Source: Podarcis muralis (Eukaryota). Taken from it: a stretch of DNA of 64,000 nt. Shown one piece after another: positions 1-64,000 of the stretch. The stretch lies in contig NC_135667.1 in the NCBI RefSeq assembly GCF_964188315.1, positions 25,854,001-25,918,000 on the forward strand. The letters run 5' to 3'. A program made the position numbers and the translations under genes. Positions within the stretch are counted from its first letter, which is position 1. Every line of letters begins with the position of its first letter. Under the pieces are notes generated by a model that did not search any database, was not told the DNA's origin, and saw only the letters and a program-made list of their open reading frames with translations.

Positions 1-208
1 ACAAGTTTCCAAGGAAGTAGTACATAGGAGTATGAAGGTGATGATCAGAGATTACCAGAGTGATGATTATGATGTTTCCAACCACAGTCATAGTGTAGAT
101 GATTACGAACACCATGAAGAATGGAATTTGTAATTTGGGGTCATTTCCAAATCCCAGAAGGGTAAATGTGGTTATTGATGTCCCATTGCCTTTGTAAAAA
201 TTCTCCAT
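1..208 (-). CDS. Olfactory receptor, 5' part only (OR11A-like), truncated by window edge
   Basis: ATG at 208 reads MENFYKGNGTSITTFTLLGF...HLHTPMYYFLGNL. About 96% identical to 6213-6420 (8 mismatches in 208 nt, counted by eye). AG acceptor shortly upstream of the ATG. Confidence 0.9.
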   Translation of the reverse strand, partial: MENFYKGNGTSITTFTLLGFGNDPKLQIPFFMVFVIIYTMTVVGNIIIITLVISDHHLHTPMYYFLGNL

Positions 209-1836
209 AGCAATGGCCACTGAAATAAAATTTCCAAAATTATAGTGTCTTTAGGTCATTAGGTGTAATGTTTGAACTTTCATGAATTGCTGTTATTTTA
301 AAAAATCACTTCAAATAGAAATTGGAAGCATAATCTTAATGGAGTGATACATCTTTATGAAGCATGAAGCATGGGTATAGGTTGGACTGGAGAATCAGCT
401 GAAGATTGCAACTCACTTGTGAAACTTGTTTCACTTTGAGCAACTCATTTTCAGTATTCCCTAGATCAGAGAATATTTATTTATATTAGGCTATATATAC
501 TAAATAAATAACAAACTTTACAGTTAGAAGATAAACAATAAAATAATAATATTGTGCAACAAGTTGTGGATTGTGGGTCTGATTCTCTGGCTACAATCCA
601 GTAGGACTATGAAACATAGGCGCTCTAATGATTCTTATGTTTCATTCAGTACAATGTAAGGACAGTTCCCATTGAGCTACTCACTATAGTCACAGGACTG
701 GATACAGAGTATCTTAGCTGCATTAAACTCCCTTTGAAATATGAAAGATTTCAGTCAGGACTAGCATGTCCCATTTATTTTACTGGGACCAAAGTTCATC
801 TAACATAGCTTGAATCTATCTCAAAAATTATTACCTACTGAAGCTTCATTCACATATACTTTCCACAATATGGAAGAAGTTCAATGTCATATGCTCCTGC
901 ATTGCAAAGCAGGAGTGAGGTGAAGCTAATGGTTTCTGATTCCCAATTGTTTAGTAATGACATCAACATTAAACTCACCATCTCAGAGGTAGAAAATTTA
1001 ATATAACCTTGACCATTGCATTAATGGACTGTAAACTCCTTTTATTTCTGGTACTGAAAACAGCTTAGATTTGTTCCTCCATTCTGTCTGTATGGCATTT
1101 ACAGCTAGCTGTGTTTGGTAAATTCTGGGGTTCTATTAAGAATAGACGTAGATCTTGAAAGCCTGAAGTCTGCCCACTCTTTGTGTAAAGGTAACAGTCA
1201 TAACCACAGAGGAAGGGCTGTTTACAAGGGTATTTTCTCCTGAATGACACCCTCCCTCTCAATAACAGTGATAAGGTCTGAGAAAAATAATAACAATTTA
1301 CCTTTCCTCTTTACCACCAGGCAGAATAGCTTAGTGATTTATTTCCTCAGCAGTGATGGCCACATTAAGCTTGTGTTGCCACTTCCACACAACTGCAACT
1401 CATGCTAACATGTTTTACATGAAGAGGGTTTAAAAGGTGGTGAATGGCCACAAGGGATTAGTATGAAGAAAAACCTCTTGAGTTTTCTAAGGACTATGCT
1501 TAAATTGTTCTTCTGTGGGGAAAGTGCTACTCTAATTATGCCTGTGCTGATGGGTGCTGTGAAAGCATGGCAACGAGATAGGAATCTTCAGAACTTTATG
1601 TACTTAGATGGCTAAACTTAGTTTGAGCCATCATAATTTGATGGATACATGGTACCAAGTGGTGGGATGGAACATTGATTGGATGGCATTGTGGCCAGGT
1701 TGGATTCAGGGGTTTGTAAGAGGTCTATCAGAGTCAGGCAAGGGCATACTACAGTTAAGATAGGCTGTTTAGGTAGGGACAGGAGCAAACTGGTAGTAAA
1801 TCAGATTGTGCAAGTTGGAGTTAGCACAACCTGTAT

Positions 1837-2550
1837 ATGATGATGATGATGATGACGATGATATAATTATTTATTTCTTATACCCCACCCCTCTGACTGG
1901 GTTATCCCAGCCACCCTGGGCAGCTTTCAGCAAAAATACAGGGGGGAGGGCGGAATCAAACAGTAAAAGCTTTCCGAAACAGAGCTGTCTTCAGATGTCT
2001 ATCAAAAGTTATATAGTAGTTTTAACTCTGACATCTGACAGGAGAGCATTCCGCAGGCCTTCTGCCTTGTTCCCTGTAATTTCCCTGTAATTTCAATTCT
2101 CGCAAGGAGGCCCTTGGAGCTGGACCTTGGAGCTGCCTGCTTTGAACAATGGGATGGAGCTGTTCCTTCAAGTATGCAGGGTCAAAGCTGTTTAGGGCTT
2201 TAACGGTCAAAACCAATACCTTGAATTGTGCTTGGAAACATACTGGGAGGCAATGTAGATCTTTTAGGACCAGTGTTATATGGGAGTGGTGGCCACTCCC
2301 AGTCAGTAGTCTAGCAACCACATTCTGGATTAATTGCAGTTTCTGAGTCACCATCAAAGGTAGCCCCACAATTGGGAGATAATCAGAGCATGCACCACTC
2401 TGGAGAGGCAGTGGGCAGGAAGGTAGGGTCTCAGCCAGCATACCAGATGAAGTTGGTAGATAGCTGCCCTGGGCACAGAGTTGACCTGCACCTCCATAGA
2501 TAGCTGTGAGTCCAAAATGATATCCAGGCTGTGCACCTGGTCCTTTAGGG
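1837..2550 (-). mobile_element. 5'-truncated L2 LINE 3' end with (GAT)n/A-rich tail
   Basis: Translated LPIVGLPLMVTQKLQLIQNVVARLLTG...FKVLVLTVKAL matches the L2 RT C-terminus seen at 12971-14449 and 46359-46847. Frameshifted. Confidence 0.85.
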
Positions 2551-2574
2551 GTCATGGGATTTTTGTCGGTCACA

Positions 2575-2963
2575 TGACGGTGTATGTTTTGACTCCACAG
2601 AGTGGGAAGTGACAGAGACAGGATGTTTGTGTTACTGTGTTCCGTGAAGTGGGACTATTATCCTTTGTTCTTTCTCTTTGCTGTCTGATGCTAGAGAGAG
2701 AGGGAGCCATTTTGCAGTGCTCCGTGTGTGTTTATATGTAAATAGATTAGCCAAAATGCTGAGTTGCTGAGGTCTGTTACGCAAGCTGTAAAGACTCTGC
2801 GGATTCCCTAAGTGTTCCAATATCTGTTGGCATCGGTCACTGTCATGTTCGGGCTGAAGAAAGCTTTTGAAGCTCTTGAACGATTGACCAGGAGGGAGAG
2901 AACATGCTAGTTGGGCATGTGTCTCTGCCAGGGTCCTACTTGAGTGTAGGACGAGCTCCTGAC
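2575..2963 (+). mobile_element. Probable LTR fragment (Gypsy-type 3' end CCTGACA)
   Basis: Ends in ...gagctcctgaca, the same terminus as the LTRs at 52221 and 60351. Absent from the paralogous duplicate. 5' end and TSD not found. Confidence 0.35.
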
Positions 2964-3016
2964 AGGGAGTCCCTCACACCTGCATGTCTCCTATCCCCCA
3001 GAAACAGTATCCCTGT

Positions 3017-3070
3017 CTTAGAATCATAGAGTTGGAATAGACCACAAGGGCCATCGAGTCCAACCCCCTG
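3017..3070 (-). mobile_element. CR1-type LINE/SINE 3' tip
   Basis: agaatcatagagttggaatagaccacaagggccatcgagtccaacccc is the reverse complement of the typical squamate CR1 tail, as at 10584. Confidence 0.6.
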
Positions 3071-3074
3071 CCAA

Positions 3075-3870
3075 CCCCCTGTCTTGTTGTGATTCAATTT
3101 TGATCCATTAACTGCCAGACTTGCCAGAGTGTCAGGCCTAATATGCACAGCAGCTCATCCCTACAGGTCTTGTCCCATGAATCAGTTGCCAAGACTGAAA
3201 GTCTCGCCACAGCCATCTAAGTTCCCTCCTCTCCAGGGATTTTTCCAAGCAATCAGAGCCTGAGCCTGTGTGAAGCCAACATCTTCTACACCCTATTCAT
3301 ACCTCTACTCATTCTGGGAGACTAGCAGGGAGAGGAGCTTGTCACAGCAGGAGGGGGAGACACCCATGACCATGCACAAGCCTGATTCATCTCTGCCTCT
3401 TGGCCTCTGTCCTCCCCTGCTGCACTTCCCGAGCTTTGAGCCTTCTTCCCTTGGTGGTTCTCCAGCTAGTTCCTCCCATTCTCTGTGCCCAACCAGTCCA
3501 TGGCAGGTAGAAAGATGAAAAAGTTGGCTGAATGCCATAGAGATGGAGCCCCTCACCTTTCATCAGGAAGTACATTCAATAACATCAGTGCATTCCATAA
3601 CACCAGTGCTACCAACTGAAAAATCTTGATGAGTTCAAAGAAATGTTGAAGAACATTGCGGGGGGGGGGGGGATAGTACCTTGCAGCACCCCAATGCTGA
3701 TCTTCTGATCTACAGTATGTGCAAACATATTTTTGTGGTAACTTTAGCTTCCCCACATCTGGCATCATGGTGTCATGCTTCCCATGCCATGGAAGTGGAA
3801 GTGGTGGGCCAAATGAAGACACTTTTTAGGCTGAAATCATGTTATAAAGAAAACACTGGAAGGAACTGAT
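3075..3870 (-). mobile_element. Ancient degraded L2 RT relic (predates the duplication)
   Basis: Minus-strand remnants QGTI..AMFFNISLNS (~GVPQGSILSPMLFNIYM) and AVNGSKLNHNKT (~LKLNPDKTE). Also present in the duplicate at about 8850-9215. Confidence 0.5.
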
Positions 3871-4123
3871 ACATACTGATACTATTATAGCGATGCAGAT
3901 CCCGTTTCAGCTCAAGAACCACATTCCCTTCTAAGCTTCACAAATGATCTTTTGCTATGGGGGTTCAGCTATGAAACCCAATGAGAGATCTTACAGTTTG
4001 ACCCACTTGCAAGCCAGGCTTCACAGAAGATGATTACATAGTGCTGGTTTCCCAAAACATCATATAAGGACAAACGTGACTCAAAGGTTCACCACTTGCA
4101 AAGCGTCATCTGATTCAGTTGAT

Positions 4124-4440
4124 TGATTGATTAAATTTATATACCAGCCTTTATGCAAAGATCACAGGGTGGTTCAGAACATAAAAATACAAAATGTGAG
4201 CACAAAATACATAATAAAACAAATGAAAACAAACTAATAACCCCACTCCCACAAACACATTTAAAAGGACATAGACTGTTAGTCAAAGACCTAGTTATAG
4301 AGAAGTCTTTTGCCTGATGTTTAAAGCTATATAGTACAGGCACTAGGCAAGTCTCCTTGGTGAAAGAATTCCAAAAAGAGGGAACAACCACAGAAAAGGC
4401 CCATTCTTGTGTTGTCACCTTCTGGACCTCTCATGGATGA
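4124..4440 (-). mobile_element. Old L2 3' fragment
   Basis: ORF 4137-4418 QEWAFSVVVPSFWNSF matches L2 RAFSVAAPxLWNxL; (GATT)n tail. Confidence 0.7.
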
Positions 4441-5472
4441 TGGAGTGATACCTCTTTATGAAGAATGGATATAGTTTATAGTTTATAGTGTAATATCCAC
4501 TGAATATTACAACGTAGTTCTGAAACTCAATAGCTCCTAGAACAGAGAATATTTATTGATGGCAAGCAATGTGTGCTAAAAAAGGAAGGGGGGCCTGCCA
4601 AATCAATAGATTCAGTAAAGGGTTAGAATTTGAGCAAACTCATAAATACAAGAATTTTGCAAGGGCTGGAAAGAACACCAGTTAGCTTCCTCATGAGTAG
4701 AGTTGCCACCTTTGTTCTGGCAAAATACAGACCAGGATTGGGTAGTGATTTCCCCACCCACCCACCCACCCGATGCTGGAATGACTTCAAAGCAATCCAT
4801 TACAATGACATACATGGTTTACCGTGTTTTATTCAATGGAAAAACATAGCAAAAGCACTGTTTACAAGTATAAGAAAAATATTGCATATTGCATGTATAG
4901 CTTGGCTTGTAATGCTAGCTGGTTTGACACAAACCAGGATGAAACATCACAATGACGATGTATATCCCAATTCAGTGGAAACTATCAGGAAATGTTCCAA
5001 CAATGATATTGAAAGGAAACAAAAGCAAAAAACCTATTTGTTTTGGCTGAAGGTTTTAGTCAGAATGTCACTTTGTGTTGAGTCAATAATCTCTCCCTCT
5101 CTCTCCTTGGCCCACCATGAGGATATTTTGTCAATCCTTGCCACATTAAACAAATAATTCAGTGGAAATTGACACAGGACAGATGAAAGTTGACTGAAAT
5201 TAGATCATCACTTTTTATCAGTTCCTCAGAGCACCAGTTCTGAATATCAGCACAACCATTCCCCATCGCAGAGAAGATCCTCTCCATGCCCCCTAGAATA
5301 CTCAGAATGTCAGAAACAGCATAGTAGGTAGATCAGATGTCTTAAAATACAACCACCCATCTTGCACCCACTCCTTTTCTCTTGGCTGGGAGCAGAGCAA
5401 GTATGAGCTCCTCTGCGGGAGCCTGCCCATTCACAAGGTCATTTTAAGGCATATTTTGGCTAATAGTGCAAA

Positions 5473-6420
5473 TTATGTCAAAACCCTGCATTTGCTTATG
5501 ATTCTCCTTAAAGCTTCTTTCACCTCTTTGTTCCTCAGGCTGTAGATAAGGGGATTGATTAGAGGGGTTAAGACTGTGTAGAAGACTGAAAAGATTTTGT
5601 CCACTTCCCACAGAGCTTCCTTTTTTGGGAGCACATATACAAATATTAATGATCCATAAAATATAGAAACCACAATAAGGTGGGAAGAACAGGTTGAAAA
5701 TGCCTTTTTCCTCCCTGTTGAAGATGGGATCCGTAAGATGGTGGCTATTATACACACATAAGACATCAGCGTTAGGAGACAAGACGGAATAGCATCTATG
5801 ACTGAGACTATGAGACCCACCAGTGCCACCATAGTGGTGTCACTGCAAGAGAGATTAATCACTGGTGCCAATTCACAAAAGAAATGATCAATTTCACTGG
5901 GACCACAGTAATATAGTTGTGACATTAAACTTACTACTATTGTCATAACTGTAATCCCACATAGCCAGGACCCAGCCGACAAGAGAAAGCAGAGTTTCCC
6001 ATCCATAAGAGTGGCATAGTGGAGGGGCTTACATATGGCTAAATAGCGATCGTAGGACATGGCAGCCAACAGGTAGCATTCAGCAATTGCTAGGGTCCCA
6101 AACCAAAAAAACTGTGCAAAGCAGCCACCAATAGATATAGTTCTATCCCCTGTCAGGAAGCTGGCTAACATCCTGGGGAGGACAGTTGAAGTGTAGCAGG
6201 TCTCCAAGCAGGACAAGTTTCCAAGGAAGTAGTACATAGGAGTATGAAGGTGATGATCAGAGATTACCAGAGTGATGATTATGATGTTTCCAACCACAGT
6301 CACAGTGTAGATGAATACAAACACCATGAAGAATGGAATTTGTAGTTTAGGGTCATTTCCAAATCCCAGAAGGGTAAATGTGGTTATTGGTGTTCCATTG
6401 CCTTTGTCAAAATTCTCCAT
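5473..6420 (-). CDS. Intact olfactory receptor, OR11A-like family, 315 aa
   Basis: Motifs LHTPMYYFL, MSYDRYLAIC, HFFCE, KAFSTCSSHL, PLIYSLRN. True start taken at MENFD (6420), which aligns with the paralog ATG at 208. Confidence 0.95.
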   Translation of the reverse strand: MENFDKGNGTPITTFTLLGFGNDPKLQIPFFMVFVFIYTVTVVGNIIIITLVISDHHLHTPMYYFLGNLSCLETCYTSTVLPRMLASFLTGDRTISIGGCFAQFFWFGTLAIAECYLLAAMSYDRYLAICKPLHYATLMDGKLCFLLSAGSWLCGITVMTIVVSLMSQLYYCGPSEIDHFFCELAPVINLSCSDTTMVALVGLIVSVIDAIPSCLLTLMSYVCIIATILRIPSSTGRKKAFSTCSSHLIVVSIFYGSLIFVYVLPKKEALWEVDKIFSVFYTVLTPLINPLIYSLRNKEVKEALRRIISKCRVLT

Positions 6421-8849
6421 AGCTTTGGAATTGAAATTAAAATGCTTAATTTCTAGTATCTTTAAGTGTAAATTGCCAACGTTCAAGTATTACTAGAATT
6501 TTTTTTATCACTTCAGATATGCAAGTATTTCTCCTATGGTTAGTCTTGATGCAGTGGTATATCATTATGAGCAATGAATCATGGATATAGTTTGGACCGG
6601 AGAATCAGCTGAAGATTTTGACTTAGTTGTGAAGCTCCTTATTTCACCTTTAGCAACTTGTTAGCAGCATTTCCCATATCAGAGAATATTTTTTGATGGC
6701 AGGCTATATATACTAAATAAACAACATACTTTATATTTAGAAGATGAAACAATATCATAAAAATATTGTGCTGCAAATTTTTATGTGTGATCTAGCTCTC
6801 TGACTCCAAGCAGGACTATGCCGCATACGAACTCTTCTGCATTCACTGCAATGGAAAGAACAGTTGTCAGTGTGCCACCCATTATATTCATAGCATTGGA
6901 TACAGAGTAATTTAGCTGCATTAGACTCCCTTTGTCATAAAGGAGCGATTTCGGTCAAAGCTAGCATGTTCCATTGATTTTAGTCGGGCTAAAATTCAAC
7001 CAAAATAACTTGTATCTCCCTGAGGCTTCATTCACATACACTTTTAACCATATGGAGGAGCTTCTATGTGATATGCTCCTAGGTTGCAGAACATGGGTGA
7101 GCAAATGGTAATGGTTTCTGTTTCCACATTATTTAGTAATTCATCAATATTAAATTCACCTGCCAAGCAGTAGAAAATTTCAGTCAACCTGACTTTTGCA
7201 TGAATTCATTTCATTGCTGGTACTGAAAATAGCTTAGAATTGCTATTCTACTTTATGTGCATGGTGGCTGGTAAATTTTGGGGCTCTATTGAAAACAATC
7301 AGTAGATCTTAAAAGCCTGGCATCTGCCCACCCTTTGTGGAAAGTACTGATTACAAGGGTCTTTCCTCCTAACTGGCACCCTCGATCTCAACAGATTTAG
7401 AAATTTGTAGGGAAGGTGTATGTTATGGACCTGATGTGCATGTTCTTACAGTTCTTTCAACCACTTTGCACCCTACATGGAAGCAGAAGAACATCAGATC
7501 CTGCAGATGTTTTGAGCTGAGCAATCTATCATTTAGAAGTGATAGATAAGTAATTGCATGGAGAACAAATGTAAGAAGTCTAAAAATTATAGCATATTGA
7601 ATTAAACTAAATAAAATTGGCCTTCTGCAGTGGATCCCTGAATGATCACTGGTCCTCCAAAACATTTCTAGTTCATTTATCAATGTCCAATATAGTTCTC
7701 ATGAAAATATTGTGCAATGTGACATTTGAGACCAATTTGGGTGTTTCTCTAAAGGAGAAATGTCTGAAGAATTTCAAGCAAAATCTAAGAAACAACAACC
7801 CAGAAACAAAATCTCTATGACATGTAATGTGAAAATGTGAGATCCATGAGAGTGTCATTAAGAAAATACAACTGGTGTACTAATGTTCTATGGGCTACAC
7901 CTCAACACAGGCATGGTTAAGCTCACTGAAATCAGTGTTCATCTCTGTGTTGTCAAAGGTAGAAACCATACACCAACTTTCTTGAGAGTGTCATTCAACT
8001 TAATGAGACTTAGTTCTGAGTAGGCATGTATAGGTCTCTATTGTAAATCTTTAGCAAATAATGGAAACAATGGCTAGGTTTTTGCATCACAGAGGAAAGA
8101 CAATTGGAACACTGACAGAAAGACACAGAGAGATATAGAAGATCTCCCCTTTGAGTCATTTGCTTTTCTAGCATTGTTCTGTAAGGAATGTCAAATCTTA
8201 AGTCATCTAGTGAAAAACAGAGATAGGATCTGAGAATAAAAAAGCTACCTTTCCTCTTGACCATCAGATGGAACGAAGGCAGAAAAATTTAATGATTCAT
8301 TTCCTCAGCTGTGATGACCACATTACGCTTTTCTTGCATGTCTTACATGACTGCATCTCACGCTAACATGTTTTGCATGAAGAGGGATTAAAAGGTGGGG
8401 AATGGGCACAAGGGATTTAAATGAAAAACAACCTCTTGAGTTTTCAAGAACTGTGATTAAATTGCTCTTCTGGGGGGAAAGTACACATTCCCTTTGTAAA
8501 CAGATGATGCAACTCTAATTATGACTGTGCCAGTGGGTTCTGTGAAAGTGTGGCAATGAGACAGGAATCATAAATCCTCATAACTTTATGTGCATGGAGG
8601 GCTAAACCAAATTAGATCCATCATAGTTTGATGAATATTTGGTGTCAAGTGATGGCATGGAACATCTATTGGACAGCACTGTGGCCAAGTTGGAGTCTGT
8701 GGTTTGTAAGAAGTCTATCACAGTCAGCCAAGGGGAATCCTCATCCCCATCCTCATTTAAAGTATATAAATTGTGCAATTTTAGAGTTCTAAAACCAGTA
8801 ACTCAAATAGTAAAATGCAAACATCCATAAATATAACATAACATCAAAC

Positions 8850-9215
8850 TACAAAACAGTTGAGATAGGCAGCTCAGGCAGAGAGATCAAAAAGCTGGCA
8901 AAATGCCAATAGACATGGAGTGTCCCATATTTCAGCAGGAAGGGCATGCCATAACATTTCAATGACTTCATAGAAATGTTGAAGAGTATTGAGGGAAGAA
9001 TAGTGCCTTGCAGCACCTCACTGTCAATCTGCTGATTGGAGGTACCTGCAAACACATTTTTGGCCCAATGGTTTCTTTAGTTTCCCCAGATCTGGCATCA
9101 TGATATCATATTTGCCAAGCCATGGAAGTTGGAATGGTGGGCCAAATGAAGAGGTATTTTGGGGCTGGAGGTTCTTCAACTCATGTTATAAAGAAAACAC
9201 TTGAAGGAAACTGAC
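8850..9215 (-). mobile_element. Ancient L2 RT relic (duplicate of the 3530-3870 part)
   Basis: ORF 8849-9055 contains VLQGTILPSILFNISMKSL, similar to L2 VPQGSILSPMLFNIYMKPL. Confidence 0.55.
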
Positions 9216-10583
9216 CACATCCTCAAAGATGCCATCTAGTATAGAGGTGGGGAACCTTTTTCCAGTCCATGGGCCACATTCCCTTTTAAGCCCTTCATGA
9301 CCACAATACATTAGGGACCACCTCTCTCCATATGAAACTTTCCAGACCCTGAAAGGGGAGAGTTAGCAGACAGGAGACAGGAGAGGTGGCAGGGTGAAGG
9401 GTATTTAGACTCATTTTAAAAAAATTCAAAACTTTACTTGCAGAACTTTCCTCAAAGCAGAACAAAAACCAGTAAATGATACATCCAAACAGTTCCATAA
9501 GACATAGGCTCAGCATCTTAGAAATAAATAAAATAAAATAAAATAAAAACATTAGAGCTGACAAGCATAGCTCTCTCTTATAGAGGCTACATTAGCCCCT
9601 AAGTCTGTTGAGTTCCTGGAAGACACCTCACTCTCACAGAGCCTGAGAACAATGTCTCAGCTGCCACCCTACCAAGGTGGTGAATTTGCAATTAATTTGC
9701 AATCTAGGGTTAGTCACTCACATGATTGCTGCTGGAGAACAACAGTTAATTATGAACCTATCAAGGAGCTCAGAGAGCTCTTTTTGCTGTTCTTATAGCT
9801 TCAATGGAATCTTCCAGTGAAATCCTTTCAGTAATACACATCACCGTTCTTCATTTCAGTGCCAATTAAACAATTATACTTAACAAAGAGTCAACAGGAC
9901 TGTAGATAAAAGGCATTTGCCCAGGAAGGAAGGCATGAAACCAGGACTGAGGTGGAATTTTTATTAATTCAAGACATCAAGCCATTTGCAACCAGTGCAA
10001 CTTTAACCTTTTTCTGCTTCCAGCAGTCCTTTCTAACTTGGTGGAAGAGGAGGGATAGACTCCGTCTGTCTCATCTCATGAGTGACATCAGATGGCCACA
10101 GGCCCAGGACAAAGCACTTGACTGGTGCGGTAATGACAGACTGGAAACTAAATAAGAGGGTTCAAAATGTATTTCATACAGAATGTGAAATATATTACCG
10201 TAGTTTCACCTTCAACCATGATTAGAGAGTAAATTTATGAAGAAAATATCCTAAATTTAGATCACACCAGTTTGCATAAAAATTGCCCATTAGAGTTATA
10301 TTCCGGCCTTACCATTATAAAATATAACATTTTGGGGAAATGATACAGGCAAGTGATCAGGAATGTTTCAGATGAAAATGACATAGCTCCATTTGTTCCC
10401 AGTATAACTCTATAGCAATTAATAATGCAAAAAAGTCATGTGGTTTCATTTCATCTCCTTAATCAGGCCTTCATATTATTATAAAACATGTGTGTTGGGG
10501 TGGGGAGTCCTGATCCAAACATTGAACCAAGGGGTGTGACCTGATGGCACTCAGTTCTATTTCTCCATGCTCTTTGAATCAGA

Positions 10584-11220
10584 AGAATTGTAGGATTGTA
10601 GAGTTGGAAGAGACTTCAAGGGTCATTACTGCAACCCACTGCAATGTAGGAATCTCAGCTAAATCATTCTTGGCAGATGGCCTCCCACCTCTGCTTAAAA
10701 ATCTCCAATGAAAGACAGTCCACCACCTTCTTAGGGAGTTTGTTCCACTGTCAAACAGCTCTTACCACCAGAAAGTTCTTCCTGGTGTTTAGTTGGAATC
10801 TCCTTTCTTGTAACTAGAAGCCATTGGTCTGGGTCCTAACCTCTGAAGCAGAAGAAAACAAGCTTGCTCCATCTTCTATCTTCTCTGTGCTTCTTAAATT
10901 GTGGCACCCAGAACTGGATACAGTTCTCCAGATGTGGTCTGACCAAGCAGAAGAGAGTGGTACTACTACTTCCCTTGATTGGGACACTATACTCCTGTTG
11001 ATTCAGCCTAGAATAGCATTAGGGTTTGTTGCTGCTACATTATACTATTGACTCATGTTAAGCTTGTGGTCTATTAAGACCCCTAGACTCCTAGGTCCTG
11101 GCAATCCAGGTGTCCCACATCTTATATTTGTGAAGCTAGTTTTTCCTGCCTAAGTATAGAACCTTACATTTGTTCCTGTTGAAATTCATTTTGTTAGTTT
11201 GGGGGCAGTTCTCCAATTCT
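10584..11220 (-). mobile_element. CR1 LINE 3' fragment
   Basis: Begins with the reverse CR1 tail (agaattgtaggattgtagagttggaagagac), followed by typical CR1 ORF2 3' sequence (cccagaactggatacagttctccag). Internally deleted. Confidence 0.75.
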
Positions 11221-11827
11221 CCAAAATATTATCATTATTATCAACATTAGCATTATCATAATTGCTGGTGAGTGTTTGGTGCTGTACAAATGCTGAAAAT
11301 GTCATAGTAAGGCTTCATGGCAGGGGCACACATTCTGTGGTTGACCTCAGTTACCAATATGTCTTGGGCCGGCGCTGCTACCTGCCTATTTCAACTTTGC
11401 AATTCTGGATGGCATCCCCTTGGGGATCATTTTGGATCACTGAGTTTGTGGCATGATACTAATGAGGTGTCACAGGAAAGGTCTTCGTATTGCCTATAGT
11501 GTCACTATGTATGAATATGCATCCAAAACAGAGAGAATAAAGTTCAAGATGTGATGATGAGTCAGCCACTGCCCATCATGACAGAATATCAGAATCTTTT
11601 TTTTTTAAAAAAAGTTAGTTCATCCAAAAGTTAGTTCTCATGGGTGTATGGCATTCTTTTTATTACTCATCCCCCAAATGCTACAAAGAGAACCCATGGA
11701 ACAAGAACCAAAGGGAGAGCCAAAGGAAACAACATCCACAGCACTTTCATAATATAACACTTGGCCAAAGCTACACTGTGCCATGGAAATCTTACCTGAA
11801 GTATATTGCTCCTTATTCTCCTCATTC

Positions 11828-11874
<47 letters not shown>

Positions 11875-11993
11875 TTTAGCTGCTCAGGGCGGCTAACACC
11901 AAATATAAATTACAATAAAACATAATAGAAAACAACAACAAGTAAGTAAAATACGGCTTAAAATACAGATTAAAATGCAGCCTCATTTTAGTA
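11828..11993 (-). mobile_element. (ATA)n tail plus very short L2 3' tip
   Basis: About 15 ATA units followed by gctcagggcggctaacacc, matching the 3' end of the L2 at 12848-12868. Confidence 0.6.
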
Positions 11994-12357
11994 AAAGGTA
12001 AAGGGACCCCTGACCATTAGGTCCAGTCGTGACCGACTCTGGGGTTGCGGCGCTCATCTCGCTCTATGGGCTGAGGGAGCCAGTGTTTGTCCGCAGACAG
12101 CTTCCGGGTCATGTGGTCAGCATGACTAAGCTGCTTCTGGCGAACCAGAGCAGTGCACGGAAACGCCGTTTACCTTCCCACCAGAGCGGTTCCTATTTAT
12201 CTACTTACACTTTGACGTGCTTTCGAACTGCTAGGTTGGCAGGAGCTGGGACCGAGCAACGGGAGCTCACCCCGTCGCGGGGATTTGAACTGCCGACCTT
12301 CTGATCGGCAAGTCCTCGGCTCTGTGGTTTAACCCACAGCACCACCTGCGTCCCCTG
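11994..12357 (-). mobile_element. Full-length Sauria SINE with 12-bp TSD
   Basis: tRNA-derived head, BovB-like body and ACCTTT tail. TSD ctcattttagta at 11982-11993 and 12358-12369. Confidence 0.92.
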
Positions 12358-12759
12358 CTCATTTTAGTAGTAGCCCATAAATCAAGACCATAAAGAGAGG
12401 AAACATCAGATATTCACCCGAGCCTGCTATCCACATGGGCCAGCAAAAAAGCCAAGGGAAAATTTATATACCAAATCCCATATAAGGGGTCAGAGTGAGT
12501 CTAAGCCAAAGGCCAGGCCAAAAGTTGTTTGGAGGAAGCCCATGACTCCCAACTGAGTCAATGTGGATGTTTAATGGAAATACATTTAAAGTGTTGTATT
12601 TTAAAAAATAAAATACATTATACGCCTTCATTACACACCTTTAGGCACCAGGCAAGAGCATTCCTTTTTAACCAGGCCTTTGGTTGATCTTATTGACACC
12701 CAACACCCTTTTAGAATGTGGCTTTTTTTTGGGGGGGGAGGGTTATTGGGTTAAAGCTC

Positions 12760-12813
<54 letters not shown>

Positions 12814-15225
12814 TTTATTTATATCCCGCCCTCCCCAGCCGAAGCCGGGCTCAGGGCGGCTAACAACACTAAAACAGTACAACATTATAAATACATTCTA
12901 AAAATTAATTAAAATACAAATTGATGGCAACCATAGACTAAAGCTTTGTAGAGATTGCCAAAGGAGGGAGTCAGGCTGCGCCCTGACCAAAGGCCTGGTG
13001 GAACAGCTCTGTCTTGCAGGCCCTCCGGAAAGATGTCAAGTCCTGCAGGGCCCTTGTCTCTTGCGACAGAGCGTTCCACCAGGTTGGAGCCGCAACCGAA
13101 AAAGCTCTGGCTCTAGTTGAGGCCAGCCTAACCTCTCTGTGGCCTGGGACCTTCAAGATGTTTTTATTTGAAGACCGTAAGTTCCTCTGTGGGGCATACC
13201 AGGAGAGGCGGTCCCGTAGGTACGAGGGTCCTAGGCCGTATAGGGCTTTAAAGGTTAAAACCAGCACCTTAAACCTGATCCTGTACTCCACCGGGAGCCA
13301 GTGCAGCTGGTATAGCACCGGATGAATGTGATCTCGCAGCGAAGACCCCGTAAGGAGTCTCGCTGCAGCATTCTGCACCCGCTGGAGTTTCTGAGTCAGT
13401 CTCAAGGGCAGCCCCACGTAGAGCGAGTTACAATAATCCAGTCTGGAGGTGACCGTCGCGTGGATCACAGTGGCTAGGTCAGGGCGAGAGAGGTAAGGAG
13501 CCAACTGCTTAGCTTGGCGGAGATGAAAAAATGCCGCCTTTGTTATAGCTGCAATCTGCGCCTCCATGGAGAGGGAGGTATCGAAGATTACACCCAAACT
13601 CTTAACGGACGGTGCTGGCACTAATTGCACCCCCTCAAGAGAAGGGAGTTGCCCCCTCAATCTCATATCGTCCCGTCCCAGCCAGAGGACCTCTGTCTTC
13701 GAAGGATTTAACTTCAACCGGCTCCCACGTAACCGTCCAGCCACAGCTTCCAAGCATCTGATCAGTGTGTCTGGGGCCGAGTGAGGATGGCCATCCATCA
13801 ACAGATAGAGTTGGGTGTCATCAGCATACTGATGGCAGCCCAGCCCAAAACTCCGGACAAGCTGGGCAAGGGGGCGCATAAAGATGTTAAAAAGCATCGG
13901 GGAGAGAATCGCACCCTGAGGCACTCCACACACCAAGGAGTGGCGGGATGACAATTCCCCCCCAAGCGCCACCCTCTGTCCCCGACCAGAGAGAAACGAG
14001 CGCAGCCATTGAAGGGCTGTGCCCTGGATCCCCACGTCGGCAAGGCGGTGGTCCAGGAGTTCGTGATCGACCATGTCGAAGGCTGCTGACAGGTCTAGAA
14101 GAATCAGCAGCCCCGACCCGCCTCGATCCAGCTGCCTACGGAGATCATCTGTTAAGGCGACCAGAGCAGTCTCGGTCCCATGACCAGCGCAGAAGCCGGA
14201 CTGGAATGGATCCAGAGCCGATGTTTCATCCAGAAACCTACCAAGCTGTTCCGCAACCGCTCTCTCAATCACCTTACCCAGGAATGGAAGATTCGAAACC
14301 GGGCGGTAATTGGATAGATCTAGGGATCTAATGATGTTTTCTTTAAAAGCGGGCACACCACTGCCTCCTTCAGTTCCCCTGGGAATGTCCCGGTGCCAAG
14401 GGACAAATTGATGATATCCCCCAGGGGGGCCCGCACCTCGTCTGGACACGCTCTAATCAGCCAGGACGGGCACGGGTCGAGAGGACAAGTGGTGGGCTTT
14501 CCAGCTCGGAGGAGTCTGTCCACATCGGCTGGGGATATCCGGTCAAAGTGGTCCAATACTGGACCCGAGGACAGTCGAGGGGCCTCCAGTTCCTTTATTG
14601 TATCGAAATTGGCGGGGAGGTCATGGCGGAGCAACAGGACCTTCTCCGCAAAAAAGCTCGCAAATGCCTCACAGCTGTGTGTCCAATTGTTATTTAAATT
14701 TGGCTGTCCTTCGAGGGACGTTAAAGACCGAATTATACTAAATAATTGCGCCGGGCGAGAGCTAGCGGATGCAGTGGAGGCCGAGAAGTAGGACTTCTTA
14801 GCGGCCTTCACTGCCATCTCATAGGTTTTCATAAAAACTCTATAGGATGTTCTTGAAGCTCCGTCACGGGCACCCCGCCATACTCGCTCTAGCCGTCTGA
14901 GGTCCCGCTTCATTTTCCGGAGCTCCTCGGTAAACCAGGGAGCCCGGTTTCTGCGGGGTCGCAGAGGGCGCTTAGGTGCGATCTCATTGATGGCTGCCAG
15001 GAGCTGGGTATTCCAGCCCTCAACAAGCTCAGTCAATGAGTCACCAGGGGGAGCAAGGTCCCGCAAGGCTTGACGGAATCTATCAGGGTCCATCAGCCTC
15101 CGCGGGCGAGCCCAAATCGGCTCGCCACCCAAGCAGGGTGGGGGTGGAACGTCAATCCTGGCTTTCAGAGCGTAGTGATCAGACCATGGCACCTTCATCG
15201 AAGGAAACATGATCACATCTTGGTT
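12760..15225 (-). mobile_element. Young 5'-truncated L2 LINE (end of APE plus RT) with one frameshift
   Basis: ORF 14320-15315 (PWSDH endonuclease end, CPLDPCP) and ORF 12971-14449 (DLSAAFD, GVPQGAILSP, QYADD) join if 1 nt is restored near 14322 (KTSLDPLDLSNYRP). (TAA)n tail at 12760-12811; CpG-rich. Confidence 0.93.
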
Positions 15226-15337
15226 TGATTTTATATGTTGTGATCTTGTGAATCGCCCTGAGACCTCCAGGTATAGGGCAGTGTAAAAGTTGAAATAATA
15301 ATAACCGCTCTCCACATCAAATGGGGGGAGGAGCCTT

Positions 15338-15774
15338 TTGTGTGGTCACACACAGCCCCCCCTCCCGGTCCCATGCGGCTCCTGGCAGTGCAGCCTGGCT
15401 CCCCCCCCCGACTGGACACCTGGAGGTAGCTGCCTACCTCTGCCAGTTACCCAATCCCAGCTGGGGAGGCGTTGCCAGGAGAGAGTTGGTCAGGTAAAGG
15501 GAGGGATCAACCTGCCCACACAACAGTGGGTGGAACTTACCCGGGAATTCTCGGTTGGCTTCAGAGCTTCTCCCACCCTGCCCTCCCTCAGTTAAGCCTT
15601 CTTTTGCAGGTTAACCTCTTCTTCACAGGTACACGGGCACTGCTACGTTATGGTCACTGTTGAAGGGCCGGAAAGGAATTTTCCTGCATTGGCAGGTTTT
15701 GCCTTCCCTGTAGCAAAATGTCACAACTTTGGCAGTTTCAGGCCTTGGGTGGAATCTTGTAGTCTATCTTCCCT

Positions 15775-15809
<35 letters not shown>

Positions 15810-16192
15810 GCAGTGACCCACGCCCCCCCCTGCAGCGGTGATCCCAGGGTTCCCCGTTAAAGGGGTTGTTTTGAGGGGAGGCATTGGCCATATGCTAATA
15901 GGTTGTCATTGTTCTCCCCTGCGATGGCAGTGAAATGGGGGGCGGGCTCTCTGCTTGAACAGAAGTTCTCCAGAGCCAGCCCAATCCCCACACATTCTGA
16001 ATAACCCTGATGCTCTCCAGATCCCCTGCCGGGGACTGGGAGGGATAAGTACCCAATGCCTAAGCCAAGGTCTCCCTACATCTGAAGCTTTAATAAAGAT
16101 TTGGCCAAATTTTAATCCCATAACACGTTTTCTTGAGTCATTATTCCACTCGGGTGTCGCCTGGGGTTGGGAGGTCTCCACCTGTCTGTGCA

Positions 16193-16193
<1 letters not shown>
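15338..16193 (+). mobile_element. Short ORF-less Ngaro-related element (promoter-like left part plus polyA right part)
   Basis: Ends TTG...CAA. Contains ccaatgcctaagcc (16053) and aataaagatttggcc (16092), matching the right end of the element at 34938-34988. Internal (TG)n at 15777-15806. Confidence 0.6.
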
Positions 16194-16234
<41 letters not shown>

Positions 16235-16328
16235 TACAGTTTATTTATCATTTCTTCCTCTGCCACAACCATAAACTATCTCAGGGAGTGCAAGATTCAC
16301 ATCAAAATTGTTTGACAGAAGAATTTGA

Positions 16329-16835
16329 TTATTGAAGTATATACACTTTTTTGTTCCTCTTAGGTCTGAGTACAATAATGTAGCATTTTGGGGGAAAGAT
16401 AAAAACCAGCAAAGCAGAGCTAGAAGCCAAAATGACAAAAATTTCCACAGCTACTATAAATTTCCTCTTGCTGCTCAAATATGTAGGCACAAAAGACATC
16501 CAAACACAGCAAAATATCAGCATGCTGAAGGTTATGAATTTGGTGTCGTTAAAACCATCAGGCAATTTCCTGGCCAGGAAAGCAACTGTGAAGCTGACAA
16601 TGGCCAGAAAACCCATGTAGCCTAGTACAATGTAGAAAATGGATACAGATCCTTCATTACATACAAGCATGATTTGACCATGCATGGATGTCTTGTCCAC
16701 ATCTGGAAATGAAGGATATATTCCAAGCCAGACGCAACTAATGCCAACCTGAACAAGGGAACAGAAGACACCAATGAGTTTGCCAGTCTTTTTCCTAACC
16801 ATTTCCGCATATGATTCCCTGGATTTCTAGCCATA
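16329..16835 (-). pseudogene. V2R pseudogene fragment (3' half of the 7TM exon)
   Basis: [27 protein letters not shown] and [10 protein letters not shown] motifs. Frameshift near 16770 ([12 protein letters not shown] in another frame). No upstream exons. Confidence 0.9.
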
Positions 16836-17063
16836 TGAAGATGAAGATCAGAATAAGTGATTCTTATTTCTCCAGTCCTGGTGTCTGTCAGGCAAACCTG
16901 ATTAAACCAAGCTCTTGTGAGATTTTAAGAAATGGGTGAAAGAGGAGAAGGGTTATCTAAAAACTGTGGCAGGAAGCTTACAGTGGCCCGGTTTAGCAAC
17001 TATCCTTGTTGAACTCACCAGCTAAGTTTGCTATTACAGGGAGTTGGGCTACAGGTGTGTGTT

Positions 17064-17103
<40 letters not shown>

Positions 17104-18759
17104 CGCGCACAGTGTGGAAGAATGAGTGAGATATATTTTTTGAGTCTTTTGTGGTCTAGTGGTCCCCCAACTGAAGGAAACCAAAATCCTATAGCGTTAT
17201 CTCCAAAACCTTTGAGATTTCAAATAAATACAATGAAATCTGAATATCATATCCCCTATGGGATTGTTGATTGCTTATTCACCTGCTAGCTTCAGTCTTC
17301 AAAATTACACTCCATTTTGCCTTCCCACCACGGGAATATTTGTTGTGTTATTGTATCATCCTTGCTGTCTCAAGTGGTTCGTGGTTTCATTGTAATCAGT
17401 GACTGGATAAAGTATTTACTTCCACAGTGATATATAGAGTCAATATGATTACAGGAGGGTGTTTATTCTTCAGGTGAATCTTGATGCTACACTGCAGTAT
17501 TTGGGAATTTCTCTTGCTCTTCTAATTTTGCACTTAGCAAGTCTTTATCCCTTTCTTTACTTCCCAGTTTTTCACCATCAAAGAGAGGAGAAACTGAGCC
17601 TCACAGGTACATAATGGGGAATAACTTTGTATGGGAAAGAGAAGAAGTTCTCTTGCAGTTAAGCTCACTTTCACAAGTTATGGTGGTGGTCACCAACTTG
17701 GATCGCTTTAATAGAGGATAAGAAAAAAATCATGGTGAATAATGGCTACTAGCCACAATGCCTATGTTCTACCTCCACTGCTGGTGGTGGTATGTCTCTA
17801 AATGCCAGTTGTTTGGAATCACAAGTGAGGAGAGAGCTGTTATATGGTCCTGCTTGTGGGCTTTCTGTATGCATCTGGTTGGCCTCTATTAGAAAAAGCT
17901 GCTAAACTAGATGACTTTTTGTCTGATGTTGGATTAGATGGTTTTGTCTGATGTTGGATTAGAAGTATTCTCCTGTCACATCCTTATGGTCCAGGGAGGA
18001 GAAGGAGATCCAGGAAGGAGATTCAGGAAATCTGGAATAGATAGGGTAGTCTCCCACCCCATCCATCTGATCCAGAATGCTTGATGGGCCTTTGGTCTGA
18101 TCCAGTAAGGCTCATCTTATGTTCTTAATAGACTTTCTGTTAAGGATGACCACCAACACCACAATCTAGCATTTAAGCCTGCAGAGGTGAGCTAACAATT
18201 CTTATTAAAGATTCCCCCCCCCCCTAAAAATCACTTGAATTTTTGTTGTTGCTGTTGTTGAGCACCTCTAGTGCTGTTTCAGTCCTCACCTGGAGAATAC
18301 TGCGCAAAATAGTTGCCCTTCCCATTTTACATTACAAATATTTTAATATCGTTACACAAGTCAAAGCCTTTGCCACCTCCTACTCCTTCCATTCTGTCTT
18401 AGTTCATTGCTTCCTTTATCCACAGATATGATAAGAGAAAATTCTGCCTCAGTGCTTTCATTTTGGCAAACACATATTTACAGCATCTATTCTCTGGCCT
18501 GTGAAGATTTCTTGCATTTGTTGGCCACAAATGAAAGGGAGGGTTGTTAGATTTATGTGCTCCACTTTCTCCCACACGAACTCTATGAAATAGGCTAGGC
18601 TTGCCCAATGGCCATTGTGTCAACTTCATAGCTATCACAGTAGGGAACATGTCTGGCCTTGTAGTATCTGAGACCAACATTTTTTACTAGGGCTATCTGA
18701 AACATTCTGAGATTTTGTTTCCAACCCCTTAACACAAATCAGCTGTTTTGCCACAGGAT

Positions 18760-18837
<78 letters not shown>

Positions 18838-18943
18838 CATCTAGTCCCACCCTCTGCAATGCAGGAATATGCAGCTCTCTCATGCAGGGATTAAACCTGC
18901 AACCTTGGCATTATCAGCACCAGGCTCTAACCTACTGAGCTAT
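18838..18943 (-). mobile_element. tRNA-derived SINE with CR1-like tail (partial)
   Basis: Minus strand reads tagctcagtaggttagagcctggtgctgataatgccaaggttgcaggtttaatccct...tattcctgcattgcagagggtgggactagatg; adjacent to a (TG)n(AG)n repeat. Confidence 0.65.
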
Positions 18944-19485
18944 ATGTTTTCTTAGAACTGGGACAACATTTAAAGGACGTTCTTTTTTGACCAATCATTG
19001 GTCAAAGGTTTTGAATGCAGATGGTTTATGCAGCTTCCTACAACCTTTCCTGCCAAGCCTTTGTAAGGTAAGTGCCACCCCCCTCCTGAAATTTATGGAG
19101 AAATATATTTTCCCCAAGAAAGCAGCACAAAATCCAACCCCACCCCACCCTATTATGATTGAAGGGCATATTTTCAGGAAATTGGGATGGGGAAGAAATT
19201 CAGAGCACCAAAACTATTTGATTTTTTTCTGGAACTTTTCTGCCAACTGTTTAACCATATTTATGGCAGGATGCAGACACCCGTTGAAGTGTTTTCAGCA
19301 ATATTTCATAGTGGAGAGTGTGGACTCCCAAGAGGGTTGTTAGTATGAGCATAGGTGTTGCAATTCTCTCTGAAATGTAAGGAATCACATATTTCTTAGT
19401 CTTCTTTAGATATATATTTTCCATATATAATCATGACATTCTAAAATAATTCTTTTATCTGCTTTTTCTAAAAATCCCAGCAACA

Positions 19486-20439
19486 ATGGAGAATCAGACA
19501 CAGAGCACTCACTTCATACTCATGGGCTTAACAGACCAACAGGAAGTTCAAATGGTCTTGTTTGTTTTCTTCTTCCTCCTCTATCTAGTAACTGTGTTGG
19601 GCAACAGTACTATTGTGTGTGTGGTGGTGACTGAGACCAAACTCCACACACCTATGTATTTTTTCCTCGGTAACCTTTCTTGCTTGGACATTTGCTACTC
19701 TACAGTCATCCTTCCCAAGATGCTATCTGGATTCCTGTTGGCTCATCGAAGAATCTCCTTTGTTGGATGCATCACCCAGCTTCATTTCTTCCATTTCCTA
19801 GGAAGCAGTGAGGCTCTTCTTCTAGCTGTCATGGCTTATGATCGCTATGTGGCCATATGCAATCCATTGCACTATCCAGTCATTATGTGCAGACGTGTGT
19901 GTATTCTACTGGCCGCCACCACTTGGACTATAGGGTTCTTTCATGCCCTGATGCACACAGTTATGACATCCCAACTTCATTTCTGTGGCCCCAATATCAT
20001 CAAGCATTTCTTTTGTGATATCAAGCCACTACTGAGACTGGCATGCAGTAGCACACAACTCAATCTTAGTCTCCTCAATGTAGTCACGGGCTCAATTGTC
20101 ATGATCCCTTTCTTCTTGACACTCCTTTCCTACCTCTATATCATCATCTTCCTGTTACTGAAGGTCAAGTCACACAGAGGGAGATGGAAGGCCTTTTCCA
20201 CCTGCAGCAGTCACCTCACAGTTGTAGGTTTGCTCTATGTGCCAGTTTTGTTCAATTACCTCCCTCCAACATCAGGAGACTTACCTCAGAGAGACATGAT
20301 AGCCACCCTCATGTACAGTGTAGTTACATCTTTCTTAAACCCTTTGATCTATACCCTGAGGAACCAGGATATGAAGTCAGCTCTGAGGAAAAGCCTGGGG
20401 AGATTGCTGATCACTGTGAGGATACAGATATTGATGTGA
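19486..20439 (+). CDS. Intact olfactory receptor, OR12D-like, 317 aa
   Basis: LHTPMYFFL, QLHFFHFLGSSE, MAYDRYVAIC, HFFCDIKPLL, KAFSTCSSHL, NPLIYTLRN. Acceptor AG at 19479-19480. Confidence 0.95.
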   Translation: MENQTQSTHFILMGLTDQQEVQMVLFVFFFLLYLVTVLGNSTIVCVVVTETKLHTPMYFFLGNLSCLDICYSTVILPKMLSGFLLAHRRISFVGCITQLHFFHFLGSSEALLLAVMAYDRYVAICNPLHYPVIMCRRVCILLAATTWTIGFFHALMHTVMTSQLHFCGPNIIKHFFCDIKPLLRLACSSTQLNLSLLNVVTGSIVMIPFFLTLLSYLYIIIFLLLKVKSHRGRWKAFSTCSSHLTVVGLLYVPVLFNYLPPTSGDLPQRDMIATLMYSVVTSFLNPLIYTLRNQDMKSALRKSLGRLLITVRIQILM

Positions 20440-20682
20440 AATCTATTTCTCAGTTTGTAACACTGTCAGCTGAAATAGGATTGAACAATCTGATAAATGA
20501 TGCAGGCATGTAATGAGAAAATAGGGTTTTGTTTCTGGTATTGAGAAGTGCATGGTGGAGGAAAGAGATAAAGAGAAATACAAGCCCAGACCCTGCTCGC
20601 ATTATCTAGGGCATTCCACTTTATATTTGCCCTTATTACATTAGATGATGACATATCTGGCAACCTAATCCACCATGTATTT

Positions 20683-20998
20683 TCTTGGGAGTTCTGCCTG
20701 TCCAGTGTGTTTCCCTGTGCGGAAAACACTGCTTTTCCCTCTGCGCAATCTTCTGGGAAAAACTTCACCTAAGGCAGAGTAGCAGGGTAGCAGCGGTTGC
20801 CTTCGTGTGTAAGAAGAAGGAAAAGAGAGTCCAAACACTGTACTTCTATTCTACAGCGTTTATTTACAAGCAAAGCAGCAAACTCCATCAGAGCTAGAAC
20901 ACATAAACTAAAATACACAGACATGCCTGACTTCCATAGAAGTCCCTCCCAGGCACAGGGCATACCAGAGGTTAACCCATTAACCACCATACTCCACA
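20683..20998 (-). mobile_element. Probable small solo LTR (316 bp)
   Basis: Flanked by tattt at 20678-20682 and 20999-21003. Minus strand starts TGTGGAG, contains AATAAA and ends ctcccaaga (degenerate CA). Confidence 0.45.
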
Positions 20999-21662
20999 TA
21001 TTTTATTTTATGTATTTTATTTCTTTGTTTATAAAACAATCTGACCTACCTTTGAGTTATGTGGCCCCTCCATAATTTGGGCCCCAAGCTGCTCTGTATA
21101 TATTGAGTCTCTGTCCCATATTCTCTATAACAGGGGATCCAAAAATAGCTATAAAATTCCAAATTTTGGAAATTTGTAGAGACAGGAGCTCCTGCAAAGT
21201 GGCTTAAGCCTGCCAAACTGCACACAAATAAGCCCAGATGTTTTTTTCTTCGGGTATATAGCACTGCCTGGCTGTGGTTTTGTTGTTGTTAAGGCAGAGA
21301 AACCTGATTTTTTTTCCAGCAGCAGCAATTGGAAAAGTGTTCTTTTAAAATAATGATAATGATAATAAAAATTAATCCAGACATGTTTAGTGTTACAGAG
21401 GCAACATTCAACATTTGGATAGCCTCACTTCTTGCAAAACATGTGGACTTAAGGAAACAGAAATATAGGGAAACATAGAGTTAGATAGTCAGAAAATTTA
21501 CAGTGAAAAAGAAATAGAAATTGTTTTCTGGGGCCCTTGATTTGACTTGTGGAGTTTATTAAGATCGTGTTTCAACTGGGGAGAATGCCCCCAAATCATC
21601 CGAATTTACCTTTTTTGGAAGCTTCTCTCAGCATTATGATAACAATGGAAAGGTGGAATATA

Positions 21663-21729
<67 letters not shown>

Positions 21730-23314
21730 ACGCGTGCATATCCCTTAATTTCCAGGCTTTATTTTCTAGTCTGAACTATTGCTTGATCAACAGACCCTCT
21801 AATAAAGTTGCCTGTGAACCACAACAAGTTTCTCCTCTGTTTTTATTCTTCTTCTGAATAATTTAATCAAATATCATCTTGGAACTTTTAAAGGAATTGT
21901 TTGCAAGAAAAATATTATTTTTGGAAGAGCAATATTTTTTTCCAATGTTCTTATTCTGGAGCACCAAAGCAATAATTTCACACACACACCCCCTTTGAAT
22001 TCAGAAAAAAATTGCATTGTGAATAGTGTTTTGTTGTTTCCTTTTCAGCCTGCTGCACAGTGCCTGTTAATTAGATTTGTGGACAATCACAGATATAAAC
22101 TGGCAGCCCTGAGTAGCCTGACTGATTGACCAGCGATTGGAAACCCCACAGTCTATTGTTCTCTAGCATCATATACCATCTGGATGCATGTTTGGTACAT
22201 GTCTTTGGGGCGTGCCAGTTTCAGAGCCAAGCTGTCATGTTTATTAATAAGTTAATTTGGCACTTCATTGAGTCACTTTTGAATGTTAGATACAGGAAGG
22301 GAAACAGTTAAGTTTCAGCTAATAACCTATTATTGGCACCTTTAAAGGTGAAGAGCTGGCCTGACGGTTTGCTCTCTGGGCTATGGGCCCCTGGTGTGGG
22401 ATGGTTAAGTTCTATACTGCTCTACCCAGTATTTAGAGTAAGTTGGGTCACTTAAAGTCCAGAAGGTTAAAAGGCTGTTTAGTGAAGACAGAGATAAAGA
22501 ATAAAAACAAAAACAATTTTCTGGCAATAGTTAAGTAGTTAAGAAGGAGCGAGTGGTTTTGCTGGTTCGCTTGCCTTACTTCTTTCTCATTCTGTATGTT
22601 GCAGTCTGCAGTGCCTGCTGATGTTCATGAGAATTTTGGTTCTGCAAGCCACCAAGGTGGGAATGGATGGTGATTCCATTGCTGCAAGAATATTATGGAA
22701 GTTGTGCAACTAATTCCTTTGTCACTTTTAGAAGCCCTTTCTTAATTAATGTATTCCACATCACTACTACTACCAGTTGAAATGAGTAATTGGTCTCCAG
22801 TGCATATAATAATATGGTGTGGGACTCATGAAGCCAGTTCTTATATACATTTTGCCTCAAGGGGCTAATGTGCCCCTGGCCATTACAGCTATAGAGATAT
22901 AGCTACTTTTATTTATAGCACTGTATTGTTAGCTACGTTTCAGCAGCATAAGCACTTGGATAGGAGGTACACTGTCCTTCAATGCATCTTCAATAGAAAT
23001 TCAAACAGATTGGTAAGTTTCAAGTACGGACAAATGTTGAGATCAAACATTCAGAAAATATCTTCAAAAAGAGAGAGTCAAAAATGCATCAAAAATAAGA
23101 ATCTTAAAAATGAGAAAGGGGTAAAAATCCAAATTGATTACTGTGAATGCAAAACCTGTAAGGATGTGATTAAATTGGTCCGTTTTGTTTAGTGGGTTAG
23201 ATCCAGATTTAATCTTGCTTAGTTGAGATCCATTGAAATAAATAGGATTTGAGGTATTTAGCAGTACTACATGGAAAAAGGCATCATGCATATCCCTACT
23301 AGAGGCTGCAGTGG

Positions 23315-23599
23315 AGGGCTTATTCACACTTGCTTTTCCTTGACTCTTTCTAGGCATGGACCACACTTTAAAGCTCCATGTCTGAGTAGCTCTTCTTTTT
23401 GCTCTGGACCTTTCCCCATGAAAACCTGCTCTTAAAGCTCAATCAGAGCAAATAGCAATCCATGGAAAACTCAAATTGATTGAGCACTAAAGAGCATGTT
23501 TTTTTTCAGGGGCAAAACAATAACACTTAGACAGAGAGTTTTTAGGCACAGACTTGTGTCTGGAAACAGTGGGGTAAAAGTTAAATGTGGATAAGCCCT
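23315..23599. mobile_element. MITE with 17-bp terminal inverted repeats
   Basis: agggcttattcacactt versus aaatgtggataagccct (15/17 complementary). TSD unclear. Confidence 0.55.
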
Positions 23600-23679
23600 G
23601 ACAAGACATTTCAGTTATTTATGTTGTGTCCTTACTAAAATCTACAGGTTTTAACAGGCTACCACTTCTGTGAAAACAG

Positions 23680-24618
23680 ATGAAGAACCAGACAGAAGTG
23701 AGCCAGTTTATCTTACTAGGCTTGACAGATCTCCAAGGACTGCAACCTTTTCTCTTTCTACTCTTTTTGATGTTGTACCTCATCAGTCTGCTAGGAAACA
23801 GTATCATTTTGTTTGCAGTGCTGACTGAAGCTCACCTCCACACACCCATGTACTTCTTCCTCAGCAATCTTTCGTGCCTGGACATTTGCTATGCTACAGT
23901 CACTGTGCCCAAGATGCTGGCAGGCTTTATATCTGGACCTCAGTACATTTCCTTCAGTGGATGCCTAACTCAACTCCATTTCTTTCACTTCACTGGAAGC
24001 AGTGAAGGTGTCCTTCTGGCAGTTATGGCCTATGACCGCTATGTGGCTATATGCAATCCTCTGCGTTACATTGTTATTATGAACAAATGCACATGCCTCT
24101 TGCTTGCAGCAGCTTCTTGGGGCACTGGATTCTGCCATGCACTCATGCACACTGTGATGACCTCCCGGCTGCACTTCTGTGGCCCAAACCTTGTCCAGCA
24201 CTTCTTTTGTGACATCAAGCCACTGCTGAAGTTAGCTTGCAGTAGCATCCAGCTCAACATCAGCCTTCTCAATACAGTCACTGGCTTAATTGTCATGATC
24301 CCATTCATCCTCACACTCTTCTCCTACCTCTATATAATATCTTTTCTCCTTCTGAAGGTCAAGTCAAACAAAGCAAGATGGAAAGCTTTCTCCACATGCA
24401 CATCCCACCTCACAGTTGTGCATTTGCTCTATGTGCCTGTTTTATTCAACTATTTGCCTTCCTCGGGAGATATACCACTGTCGGACATGATAGCCACCCT
24501 CATGTACAATGTAGGTGTCTCAGTATTAAATCCCCTTATTTATACCCTGAGAAACAAGGAAATGAAATTAGCCATAAGGAAAATACTGGTAGCTTGTTGC
24601 TGTCAAAAGGTGAGATGA
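23680..24618 (+). CDS. Intact olfactory receptor, OR12D-like, 312 aa
   Basis: Same OR motifs as 19486; AG immediately before the ATG. Appears to be the closest in-window paralog of 19486. Confidence 0.95.
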   Translation: MKNQTEVSQFILLGLTDLQGLQPFLFLLFLMLYLISLLGNSIILFAVLTEAHLHTPMYFFLSNLSCLDICYATVTVPKMLAGFISGPQYISFSGCLTQLHFFHFTGSSEGVLLAVMAYDRYVAICNPLRYIVIMNKCTCLLLAAASWGTGFCHALMHTVMTSRLHFCGPNLVQHFFCDIKPLLKLACSSIQLNISLLNTVTGLIVMIPFILTLFSYLYIISFLLLKVKSNKARWKAFSTCTSHLTVVHLLYVPVLFNYLPSSGDIPLSDMIATLMYNVGVSVLNPLIYTLRNKEMKLAIRKILVACCCQKVR

Positions 24619-24907
24619 CATGTCTTCCTGTTTGCAGAGGCCGATAGGTGAAATGTGAGAGCAATAGTTCAAATGTGAGGCTGTACAGTGATATCGCATC
24701 TTCTTTGGATGCAGGGGGTCTCAGATTCAATCACCAGTATCTTCAGGTAGGGCTGAGAGAGAATCCTACCTGAACAGAGTGGCTATGGATTATAGACTAT
24801 GACCCCAAGATTTCACTTCTGGTCAGTTCCAGCCAGCATTCAGCATGAATGAGTGCATATGTGAAGTTAGGACTCTCTCCACCCTGCAATGTGCATCACA
24901 TTACACT

Positions 24908-25321
24908 TTGTTTGGTGGCCTGGCTAGGGGGCAGGGGATTGAGGCACCCCTCAAGCCATCCCCTGGCCATGTCACACTACACGGCCAATCAATGCTGGCA
25001 GGGTGTATGGCCATGGGTGTTTTAAACCGCAGCACAGTTGGGGCGCTAGGGCCATGCCATGACCCCAAGGGGTACCGCTCAGGGTGGCCCTATTTGATGT
25101 CAGTCATAGGGCTTCCCCTTCTGGTGTTTTAACATTAGTTTGACTCTCTGCAGACAGGCGGGAGTCAAGATATAGTTGGGCTTCATCCAATGCCTAAGCC
25201 AAACCACTCACATCTGTAACCAATAAAGTTATGGCCTGTTTTAGCCCATTAACCTACATACTCGTGTCTGTGTGTTTATTAATCAATAGGTAACTGTGGG
25301 GCACAGGGCTTTGGCACACAA
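24908..25321 (+). mobile_element. 414-bp ORF-less Ngaro-related element
   Basis: TTG...CAA ends. CCAAT and TTTTAAA in the left half. ccaatgcctaagcc (25187) and aataaagttatggcc (25222) match 34938-34988. Confidence 0.65.
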
Positions 25322-25450
25322 AGCATGAGAATTAATCTCAGGGTTCTTGGTTTGAGCCCCATGTGGGGCAAACGATTCCTGCATTGTAGAGGATTGGACT
25401 AGATAACCCTTGTGGTGTGGTCCCTTCCAGCTCTACAATTCTAAGATTCC
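25322..25450 (+). mobile_element. 5'-truncated tRNA(Lys)-derived SINE with CR1-like tail
   Basis: agcatgagaattaatctcagggttcttggtttgagcccc resembles the 3' half of tRNA-Lys; tail attcctgcattg...ggactaga...ttccagctctacaattcta. Confidence 0.65.
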
Positions 25451-26350
25451 TCAGACAATCCCCAGAACTCTCTCAAAGACTGCCATTCCACCTCCTATGG
25501 TGGTCCGTAAAGAACAAAAGGGACTGTGATCTGGGCACTCTAAAGGGGACTTCCATACTCAAATTATATACGGGGTCAGTGAATTATAATGTGAATGGAA
25601 GTTATTCAGGGTGATCTTGCTGGAAGTTAAAAGCTTTATCTAACTTTTTTAGTTTTATTTATTAAAAAACCAATATGGGATGGGGGCTTCCCGGAGCTCT
25701 TTAACACCTTTTTATTGTTATGCTTTTTGGAGGATGGCCCTTTACAGTAGATATGAAGTTGCTAATGCTATGCTAAGAATATGTGGAAGCAAGAAAACAC
25801 AGGAATCTCTGAAAGTTGCTATATTTTGCTTCTCTCAGTTCCTCCAGTATAAATTGTTGTTATAACTATTTTGATTAATATGCTGTTTAAAAAAATATGT
25901 TTACTGTACATTTTAATGATTGGTGTTCAGATGACATTTATTTACTGTGCATTGTAATTACATGCGGCTATATCATAGCATTGGTTTTGTAATTACAGTA
26001 AGTCATTCCGGTGAATGATGCCAGCACTGATCATGTGTATGTGGATACACACACAAACATTTTTTTAAAAAAAATGTTCCAAGCCATTTAAATGCTTGGG
26101 ACCTGCACAAGGAGGAATCATCTGATTTGATAATTGTGCCCTCATTCGAGTTGGGATTCCACTGACCAGTTAAACAGTAATTGTTTTAGCTGACCAAAGT
26201 GAGAACCTAGTTGAAATGGAATGCATATAATAATTTAAGGACAGATGTTTGCTCAAGCGGGTAGACATCACCAATTTCTTATAAAATCCCTCCCACCAGA
26301 ATTTCAAATGAACTACATACACAAGCAGAAAAAAACCCCAAAATATGCAC

Positions 26351-27255
26351 TCATGTTCTTTTTTTGCCAATTAGTTGTTCTCTGGTGTTCAACTCAGGTC
26401 TGAATATAATAATGTAGCATTTTGGGGAAAAGATACAACCCAGTAATCCAGCACCAGAGGACAAGATGGAAAAGATCTCCACAGCTACCATGTATTTTCC
26501 TTTGGTGCTCAGATAGGTGGGAACAAAGGACAACCAAACACTACAAAACACCAGCAGGCTGAAAGTGATAAATTTGGCCTCATTGAAACTGTCAGGTAAC
26601 TTCCTGGCCAGGAAAGCCAAGATGAAGCTGACAATGGCCAGCAAACCCATATAGACTAAGACACCATAAAACATGGCCACTGAACCCTCATTACATTCAA
26701 GTATGATTTCCCCATGCAGTGAGTGCATATCCATATCTGGGAATGGAGGGGATGTACTTAACCAAAGAGTACCTATGCAAGCCTGAATACAGGAGCAGAA
26801 AAGGACAATAGAATTTGCCAGCCTTTTCCCTATCCATTTCCTCATACTTGATCCTGGTTTGGTTGCCATGAATGCCAGAAGCACAGTAATGGTTTTTGCC
26901 AAAACACTGGAAAGGGCCACAGAAAAGATGATGCTAAAAGTGATTTGTCGGAGAAGGCAGGTGACCTTTTGAGGCTGTCCAATGAAGAGAAAGGAGCAGA
27001 GGAAACAAAGCAGGAGAGAGATGAGGAGAATGTAGGTCAGAGTCCGATTGTTGGCTTTGACTATGGGAGTATTATTGTGCTTCATAAAAGTCCCAAGGAT
27101 GAATGTTGTGACCAGAGAGAAAGAAATAGTCAAGATAACTAAGATAAGCCCTAAATCTTCTTCATAAGAGAGGTAGCTTGGGACCTTGGGAATGCATTGG
27201 GTTTGGTCATGGTTGGGATACTCATCTTCTGGACATTTCACACAGGCAGCCATAT
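26351..27255 (-). CDS. V2R exon 6 (7TM)
   Basis: Acceptor ttttatttcag|at. [45 protein letters not shown]. Confidence 0.95.
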
Positions 27256-30200
27256 CTGAAATAAAAGAGGAGCTGTTTAAATATTGCAGATACTGACCAA
27301 TGTACAGCTAAAGCATTGGTTCTTAACTTTTTGGGAGGCACGTCACAGAACTTTTATATAATCTCCTCATAAAAATATCCACATAAAGACATAAACAGCG
27401 AATTTTGCATTCAATTTATATTCAAAATTCCCTTTTTTCACATAGACAGAATCTAAAAACCGTCTACAATGTTTCATGTTATTTCATGCAGCTGTAAAAC
27501 ATTGGGTTGCTCTGTTATGCTGACAATTTATTTTGCCCGTTGTTTGAAATATTATTCCTAAATTAATGATGACAGAAACTGTATTGCAAGATTATCAAAG
27601 GGGAGAAACAATGATGGTGAATGTATCCTGAAATGTTGGTGATATTATCACCATGTTGTATAATATAAACTTGAAGGCTGGGATTCAACCAGGCTTTTGA
27701 GTGTTCTTGAGGAATGAATGTTTCACAAAGCCATTTCCGAGCCTCGGGAGGAGAGGGTGTTGCGGGCTGGCCCCTCCCACAAGCGCGGGGGCTGGAGCTT
27801 AGCCCCCGCGAGAGCAAGGGAATCCCCGGGGGCGTGCCTCTCCGCCTTCCCCCTGTCCGCCAATCGGCGGGCGGGGGAGGTGTGGCCTGCGCTATTTAAG
27901 GCCAGGCACGCCCCGGGATCGCCCTCTTCACTCCTCAGCAGCAGAGAAGTTTTGTTTTCAGCTGATCGCTTCAGGGATCCCCCCCTTTTTTTTTTACCTC
28001 GTGCAGCGTGCGGGAAGCCCTTCGGAGCGCTCCTTCGTGCACCCTTGAGAGAGGCATCGCAGCAACCGCCGTAGCTTGGACCGCGTGGGGTCCGTTTTTT
28101 CTACCAACCCGCTTGCGGTTATTCGCCAAAAAGAGCTGAAATACATAGGGGGGTTTCGGGGGGGCTTATTCTCGTAGGTTGCGCAGCCACGCTCTCGGCA
28201 GTCAACGGTAGTAGTAGACGAAGGAAAGGAGCGCCGCCGCCCGTGCGCGATTCGCGCGCTCCGGATAGCTTCCCCTTCGTGGCTTCGTTGCCTTTGTCGA
28301 GGGTCGCCTGCCGCTGCTTACCGCCGAACAGCTGGTCGCCTTCCGCGCCGCCTTCCTCCCGCGTCGTTCCCCCGTCACCACTCGGAACAGGTCGTATTGT
28401 GTTTTGCTTTTGGGGATCTGTATATTTTGTTTTTTCGTGCTAGGTTTGGTGGTATCGTGAAACCTTGCTTGCGGGAGTCTGCGTGTCGCCGTTAGTTGCT
28501 TTCCCCACGCTACGAGCCCCCACCCCTTTTCGGTGTCTCCTCATCCTCCCTCCTATTGCTGCGGTCTTTCGTTCCCTGATTCTGTGAATAGCGCAAAGCG
28601 TTCTCTGCTGCTGCTTTGCTTTGCGTCCCCCTGATCCTGTGTCTATCTCTCGTTGCGAAGCTCCTCCGCAGCGCGCCCACAATTGATATAGTATATTGGC
28701 CACGGGCTGCTGCAAAAATTTAGATTTAGTTTCGGGAGGTTTCTGGGTTCCGCAAAGCAGCTTTTACGAGGAGATTGGGTGGCGTTGCTAAGCAACAAGA
28801 TTGCTTTCAGCGCCATTTTGAATTGACCACGTGGCTCTGGGGCGGCAGCCATTTTGGGAGAGGCACGCCGCATTAGGATAGCGTTCAACGCCATTTTGTT
28901 TTGCCCACGTGGCTCCGGAGCGGCAGCCATTTTGGGAGAGGCAGGCTGCATTAGGATAGCGTTCGACGCCATTTTGTTTTGACCACGTGGCTCAGGGGCG
29001 GCAGCCATTTTGGGAGGGGCAAAAGCCGGTTAGGAAGGAAGCCTTCCGGGTGGCATTAACAAAATTGTAGGCACACTTAGCACAGTGGGGGGATAGGAAG
29101 AGGAGGCCCGGTAGTCAAGCTTAGGTACAACCAACTCATCTAGGAGGCTTGCAATTTAACAACGTTGTTCCCAAACCCCACCCCACCCCCAATTTTTTGC
29201 GGATTCTGCTGGCATCATCATTTCGTAATTAAAGTGCATAGTGCCCGGCTTTGAGGGCTTGCCTATGAGAAACTCAGTTAAGTGACGTGCTTCATTTAGT
29301 AGTTAATTATAGTGAATCTTTCCGCAGTAATTCATTCCTTAAGGTACGCAGAGCCAGTTAAGTGACGTGCTTCATTTAGTAGTTAATTATAGTTAATTAT
29401 AGTGAATCTTTCCGCAGTAATTCATTCCTTAAGGTACGCAGAGCCAAGTTTCTATTTAATTGGATTAGCCGGGCAAGGCAATTACTTGGTAACTGAATTA
29501 TTTACATAGGTACCGGATTAGCAGCCTCACCGCCATAATTCCCCTCCGCTTTAATGCTTGGCAATAAATTTTTGAGATAGACTTGAAGTTATCCATCTGG
29601 GCACAGCTCCTGCTGTTCTCCCATTTGTGCTCCATTTCAGGTTCAAGTTAAGTATAAGCAAGCGGATCTAGTGGAAGAGGCGGGTGGTGTGAAGTCAACT
29701 GTTTTTATATATGCATTTTAATACTTATTAAGCGTTGTTAAATAAATAAATAAGTAGATAAATATATATTAATAAAAAATAAAATAAAAAATTGTTTTAA
29801 TTATTAACTAATCAAGAATTAACTAATTAAACTAAAATAAAATTAATAGTTAGTTAAAAAAATAAATAAAAAATAAATAAATAAATAGGGGGTCTAATCG
29901 CCTTGCTAGATCTTTCGGTACTGTTAGGTACAGTTGATATTGCAATGGCTTCCGGAGGCGAGCAACAGCCTTCCACCTCCGGCAATCAGTCAGCAGCTGC
30001 AGCAAGTAGCGGGGGTGCACAGATGGTGTCCATGTCTTGCAATCCCCAAGCGTTTGACCAGCTTTTCAGGGCATTTGAATCTTTTTATAGACAGTGTAGG
30101 CCCGGGCCCGGGGCACCTCCGGCTCCAGAGCAGTCGCAGGACGTTATTCCCGACACACCACCAGCCAATCAAGGACAGCAGGGCATACCTCTCGCGGCAG

Positions 30201-33200
30201 TAGCCAGTGCCCAGCCTGGGACACCAACCGCAAGCCGCCCCAATACACGTGCCCAGTCCGTGCTAGCCAGGAAGGCAGTGCAAGGTGGTAGCAAAGGCAA
30301 GGCACCCGCGAAACATGGCGGCAAAGGGAAGACTCCGGCTAAGGGGGCCAATGTCATACCCCTCTCACAAACATCAGGTATTCCGAGTGTTTTCCAGAAA
30401 CAGCAGCCTCTGCATAGCTCCACCGAGGACAGCGCAGGTTCTGGGTCCGACGAGGACCGGGTGGAACCCCAACCACCTCAGCCGGTTGCCGAGACCAGCG
30501 CAGCTGCCGCAGACACTCAAGGGGGTAAGAGGAAGTCAAAGAAGAAGCACATCTCCGCAAAAAAGAAGAGGAGCAAGCAATCGGATACGGAAGAGGACAC
30601 AGGTACGTCTTCTTCAGACTCTGATGATGAGGCCCTTATGGATGGGTACTGGGGTCAAGGGGGAAATAATCACGGGATCCCTTTGTGGGCACATGAGCGG
30701 AGGGCAAATTCCCATAGGAAGACCTTCAGTGGGGTGCTGGAGTGGAAGGATGGGGCTCTGGTGGAAGATGTAAAGGTCGCCACCAATCAGCCCACGGATT
30801 TCATATTGGGGAACCATTTGTCGCAGAAAAAGAGAAATAAGATTCTTAATGGAGACTATGTAGACATGTTCACCCTCCTCCCTCCAGCCAAATTAATGGA
30901 AAAAGGTGAAAAGAGGCGCTCTTACGGTAAGAGGAGGTATAGAACACCTAGGGCGGAGCGCAATTTCGAAAACTGGTTAGATGGTTACCAGATTTTCATG
31001 GGAGTTGTGTGCGCTGCCTATCCCCGACGCTCCATGGACTTGGTAGCTTACATGGCTCACGTGAGGAGGGCTCGTGCGCTCGCGGGTGAAAATGCTGCAT
31101 TGACATATGATGAGAATTTCCGTAGAAATGCGTCTCTGCTCCCTGCTACCCGATGGGACCTTACTGATCCAAACTACTGGGGAGAAGATGTAAATCCATA
31201 CATTGATAAGAAAAACCTGGATACGGCCAGAGTTGGTAAGACCGAGGTGAAACGCCGGCGCCAGTGTTGGGAGTTTAACAGGGGCGTTTGCTCCCGTCCC
31301 TTATGTAAGTACCTACATGAGTGCGAACGTTGCTGGGGTAACCACCCCGCTTCTGCCTGCTTTAAAGGTAAGCAGCAGCCCTTTCGTGGGGGCAGGGGGT
31401 ACTTCAACGGCAACGCCAGGGGTGCCCCCGGATCCTCCCACCAGGGACCAGGTAACCGCCTGTAACACCGGCACAGTAACGTTAGTGGCGCCCACGGATC
31501 TGCCCATCTCGGAACAGTTAACCCCCAGTAATCTTGACCTCGGTTTGGCTTTTTCCCCTATCCGCCTGCAGCCTTTAAAATCCCTCTTAGAGATATACCC
31601 TGAGCGGAAAGCCGCGCAATATCTTTGGGAAGGCTTCTCCAAAGGTTTCCGAATCCCGGTAGCAGTTCCCCCCAATTCCAGGGAGCCTCAAAATCAAAAA
31701 TCAGTTAGGGAGAGGCCGGATATAGCTAGGAAAAAGATAGAGAAGGAAATCAGGGCGGGGAGAGTGGCAGGTCCCTTTGATGAGCCTCCCTTTGAGGGTC
31801 TTCACTTATCTCCTCTGGGTATAGTACCAAAGAAGGCTCCTGGAGAATTCCGGATGATTCATAACCTGTCCTACCCTAGGGGTGCCTCAGTCAACGACGC
31901 AATCCCCCAGGAGCTTTGCTCAGTTAAATACGCTTCATTTGATCAAGCGGTAAAAATGATTCGTAGATTTGGGCAAGGGGCATCACTGGCAAAATGCGAC
32001 ATCGAGTCGGCCTTCCGCCTTCTCCCGGTACGTCCAGATGACTTCCGGTGGTTGGGCTTCAAATTTGAGGGGGCTTATTTCATTGACAAGGTGATGCCCA
32101 TGGGCTGCTCCGTCGCTTGCGCAGCCTTCGAGTCATTCAGTACATTTTTGGATTGGGCCCTACGCCATAGGACAGGGTCGTCGGGCGTGTCGCATTACCT
32201 CGATGATTTTATCCTGGCCGCTGATAGCAGACCTCGATGCTCTGCTCTCCTCAAGGCCTTCACAGACTTAGCGGGGGAATTGGGGGTACCGCTGGCCGCG
32301 GACAAAACTGAGGGCCCGGCCACTAGCATGGTGTATTTGGGTATTGAGCTAGATACTGTGGCACAGACCTCCAGGTTGCCAAAGGATAAGCTCTTGGCGC
32401 TTAAGGCAATGATTCTGCAGCTACTGCCCCTAAGGAAAGTCACCCTACGACAAATTCAATCCCTCTTAGGACACCTAAATTTTGCATGTAGGGTGGTGGC
32501 GCCGGGGCTCCCCTTTTGTAACCGCTTGGCCAGACTGTCGGCAGGTCTTAAGGCGCCACAGCACAGGGTACGCCTATCCAAGGAGGTTAAAGCAGACTTA
32601 GGCGTCTGGTTGCAATTCCTAGAAAAGTACAACGGTATATCCTTATGGCAAGACTCCATGGCACTCAACACCGACTTCCAAGTGCAGTCGGATGCCGCAG
32701 GGTCGCTGGGTTTTGGAGTTTACTTTAAAGGCCAATGGTGTGCCAGAAAGTGGCCCACGGAATGGAGAGGACAGCCCATTACTCGGGACCTTACATTCTT
32801 GGAATTTTTTCCAATAGTAGTGGCAGTACACCTCTGGGCAGAACAGTTCAGCAATCATAGGGTTTGCTTCAATACAGACAATCAAGCAGTGGTGGCGGTC
32901 CTGGCCAGACAATCTGTGCGCTCCACCAGAGTAGGGAACCTATTGCGAGCCTTTGTTCTTCTGTGTCTGGAACGGAACATATACTTTTCGGCCAAATTTG
33001 TACCTGGCGTTAATAATGACATCGCGGATGCTCTGTCTCTTTTTCAGATGGAGCGCTTTCGCTCATTAGCGCCGGATGCGGAGCAATCATCGATGCCTTT
33101 CCCGGAGCATCTCTGGAGGATTGGGAGAGAGAAGTAATGAAGGGAGTATTCGGTGCTGTGGCCCCGTCCACGATGCGTTCATACAAGAAGGCTTGGGCCG

Positions 33201-36200
33201 ATTTCCTAATTTTCCGCAGTAAAGCACCAGGCGCTAGGCCCTATGCTGCCCCTTCAACAAGAGAGGTCCTCCACTACCTGGCTCACCTGAAGGAGTTAGG
33301 CAGGGCCCCTAAGACCCTCAATATCCAGTCGGCAGGGATATCTTATTTCTGTAAAGCCTTTTTCACGACCGACCCGTGCGCGGCTTTTATCGTACGCAAA
33401 ACTCTTGAGGGTTGGCGCAGGCAGCACCCCCCTAGTGCAGATGGGAGGCGGCCTTTAACGTATGACATCTTGTCCCAGATTCACAAGGCATTACGTACGG
33501 TATGCTGGTCTAAGTATGAAGCGCGCCTATTCTCGGCTGCGTTCTCGATATCCTTTTTCGGCGCCCTACGCATAGGAGAGGTCGTCTGTGAAGGGGGAGT
33601 TACCCATGCTCAGAGGGGCATCTTATTAAGTGACATAACCCTGTCACGGTCGGACCTAATCATCCGGGTCCGGAGCTCAAAGACAGACCAGCAGGGAAAA
33701 GGGGCCCTACTTCGCCTTCCAGCAGCTCAGGACAAGGGGCCCTGCCCAGTTAGGGACGCGAGACGCTTTCTATACCTAAGACCCAAGAACCCTGGACCCT
33801 TGTTTATTCATGCAGACGGGTCGCGACTGGCTAGGCAGCAATTCACCCGGGTAATGCGTATGGCTTTGACGGCATGTGGTTTGCCTGCGGCAGAGTTTGC
33901 GGCACACTCCTTCCGTATTGGTGCGGCCACCACCGCGGTGCATCTGGGGCTCTCCACCGAGAGGATCAAGGAAATGGGGAGGTGGAGATCTAATGCTTAT
34001 AAAACTTATGTCAGAAATAACGTATGACTAGGAAGAATACCACTGAACTCTCTTTCCCTGTCTGCTTGCTTTCCAGGAACTAGAAGGTTGTGCATTTGGT
34101 TGGTGGGCCACAGTATAGTACATTGGGCCAAGAATCGGGCCATGAGTACAGGACTGGGGCAAAATCTGAAGTTGCCTGCGAATGTGGAGCTGGCGTGGCT
34201 AGCGCGGAGAGGGATGCGCTGGAGTGAGTTTAAGCCAGCAGTGATGGCGAGAGCTGCCTCAGAGGGGCCCCCTGATGCATTGGTGATTCAGTTGGGAGAA
34301 AACGATCTCGCATATCGCAAGGCGATTGATCTCAGATGGAACATTTTTGATGACCTGTCCGAACTGGTGACAGTGTACCCAAACATCAAAATACTGTGGT
34401 CCTCGTTGCTTGAGAGGAGGACTTGGAGGGACTGTGCGAGTCCAGTTGGTGTGAATAAAGCGAGGAAAGTTTTAGAGCGGGCAGTGGAACGTAGAGTGGT
34501 GGCCTTGGGCGGGTGGATCATTCGACATCCACATATACAGTTCAGCAACGAGGCCCTCTACAGGCGGGATGGCGTGCATTTGTCCGATGCTGGGAACGAT
34601 ATATGGTTGGGGGACATCATAGTAGGTATTAGAGGTTGGTTACAGGCCTGAAGGTATTGGCGGCGAGCTACGCTCGAGTGGCGGTTAGGCATTGGCAGGG
34701 GTCTATTGTTATGCAAATGGATGGGGGGAAGGACACGCCATCACCTTCCCACGAGAAAAAGGGTAGTCCGGTAGAGGACTCCGGGGGCGTTGCCTTGTCC
34801 GAGACCTAGTAAGGTGAGGGCCGCCGGCACGCCCACGAGCGGTGACACCCGTGGGGGTCCTAGTTGGCGTACTCCAACGGGACACCCACGGTTCGTGTTC
34901 AACCCTTCCCGGTTACCATGCCGGGTAGTGATAGGAGCCAATGCCTAAGGCCAATACCTTCAATTCTGTAATCAATAAAGTTGTGGCCATTTACGCCCAT
35001 TAACCTTAAATAATGTGTCTTGTGTCTTTATTTCATATGGGGGAGGGAACTTGCCACGCAATGAGTTCTCACATCTGATACTGGAAATGCAGAAAGTAGA
35101 AATGTCCTTTATTATTTATTTATTTAAAAAATTTTCCCTGTTCTTCATTGTTAATCTAATTTCAAAGTAAAAAAATATGTTGTGATAAGATTCTATTTTT
35201 TTAAAAAATGTAACTAAATGTAACTAAAAACAAAATATATTCTTGAAATGCTAGACGGTCAAGAAGGAAAAGGGTCTTCTGGATACCATATTGAAACTTC
35301 ACATATCAAGATTGGAAAGATATAGGAAAGTCTTTTTCATTAACTGTGGAACTACCTGACAGGTTGCTTTGACTGACAGATAGTGATGGACACAAATTCA
35401 GCCAGTGCCATACTCTTTAAAACTCTTAAAATATAATAGTTAGGGATTTATTTTTTGTTTACAATTTTTCATTGCAAACTACCGTCCTATGCATTCAAAG
35501 GGTTACACTTTATGTTTTGTCATGGAAATGCAAATAAGATAGTTGTGTCCATTATTCCTCCCACCTTTATACTTGGAGACCATTCCTTCTGGACATGGAG
35601 CACAATCATAGCAGCAAAATTTCTCTCCCTCCTTCTTTTTCTTGCTGTAGCCAGGATAGCAGCAGTCATTGCACACAGAAATGGGTAGCACCTGTACAGA
35701 ATCAATAAAGAAAGGGTAATAGATCACTGAAAAAAGGAGGTTGGGAGAAGAAACGGAAGCTCCAGGTTAGAGCTGGGAGAGTTCACTTTTCTCTGTCTTG
35801 TCAAGTTAAGATTTACTTGTGGAAGAGGACTTTTTGTGCTTCTCTCTCACACACACTTTTGCTCTCATTTAGGTTAGGTTTTTTATTGTATTCTTTTATA
35901 TCCCTCAGCTGCCGTGGGAAAACCAGGAAATCCCATTTTGTCACACACGAGCACAGCGGCCATTTTAGGCATTGAGATCTCACCCTTTAAAAAGTGCTTT
36001 TTCAGGGCCACGATCTCACGCAGATCATGTGACTCACATGGGAGCACGGCCCTGGAAGGTGGCATCCTAGTTTTATAGTGTGTTGAGGGGTATGTTGTAT
36101 TAATAAAAGGGAGAAAAGGAGATTGTTTCAGTTGCTGAGGAACTGAGAGGTTGGGCATTAGATTTTGTTCTACTCACATAAATGTACATTTTGCATTGGA

Positions 36201-39200
36201 ATGAAGAACCTCTGGCTCACTAGCAGGCAACCCTCCCCAGGTCACATCGCCCAAGTGCTTTCCCCTGGCTAGAATGTGTTCTTAAACTCTCATAATGTCT
36301 CAGCATGGCCTTTTCAGAGAGATGTTTATTTGGTAGTGTATGTAGAAACTTATAATTTTTAAATAGGTGGATATAGTTCTTTTAATGTCCTAAATAAGGA
36401 AATATCTATCCAAATGAAAAGAGTCCCTTAAAGATAATACCTAGCCCCCTTTCCTGAAATCAGTTCATGAAATAAGTTATTTATTTATTGGGGGACAGGA
36501 AAAATAAAACATATACAGTGGTACCTTGGGTTACATACGCTTCAGGTTACATACGCTTCAGGTTACAGACTCCACTAACCCAGTTTCAGGTTAAGAACGG
36601 ACCTCTGGAACGAATTAAGTACGTAACCAGGGGTACCACTGTAATAGGAATTCAACCTAGTTAGAACAGGAATATAATAATGTTTTTGAAAAGATTCATG
36701 GAATAATAAAACATCCTATGGGATTTTATGAAAACTAAATTTGAAAGGGAGTTAGATGACTTCAATGCCTTTGAAAAAATTGAGTCAAAACATCAAATGC
36801 CTCAGAGCTGTGTCTCACCTGATTAAAAACATTATGCCACACAATTTGATCATCATTTATGCTTAATTCTTTTCCTAAAGGTGCCTGAGGATCCAGTCTT
36901 CCAACTTTGACCCTAAACAATGAGCCATTCGGGGAAATAATCCAGTTTGTTACATCAAAACCTGTAACTAACTCTCCATTATCATCAAAACACACTGAAT
37001 CCCCAGCACTATTGTTGAACAAAATGGACCTTAGAAAATGATGGACCTAGATAGAAAGAAAGTGAAGACTGTTTCAAAATTCTTCAACAATGTATGTGGT
37101 GACTTCATCCATTGGGCGATCATGTTTTGTTCTTGAATTGGAAACCTTATATGATTATTTGATATTTCTAATTATCATTACTTTCCTTTATCTCCAGGTT
37201 GGTGGGTGATTTTGAATTGAAATAGCAATATTTTATCATGGGAGCATCGATACTTATCATAATGGATTTCCAAAAGGAGAAGAAAAACATGAAAGGCAAT
37301 GAAAACGAATAGAGGCACAGGAATTGTCTCATGCAGACATAAAATTCCCTATTTTTCTGGATGAAAACATAGACTTTTAAAAATGTTTGGTTGTAATTAC
37401 CTGCCATGGTTGCACATTCTGAAAAAATAGTTTCTGTTGTTCTCCCAACCTTCTACTTTTGGAATTGGATTCGTAAACGGCTTGCAAAGCATGGGCCACA
37501 GCATGGACAGCATTGTAAACATTGTAGCTGTGGCCAGTCATTTCCATTTCAAACAAGGTCCCAGGAAGACTCTCCACCTTCTCTCCTCCAGAGCAGTATT
37601 TCCTTTCCTGATGCTGCCCATTAGACATTTGTAATGAACAGTTGAATGCCTGTTCCCAAAAGTCCTGGATAAAACCATCTCCTTTGGCCCATGAAGGTCT
37701 TAGCATCTGAAGGAAATTTTGGAATCCCAATGGTTGATTTGAATGAACCGTGAAGGATATGGAACCATGGAAGGTTTGTAAATCCCAAATCTTTTGAATA
37801 GAGTGTGATGCAAAATCCCAGTGGGATGTAATAATCCACACTTTACCCAGAGGGGGCAAGTCCGCCAAGGGTGCTAGAAACAACATCATTCTTAGAACTT
37901 GAAAGGATGGAGGTTCCCCATATACAAAAAATACATTGGCCTTTTTTTCAAAGACAATGATATAAGCATCCATGTGCTTAAAAAACCAGTCTAGCATCTC
38001 ATCCATATAACTCCATTTTGGTATGTTTACTATGAAGTCATAACAGATGCCATTCTGGGTAAGCATTGGCACTATTGTCTGTAAAAACCTGTTCCCTTTG
38101 TCATCATCCACGGCAAAAAGCCCAACCCAGGTCCATCTGAAATGCTGAAGTAACTGGACAAGTCCTTTGTGCTGCTGGGCTTCATTGGGCACCATCTGGT
38201 ACAAGAATGGGAATAGCATTCTTGTACTTTGTACTGGTAAAAATGATCCGTAAGTGAGCTGTAATGAAACCCATGAATATTTCTCAAACAGATTACAAGA
38301 GAATAGTAAATCTAGTTCAACATCCTTTTGAAAACCAGAATCACAGTTTCTGCAATCAATGGCTGTTTAATTTGCCCTATTATTGAAGTATTTTTACTCC
38401 CAGTGTTGGACCTTAAGCAAGTACTACTTTTGCAGCAGTACTGAATGAATCTTTGACCTCTTCTATGTGGCAACAGTTTCATTCTTTGAAGAGTGTTGCA
38501 ATATTCTGCCTCAAACTCATTTTCAAGAGCCTGAACATACCAATTTCTTTCAACCTTTCCTTATATGATGTGTTTTCCATACTCCTGACCATATTCATTG
38601 TCCTCCTCTGAACCTATTCTGAAATGAGTGCATTCTTATTTAAGTGTGGCAACAGTGGTCAACATGAAGTCTTACTAGCTAAAGCTACATAGATGGGCCT
38701 TTACTACTTTCAGTTCAGGCTAATCTGGTATTTATCTATTTACAGCCACATCACAAAATCTCACATAAATCTGCTTTCTGATCAGCTGAAATCTTGGGAG
38801 AATGATTTCACATGTCATACTGGTAAGGATGCGGGGGGGGGGGTAATTAATTTCACATTTACAGCTAAATCCATTTAAAATGTATATGAGAATCGAAACA
38901 AAGCCATTCTCAAACCAAACAATGTTTATAAACAAGCATATATAATAGGAAAGTAAGAACAAAAATAGGATATCAATGCAAACAGTATAAAAACTGCATT
39001 ATATTAGGAGAAATTGCTTGCAAAAATGAACATTAGTCACAGCTGCATACAAAAGTGTGTTTATTAGGAGAAATTAACACATTAAAAACGTTAAAATGAG
39101 AGGATTTTGTCTAAAGAAATGCAATTTGCTGCAGAAATGTGCAGAACTGAATTTAGGATTGGGAAAATGGGAATCTGAGCAAATCAAAATGGACAGCTCT

Positions 39201-41906
39201 TTCCACCCCCAGCCTAGTGGCAAGCCATGTTTCCTGCATCCTATGGGTGTGCAAATGGGTGTTGTTGCTTGCCTAAACATTTGATTTGTCTCCTTTGATT
39301 TCATTTCCCTCCCAAGTTTTTCATTGCAATAACATCATTGTGATTTTATTTCTGTGTTCTTCAGTTCTTCTTCTCAGTGATACTAGTTCCCTCAGCTTCA
39401 GGGTGTATAAACACCAATTTAGGTAACTTTCCCCCCTTGCTGCAACCAGTTCACTCAAATGCTTTCAAAACATCCTATTACTAGTATGTATAGTAGGCTT
39501 AGGGATAAGATAGACACCAATGCTGGAGGCAGAATGAACTTTAAGCTAAATATTCTCTTGTGGTTCTTTTTGAGGGTTTCTGAAGTATCGGGAGACACCA
39601 TTCCTGACACTAGCCTCTAAGTGGCTTTTACCTCAGGACAAATTCCCTGATTTCAATTCCAGGCAAATATATCCACAGCCCAGTCCAGCTACTGGGGACA
39701 ATCTGCCCTAAGAGCTCCTCTGATTGTATTTCTGCTTGCTTGGACAGTTTAAACAATTTCAGATACTCAAATACAAGCAAGTATTTACCCTGGGCAGCTT
39801 CTCAGATCAACTCAGCTGCTGGCTTCCTACTCCTGATCTGCACCAACAGATTTTAATAACACACTGGGTATTAACATACAGGCCTCAGCTTTCCCTTCAA
39901 TTACTCTCTACCCTTATTTATCACACTGACCTCTTCAGCTCCCTCAATTGTCAAAACTAGAAGTGCAGACTAAATTTTCTTGATCCATGACCCATATAAT
40001 ATAATCTTAAAAGTAATTCCCTCTAGCTACACAGGAAACAATGTCTCTATGCAGGCAACATCCCACACTGACTCTGTTCAAGTGAGTTTGTGCTGTGATA
40101 ATGCTGCTTGCCTTCTAGTGGTGAAAATACTGGTGTGTTCTGGGGGTGTAAAAACTGCTTGGTTTTATGTGTCTGGAATATAATGGAATGTCCATAGGTA
40201 AAAGTCACATCTCCTGTTCAATGCCCACTTTCGTCTCTGTACTTACACCCCTGTCATTCACCCCTGCAAATTTCTCTTTAAGTGAAAAAATGTACCTGCC
40301 CATCAGCTGCCCATGATCCAAAAGATCATCAACACTTTTTTCTCAAATCATGGTGGTGTTTACAGCCATATTGCAAAGCTCACAAGTATCTCATTTTCAT
40401 AAAACTATGCACACAGGTTACCTGTGGTGTCTTGTGGATTGCTGAAATGATGGCCACATTGGCAGAGATTTCAGAGACACATCCTCCAACAACAGCGACC
40501 AGTTTGTTCTGATTTTGACATTTGAAGTTAGGAGAAAATCTTTGTTGTTGTATAAGGGTGGCCTTATAGGTCATGCTAGCAGTGTAGCTATTAAGAATGT
40601 GGAATCCCAGGGAAATGTTTGGTAAGATATTGGGGTTCTCATTTATCTCTTTTACAGCAAAGGCTAAGGCCAGGATGTGCTGGTAGTCCTTAGGCACCGA
40701 ACTGCAATGTAAGTTACAGCTTTTTAATAAAACAACAGTGACAGAAGCAATGAAAAACACATTTGTATTCTTCATTCCTCATCCACACCCATTCAAGACT
40801 GCCGTGAAGCTAAAAGGAAACAAACTCAAAATGAAATGAAAATAAAGTATCTCAGTTGAGCAACTAAATGCTCAAATTGTTTTGGGATCATACTTTTTGT
40901 TAACAAACTGCTGCCTGCTGTTGCTGTAGTATTTCCCATTGCCTACCAGCAACAATGGCAACCAGGTAAACAAGCTGTAAGTAACCCAATGTATATAGAC
41001 CATATATTCTCTATTTGTAGATTATATTATATTTTAAATGAATAATTATTTAATATGTTCTGGAGCCTTTTTTAATTTACAACAGCATAAACGAAGAACA
41101 GAGCAATACAAACAATGAAGCTCCAAGACCAAACTTGAGAACACTCATCACAGATATCAAATTCCACCTTAGTGATGAAAATCATTATCTCCCTTAATGT
41201 ATTTTCACCATATGCATATAGGATTTCACATTAGTTTAAATTATGCATTTTGTGGATTCATAGCTATATATATTGCTTAGGTCATCAACAATTTTATATG
41301 TATAAATGCGGAAGAGTATGTCAGGGACAGCATGTTTAAATCAAAAAGTTTTTTTACCGATCTTAAATGTGAAATACACTATAATACAATGTCATATTCC
41401 TCCTTGAGCATATTCCTCCATTGTGCAGAAGAAAAGATAAACCAAACAGGTCCATTCATTTCATTGGCAGTTGTAAGGGAAAGTTTATTATTATCTTGTG
41501 CCCAGCAATATCACATAGAAGGCAAAATATTTATTAACAACTCCAAGCATTGCCAACATGCTGCTTTTCACAACCATAATAAATAAATGCAGTATTCCTT
41601 AAATATGTGTTCCTGGTAAATATGGTCTTTACATATTACCAAAAAAAAATGTGTGTGAGAGAGAAGGGAGAGCAAGGTGATGGTGTCTTACATAGGTTCA
41701 TCAGTCACAATCTGTGTAGGTGGTTCAATTAGAGAAGGTACATTATAGAGAAAGAGGACTTGAGAAACCATCCCACCAATAACAAGATCCCCTGGCTGGT
41801 AAAATTCATGAAGAATAGGGAGTGGATCATCACGTATGCTGCAATTAATGAAATGTGGCTTGCATACAGTATGGCACAACAGTATAAGCAGCAAAACTAT
41901 CACCAT
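26351..41906 (-). CDS. Intact six-exon vomeronasal type-2 receptor (class C GPCR), 870 aa
   Basis: Exons 41692-41906, 40422-40701, 37401-38258, 36819-37046, 35565-35691 and 26351-27255. All GT-AG with phases 2,0,0,0,1; total 2613 nt, open. Signal peptide, VFT, cysteine-rich and 7TM motifs present. Confidence 0.92.
27822..27919 (+). promoter_or_regulatory. Putative Pol II promoter of the element
   Basis: CCAAT at 27860, GGGCGG GC-box after it, TATTTAA at 27893, enclosed by inverted arms at 27822-27839 and 27904-27919. Confidence 0.6.
28805..29016. repeat. 78-bp tandem repeat (about 3 copies) in the element leader
   Basis: cgccattttg at 28811, 28889 and 28967. Each unit also has ccacgtgg and agccattttg. 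Confidence 0.9.
29275..29446. repeat. 80-bp tandem duplication in the element leader
   Basis: Unit starts cagttaagtgacgtgc at 29275 and 29355. The second copy has an extra 10-bp gttaattata. Confidence 0.9.
29945..31465 (+). CDS. ORF1, Gag-like, 506 aa, with C-terminal CCCH/CCHC-like finger
   Basis: First ATG in good Kozak context (gcaATGg). Basic and acidic low-complexity N-half; C-terminal [32 protein letters not shown]. Confidence 0.85.
   Translation: MASGGEQQPSTSGNQSAAAASSGGAQMVSMSCNPQAFDQLFRAFESFYRQCRPGPGAPPAPEQSQDVIPDTPPANQGQQGIPLAAVASAQPGTPTASRPNTRAQSVLARKAVQGGSKGKAPAKHGGKGKTPAKGANVIPLSQTSGIPSVFQKQQPLHSSTEDSAGSGSDEDRVEPQPPQPVAETSAAAADTQGGKRKSKKKHISAKKKRSKQSDTEEDTGTSSSDSDDEALMDGYWGQGGNNHGIPLWAHERRANSHRKTFSGVLEWKDGALVEDVKVATNQPTDFILGNHLSQKKRNKILNGDYVDMFTLLPPAKLMEKGEKRRSYGKRRYRTPRAERNFENWLDGYQIFMGVVCAAYPRRSMDLVAYMAHVRRARALAGENAALTYDENFRRNASLLPATRWDLTDPNYWGEDVNPYIDKKNLDTARVGKTEVKRRRQCWEFNRGVCSRPLCKYLHECERCWGNHPASACFKGKQQPFRGGRGYFNGNARGAPGSSHQGPGNRL
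31317..33137 (+). CDS. ORF2, reverse transcriptase/RNase H of DIRS/Ngaro type, 606 aa
   Basis: [39 protein letters not shown]; RNase H SDAAG, FLEFFP, NTDN, IADALS. Overlaps ORF1 in the +1 frame. Confidence 0.93.
   Translation: MSANVAGVTTPLLPALKVSSSPFVGAGGTSTATPGVPPDPPTRDQVTACNTGTVTLVAPTDLPISEQLTPSNLDLGLAFSPIRLQPLKSLLEIYPERKAAQYLWEGFSKGFRIPVAVPPNSREPQNQKSVRERPDIARKKIEKEIRAGRVAGPFDEPPFEGLHLSPLGIVPKKAPGEFRMIHNLSYPRGASVNDAIPQELCSVKYASFDQAVKMIRRFGQGASLAKCDIESAFRLLPVRPDDFRWLGFKFEGAYFIDKVMPMGCSVACAAFESFSTFLDWALRHRTGSSGVSHYLDDFILAADSRPRCSALLKAFTDLAGELGVPLAADKTEGPATSMVYLGIELDTVAQTSRLPKDKLLALKAMILQLLPLRKVTLRQIQSLLGHLNFACRVVAPGLPFCNRLARLSAGLKAPQHRVRLSKEVKADLGVWLQFLEKYNGISLWQDSMALNTDFQVQSDAAGSLGFGVYFKGQWCARKWPTEWRGQPITRDLTFLEFFPIVVAVHLWAEQFSNHRVCFNTDNQAVVAVLARQSVRSTRVGNLLRAFVLLCLERNIYFSAKFVPGVNNDIADALSLFQMERFRSLAPDAEQSSMPFPEHLWRIGREK
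33137..34027 (+). CDS. ORF3, tyrosine recombinase, 296 aa
   Basis: Complete R-K-H-R-W-Y set: ALRIGE, SSKTDQ, HSFR, GRWRS, YKTY. Confidence 0.93.
   Translation: MKGVFGAVAPSTMRSYKKAWADFLIFRSKAPGARPYAAPSTREVLHYLAHLKELGRAPKTLNIQSAGISYFCKAFFTTDPCAAFIVRKTLEGWRRQHPPSADGRRPLTYDILSQIHKALRTVCWSKYEARLFSAAFSISFFGALRIGEVVCEGGVTHAQRGILLSDITLSRSDLIIRVRSSKTDQQGKGALLRLPAAQDKGPCPVRDARRFLYLRPKNPGPLFIHADGSRLARQQFTRVMRMALTACGLPAAEFAAHSFRIGAATTAVHLGLSTERIKEMGRWRSNAYKTYVRNNV
34077..34651 (+). CDS. ORF4, SGNH/GDSL hydrolase domain, no own ATG
   Basis: Blocks I GHS, II RRGM, III QLGEND and V DGVHLS. In frame with ORF3; preceded by a polypyrimidine tract and CAG at 34074-34076. Confidence 0.88.
34974..34979 (+). terminator. 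Polyadenylation signal of the YR element
   Basis: AATAAA followed by a GT-rich stretch (tgtgtcttgtgtcttt). The same motif block is seen in three relics. Confidence 0.65.
35565..35691 (-). CDS. V2R exon 5 (cysteine-rich)
   Basis: [36 protein letters not shown]; ag|gtg acceptor and aag|gtggga donor. Confidence 0.93.
36516..36641. mobile_element. Tigger/pogo-type MITE, 126 bp
   Basis: TIR cagtggtacc...ggtaccactg (about 23 bp, imperfect); TA on both flanks. Confidence 0.85.
36819..37046 (-). CDS. V2R exon 4
   Basis: [26 protein letters not shown]...VWHNVFNQ; 228 nt, phase 0/0. Confidence 0.92.
37401..38258 (-). CDS. V2R exon 3
   Basis: LTYGSF...FLYQMVPNE...FRWTWVGL...[11 protein letters not shown]...QPWQ; 858 nt. 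Confidence 0.93.
38950..39250. repeat. Interspersed AT-rich repeat; a related copy in opposite orientation lies at about 51215-51560
   Basis: Shared aggagaaatt/aatttctcct blocks and similar flanking motifs. Family not assigned. Confidence 0.45.
40422..40701 (-). CDS. V2R exon 2
   Basis: [28 protein letters not shown]...KTPQ; 280 nt, phase 2/0. Confidence 0.92.
41692..41906 (-). CDS. V2R exon 1 (signal peptide)
   Basis: [16 protein letters not shown]...[13 protein letters not shown]; donor cctat|gtaag. Confidence 0.88.
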
Positions 41907-43424
41907 GATGATCCTGTTGACAAAAAATCCCTTCCAAATTTCAATTCCCATGGTACCCTCTACAGCATTGCATGTGGTTTTTAAAGGTTCAGTAGGTACG
42001 GCCTCAATCAAATAGTAGATAATACTATGGCTGCACTGATTTTCAACTTCGCCTGCTATAGAATGAGTATGCCAGATTGTTCTAGTTCTATCCTTTGTTT
42101 TCTAGTTCAGGGGTTCTCAAATTATTGTTTGTGGACCACCAGTGGTCTACATGCTCCGTTCAGGCTGTCCAACAGCATGTTTGTGAAGAACATTTACAAT
42201 TTGAATTTTATACAATAAAATACAAGATTCAAAATGAAAAAGCAATAAATTACTCTTAAAATTATGCAACCTAAGCATCTTAAAATTGCTGCAAAAGGAA
42301 GACCATTAAGTGGTCTGCAAAGAACCTCAACAAGTTTTATGTGGTCCGTGGCAGGAGAACTGTTCTAGTTAATATTGTTCATCTGTTTCTCTCTTTGAAC
42401 TGGATCAATAATAAGTTAGTGGAATGTGACTCCTGCTGATATCAATAGGACTCATAAAGTCTACATCCAAGTCTAAAGCTCCTCACTTTATTTGTATGTA
42501 TGTTGTTGTTATTTTTTGAAGAATAATTAGCTTCTGAAAAATATCCTAATATAAAAGAGAGATAATCTAACGGAAGAATGACAGAGCCCTGGTTCTACCT
42601 AGATCTAATTCTGAAGAATACAAGTGTTTTATAGCTTTACTTCAGACACTTGCTAACATGTGCTAAATGTCAATTACATAAACTAGCAATTTTGACAGAT
42701 ATGATTATCATTCCCCAGTGTGTTGCTGACTTCTGAAGTTCTGTCATGCATAACAAAACTGCTAGAAGATCTTTCCCAAATATTGTTTTCCCCATTTATT
42801 TTTACTGATAGTTAATTTAATTAGTAAGAATCTTTATCAATGCAGTACTTAAAATGTTCATGATGTTTACATAAGAATGGGTTGGGAGTGTTTCCTGGCC
42901 GAAGAAGCTGATACTCTAAATGTTGTGTACTGTATGTATCTGGGAATAGGCTGGATATGAAGTTGTTAATACGATGCTAAGAAAATGCAGAAGGAAGAAA
43001 ACACACGACTCAGGAATCTTTGAAAGTTACTATGTTTGGCTTGGCCCAGGTCCTTCAGTATAAATTGCTATTTAAACTATATTGATTGCTATGGTATATT
43101 TCAATCATTGGTGTTCAGATGAAATTAATTTACCGGTAACTTGTATTTTCGTTTCATGTGGCTATATCTTATCATTGCTTTTGTACTTGTAAACCATTTA
43201 GAAGTTTTTTGAGTCACTGATCATAGGGATGGCGATATATGCAACCAAACACACACATATGGAGAAATTATTTCCAAGCCAATTATTTTTTAAGGACCCT
43301 CAAAACAAGGAATCATATCACTTATAATTGCGTCTTCATTCGAGTTAGCATTACCCTGAACAGTTAAGTAGGAAAGGCTCCATTCAAATGCAAGAGGTGT
43401 TAGCAATCTAAAGTGAGAACCAAA

Positions 43425-44622
43425 TTAAAATGAAATGTTTCTGGCGAAACTCTGCATACAAGAATTGAAGGACAGACATTTGCTTAAGCAAGTACCCATA
43501 GCTGAATTATTATGACATCCCTCCCACCAGCATTTCCAATGAACTACATACACAAACAGAAAGAAACATATGCACTCATGTTCTTTTACTTTTTTTCTGC
43601 TGATTAGTTGTTCCCTGGTGTTCAGCTCAGGTGTGAATATAATAATGTAGCATTTTGGGGAAAAGATGCAAGCCAGTAATCCAGCACCAGAAGACAAGAT
43701 GGAAAAGATCTCCACAGCTACCATGTATTTTCCTTTGGTGCTCAGATAGGTGGGAACAAAGGACAACCAAACACTACAAAACACCAGCAAGCTGAAAGTG
43801 ATAAATTTGGCCTCACTGAAACTGTCAGGTAGCTTCCTGCCAAGAAAAGCCAAGATGAAGCTGACAATGGCCAGCAAACCCATATAGACTAAGACACCAT
43901 AAAACATGGCCACTGAACCCTCATTACACTCTGGTATGATTTCCCCATGCAGTGAGTGCATATCCATATCTGGGAATGGAGGGGATGTACTTAACCAAAG
44001 AGTACCTATGCAAGCCTGAATACAGGAGCAGAAAAGGACAATAGAATTTGTCAGCCTTTTCCCTATTCAGAAAGCAGCACCGTCCTTTATTATATATTAA
44101 TTTAAGTAATTTATAACCTGCTCTTTATTGAAATAAGGTTATGAAAATCAATTAAATGAAACAATATTAAAAGCACAGTATATTGTTGAAATGTAAGATG
44201 GTCCATTGGAAAAAGTTTATTTTGGATACCCTATTCACACAGGAAACATCTAGGAAAGACTTTCAGTGACAGTGGAACTACCTGGCAAGGCATCTTCACA
44301 CCAACCCTGTGAGGTTTCTTAGACTGAGAGATAGTGATGGACACAAATTTACTCAGTCCCACACTCTAAACTTTTAATGATTAATAGTTAAGTTTTCTAG
44401 TTTTGGTTTAAAGTTTTGTATTGTAAAACATCTCCCTATACATTCAAGGGTTTACACTTCATGTTGTGTTATTAAAATGCAAATAAGATAATTGTGTAAG
44501 TTATTCCTCCCACCTTTATACTTAGATATCCTCCCTTCTGGACATGGAGTACAATTATAGCAGCAAAATTTCTTTCCTTCCTTCTTTTTCCTGCTGTACC
44601 CAGGATAGCAGTAGTAATTTCA
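43425..44622 (-). pseudogene. V2R pseudogene: partial exon 5, part of intron 5, and 3' half of exon 6 fused by a deletion
   Basis: 43580-44066 is very similar to 26350-26830; 44067-44513 matches 35089-35564; 44514-44622 matches exon 5. The exon 6 acceptor and exons 1-4 are missing. Confidence 0.9.
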
Positions 44623-44756
44623 CTCTGTGCTCCAGCATATAGTCAACATCCGCGTAACAACACTGTTTATTGCTCTTCCCTTGCCTCACCACTGGGAGGA
44701 GATGAAATTGCAGACCTGTGAGTTCTCTTCTTATAGATTTTCTTTTTTAGCCTTTT

Positions 44757-45113
44757 AAAGGTAAAGGTACCCCTGCCCGTACAGGCCAGTCTTGACAGAC
44801 TCTGGGGTTGTGCGCCCATCTCACTCAAGAGGCCGGGGGCCAGCGCTGTCCAAAGACACTTCCGGGTCACGTGGCCAGCGTGACATCGCTGCTCTGGCGA
44901 GCCAGAGCCGCACACGGAAACGCCGTTTACCTTCCCGCTAGAAACGGTCCCTATTTATCTACTTGCACCCGGGGGTGCTTTCGAACTGCTAGGTTGGCAG
45001 GTGCTGGGACCGAGCAACGGGAGTGCACCCCGCCGCGGGGATTCGAACCGCCGACCTTTCGATCGGCAAGCCCTAGGCGCTGAGGCTTTTACCCACAGCG
45101 CCACCCGTGTCCC
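44757..45113 (-). mobile_element. Sauria SINE, full length
   Basis: Colinear with 11994-12357; (ACCTTT)2 tail. Confidence 0.92.
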
Positions 45114-45964
45114 TTGTTTGGCCTAAATCTCTCCTTAAGCGCTCTTACAGTTACTTCACTGCAACCTTCGTTTCCTCCCTCCTCAGCATAATTTCATATA
45201 CTCACCCCCTCTTCTGCCCCCATCTTCATACCTCTTTTTGTTTGGTCACTATCCAAGTCAGATCCTCTCAAACCTTTTGCTGGCTTGTCTCTTACTCTCT
45301 TGCCTGCACAGCATTCCTCAATCCTGAGTGTCATTTTATCTCCCAGCTGCATTTTTATCACCCAACTAAAAAAATGTGTTTGTTCTCATAATCCACTGCT
45401 GCACTTCCAGGTTGCCAAGCTTGGTGTCTGCATGTTTCTCCTCTCTAGCATCTCCCTGCACCCACCATGACTGCTCTCCTGCTTCACAGTTGTCCATGGC
45501 TACTAACCACAATTATTATTTTCTTCATCCAATTTCAGAGGCAGTGTGCATCTGAATACTACTTGCTTGGAATTAAATGAAGCACGCTGTTGCAGTCACC
45601 CTGTGAACCCCAATTAAATGTGCAGCCAGGAAGGGTAGCAGGGCTCAGTGTTCAATCCTGGTGGATAAAGCTTTACCAGCATGTTCCATGTGCTACCACA
45701 TGGAAGCACCAGCAGGGCAGGCCCTGCAGAATCTGCCTTCCTCTCTTTCTCCACCCCCCCACTGTACCCTGACAACCCAGCCCTCCTGCCTTTTGACAGC
45801 ACAGACCCCTCCAAGTCAGCAAACCTGAGATAATGTTAATCAGAAGTTGCTTGTTGCATATGCAAAAGGTTGATAAAAATGTGCCCCTTGCATCAAAATA
45901 CAGTCTTGTGTTTTATTCCAGTGGGAGCACACTGATATGAATGATATGGGTGTTGTACCAGGAT

Positions 45965-46922
45965 TGGGGGACTAAGGGTTCAAATCCCCACTCAGCCATG
46001 AAGCACAGTAAGTGACCTCAGATCAGTTATCAAATCAGAACCAGTGAAGGCAGGGAAGGTCCTGTGTGAGTGCCTGGAGGTGGTTGGAGGATGGATGGCG
46101 GCTAATGGATTGAGGTTGAATCCTGACAAGACAGAAGAACTGTTTTGGGGGGACAGGGGGCGGGCTGGTGTGGAGGACTCCCTGGTCCTGAATGGGGTAA
46201 CTGCGCCTCTGAAGGACCAGGTGCGCAGCCTGGGAGTCATTTTGGACTCACAGCTGTCCATGGAGGCGCAGGTCAATTCTGTATCCAGGACAGCTGTCTA
46301 CTAGCTCCACCTGGTACGCAGGCTGAGACCCTACCTGCCCACGGACTGTCCCACCAGAGTGGTGCATGCTCTAGTCATCTCCCGCTTGGACTACTGCAAT
46401 GCACTCTACGTGGGGCAACCTTTGAAGGTGACCCGGAAACTACAACTAATCCAGAATGCGGCAGCTAGACTGGTGACTGGGGGCGGCCGCCGAGACCATA
46501 TAACACCGGTCTTGAAAGACCTACATTGGCTCCCAGTACGTTTCCGAGCACAATTCAAAGTGTTGGTGCTGACCTTTAAAGCCCTAAATGGCCTCGGCCC
46601 AGTATACCTGAAGGAGCGTCTCCACCCCCATTGTTCTGCCCGGACGCTGAGGTCCAGCGCCGAGGGCTTTCTGGCGGTTCCCTCATTGCAAGAAGCAAAG
46701 CTACAGGGAACCAGGCAGAGGGCCTTCTTGGTAGTGGCGCCCTCCCTGTGGAACGCCCTCCCATCAGATGTCAAAGCGATAAACAACTACCTGACATTCA
46801 GAAGACATCTTAAGGCAGCCCTGTTCAGGGAAGTTTGTAATGTGTGACATTTTAGGGTCTCTGTGGAAGCCGCCCAGAGTGGCTGGGGAGGCCTGGCCAG
46901 ATGGGCGGGGTACAAATGGTAA

Positions 46923-46969
<47 letters not shown>

Positions 46970-47050
46970 CTCTTAGCCTAACAGAGTTGTTGCAATGATG
47001 AAAAGGAGGGTGACATTCATGCGTGCCACCTTGAACTCCTTGGAGTATGA
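45965..47050 (+). mobile_element. CORE/MIR-like SINE split by an L2 insertion
   Basis: gggttcaaatccccactcagccatgaagc...cagttatc, then after the L2 tcttagcctaac...gccaccttgaactccttggag. Confidence 0.55.
46032..46970 (+). mobile_element. 5'-truncated L2 with (TTA)n tail
   Basis: ORFs 46044-46304 (LRLNPDKTE) and 46359-46847 (SRLDYCNALYVG) are separated by a premature TAG. ttatc at 46027-46031 and 46966-46970. Same subfamily as 1837-2550. Confidence 0.9.
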
Positions 47051-47645
47051 TATGGGTTGGGTTGTACTTTGCTTGCATTAATCCTGAGTAAATTACCTCA
47101 TTTATTTACGCATTTTCTCCCCTTGAGAGTAATTAACAGATCTCTTGTCCCTCCACTCACTGCATCCCCAGCGTATTGATTTTATACAAAGGGACTGCAT
47201 AAACAAGGTCTGCTATTGGGTATGAACGGCACCATACAACCACAACATCACCAGTTTTTCTGGAATACTGCTTTCCACTGGACACCATTGACTGAGAAGA
47301 ATAGCTGGAAAAGTTAATGCTTGGTCCCTAAAAAAAGATGCAAGTATAAAGTGTACTCTTTGTATTCTTAATTTCTACTTTCCTTCCTCCAGTCTTCTAA
47401 AAGGAAACACTCCAGTGCTGAGCAATTATGTTTGGGTAAATACTATTGAAATATGAGCTACATCCACACATTCCTGTGCTTGAGTCTAGTCAACTCCTGA
47501 TTTACGACGTCTATTTACAGTGGGTAAAATAGTTGTAAAAGGAGTGAGATATAGGACGGAAATTGGAGAAAGGTTAGAATAGTAGAAGATGGTCTGAAAT
47601 TGCTTCTGGACCGAATATAGGGATAGGGAACCCATGGCTGTCCAT

Positions 47646-47689
47646 ATTCATTCATTCATTCATTCATTCATTCATTCATTCATTCATTC
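47646..47689. repeat. (ATTC)n microsatellite
   Basis: About 11 units. Other SSRs: (AAT)n at 16197, (GT)n(GA)n at 17057, (TG)n(AG)n at 18770, (TC)n(AC)n at 21665. Confidence 0.95.
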
Positions 47690-49058
47690 TATTTGTATGC
47701 CACTTTTCCACACAAAAAATTCATGCTCAAAATAGCTTACAACAAAGAAACCGGGATGCATTTCTAACACCACAAAAACAATTTCATCATAACAGAGCAA
47801 AACAATAACATAGTAACAATTTAATAACAACAATTTCAACTTCATATATTCTTGGATTCCATTTCCCATTTGCCCCAGCTAGCGTGGCCAATGATCAGGG
47901 ATAATGGGAGCTGAAGTCCTACAACTTCTTCAGAAAACATCCTTGCTTAATTCCAGCATGACTTCTTCTTCCTTAGGTCTTTGCCAACAATGAAGGTGCT
48001 CTGTAACTCAATAATAATTCTATCTGGTCAAAGAAAGGAGTGGTCATGGAAGAAGATCTGCCAAGTCCAAATCTATCAGTCTCATAATAGCAGGGCAGTA
48101 GCAGGGTGGAAGGGGGGCATTACTACTATTTTTTGTCATTACTACCACTGGAGCATCAAAGAAGTAGGGGAATATAATTGCTTTGGACCCACTTTGAGAG
48201 CTCTGTTAGAGAGTGGTTTGCCTTGTTTTCCCAAGCTTCAGATGTTTGCCCTGTATCTTATAATGGGGAAACAAACATTTATAACTTGGGGAGGGGAAGT
48301 GGATAAAGATTTGCAGACATAAATTTCTTCTAAAGAGGTGCAAGGATTTTAGAGTGAGAAAAAGGTGCACTTGATATACAGACCAATGTCACATAAGAAC
48401 ACAAAAAGTGTCCCACTTAGTCAGGCCAAAGGGCCAACATAGTAGAGTAGCCTGCTCTCACAGGGGCAACCAGACACCTATGGGAAGCATACAAGCAGAA
48501 TCTGAGAGCAATATTCTTCTCCCAACTTGTGATTTCCAGCTCCTGTTATGTACAGGTAGTACAAAGCTGATTAGGACAGTGATGGATATGGGCATGAAGC
48601 ATCAGAAATATATTTTTACTTGGGAAACTGGTTGGTGGGCTTGCCTTTGTGGCGCCCAGTGTCTTTGTTATGTGTATGCAAGTTCTCACTCTTCATTTAA
48701 GAGCCAACAAGCCCAGCACATCATTGTAGGCTGATCTTTAGAGCAATTTGCTAATATGAGAAGATTGGGGACTGAGGAGTCAGCAAAGATGAAGAGATCA
48801 GCTCTTCTCTACTCACCCACCCCAAATCTTATGCATACCCTTTAGCATAGTCAGGAATTTAGATTTGGCAGAGGATCCTAGCTGTGATTTACTGTGGCCC
48901 ATGAAACCAATTTCTATTTTTAATGTTCTAGACTTACTTATCCTTTCCCCCATCCACCTGATTTACTTCTTTCTTTGGCTTCATCTTTGCTCATTTACAG
49001 CTGAAACAGCCTGTCATAATAATGCTTCCTTGCAATATTTTTGCCTTTATTTTCAGTG

Positions 49059-49991
49059 ATGGAGAACCGGACAAATGTGAATAATTTTATCCTCATGGGT
49101 CTGACTAATGTCCCTGGGCGGAAAACCTTCTTCTTCATCATCTTCTTGTTTGTCTACTTTGTTATCATGGTAGGGAATGCCATCATTTTACTCATATCAC
49201 TGATTGAGCCACGCCTGCACATCCCCATGTATTTCTTTCTTGGGAACCTCTCTTGCCTTGACATATGCTACTCCACCGTCACTGTACCAAAGATGTTGAC
49301 AGGCTTCCTCTTTGGATACCAGAAAATCTCTTTTATTGGATGCATGACACAGCTTCATTTTTTCCACTTCCTGGGTAGCAGTGAGGCTTTACTGCTGGGT
49401 GTCATGGCCTATGACCGCTATGTAGCAATATGTAATCCACTGCGTTACACTGTCATCATGAACAAGAAGACTTGCCTTTTCTTGGCCATGGCTACCTGGA
49501 CCACTGGATTTCTCCATGCTCTCATGCACACCATAATGACATCTCGGGTCCATTTCTGTGGCCCCAACATAGTCCAGCACTTCTTCTGTGACATTAAACC
49601 CCTTTTGAGATTGGCGTGCTGTAGCACCATTCTTAACCTCCAGCTCCTCAACATAGTTACAGGCCTAATTGTTGTACTCCCTTTCCTCCTAACATTTCTT
49701 TCATACACCTACATCCTCTCCTTCCTCTTCTTAAAAGTAAAGTCTAAGGAAAGCAGAGCAAAAGCCTTCTCCACATGTGCCTCACATATCACAGTTGTGA
49801 CTCTTTTCTATGCAGGGGCGATCTTGACTTACGTTCCCCCCTCCTCAGGAGAATCCCTAAAGCAAGAAATCATGGTCACTCTCATGTACACTGTTGTCAC
49901 TCCAGTTCTGAATCCTCTGATTTACACTCTAAGGAATCAAGAAGTGAAAACTGCTATTAAGAAATTAATAAATCAAAAGTGCAGACCTTAA
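49059..49991 (+). CDS. Intact olfactory receptor, OR12D-like, 310 aa
   Basis: Start at MENRTNV after the ttttcag acceptor. QLHFFHFLGSSE, MAYDRYVAIC, KAFSTCASH, NPLIYTLRN. Confidence 0.94.
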   Translation: MENRTNVNNFILMGLTNVPGRKTFFFIIFLFVYFVIMVGNAIILLISLIEPRLHIPMYFFLGNLSCLDICYSTVTVPKMLTGFLFGYQKISFIGCMTQLHFFHFLGSSEALLLGVMAYDRYVAICNPLRYTVIMNKKTCLFLAMATWTTGFLHALMHTIMTSRVHFCGPNIVQHFFCDIKPLLRLACCSTILNLQLLNIVTGLIVVLPFLLTFLSYTYILSFLFLKVKSKESRAKAFSTCASHITVVTLFYAGAILTYVPPSSGESLKQEIMVTLMYTVVTPVLNPLIYTLRNQEVKTAIKKLINQKCRP

Positions 49992-51597
49992 ATATGGACT
50001 TAATAGTTTGTTATTGCCCTTGTTTCAGAGAATTGATATTGGCCATGGGAGGTCATAAGATGCAGCTAAGCACACAGACTGTCAAAAGATCCTCATAACC
50101 ACTTTTAGGCTTTCCTGTGTTGAACTAAGGGAGGGGGCAGCTATAGCTGGATTCTTTATTGGTGGGTGGGATATTTCCATGCAATGGGCATGAATTTTGT
50201 AAATCTTTTTATCAGATCAAATCCACAAGTCTTTTATATTGTGTCTTTCCAAGCTACAGTAAGTAACAATCTGTTGGATAGATCTGGTCTCTGAAACTGG
50301 TTCAACCTCACAAAAGGTCTACAATAGGGATATAGAACAATCCAGATACTGTTGGACTGTACCTCCAGTAATCCCAGACATCATTGCCAATAACCAAAGA
50401 ATAAGAGAGTTGTGGTCTAAGAACAAATGGAGAGCTAATGCTTCCCATCCTTGGTCTACAGACTTTCATAATGAATCGTTATGGTGATTCCCCTTTCCTG
50501 TAAACACCTAAAAATGTGTGTAACACACAGATAAAGCCAACATGCCTTTAAAACATGCATACCATGTGAGTATGCCTGTATGGCTTGTCTGTAGATCATA
50601 GGCAAGTGTATACTCTATGGCCAAACTCTCTGCTGCAATGTAATACAGGTAAGATCTCTGGGGTAGATCTTGATTGGTGGAAGGCATGGTCCTTATTCAA
50701 TGTTGAAAACAAAAAGTATTTCATTGTGGGATAACGGGAACTGATATGCCTCTGTAATTTCATCAAAAAGAAGTGGGGGGAAGGAATGTGACTGTACTTG
50801 CATTGCCAGAAGTATGTGTAAATGGTTAGTTTTTGGCAAACAGCAATCTGTGTTGCTGAAGAGATATCATACTGGCAGGTGCAAAATTCATTGTACTGGC
50901 AGTAAGGGCCAAAATGGTCTCACTACTCTATTTTCAGTTTATCAAAAGAAGCATGAGTATACATAGATCATATCCAATTCAGATGTGATGCAGCAGGTGG
51001 AATTCTACCCTGGCAACTGAGATGACATTTGAGAATAAAACCAAGAAGCTAGGAGCTGATCCAAAGCCCAGATCTGATAGAAAGAGGGTATCATTGTAAG
51101 CAGGTATAAACAAATAAAAGCAACATTCAGCTGAAAAAGCAATCTCTTGGGGAAATGAGGGGCTCCTGTGACACCTTGGTTATAGAACATAGTTTGTCTA
51201 GGCTAAGATGAGCAAATCTGTCAATTACATTTTCCCTCAGTTTCTCATTTTTCCAACTTATTTTCACTTTTCCGCTTTTCCACATCAGTTTGCATTATTT
51301 AAAGTCCTTGTGAAAATTCTCCAATTTCAGTGTGAATTTCTCCTGATTGCCACATGTTTGTATGGGATTTCTCCTGATATATCATTTCCCCCTACTATAA
51401 TAGAATTTTGTGTGCTACTTCCACAAATATGTCACTTTTGTGCACACTTTATGCTGGTGTATGAATTTTTGTACATATTACTTGGGTGACATTGCAAAAT
51501 TCAAAGAAGTTACAATTTTTAAGCATGGCTGTGTTTTGTTTTGCTGATTGCTTCACAAAGTATGAATTAATTTGCTTTTTAATGAGAAATTACCCAC

Positions 51598-52671
51598 AAA
51601 TGGGTCTGAACTGTTGGAAAGGAGGCAATGGTGTGGTGTTCCACACCCAATTTGTATAACTCAAGCAAGAAAGAAGGTGAACTGTGCAGTGAAATGCAAA
51701 GTCGAGTTATTGGGTGGATTCTTGATTTGGCACCCCAATATCACCTTTGATAAAGAGGTGTCAGGGACTGGACTGAGGGGGATGAGACTGAGGAGGAATG
51801 GTGGAGACTGCCCCCCCCCCCTTCTCCTGAAGCAGTGGTTTGAGGAAGGTCACAGCTCAGAGACACGTGAACAGAAGAGTTGGGAGGTTTTGGGAGAAGA
51901 GAAGGGTGAGACAGAGACACATTATCACAGAACAGCATTTCTGACCCCCCTTCCTTCTCCCAGAACCTGGCATGCATTGAAAGTGGAAGAGCAAAGGACT
52001 CAGAGACAATTAGACCCTGGCGACCACTGTAAGGTGAAGTGCTGTTGCTAGGAAGGGAGGGGACAGGAGCTCAGTTGGAGCAACACCATTAACCTAAGTG
52101 GTAGTGTACAGAGGCCTCTTGCCATGAATATTGAATAAAGACTCAGTAAGAGCTTCCTTGTCTACTTCCTTGGCTGTCTACTGTGAGACGGGAAAGGATC
52201 AGAATTCACTGAAACCTGACAAGAGGCCGCATTTAGACATAATGGTAGTTGGCTCAGATGGACAGTTTAGGTTGGCCCTACTCTTGTTTTAGGGGGGTTG
52301 TAAGCTTCTGCCTGACACTCCAAAGGAAATGGGTATCCCATTAAAGGGATCTGGGAGGAGGTGCTACTCTTCAGACACCTAGGCATGGGCTAGGGCCATA
52401 GCACTCCTTAAGACAGTTCTCCTGTGGGGATGACCCATTTGGATGTACTGTATGCTACAGGTCCTCCTCGTCTCAGGAGCAACCCCTTTTGGAAATACTT
52501 CCAGCAGCTGGGCTGGGTGTTAATGGTTATACCCAGTGTGTTTGCCAAACCTATTACATCTGTAAATAATAAAAGTTGTGGCCTTATTTGACCCCCAAAA
52601 TTATTATTGTGTATTGATTGGTTCTTTTCCTAAATCAGGGGACATTAGGGTAGTGGTGGTGCCTGGGCACA
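51598..52671 (+). mobile_element. Degenerate Ngaro-like 3' relic (SGNH C-terminal half plus right end)
   Basis: LLERRQWCGVPHPICITQARKKVNCAVKCKVELLGGFLIWHPNITF aligns with ORF4 LLERRTW...KARK...[13 protein letters not shown]. It resumes after the LTR as EAAFRHNG (~EALYRRDG). aataaaagttgtggcc near 52568. Confidence 0.75.
51759..52221 (+). mobile_element. Gypsy-type solo LTR, 463 bp, with 5-bp TSD
   Basis: tgtcagg...cctgaca perfect 7-bp inverted ends; agagg at 51754-51758 and 52222-52226; AATAAA near 52134. Confidence 0.88.
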
Positions 52672-53687
52672 TGAGAAAATCTGTACGCAGCTTCCAAGGT
52701 GCAAATACAATTACATTATGATGGATTCTGTACTCAAGAATGTGGGCCTTATAAAATAATATTCTAAAAATAAAATTGGTCATTAAAAACAGCTTGGCAG
52801 AATTTACTGATTCTACAAATTGTGTTCTCAAAAACACAATTTATATTCTCAAAGGCACACAGTGTTTATTTTCTCAAAACCAAGAGATTTATAGACTCTA
52901 TTCCCACATGAAGAGGTACTAAATTAATGAATGTAGCTGATTTCCCCAATGACAGCCAACAATCTTTAACAAGCTGGGCACATGTTGCATACTAAGTCTT
53001 AGGCTTACACATTCACGTGGGGTCACACAGCAATCAGAGTGTATTTCTTTTGTCTCCTTTAAATACTTCCTTCATACCACTTAGCATCAGTTTCATGTTC
53101 AATCATCTAAGGGGAAAGCGAACTCATCAAGGTAGGCACCGTCTGCAGCTTGAAAGAACACACTATATAGCTGGATGTTAATATAGCAATTTATGTTCAT
53201 CCAAAAGAACACAATAGAAAAATGAAATGCTCATGATGATAAAGTAAAGCAAAGGGTTGAAACCGGTGCTAGTGCTAGTAAGATAAGACCATTTGAAGTT
53301 AATGAACATAACTTGGGTTCAGTAATTTAAATGGGTGTTTCCTGCAACTCGAATAACTGAATTGGCAAACATTAATCTTGACCAATGCTATCTGTAACTA
53401 TTCTTTGTCCAAATGTGGATTTCAGATGATCCTGAAAGAGTCATACTGGAAGGAGAACACAGGTACAATTTTGCTGTAGTTATTTATGTAATGATATGCT
53501 AAAATGTGAGTGTCTATTTCTGGGGGTAGGAGGGAATGGCTCTGCGACTGGGATGGCGATAAAGTTGTCCCTGATTTGACCAAAAATACTGTTTTTTGAC
53601 TGTTATTCATCAGACAGGTTTGAGGGTTGTGCGACACCTGGGCACGCAAGTAATGATTATGGTTGAAGGAAAACTAAAATCATTTCC

Positions 53688-53728
<41 letters not shown>

Positions 53729-54458
53729 TCTTTATTGTCATTACCCCCTCTCGGGGACAACGAAATTACTTGACTGCTCCATAAAAACACTAATTAAAAC
53801 AATACAGTATAGTACAGCAAGGAAGATTAGATGACTTTCAAAGTCCAGGCTTCCCATTCAGGGCCGAGATCGCTCTGGAGAAGAAGCTGTTCTTAAGACA
53901 GCTCGTTCTTGTCTTCATCGTCCTGTATCTCCGTCCCGACGGCAGGAGCTCGAAGAGACAGTGACCAGGATGCGATGGATCTTTTACTATGTCCAGTGCC
54001 TTCCTATGGCACCTTGTGGCATAAATCTGCTCTAAGGTGGAGAGTGGGCAGCCAACAATGCTCTCTGCTGCTTTAACAACTCTGCACAACCCCATCCTGT
54101 CCTGGGTAGTACAGCTTCCGTACCACACACATAAGCCATAAGTGAGCACGCTCTCAATGGCACAGTGATAGAAGGCAAGCAGCAGTTTCTGCGGAAGATG
54201 GTTTTTCCTTAGAATTCTCAAAAAGTACAGTCTCTGCTGCGCCTTCTTCACAAGCCCCCTTGTGTTGACACTCCAGGACAGATCCTCTTGTAATTCAATG
54301 CCCAAAAATCTGAACGTTGTTACCCTCTCCACACAGACCCCATCAATCAAAAGTGGCTGGACATTGCTCTTCTGTCTCCTGAAGTCCACCACAAGCTCCT
54401 TTGTCTTCCTTGTATTTATGGGCAAGTTGTTAGCTCTGCACCACTCTGTCAGCCGCAT
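53688..54458 (-). mobile_element. 5'-truncated Rex1/Babar-clade LINE with (TTA)n tail
   Basis: Uninterrupted RT C-terminus KTKELVVDFRR, FRFLGI, QRLYFLR, AIESVLTY, DPSHPGHCLFELLPSGRRYR; short 3' UTR. Confidence 0.82.
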
Positions 54459-54536
54459 ACAACCCACATAAAGAATGTAAGTGGGTTTAGAATTAGACTG
54501 GGTTTTATCTGCTTATGTTTGTAGAGATTTCAGATA

Positions 54537-54786
54537 CAGTCATACCTCGAGTTGCATTTGTTTCACATTGCGTTTTTCCAGGTTATGAATGCAGCAAACC
54601 CGGAAGTGTTTACTTCTGGGTTTGCCGCTTCACGCATGCGCAGGAGCGATCTGTGTGCTTCGTGCATGGTGCAGAAGCACTCTATCGCGTCACACGCACA
54701 AGCAGAAGTGGTGTTCTACTTACGGAATTTTCAGGGTGAGAACGGCACCCCGGAAGGGATCACATTCATAAGTAGAGGTACCACTG
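54537..54786. mobile_element. Tigger/pogo-type MITE, 250 bp
   Basis: cagtcatacctc ... gaggtaccactg ends with TA flanks; about 60 bp upstream of the OR ATG. Confidence 0.8.
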
Positions 54787-54847
54787 TATAGGTAAATGAC
54801 TTGAATGGTACTCACCTACCTTTCTTTCTCCCTGCTGTCTTTTAGAA

Positions 54848-55786
54848 ATGAAGAACCAAACAGAGGTGAGAGAATTCATCTTGACGGGCCTGACCAATCT
54901 CTGGCAGCTTCAGTGTACACTCTTTGTCACCTTCCTGATGTTGTATTTGGCCAGCCTACTGGGGAATGCAGCTATTGTGCTTGTTGCAATAGTTGAACCA
55001 AAGCTGCACACTCCCATGTACTTTTTTCTTGGAAACCTTTCCTGCCTTGACATCTTCTTTACCACAACCACAGTTCCAAAGATGCTAGCTGGTTTTCTGT
55101 TGCCAGTCCAAACCATTTCCTTTGGTGGCTGCATGGCCCAGCTCCACTTTTTCCATTTCTTGGGCAGCAGTGAAGCCATTCTTCTTGGCGTAATGGCATT
55201 TGATCGCTATGTAGCAATATGCAACCCTTTGCGTTACTCCATCATCATGCGCAAGCAGGTCTGCCAAATCTTGGCAGCAGCCACATGGTCCACTGCCTTT
55301 TTTCATGCCCTGATGCATGCAGTGGCAACTGCCCGTTTGCCCTTCTGTGGGCCAAACCACATTGAACACTTTTTTTGTGAAATCAAGCCATTGCTGAAAT
55401 TGGCCTGTGGTAGTACTCACCTGAACCTCTTACTTCTTAATATTGTAACCAGTTGCATTGTCATGGGACCTTTCATTGCCACACTCCTCTCCTACTTCTA
55501 CATTATCATTTTTCTTCTCTTCAAAGTACAATCCCAAACTGGTCGGCAGAAAGCTTTCTCCACCTGTGGATCCCATCTGATGGTGGTTGGATTGATGTAC
55601 GTGCCAGTGTTGTTTAACTACATGCTTCCTTCTGTGGGTAATGCTTCTCAAAGGGATATGATGGTGACCCTCATATACAGTGCTGTTACACCAGTTTTGA
55701 ACCCACTTATCTATACACTGAGGAACCAGGAAGTCAAAACTGCCTTGTTGAAGATTCTGGGAAGAAAGTTTTTGACATTTCACTGA
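54848..55786 (+). CDS. Intact olfactory receptor, OR12D-like, 312 aa
   Basis: LHTPMYFFL, MAFDRYVAIC, HFFCEIKPLL, KAFSTCGSHL, NPLIYTLRN. AG at 54844-54845. Confidence 0.95.
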   Translation: MKNQTEVREFILTGLTNLWQLQCTLFVTFLMLYLASLLGNAAIVLVAIVEPKLHTPMYFFLGNLSCLDIFFTTTTVPKMLAGFLLPVQTISFGGCMAQLHFFHFLGSSEAILLGVMAFDRYVAICNPLRYSIIMRKQVCQILAAATWSTAFFHALMHAVATARLPFCGPNHIEHFFCEIKPLLKLACGSTHLNLLLLNIVTSCIVMGPFIATLLSYFYIIIFLLFKVQSQTGRQKAFSTCGSHLMVVGLMYVPVLFNYMLPSVGNASQRDMMVTLIYSAVTPVLNPLIYTLRNQEVKTALLKILGRKFLTFH

Positions 55787-55969
55787 AAGGAAATGATCAA
55801 AAGAGGCTTCTTCATTGATCGTACTCTATGAAATGTGACCACCAGAGGAATAACTCAAACTGCTGCAGTATTGCAAGAGAAAGAAAATTGGGTTTTACTT
55901 TGTGGGACATCATTGCAGGTCTCTGATATCAGATATAATATTTTGTTTAAATTCATAAGTCCAACTCAA

Positions 55970-56785
55970 AGTGCTGGTTTTGATCTATAAAGCCTTAAAC
56001 AGCTCAGAACTGCAATACCTTGAGAACTGCCTCTTCCCATATGAACTGCCACAAACCAGGCAATCTTCATCTGAAGCCCTTCTTCATGTGACTCCTTCAT
56101 GAGGCCTTGTCCCTGCGATCACCATCTGAGGCCTTTCTTTGTGGGCCTTCCCCGTGAGAGGTCTGAAGGATACTGTTATGCAGTGGCTTCTCATTTGTGG
56201 AATGCTCTGCTCAAGGAGGTTTGGCTAGGAGGTTTGGCTAGTGGCTATACACCTCTCCAACCATGCTTTTGACCAATTAACATCAGATACCCTTTTAAAT
56301 GTGTTGAGGGAGTAGGTGGGCGGAGAGAGGGTTTATTGGTTTGTTTTGGTTCTTGTTTTTATTATATTTTTGTGGTTCTTTGGTGTATTTTTATGTTGAG
56401 AATCACCCTGAGATCTACAAATGCAGACCCTCCAAGTGTCCCTAATTTCCAGGGACATCCCTGATTTAGAGAAGCCATCCTGGTTTCTGATATGATCCCA
56501 GAATCTCCCACTTTTCCTTAAGGCGTCCCTATTTTCATTGGAGAAATATTGGAGGGTATCCGACCCCTGAGCCACGTGAAGGCAATCTGTATAGGAAAGG
56601 TGTTTTTCTAATGTTTTATTATGATTTTATGTATGTTGGGAGCTGCCCAGAGGCAACCCAGTAAGATGTGTGGGGTATAAATAGTAAAATTATCGTTATG
56701 GAATGGGATGTCCCTATTTTCACTGGAGAAATGTTGGAGGGTATGCAAATGAAGGGTGGTATAAAATTTAATAAATAAATACAAA
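55970..56785 (+). mobile_element. Old L2 3' fragment interrupted by a MITE
   Basis: aaagtgctggtttgatctataaagcc (FKVLV..YKAL) ... ccctgagatctac, then after the MITE aaatgaagggtggtataaaatttaataaata. Confidence 0.6.
56424..56745. mobile_element. Composite TIR element (hAT-like MITE)
   Basis: cagaccctccaa ... ttggagggtatg ends; caaatg on both flanks; right end present twice (56526-56560, 56710-56745). Confidence 0.6.
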
Positions 56786-57984
56786 TAAACAAACTGAGGA
56801 TCTTTGTCTGAACCTTACATCACTTTTAAGAGCCTAACAGAACAATCATAGTATTTAACAAAAGCATGTCCCCAAAAATAGTCTTGATAACATTATAAAC
56901 ACATCTCCAGTTTAACTCAACACAAGTCCACTATAACTTAATAACTCCACCACAACTTATTTGGTGGTTTTCAATCAAGTATTGAAGTTTTATACTGAGC
57001 TCACCAAAATTATGTGGATGGGAAGACAAAAAGGAAATGAAAGTTGGGGTGAAATCTCCCTATTTGCAAAAGTGTTATGAGACATGATAAAATCAACCAA
57101 TATGATATATTCCTTTAGTTGTCAACAATACCCATTTGCTGCCTACAAAGAACAAACTGATGAGCCTTTCCCAAACTAATAAATAGATACAGATCTGATA
57201 TATAAAAAAGGCAACATGAAGAAACCAATGGGTAAAAAAGCTGAAGGATTCACTGTTACTGGCCTGAGAAGAACTACAAAAGAATTTCAAAGATGGACTC
57301 CAGCATGAAATTTCATAGCTGGAATTCATCAGCAAGTTTGCTTAAACAAGCTCAATATTTTCTCTCCCACTCTAGACAATATCATATAAAACAAACAATT
57401 AACATACCATCTCAAAAGACCTTATTAATCATTTATATTTTCAAAAACAAAGGAATTCTCATATGACATGACAAATCTCCAAAGGTCTTGGTTTTTTCTC
57501 TTAAAGGGAGGTTGGTTTTTCTTTTCCAAAGGAGGGTAGATGTGATAAAATGAGCACTCTCAAAAGTATACAAAGAAGCTATATCTCTCCTCAGCTTTAA
57601 TATGAGTGTGGGCAAACTGATGATAACATCTCACTCTGGTTCTGTGGATTTTAATCTATTTACAAGTTGAATATCTAGACTGAAAGAAGTATATAGTTTG
57701 CTAAGGTAAGAGCTGCAGCAGCAAGCAACTTTTTAAAAAAGATAACAAAAATGCATTCAGTATGTGGATCCCTTAACTACAGGGTTGCCATATTTCAAAA
57801 AGTTGAGCTGTTTTTAAACAAACTCCAAGATTATTGAGCTTCCCCCCCCCTTTTTTTTTACAAAAACGCAAAAAACTCAAAATTTTCAGTCAACTTGTCT
57901 AAGATCCAATATAAAGAGCCTGTTGGAAATGACCCCAGGACGTCAATTCCACCTTTGAAATCCCGGTAATGAAATCCCAGACAT

Positions 57985-58315
57985 AAGGTAAAGGTAAAGG
58001 GACCCCAGACCATTAGGTCCAGTCGCGGACGACTCATCTCACTTTATTGGCCGAGGGAGCCAGCGTACAGCTTCCGGGTCATGTGGTCAGCATGACTAAG
58101 CCACTTCTGGCAAACCAGAGCAGCACACGGAAATGCCGTTTACCTTCCTGCCGGTGTGGTACCTATTTATCTACTTTGTGCCTTCAAACTGCTAGGTTGG
58201 CAGGAGCAGGGACCGAGCAACGGGAGCTCACCCCGTCGTGGGGATTCGAACCGCCGACCTTCTGATTGGCAAGCCCTAGGCTCTGTGGTTTAACCCACAG
58301 CACCACCCACATCCC
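57985..58315 (-). mobile_element. Sauria SINE with small internal deletion
   Basis: Colinear with 11994-12357; ACCTTT tail. It follows an hAT-like left end (agggttgccatatttc at 57781). Confidence 0.9.
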
Positions 58316-58848
58316 ATCTACTTAGCAAATTTCAGATACTTTCATACCTTATTCTCCCTTATGGGTTGCATCACAGAAATAAAGGAATAAATGAGTTAAA
58401 AATTAGGAGTACAGTTCACACAGTGGAAAAAGTGGAATAGATGTGGGAGAAAAGCATGATTTTTACAGTCTGCGCATGTAAAGGATGTCTCATTTTCTGT
58501 CTCGTAGTAATACTGTTGTGCTAGTCTTCAATATTAACAATTACTTCAGCAATTAACAATTGATCTTCAGCAATTAACAGTTTTAAACACTTGTCTCTAT
58601 GCCAAGTAAAAATCTTTATCTGATTAAATGTTGCCTAATAACTAGTGGGTAATCAGTTGGAGATGCAACTTGATGGAGCTGCACCAATATAGAATGAGTA
58701 TACATAGCTATGGGCAGATCCGCACTATACATCTAAAGCACATGCGGTGCACATTTAAAGCACATGACTTCTCCCAAAGAACCCTGGGAAGTATAAGTTC
58801 TTAGAAGTGCTAGAAATGGTAGCACTGAGATGGGGGGGGTATAGTTTA

Positions 58849-59595
58849 TGGTTGCCAGAAGTCCCTGTTTCCCGGGGACAGTCCCCGGATTTACAAATCT
58901 GTCCACAGACAAAATCCGCCCCTGGAATGTCCCCGGATTTCATTTAATGTCCCCAGAATTATATTTTAGGTGTTGTAGATTTATTAGCAGGGAATGAATG
59001 TTGTGTGATTGGTTCAACGGCACAAGACACATCATATGGGGACCTCCGGCAAGGCAAAATGGCGGGCACCACGGCAGCGAGCAGCTCCTGAAGCCAGCCA
59101 GAGGCAACTGTGCTACCAGGTTGGCTCCAGGCTGCTGAGACTGCCACTGCCGCAGCCACTGCCAAGAGGGAACCGGAGACACCTGCCGCGTCAACTGGAG
59201 GAACCGCTGACACCTCCAACCCAAATTGAGCCGGGAGCGAGAGCACCTGGTCACCCGGCCGACTGCCCAGTGCTGCTCTGGGGCAAGGAAAACCCCAGAG
59301 CTGATGCAAAGAGAAGGAGGAGAGGAGAAGGAGAAGGAAGGGAGATAAAGAGGAAGGAGAAAAAAGAGGTGAGCCCCGACCTTGCTGCGCCGCCGCCGCC
59401 GCTGCTGCTGCTGCTGCTGCGGAGAAGAAGTAGGAGAGCACTGGGAGGGCAAGGACACATGGCCAAGCCCAGGCCCGAGCCAAGCCTACTCCACAGTGGC
59501 TAGCACTCCAAGGGAGCAGGTTGGGGCCCAGAGGAAGGCCATGCGACAGAGGAGACCACAGAAGAGAATATATTACTTCTTTAAAATAATAATAC
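58849..59595. other. hAT-like left end followed by CpG-rich low-complexity sequence, cut by the Gypsy insertion
   Basis: atggttgccagaagtccc with repeated tccccgga subterminal motifs; (GCC)n(GCT)n at about 59387-59420. No protein motif recognised. Confidence 0.4.
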
Positions 59596-60351
59596 TGTCA
59601 GAGTTGCTTCAAGATCCTAGCTCACAGAGGATCACGCTAGCCAACGGTCATTAAGTAAAAGTCTTTATTGAGTTACAGTTTCCATTCTCAAGCTGCTGCG
59701 TGCAACTCTACGTCTAGTAGCTAGATCGGCGAAGCTCCGTCTGAATCTCCGCCCCTTGTACACCAACTTAATATCCTAGCCCTGCTCCACCTTTTCCGCC
59801 TGACTGTTCTTCTCTGGGTCCCTCTGCCCCCCTGGGTCTCTTCCTTCCGGGATTCTTCTGACGCTGACCCCCCGGACCCTCCTGTCTCCTTGCGCCGGGC
59901 TTTAGGACCTGGCTCTCTTTCCGGGCTGCCTACTGCGCCGCCTTCCTGTGCATTTGAACTTGGCGCGCACGCCCAACCTTCCACCTTCCGTCTAACCGTC
60001 TCTTCGCTCCCAGATGGAGGTGTGGCCACCCCTGACTCGTGCCCTCCCTCCTGTTGTGAGCTGCCAGCGCTTGCCCCCTGGCTCCCTTCCTCTTCCCTGT
60101 TCTCTGGCGGTGACGCTGGTCCCGATCTCCAACTGCTCTCCTCTGAGTCCCCTCTGGCTCTATCTTCCTGGGGTGCCCCCCTAAACTCCCCCCTTGCCTT
60201 GGCCACTGGTGCTCCTTTCTGTGAATCCTCCGATTCACTGGAAAGACTCGGAGATCTCGGGTCGTCGTCATCACTCATCTTTTCTTCTGCCTCCTCCCCT
60301 TCGCTCTCTGTTTCCTCCCTTGCCCTTGCCTCTGCTCCTGAACCCCTGACA
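59596..60351 (-). repeat. 3' LTR, 756 bp
   Basis: Minus strand tgtcagggg...ctctgaca, directly after PPT gagggggggatgga; AATAAA near 59665 (-). Confidence 0.9.
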
Positions 60352-63300
60352 TCCATCCCCCCCTCGAAGCCCCCCACTCCCCCTTCCCCTCCTTCCGGTG
60401 CTGGAGCTGGGTGCTGCTGTGTCAAGGGGACGAATGTCGGGTACCGTTCGCTTCCCGTAGCGGGCCTCCATCCGAAGTCTTCCGGTTCTTCCTCCCTGCT
60501 CTCGTCGACGACGGTCACCTCTGCTTCCATCTCTGTGCCGCCGTGCTCGAAACCTGGGTCGCCCCCGAAAACGTCCATGTCCGTCTCTCCCTCACTTCCT
60601 CCTGGCGGCGTTGCTCGTCCTGGACCTTCTTGCCACTTCCTGCGCCACTGCTCCTCTGGTCTGTCGTCCCACCAATACGAGGGTTCTGAGGCAGATCCCG
60701 AGGGTGACCCCTCCGGGGAACGGACGTCTCGTGTCGGGTCCTCGTCCGAGTCGAACCCCCGGAACGTGCTGGCCGAAAGCGTGGGCGTGAAAAGCCAGTC
60801 GTCGAAAAAGTCTGCTGGCATCGGTCTATGTGGGAAGAGGGCATGAAACTCGTCTTTGAGCAGAGGTTCGTCCAAGGCGTAGCCCGGCACCCAGCTCTTC
60901 GTACTGGCCGGGGTGCCCTCCTTGGCGAGAAAGTATTCTACCCCTTCTTCCCCCCATCTGGAATCCAAAATTTCTGTGACTTCGTTGATGCGCTCCTTCT
61001 GTGCCACTCCTGCGTGCCCTGTTCTGTCTCTGACCGGACTCGGCGCCGTTCCGGGTTCCTGAAACCTGTGCGGTGCCTTGTAGGGAGTGAGCACCGATCT
61101 GTGGAACACCGGATGCATTCTGGAACCCTCCGGAAGCGCCAGCCTGAAGGCCACCGGGTTGACCTGCTCTTCGACTTGATAGGGCCCCAGTTGCTTATGC
61201 CCTAGTTTCTTCTTGGCCAACGACCTGGCCGGCACTGCGTGGGCTGCTAACCAGACCCAGTCTCCCACGTGGAGCTCTTCGCCAACCCTTCTGCGTTTGT
61301 CCGCTTGTACCTTGTATGCGTGCTTGGCCAGCTCCAGGTGGCGCCTCAGCTGATCGTGGACTTCCTGCAGTTCCGATGCGAACGCATCTGCCGTCTGCGG
61401 CTCCCCCTCCCCCAGCCTTTCCAGTCCCGGGAAGGTTCTGGGGTGCCTCCCGTTGTTGGCGAAGAACGGCGTGACCCCCGTGGACACGTGCTTCGTGTTG
61501 TTGTAGGCGAACTCGGCGAGCGGCAGGTAATCCACCCACGTCGCAGGCTGTTGATTTGCATAACACCTCAAGTACTGCTGCATGATGGCATTGACCCGCT
61601 CCGCTTGCCCGTTGGTCTGCGGGTGTCTCGCCGACGCCAGGTTGATCTTGACGTTCAGGAAGCCCATCAGCCTCTGCCAGAAATTCGAGATGAACTGCCG
61701 CCCCCGGTCGGACAGAATAGACCGTGGCAGACCGTGAACCTTGAACACGTGGTCTATGAACAGTTTGGCGGTTTGTTCCGCCGTGGCCACCTTCGCACAC
61801 GGAATGAAATGTGCCATCTTGGAGAACAAGTCCACCACCACCAGCACTGCCGTCTTGCCCCTCGAGCTGGGCAGATCCGTGACAAAGTCCAGGGCCACTC
61901 TCTCCCAAGGTTCGACCGGAGTTTGCAGCGGTTCCAACAGTCCGGCCGGCGGTCTAAGCACTGGCTTCGCCCTCTGGCAGGTGTCACACCTCGCCACGTA
62001 GTCCGCGACCTCCCCTCTCATTCCAGGCCACCAGAAATCCCTGGCGACTAATTCCACCGTCTTCTCCTTGCCGAAGTGCCCTGCAGTGGGCGCGTCGTGC
62101 AGCTGCTGCAGCACCTTGGCGCGAAGTTCGTCTCCCGGCACGTAGATGGCCCCTTTACGGATGAGCAATCCATCTCTTAGCTGGAAACCGTCGGCCGCTG
62201 CCTTGCCCCTTTGCACCTCTGCCATCTTTGCTTGCGCGAAGGAGTCCCCCTGCAACGCTCGTCGCACCGCCTCCAGATCCACGGTTGCCGCGGCGCACGC
62301 CCACACTGTTGGTGCGAAGATGTGCATGGCGGCCGCTGGCGTTGCGTCCTCCAGATACTGTGGCTTGCGAGAGAGAGCGTCCGCCATGATGTTGGTGTCC
62401 CCCGGGACATACTCTATTCGGAAGTCGAAGTTCGCAAAGAACTCAGCCCAACGTATCTGCCTTTGGTTCAGGAACTGTGCCGTGCGCCAGTGCTCTAGGT
62501 TCTTGTGGTCCGTGCAAACCTGCACCGTGTGCTTGGCGCCGATCAGAAAGTGCCTCCACGCCTTGAACGCTGCATGAATGGCCAGCAACTCCCTGTCCCA
62601 TATGGTGTAGTTCTGCTCGGACTTGCTGAGCTTCCTGGAGTAAAACGCTCCCGGTCGCCACACCCCCTGCGGGTCTTTCTGCAGCAGGACCGCCCCCACG
62701 GCTCTGTCCGAGGCGTCTGTCTCCACCCTCATCGGCTTGCTGGGGTTGACATGAAGCAGCTGCTCTTCCGACGCGAAGAGACGCTTGAGTGCCTGAAAGG
62801 ACTGTTCCGCCTGCTCTGTCCAAATAAACTTCTTTTTCTTGGAGCTAAGCGTGTCAGTGATGGCCGCCGTCTGCATAGCGAAGCCCTTGATAAACTTGCG
62901 ATAGAAGTTCGCAAAGCCGACAAACCGTTGGACCTCCTTCCGGTTGCGCGGGCTCTTCCAATCCAACACCGCTCGAACCTTGGCGCTGTCCATGGCGAGC
63001 CCCTTGTCAGACAGCTTGTAGCCCAGAAAACCCACCTCCGTCACGTCAAATTGGCACTTCTCCAGCTTGGCGTAGAGCCTATGTTGCTTTAGCCTGTTCA
63101 GCACTTCCTTGACGTGTTTGTCATGCTCCTGTTGCGACTCCGAAAAGATCAGGATGTCATCTAAGAAACAGACGCATGTCTTGTAGAGAAGTCCCGCCAA
63201 CACGTGATGCATGAATGCTTGAAAAACGTGGGAGCCATTTTGCAATCCAAAAGGCATAACTCTATATTCGTAGGTCCCCAGTGGCGTGAACATGGCTGTT

Positions 63301-64000
63301 TTCCACTCATCTCCCTCCCGCATGCGAATGAGGTTGTACGCCCCTCGCAGGTCCAACTTGGTGAACACTCTGCCCTTCCGCACCTTTGCGAGGAGGTCGT
63401 CAATTCGGGGCATGGGGAAGTCCGACGGCTTAGTCACACTGTTCAAGATCCTGTAATCCACTACGAGTCTCTTTTGGGGCGTATCCCGCTTCTTAACGAA
63501 GAACACCGGGCTGCCTCCCGCCGCCTCGGACTCTCGGATGAAACCGCGCTCCAAATTATGATCTATGAACTCTTTGAGTTCTTGCAGTTCGTCCTCTGAC
63601 ATGGAATACAGTCTCCCCTTAGGCAGCGCCGCCCCTGGCAGCAGGTCAATCTTGCAGTCATATGGCCTGTGAGGGGGTAGCCTGTCTGCCTCCTTCTCGC
63701 AGAAAACTTCCAAAAATTCTGCGTACTTGTGGGGAATCGCTTGCAGCGTGCCTAGCAGCAGCTGTGACTCTTCTTCCTCTCCTTCCTGCCTGGGCACGAT
63801 GCAGTGTTCAGCACAAAAGGAAGAGCCGAAGGTCAGCTGCCTCTGGTACCAAGCCAGCGTTGGGCTGTGCTTGTCCAGCCAACTCATGCCCAACACAATG
63901 GGCGTGTCCGACAATTGAGTGACGTTGAAGCTGATGACTTCTTTGTGATTCCCAAGTCGCATCACCATTGGTGGCGTCTGCTGCACCACTTGCCCCCCTA
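59721..64000 (-). CDS. Pol polyprotein (protease end, RT, RNase H, integrase, chromodomain, long acidic tail); open to the window edge
   Basis: LVVDYR, KLDLRGAY, MPFGL, FLDDILI; TDASD, RELLA, TDHKNL, ADALSR; HDAPTAGH..CDTC, LDFV, SDRG, ERVN; chromodomain EVTEILDSR..EFHALFP. Confidence 0.95.
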   Translation of the reverse strand, partial: GGQVVQQTPPMVMRLGNHKEVISFNVTQLSDTPIVLGMSWLDKHSPTLAWYQRQLTFGSSFCAEHCIVPRQEGEEEESQLLLGTLQAIPHKYAEFLEVFCEKEADRLPPHRPYDCKIDLLPGAALPKGRLYSMSEDELQELKEFIDHNLERGFIRESEAAGGSPVFFVKKRDTPQKRLVVDYRILNSVTKPSDFPMPRIDDLLAKVRKGRVFTKLDLRGAYNLIRMREGDEWKTAMFTPLGTYEYRVMPFGLQNGSHVFQAFMHHVLAGLLYKTCVCFLDDILIFSESQQEHDKHVKEVLNRLKQHRLYAKLEKCQFDVTEVGFLGYKLSDKGLAMDSAKVRAVLDWKSPRNRKEVQRFVGFANFYRKFIKGFAMQTAAITDTLSSKKKKFIWTEQAEQSFQALKRLFASEEQLLHVNPSKPMRVETDASDRAVGAVLLQKDPQGVWRPGAFYSRKLSKSEQNYTIWDRELLAIHAAFKAWRHFLIGAKHTVQVCTDHKNLEHWRTAQFLNQRQIRWAEFFANFDFRIEYVPGDTNIMADALSRKPQYLEDATPAAAMHIFAPTVWACAAATVDLEAVRRALQGDSFAQAKMAEVQRGKAAADGFQLRDGLLIRKGAIYVPGDELRAKVLQQLHDAPTAGHFGKEKTVELVARDFWWPGMRGEVADYVARCDTCQRAKPVLRPPAGLLEPLQTPVEPWERVALDFVTDLPSSRGKTAVLVVVDLFSKMAHFIPCAKVATAEQTAKLFIDHVFKVHGLPRSILSDRGRQFISNFWQRLMGFLNVKINLASARHPQTNGQAERVNAIMQQYLRCYANQQPATWVDYLPLAEFAYNNTKHVSTGVTPFFANNGRHPRTFPGLERLGEGEPQTADAFASELQEVHDQLRRHLELAKHAYKVQADKRRRVGEELHVGDWVWLAAHAVPARSLAKKKLGHKQLGPYQVEEQVNPVAFRLALPEGSRMHPVFHRSVLTPYKAPHRFQEPGTAPSPVRDRTGHAGVAQKERINEVTEILDSRWGEEGVEYFLAKEGTPASTKSWVPGYALDEPLLKDEFHALFPHRPMPADFFDDWLFTPTLSASTFRGFDSDEDPTRDVRSPEGSPSGSASEPSYWWDDRPEEQWRRKWQEGPGRATPPGGSEGETDMDVFGGDPGFEHGGTEMEAEVTVVDESREEEPEDFGWRPATGSERYPTFVPLTQQHPAPAPEGGEGGVGGFEGGMDVRGSGAEARAREETESEGEEAEEKMSDDDDPRSPSLSSESEDSQKGAPVAKARGEFRGAPQEDRARGDSEESSWRSGPASPPENREEEGSQGASAGSSQQEGGHESGVATPPSGSEETVRRKVEGWACAPSSNAQEGGAVGSPEREPGPKARRKETGGSGGSASEESRKEETQGGRGTQRRTVRRKRWSRARILSWCTRGGDSDGASPI

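What the first reader, a model, noticed from the sequence alone, without database searches (positions are those of the whole stretch)
27760..35061. Ngaro-type coding set without split direct repeats; ends join into a lox/att-like near-palindrome
Established: Ngaro elements have A1-ORFs-B1-A2-B2 repeats, and DIRS1 elements have long ITRs plus an ICR. Seen: I find no second copy of either end here. The ends are ttgcgggctggcccctccc and gggagggaacttgccacgcaa, which are imperfect inverted repeats. Circularised, they give gggagggaacttgccacgcaa|ttgcgggctggcccctccc, centred on gcaattgc. Two relics also end TTG...CAA. Inference: these are the YR binding arms. The copy is either a B1xB2 recombinant or belongs to a lineage with a third terminal architecture.
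Basis: partly seen in the sequence, partly recalled or inferred. Interest (0 to 1): 0.72.

Follow-up and report, generated by a model that had tools for sequence, protein, structure and literature searches.

The report
Ngaro copy missing its 3' repeats
This is a wall-lizard Ngaro-type jumping gene with all four genes intact that has lost the internal repeat block its closest relatives still carry, so it is an ordinary deletion derivative and not a new way of building the ends of such elements.

Summary
The coding set is Ngaro-type: gag with a CCCH finger, RT/RH, tyrosine recombinase and SGNH hydrolase. This copy has no second copy of either end. The 3' end at 35061 is right: six other, independent 3' ends stop at the same ...CAC(G/A)CAA.

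The 5' end is set 31-34 nt too far in. Homology with three other 5' ends and with an internal B1|A2 junction starts at CAAAGCC (27726), not at TTGCGG (27760). The proposed joint "gcaa|ttgc" therefore does not exist.

The two inverted arms are real and far beyond chance. They are separated by about 31 nt that form a hairpin of their own. The whole two-tier hairpin is kept, with different sequences, in five diverged copies, and it is always more stable on the plus strand.

Three relatives (L003, L007, L009) have canonical A1-ORFs-B1-A2-x-B2 repeats that are 99.5-100% identical. They include the window's sister on the tree. The window's ends are homologous to their A and B, and only A2-x-B is missing.

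Single-B and split-repeat copies are interspersed on the tree, so the loss is recurrent and not a lineage trait.

The scan reached the same verdict earlier on another copy of this genome.

The parts
27726..27728 (+). CAA shared by the 5' edge and the 3' end: the probable crossover core, one copy coming from the target and one from the element.
   Evidence: CAA precedes AGCC at three independent 5' ends (window, L003, L005) and is also the last three bases of B. L007 and L009 share only AA. DIRS-type elements are known to be flanked by a junction tri- or dinucleotide (PMC7192593, PMC9210276).
27729..27953 (+). Repeat A, single copy here. It holds the junction-proximal hairpin half, a CCAAT box (27860-27864), a TATA-like TATTTAA (27893-27899) and about 30 nt past the predicted transcription start.
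   Evidence: L003 A (223 nt, repeated at 100%) aligns to window 27726-27953 at 76.5%; see also alignment A1. The promoter motifs are read from the sequence. The start site is inferred, not measured.
27729..27759 (+). 31-nt spacer between the inverted arms. It folds into an inner hairpin of about 10 bp.
   Evidence: Fold of the composite junction. The same inner hairpin (9-11 bp) is found in L003, L005, L007 and L009.
27760..27781 (+). A-side arm of the junction hairpin.
   Evidence: It pairs with 35038-35061.
27954..29944 (+). Long 5' untranslated region with tandem repeats (78 nt x3 at 28792-29025; about 80-90 nt x2 at 29275-29446) and an AT-rich tract.
29945..31465 (+). gag-like ORF with a C-terminal CCCH zinc finger.
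   Evidence: weak zf-CCCH_10 hit; the CCCH motif is visible in the translation.
31317..33137 (+). RT/RNase H ORF, with no methyltransferase domain.
   Evidence: PF00078, E = 2e-14.
33137..34027 (+). Tyrosine recombinase ORF.
   Evidence: PF00589 and PF13495, both below Pfam's own cut-offs. 730 homologues, many of them named integrase/recombinase XerD homolog in lizards.
34088..34651 (+). SGNH/GDSL hydrolase ORF.
   Evidence: PF13472, E = 5.8e-4. This is a known extra ORF of vertebrate Ngaro elements (PMC9210276).
34679..35061 (+). Repeat B, single copy here. It holds AATAAA (34974-34979), a GU-rich tract and the B-side hairpin arm (35038-35061), and ends in CAA.
   Evidence: L003 B (387 nt, repeated at 100%) aligns to 34679-35061 at 84.9%; see also alignment A2.

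Best explanation
The element spans 27726/27729-35061. It is a copy of a canonical split-direct-repeat Ngaro family of lacertid lizards (Podarcis muralis genome) that has the form A-ORFs-B. It lacks the block A2-x-B that its relatives carry at the 3' end.

The most likely origin is homologous recombination between the two B repeats (about 360-410 bp, about 400 bp apart) after insertion. This is the counterpart of solo-LTR formation.

In complete copies the internal B1|A2 joint holds, side by side, the two terminal stretches that the transcript lacks. The transcript is predicted to start about 30 nt before the end of A and to end soon after the AATAAA in B. The joint therefore plays the part of the DIRS-1 internal complementary region: it is the template for restoring the ends and forming the circle junction. 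That joint folds into a conserved two-tier hairpin whose outer stem ends exactly at ...CAA|, where the recombinase is inferred to cross over with a target (C)AA.

This copy has no such joint. It can still make its four proteins, but it is predicted to be unable to restore its own ends, so it is a dead end for transposition in cis.

Shown: the anatomy, the homology, the repeats in relatives, and the conservation of the hairpin. Inferred: the timing of the deletion, the transcript ends, the crossover at CAA, and the immobility.
For: - Relatives with split repeats. L003: A1 4967-5189 = A2 12078-12300 and B1 11695-12081 = B2 12470-12856, both 100%. L007: A 223 nt at 100%, B 359 nt at 99.7%. L009 (Lacerta agilis): A 218 nt and B 414 nt, both 99.5%.
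- The window's ends are homologous to L003's A (76.5%) and B (84.9%). The 169-nt x segment has no match in the window.
- The window is sister to L003 on the YR+SGNH tree (97% SH-aLRT). L007 (split repeats) is sister to L008 (single B).
- Six of nine 3' ends are single-B, so the loss is frequent.
- The junction hairpin has the same geometry in 5 of 5 copies. Duplex energy is -19.8 to -22.7 kcal/mol against -8.5 to -11.2 in shuffles; 0-3 of 500 shuffles reach it.
- Literature: Xenopus Ngaro copies often lack part or all of their split repeats (PMC9210276). Solo AB repeats occur in Cafeteria (PMC8547959). Removing the ICR abolishes DIRS-1 retrotransposition (PMC7192593).
Against: - No copy of the window's own subfamily was found. 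The closest YR is 82% identical and the closest relative with known ends is about 76% identical in DNA. The split-repeat ancestor is therefore inferred from a sister subfamily.
- All four ORFs are intact and most sampled copies are single-B. This fits a loss at or before insertion about as well as a later deletion.
Confidence: 0.55

Rival explanations
1. The copy derives from the same family, but the loss happened before insertion. Either the replication intermediate closed on B1 instead of B2, or a circle with two B|A junctions was resolved by the element's recombinase or by homologous recombination. Resolution gives an A-ORFs-B circle and an A-x-B minicircle. The single-junction circle then integrated normally at a CAA.
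For: Six of nine sampled 3' ends are single-B, and all nine single-B or split-repeat loci keep open YR and SGNH frames. This suggests the form arises quickly. Both ends of the window copy are complete and carry the CAA signature. An A-x-B relic lies upstream in L009 at 3619-3905, and solo AB units are known elsewhere (PMC8547959). These would be the reciprocal products.
Against: The product is identical in sequence to that of a post-insertion B1xB2 deletion, so nothing in the window tells them apart. Solo A-x-B units also arise by A1xA2 recombination in the chromosome. No circles have been observed.
Confidence: 0.3
2. The element belongs to a lineage with a third terminal architecture: short terminal inverted repeats that join into a lox/att-like site, with no internal junction copy needed.
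For: This copy, L005 and four copies that lack a 5' end show no A2. The inverted arms are real.
Against: The 5' boundary on which the lox-like joint rests is wrong. The ends are homologous to the A and B of split-repeat elements. The sister copy has split repeats, and the two forms are interspersed on the tree. The arms lie 28-32 nt apart. Without a junction copy, the predicted transcript cannot carry the terminal about 200 nt of A or about 60 nt of B.
Confidence: 0.05
3. Assembly artefact: the real locus has B1-A2-x-B2, and the assembler collapsed the two B copies.
For: B repeats are identical in young copies, and collapse of short repeats can happen.
Against: The same assembly (GCA_964188315.1) resolves the split repeats of L003 and L007 with 100% identical copies. 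The block is under 1 kb.
Confidence: 0.03

Closest known systems
Ngaro retrotransposons (DIRS order; Goodwin & Poulter 2004), for example Xenopus tropicalis DIRS-53_XT with an SGNH ORF
   Same: The gene order is gag, RT/RH, YR and SGNH hydrolase, with no methyltransferase. Relatives have A1-ORFs-B1A2B2 repeats of similar size (Xenopus: A 236 bp, B 152 bp, 100% identical; PMC9210276). Copies that have lost part or all of their split repeats are reported there too.
   Different: This copy has only one A and one B. The lizard family has a conserved segment x of about 170 nt between A2 and B2.
Solo LTRs and solo AB repeats of Cafeteria Ngaro elements (PMC8547959)
   Same: Recombination between direct repeats of one element removes what lies between them.
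   Different: Here the recombining pair is B1/B2, so the coding part stays and only the junction block goes. The product is A-ORFs-B, not a solo AB.
DIRS-1 internal complementary region and circle junction (Cappello 1985; Malicki 2020, PMC7192593)
   Same: An internal stretch holds both termini side by side and is needed to restore the ends. A short tri- or dinucleotide at the junction is found at both flanks of insertions. The junction is self-complementary.
   Different: DIRS-1 has inverted terminal repeats plus an ICR. Here the repeats are direct, and the self-complementary part is a two-tier hairpin across B|A.
loxP/FRT/att core sites of tyrosine recombinases
   Same: Inverted arms lie near the crossover point.
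   Different: The arms are 28-32 nt apart, not 6-8 bp. The crossover lies at the end of one arm, not midway. The arm sequences differ between subfamilies while staying complementary. The fold is asymmetric between strands.

Membership tests
Ngaro (YR retrotransposons, DIRS order) | Encodes a tyrosine recombinase instead of a DDE integrase or endonuclease | tested here: met
   PF00589 (E = 8.2e-5) and PF13495, both below Pfam's cut-offs. 730 homologues, many named integrase/recombinase XerD homolog.
Ngaro (YR retrotransposons, DIRS order) | gag, RT/RH and YR in this order on one strand | tested here: met
   ORFs 29945-31465, 31317-33137 and 33137-34027, all on the + strand.
Ngaro (YR retrotransposons, DIRS order) | No methyltransferase domain (this separates Ngaro from DIRS1-like and PAT-like elements) | tested here: met
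   No methyltransferase family at E <= 0.1 in any ORF. A very diverged domain cannot be excluded from Pfam alone.
Ngaro (YR retrotransposons, DIRS order) | Split direct repeats A1-[ORFs]-B1A2B2 | tested here: not met
   Not met in this copy. Met in the homologous relatives L003, L007 and L009. The family qualifies; this copy is a derivative of it.
Ngaro (YR retrotransposons, DIRS order) | SGNH hydrolase ORF after YR (vertebrate Ngaro elements) | tested here: met
   PF13472, E = 5.8e-4, below the cut-off. Conserved in eight of the nine fetched loci; L001 ends right after YR. See PMC9210276.
Ngaro (YR retrotransposons, DIRS order) | RT/YR groups with reference Ngaro sequences in a phylogeny | not tested
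   No reference Ngaro, DIRS or PAT sequences were at hand. Only lizard copies were placed on the tree.
DIRS1-like | Long inverted terminal repeats plus an internal complementary region | tested here: not met
   No long inverted repeats between the ends. The arms are about 22-24 nt.
lox/att-like YR core site | Two inverted binding arms around a 6-8 bp crossover spacer at the circle junction | tested here: not met
   With the corrected 5' end the arms are 31 nt apart (28-32 nt in four other copies), and the junction lies at the end of the B arm.

The most novel reading that the evidence does not exclude
Single-B copies such as this one, together with solo A-x-B units, are regular primary products of Ngaro replication: the two outcomes of resolving, or alternatively closing, an intermediate that has two B|A junctions. 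The conserved plus-strand two-tier hairpin across B|A would then be the structure read by the element's machinery. If so, a large share of new Ngaro insertions are born unable to transpose again.
Probability: 0.25. Interest if true: 0.45.

Novelty: new member of a known kind. Interest (0 to 1): 0.2.

Why it matters
As proposed (a third terminal architecture with a lox-like joint), the finding would have changed how YR retrotransposons are classified. The evidence shows instead a routine deletion derivative of a canonical Ngaro element.

Three things remain useful:
- Exact ends for this lizard family: (C)AA|AGCC ... CACGCAA|.
- A conserved two-tier hairpin across the B|A joint, plus a conserved x segment. 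Both are candidate cis-acting signals in a group whose replication has never been worked out by experiment.
- The observation that single-B copies outnumber complete ones among the sampled copies.

Tried and rejected
1. Reads. There is therefore no test for an empty site, no copy number, and no evidence on transcript start or poly(A) site.
2. An exact-protein look-up of the window's YR found nothing.
3. L001, the closest YR at 82%, is cut off right after YR and has an unrelated 5' region, so its ends could not be scored.
4. A plain MAFFT alignment of the five junctions gave no RNAalifold consensus. The stems were then compared from each sequence's own fold.
5. A motif hit at window 44851 that looked like an A start is part of an unrelated repeat that looks like a tRNA-derived SINE.
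6. Poly(A) masking at B1 by the hairpin was considered and dropped. The hairpin arm begins about 60 nt after AATAAA, beyond the GU-rich tract.
7. The second large protein search was not spent on hunting for same-subfamily copies. The verdict does not rest on their absence.
Full report
**What is there.** The stretch holds four intact ORFs on the + strand:
- a gag-like protein with a CCCH finger (29945-31465);
- RT/RNase H (31317-33137; PF00078, E = 2e-14);
- a tyrosine recombinase (33137-34027; PF00589 and PF13495, both below Pfam's cut-offs);
- an SGNH/GDSL hydrolase (34088-34651; PF13472).

No methyltransferase domain was found. This is the coding set of vertebrate Ngaro elements as described for Xenopus (PMC9210276). 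The recombinase's relatives name the genome: Podarcis muralis, with further kin in Lacerta, Zootoca, geckos and anoles.

**The observation.** Self-BLAST of 27500-35300 and the repeat finder show no second copy of either end. They find only tandem repeats in the 5' untranslated region. That part of the finding holds.

**The ends.** I fetched nine related loci through annotated recombinase homologues.

Six other, independent 3' ends lose homology at the same base as the window, directly after CAC(G/A)CAA. They are L002, L003 B2, L004, L005, L006 and a relic at window 25321. A further relic ends the same way at 53649. The 3' end at 35061 is therefore correct.

The 5' end is not. Homology with the 5' ends of L003 and L005, and with the internal B1|A2 joint of L003, begins at CAAAGCC, window 27726. 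L003's A repeat aligns to 27726-27953 from its very first base.

The trinucleotide CAA stands at the 5' edge and at the 3' end in the window, L003 and L005. L007 and L009 share only AA. [quoted passage not shown]

**The relatives have split direct repeats.**
- L003: A1 4967-5189 = A2 12078-12300 (223 nt) and B1 11695-12081 = B2 12470-12856 (387 nt), both 100% identical.
- L007: A 223 nt at 100% and B 359 nt at 99.7%.
- L009, from Lacerta agilis: A 218 nt and B 414 nt, both 99.5%.

The window's ends are homologous to L003's A (76.5%) and B (84.9%).

Between A2 and B2 these three copies hold a segment x of about 170 nt. It is 77-80% conserved between them, and it is absent from the window and from every single-B copy. 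The window therefore differs from a canonical copy by exactly the block A2-x-B.

**Is it a lineage trait?** On a tree of YR+SGNH the window is sister to L003, which has split repeats (97% SH-aLRT). L007 (split repeats) is sister to L008 (single B). The two forms are interspersed.

Of nine scorable 3' ends, three have split repeats and six are single-B. The loss is recurrent and frequent, not the mark of a separate architecture. The same has been reported for Xenopus Ngaro copies (PMC9210276), and the reciprocal solo AB units for Cafeteria (PMC8547959).

**The inverted arms.** They are real. The last 24 nt of B (35038-35061) pair with 27760-27781. Duplex energy is -19.8 kcal/mol against -8.5 +/- 2.2 in shuffles, and 0 of 500 shuffles reach it.

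With the corrected end, 31 nt (27729-27759) lie between the arms, and these form an inner hairpin of about 10 bp.

The same two-tier hairpin is found in all five junctions I could build. Three are real B1|A2 joints and two are composites. The outer stem has 18-24 bp, the B arm ends 0-1 nt from the joint, the A arm starts 28-32 nt after it, and the inner stem has 9-11 bp.

The arm sequences differ between subfamilies but stay complementary. For example, CGCAA/TTGCG becomes CACAA/TTGTG in L007, and the distal parts are wholly different.

Folded as RNA, the plus strand is 4-17 kcal/mol more stable than the minus strand in 5 of 5 copies, with 2-6 G:U pairs. This favours a hairpin in plus-strand RNA (or plus-strand DNA) over two protein-binding arms in duplex DNA. 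Five related sequences are a small sample, however.

**How it most likely works.** In a complete copy, transcription is predicted to start about 25-30 nt after TATTTAA (27893-27899), near the end of A. It is predicted to end soon after the AATAAA in B2 (window equivalent 34974-34979). The RNA then lacks about 200 nt of A and about 60 nt of B. Both are present side by side in the internal B1|A2 joint. This joint is the functional counterpart of the DIRS-1 ICR, which has been shown to be essential (PMC7192593).

The window copy has no such joint and no x. It can express its proteins but should not be able to restore its ends. These steps are inferred from sequence and from the DIRS-1 model; nothing here was measured.

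**Origin of the deletion.** Homologous recombination between B1 and B2 after insertion is the simplest route. An origin before insertion gives the same sequence and cannot be excluded. It could come from closing the intermediate on B1, or from resolving a circle that has two junctions. The high share of single-B copies with open reading frames keeps this second possibility alive.

**Limits.**
There is therefore no empty-site, copy-number or transcript evidence.
- The element's words occur in 20 public runs from six studies. This shows only that the sequence is widespread in the species.
- No copy of the window's own subfamily was found.
- Earlier notes of this scan reached the same verdict for another copy (s1-175902) and described the junction hairpin (s1-152619). 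I reached both points again from my own loci.

Noticed in passing
L003:12301-12469, L007:13939-14115, L009:12178-12351: A segment x of about 170 nt between A2 and B2 is 77-80% conserved across subfamilies whose recombinases are only about 58-77% identical to the window's. It is missing from all single-B copies and is probably a cis-acting signal.
   Followed up: partly
window 26351-27253 (-): A 300-aa ORF is a 7tm_3 domain (E = 1e-84), the transmembrane exon of a V2R-type receptor gene. The element lies about 470 bp from it on the opposite strand, probably in that gene's last intron.
   Followed up: partly
window 24849-25321, 53540-53649, 51605-52583, 16051-16113: Old fragments of Ngaro 3' regions (SGNH and B tail). 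Two of them end in CAC(A/G)CAA like the intact copy.
   Followed up: partly
window 34636-34661 with 34950-34975: A 26-nt inverted repeat (85% complementary) closes a domain of about 290 nt, running from the hydrolase stop codon to just before AATAAA. This is a long-range stem in the 3' untranslated region.
   Followed up: no
L005:1-4867 and 13316-17415: The single-B Ngaro copy of L005 is flanked by direct repeats of about 4 kb (92-99% identical). It sits inside a larger duplicated unit or another element.
   Followed up: no
window 28792-29025 and 29275-29446; L001:9003-9490: The 2-kb 5' untranslated region carries tandem repeats (78 nt x3; about 80-90 nt x2). L001 has different tandem repeats (about 132 nt) in the same position.
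   Followed up: no
L001-L009: The YR frame, and the SGNH frame where present, are free of stop codons in all nine fetched loci, even in copies whose gag/RT part is missing or not detected (L002, L004, L006-L008) and in L006, whose YR is split by inserted DNA.
   Followed up: no

Follow-up and report, generated by a model that had tools for sequence, protein, structure and literature searches.

The window, a stretch of 64,000 nucleotides of Podarcis muralis DNA, holds an intact Ngaro-type retrotransposon, and the most probable reading of its sequence is that it expresses its downstream genes through partial splicing, much as retroviruses do. The recombinase and the SGNH esterase probably come from spliced sub-genomic mRNAs, because a conserved donor is found in gag and conserved acceptors are found upstream of both genes. 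In the scheme we propose, the unspliced RNA would be the genome and would encode Gag, with the reverse transcriptase (RT) produced by some other means. A single 5′ splice site inside gag (D1, after 30602, phase 1) would be joined either to an acceptor at 33048 (A1), giving leader plus recombinase (545 aa), or to one at 34077 (A2), giving leader plus esterase (410 aa). Each protein would start at the gag ATG and carry the first 219 Gag residues as a leader, which includes a basic, NLS-like cluster. We infer that this lizard makes the spliced RNAs, that splicing may be kept partial by the departure of D1 from consensus (C at +4), and that the leader could serve in nuclear targeting or in RNA binding, so that the protein would resemble in its architecture the esterase-type ORF1p of CR1/L2 LINEs. 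The wider proposition we hold to be evenly balanced: SGNH-carrying Ngaro elements of squamates, perhaps of all vertebrates, would use partial splicing from one gag donor to two acceptors with a shared leader of 220 residues, and the leader-esterase would be the convergent counterpart, in tyrosine-recombinase (YR) elements, of CR1/L2 ORF1p, reached by splicing rather than by a continuous ORF. The literature searched yielded no paper describing natural splicing in Ngaro or DIRS elements.

Organisation of the element

The element is a tyrosine-recombinase retrotransposon with the domain order gag, RT, YR, SGNH, and all four ORFs are open (Table 1). It shares DNA homology with the P. muralis element L001 over 27726-27965 and 30036-35061. 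ORF2 reaches 54 bits against Pfam RVT_1 (cut-off 29.6) and is the RT/RNase H ORF expected of a Ngaro element. ORF3, a YR placed after the RT as in Ngaro, matches Phage_integrase (E=8e-5) and Phage_int_SAM_4 (E=2e-3), both under the Pfam cut-offs, and shares 82% identity with a RefSeq entry annotated as integrase/recombinase XerD homolog. The SGNH ORF follows the YR, and a Pfam scan of the four ORFs found no methyltransferase domain, an arrangement that matches vertebrate Ngaro elements. Split direct repeats (of the form A1...B1-A2-B2, labels unrelated to our acceptors) of at least 25 nt were absent from 27000-37500 in a repeat search with seed 12, which returned solely internal tandem repeats and short inverted repeats and could have missed shorter or diverged repeats.

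Table 1. Features of the element in window coordinates; a slash marks an exon boundary
Feature	Position	Strand	Basis
Ngaro-type element, whole copy	27760-35061	+	DNA homology to L001; domain order
ORF1 gag, 506 aa	29945-31465	+	46 lacertid homologues, best 78% identical
Coding part of shared 5′ exon: gag ATG, 219 codons and 1 nt	29945-30602	+	Gag portion found in RefSeq fusion models P0045, P0046
Donor D1, cag/GTACGT, phase 1, conserved	30600-30608	+	Same position and phase, Gly codon GGT in 10/10 elements
ORF2 RT/RNase H, inside proposed intron	31317-33137	+	Pfam RVT_1, E=2e-14
Donor D2, ccaG/GTAACC, phase 1, last exon base 31451, probably a chance site	31449-31457	+	Not conserved; unused by models
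Acceptor A1 gctctgtctctttttcAG, exon start 33048, phase 1	33026-33047	+	Kept in 7/7 elements
Putative recombinase exon: 30-codon extension and ORF3 YR (33137-34027)	33048-34027	+	980 nt, equal to exon 3 of RefSeq model P0046
YR stop, context TGA-CTAG; SGNH frame follows in frame	34025-34031	+	Basis of rival readthrough route
Acceptor A2: pyrimidine tract (17 of 20) and CAG	34051-34076	+	Phase 1 in 9/9 elements; RefSeq models in six loci
Putative SGNH esterase exon, 575 nt	34077-34651	+	Motifs GHS, RRGMRW, GENDL, DGVHLS; AlphaFold/fold match
AATAAA, likely polyadenylation signal common to all transcripts	34974-34979	+	Read from sequence

Gag, which ends in a TAA at 31463-31465, consists of a leader (residues 1-219) and a conserved core with CCCH fingers (residues about 235-505). 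The leader is poorly conserved and contains a short helix motif of 19 residues, acidic Ser-rich runs and a basic cluster, also of 19 residues. The four motifs of the esterase represent, in the order tabulated, the SGNH catalytic blocks I, II, III and V, and they are invariant or nearly so in 16-24 relatives. Pfam Lipase_GDSL_2 scores 20.4 bits on ORF4, under the cut-off of 32.9, and a PDB sequence search with the SGNH exon gave no meaningful match; a fold search was needed. The AlphaFold model of the exon (pLDDT 95) has an SGNH/GDSL fold, and Foldseek aligns it to GDSL lipases with TM 0.7-0.78 and probability 1.00. The exons of the window were searched separately, and natural database proteins stood in for the fused architecture. 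Many weaker SGNH matches, from Anolis, Pogona, Hemicordylus and frogs, are of the HLGGND type with a coiled-coil N-terminus; they resemble LINE ORF1p and were left out of the support.

Conservation of the donor and the two acceptors

Counted in a single sequence, splice-like sites do not exceed chance, and only conservation across relatives separates signal from chance. In the transcript region of the element, three donors match the consensus at 8 or more of its 9 positions, compared with 2.1 ± 1.4 in local shuffles, and eight acceptors are strong, compared with 4.3 ± 1.9; within the gag ORF, four phase-1 sites resemble donors at 7 or more positions. Our comparison relies on the window element and nine related elements (L001-L009), drawn from four lacertid and two gecko species.

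D1 reads acaCAG/GTACGT; the exon ends with the first base of codon 220 of gag (GGT), hence phase 1. The Gly codon is GGT, in phase 1, in all ten elements, although Gag identity drops to 26-36%; the donor itself is GTACGT in six, GTGAGT in two, and GTACCT and GTTCGT in one each. In the geckos the residue after this Gly changes from T to E and the donor becomes a perfect GTGAGT. As background, only one of 16 invariant four-fold-degenerate gag codon columns keeps a single third base in all seven intact ORFs, and the control Gly codons, at D2 and in the SKTDQxG motif of the YR, drift freely. The element has a conserved 5′ splice site within gag, as retroviruses do, and, directly upstream of the downstream genes, conserved 3′ splice sites of matching phase.

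A2 has the sequence tctctttccctgtctgcttgctttccAG/gaact, with its AG at 34075-76 and phase 1 relative to the SGNH frame. The pyrimidine tract and YAG are kept in nine of nine elements, 17-26 nt upstream of W-x-x-GHS, within a spacer that is otherwise unalignable among them. The distance from A2 to this motif varies in multiples of three; that from the YR stop to A2 does not. A branch-like YTNAY is present in 8/9 elements, against a background of 26%; the window has CTGAA at -31 of A2, one base off YTNAY, where its relatives have CTGAC. The first ATG of the SGNH frame falls after the catalytic Ser in six of the nine (in the window, the Ser codon of GHS is at 34112-34114 and the ATG at 34142).

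The original prediction placed phase-1 donors after 30602 and 31451 and a phase-1 acceptor before 34077; coordinates and phases are correct, as are the product lengths (658+575 nt for 410 aa, 1507+575 nt for 693 aa). It asked for a test of conservation across copies; among the related elements, D1 and the pyrimidine tract and YAG of A2 are kept and D2 is not. It missed that D1 would also serve a second acceptor, A1, for the recombinase. From the exon start at A1 the frame is open into the YR ATG at 33137, and in L003 and L006 the YR frame has no start ATG. RefSeq models P0046 (L002) and P0060 (L004) use A1, and XP_077778997 joins the leader to the YR through it. A1 overlaps the RNase H coding motif ADALS(R/L)FQ, and given this overlap its conservation may be due to coding alone. 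Two further sites were considered and set aside: a third donor inside the YR, after SKTDQxG, which RefSeq models P0055, P0060 and P0080 use but where the window has GGA and the codon drifts among elements, and a strong acceptor at 31572, just past the gag stop, as a route to the RT, which is out of frame with ORF2 from a phase-1 donor.

The predicted 410-aa fusion from 30602 to 34077 matches both the conserved signals and RefSeq models at homologous sites in six species, among them P. muralis, P. raffonei, Zootoca vivipara, Eublepharis macularius and Paroedura picta. Exactly these junctions occur in XP_077790728 and XP_077779627 (P. muralis), XP_053229079 (P. raffonei), XP_060135029 (Zootoca), XP_077192432 (Paroedura) and XP_054845443 (Eublepharis), which yield a protein of the 410-aa type, Gag residues 1-219 plus SGNH. 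D1 is used by models in L001, L002, L003, L004, L007, L008 and L009, and Zootoca LOC118082278 has a full-Gag isoform and a leader-SGNH isoform. RefSeq models are predictions, and the loci are not fully independent, because a model may be seeded by proteins of other species; some introns look made to bypass defects, such as the extra intron of P0046 over a broken gag. A search of Logan/ENA assemblies found no spliced transcripts; P0068 and P0227-229 are unspliced and start inside the spacer. The original prediction had envisaged a Gag-esterase particle protein. The leader-esterase is not a structural Gag-esterase: it would retain only the N-terminal 219 residues, and the conserved C-terminal core of Gag, zinc fingers included, would be lost with the intron.

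Other routes to the esterase

The esterase could instead be made as a YR-SGNH fusion by readthrough of the YR stop, with the splice-like sites unused or used only in parallel, a route we consider unlikely. TGA-CTAG, an efficient readthrough context in vertebrates, occurs in L002, L005 and the window. Five of nine elements (the window, L004, L005, L006 and L007) have SGNH in the same frame as the YR, separated from it by one stop codon and an otherwise open spacer; this exceeds the one third expected by chance. Against this, SGNH is out of register with the YR in the other elements, the offset being +2 for L001 and L003 and +1 for L008 and L009; of these, L003, L008 and L009 have intact gag ORFs. 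With offsets of 0, +1 and +2 all represented, readthrough cannot serve these elements in general; a conserved in-frame ORF after a leaky stop, which programmed readthrough would leave, describes the window but not the set of nine. Stop contexts also vary (TAA-GTA, TAA-TTT, TAA-TCT, TGA-ATT), and the spacer would encode an unconserved Leu/Phe/Ser-rich peptide whose length changes by non-multiples of three. Splicing had been put forward as an alternative or parallel to readthrough; it now looks like the conserved route, with readthrough at most a side route in the subfamily of the window element.

Less probable still is that the element does not use the sites at all, that the RefSeq fusions are annotation artefacts, and that the esterase arises by internal or non-AUG initiation or is not made. 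Gene predictors do place introns to keep ORFs open, single-sequence site counts are at chance level, and L003, L006 and L008 have an ATG ahead of the catalytic Ser. Such a reading leaves unexplained the GGT in ten of ten elements, the phase-1 pyrimidine tract and YAG in nine of nine within unalignable spacer, the matching phases of the donor and both acceptors, and the use of this type of acceptor by an unrelated host gene.

The other fusion originally predicted, full-length Gag spliced to the esterase from 31451 (693 aa), we regard as very improbable: a phase-1 GT does lie four codons upstream of the gag stop, likewise in L002 and L005, but D2 fits the consensus at only 7 of 9 positions, its Gly codon reads GGC in L001 and GGA in L006 and has no homologue in L003 or L004, no RefSeq model employs D2, and a full Gag fused to SGNH was not found among the roughly 230 proteins retrieved (278-885 aa).

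Relation to known systems

The closest parallel for partial splicing from a donor within gag is the env mRNA of avian leukosis and Rous sarcoma viruses, a sub-genomic RNA whose donor lies inside gag. There, as proposed here, one 5′ splice site past the gag AUG provides start-less downstream genes with that AUG and N-terminal codons, and splicing must remain partial for genomic RNA to survive. The viruses donate six codons, whereas the window element would donate 219; moreover, unlike retroviruses, it is of the tyrosine-recombinase type, has no LTRs, integrase or env, and the genes served would be a recombinase and an esterase. Spliced mRNAs are also made by LTR retrotransposons and foamy viruses (gypsy env, copia gag-only RNA, foamy virus pol), where host splicing likewise sets a protein ratio or reaches an internal ORF; the window element belongs to a different order.

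Among tyrosine-recombinase elements, the expression of the downstream, often start-less and overlapping ORFs of DIRS and Ngaro has been unexplained. Splicing in Dictyostelium DIRS-1 concerns only an artificial marker intron (PMC7192593). The Xenopus Ngaro elements DIRS-53_XT and DIRS-54_XT also carry an SGNH ORF downstream of the recombinase, a hydrolase of unproven function, and share the gene order gag-RT/RH-YR-SGNH with the window element (PMC9210276). Split direct repeats and an overlap among the four ORFs are described for them, and no expression route is given (PMC9210276), whereas the window element has no such repeats at the length searched and a splice route is proposed. If our reading is right, a conserved gag donor and two acceptors would give DIRS/Ngaro downstream ORFs a concrete expression scheme, and the tyrosine-recombinase retrotransposons would join retroviruses and some LTR elements as users of sub-genomic splicing. 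Dozens of "uncharacterized" lizard and gecko RefSeq proteins that combine a basic low-complexity N-terminus with SGNH would be explained as well. For annotation there is a warning: an intronic Ngaro copy brings with it a strong terminal exon open to capture by host genes, as in a gecko ZNF318-like gene whose last exon is a solo SGNH exon reached through a phase-1 acceptor of this kind.

The predicted leader-esterase resembles zebrafish ZfL2-1 ORF1p (PDB 4c1a/4c1b), in which an SGNH esterase follows a short helical region and a poorly conserved positive linker, and which has been proposed to bind membranes or lipids (PMC3905857). The fold of the window SGNH matches 4c1b with E=8e-7 at about 16-18% sequence identity. 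Block III reads QLGEND in the window element and HLGGND in LINE-type matches. In CR1, L2 and RTEX LINEs a single uninterrupted ORF1 includes the esterase, whereas here it is the fourth ORF and last gene of a YR element, joined to its leader only in predicted RNA, so that it is not itself a LINE-type ORF1p. The architecture would nonetheless invite comparison with the membrane-binding esterase ORF1p of LINEs.

The element and its reading frames

The retrotransposon in the window is intact and carries four open reading frames on the + strand (table), arranged in the same gene order as vertebrate Ngaro elements. The Ngaro hydrolase reading frame is already known, its function not being proven (PMC9210276). 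The closest Gag proteins come from Podarcis (78% identical) and further ones from Zootoca; no second copy of the element was found within the 64-kb window. Roughly 2 kb, containing a 78-nt tandem repeat in three units and a duplicated block of 80-90 nt, separate the CCAAT, GC-box and TATTTAA motifs from the gag ATG. In another P. muralis copy (L002), the gag frame is interrupted at codon 98 and homology stops directly after the recombinase stop (TGA-CTAG, L002:12023-12047), with no esterase exon.

Features of the retrotransposon, in window coordinates
Feature	Position	Strand	Evidence or description
ORF1, gag	29945-31465	+	open reading frame
ORF2, reverse transcriptase	31317-33137	+	Pfam RVT_1, E=2e-14
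ORF3, tyrosine recombinase	33137-34027	+	open reading frame
ORF4, SGNH hydrolase	34028-34651	+	same frame as ORF3, single TGA between
Motifs near the 5' end	27863-27899, 28792-29025, 29275-29446		CCAAT, GC-box, TATTTAA
Inverted repeat, 26 nt	34636-34661 / 34950-34975		85% complementary; flanks most of 3' untranslated region, just 5' of AATAAA

Conservation of the predicted splice sites

The original prediction was that splicing could fuse Gag to the SGNH domain, joining a donor after 30602 or 31451 to an acceptor at 34077. On re-reading the sequence, both donors and the acceptor are as described, all three being phase 1, and the two fusions would indeed be 410 and 693 residues long. A single sequence proves little: the transcript region holds three donors matching the consensus at 8/9 positions or better (2.1 expected from local shuffles) and eight strong acceptors (4.3 expected), the gag frame contains four phase-1 donor-like sites, and the donor after 31451 matches at just 7/9 positions.

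We compared ten elements, that of the window and nine relatives (four lacertid species, two geckos), between whose families Gag identity falls to 26-36%. The donor after 30602 sits at the same glycine codon in all ten, and the codon is GGT every time; the donor reads GTACGT in six and GTACCT and GTTCGT in one each, while the two geckos have GTGAGT, and Glu instead of Thr after the glycine. As background, the seven intact gag frames share 16 codon columns that are invariant and four-fold degenerate, of which only one keeps its third base. Two glycine codons served as controls, and both drift at this base: that at the donor after 31451 (T, C, T, T, A) and that in the recombinase motif SKTDQxG (A, C, T, T, T, G, C, A, T), the latter used as a donor in some gene models.

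The esterase acceptor, a pyrimidine tract and YAG in phase 1, lies 17-26 nt 5' of W-x-x-G-H-S in all nine esterase-bearing elements, among which the spacers upstream of the esterase cannot be aligned. A branch-like YTNAY motif occurs 18-32 nt upstream of this acceptor in 8/9 elements, compared with 26% of random windows; our element has CTGAA at the place of CTGAC in its close relatives. To the original prediction we add a second conserved acceptor, which would serve the recombinase. Its AG is at 33046-47 in the window, and the exon, from 33048 in phase 1, is open for 30 codons to the recombinase ATG. The site is kept in 7/7 elements, which is weaker evidence because it overlaps the RNase H coding motif ADALS(R/L)FQ.

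Gene models were sought with the window exons separately, then with the natural protein P0045, then by a full HMMER scan. The Gag search gave two P. muralis RefSeq proteins: P0045 (XP_077790728, 428 aa), which is Gag 1-218 followed by SGNH, and P0046 (XP_077778997, 429 aa), which has the recombinase after the last part of that Gag leader. On its locus P0045 has two exons, with donor cag/GTACGT in phase 1 and acceptor TTTTCTATTTGCTTTTCAG/ (slash, junction); P0046 uses a homologous donor and the acceptor GCTCTGTCTCGCTTTCAG/atggagcg, its extra intron only bypassing a broken gag stretch. The P0045 and HMMER searches returned many more leader-SGNH models, from P. muralis, P. raffonei, Zootoca vivipara, Gekko japonicus, Eublepharis macularius and Paroedura picta. 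Mapping of six more loci showed, in each, a phase-1 donor at the end of the basic/acidic leader joined to a phase-1 acceptor just 5' of the esterase; Zootoca LOC118082278 has both a full Gag and a leader-SGNH isoform. RefSeq models are predictions and may be seeded across species, and those Logan contigs that include the esterase have the unspliced form; the case for splicing is built on how the sites are conserved, a pattern that annotation cannot produce.

The short form, 30602 to 34077, is well supported by comparative sequence evidence, with an invariant donor codon, a constant acceptor phase and matching RefSeq models at homologous sites. The conservation expected across copies holds for this donor and for the acceptor (tract, YAG and phase) but not for the drifting donor after 31451, and the long form, 31451 to 34077, is not supported.

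Splicing and readthrough as candidate routes

Splicing had been proposed as an alternative or parallel route to stop-codon readthrough. Five elements have the esterase in the frame of the recombinase; of the other four, two show an offset of +2 and two an offset of +1. The stop-to-acceptor distance varies by non-multiples of three, and the distance from acceptor to catalytic motif by multiples of three only. In 6/9 elements the esterase frame has no ATG until 3' of the catalytic serine (in the window, ATG at 34142 and Ser codon at 34112), and the recombinase start ATG is absent in two families (L003, L006). For these reasons we prefer splicing. In the subfamily to which the window's element belongs, readthrough of the recombinase stop could serve as a secondary route, as the window frames are in register across a single TGA-CTAG; the four elements with offset frames, three of them with intact gag, count against readthrough as the general route. 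The reverse transcriptase stop overlaps the recombinase ATG in the window (TAATG, 33135-33139), an arrangement that would permit termination-reinitiation in this subfamily.

The predicted leader-esterase product and related esterases

The model of the esterase exon (pLDDT 95) has an SGNH/GDSL fold, resembles bacterial GDSL lipases in a fold search (TM 0.7-0.78) and matches the esterase of zebrafish ZfL2-1 ORF1p (4c1b, E=8e-7); all four SGNH catalytic blocks are retained. The leader, Gag residues 1-219, is poorly conserved save for a short helix motif, (D/N)PxA..F...F..F.RQC, acidic Ser-rich runs and a basic cluster. The predicted spliced product would lack the conserved, zinc-finger-bearing core of Gag and is therefore not, structurally, the Gag-esterase particle protein that had been envisaged.

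Related esterase domains are also found in other settings. In Eublepharis macularius, the last of the six exons of a ZNF318-like host gene (isoforms X1 and X2, P0221 and P0083) is a solo SGNH exon (581 nt, L010:52090-52670) preceded by a phase-1 acceptor with a pyrimidine tract; the 55-kb locus contains no gag, RT or YR. This terminal exon looks like a host capture of an Ngaro esterase exon. Host-like proteins of 887-1166 aa with a C-terminal Ngaro-type SGNH domain, P0085/P0222 (Lacerta agilis LOC117053410, isoforms X3/X4) and P0078 (Zootoca 'ZNF638-like'), may be additional cases. Six other SGNH proteins (P0088, P0127, P0128, P0146, P0187 and P0195, from Hemicordylus, Anolis, Eublepharis, Pogona and two frogs) have a basic MPPKKG... 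start, heptad-like helices and an HLGGND block III, and look like esterase-type LINE ORF1p, not Ngaro products.

We found no description of Ngaro or DIRS elements being spliced naturally in the literature searched, which did not extend to two founding reviews. Sub-genomic splicing from a donor inside gag is classical in some retroviruses. In its layout, the predicted leader-esterase product recalls the helix, charged linker and esterase of esterase-type ORF1p (PMC3905857).
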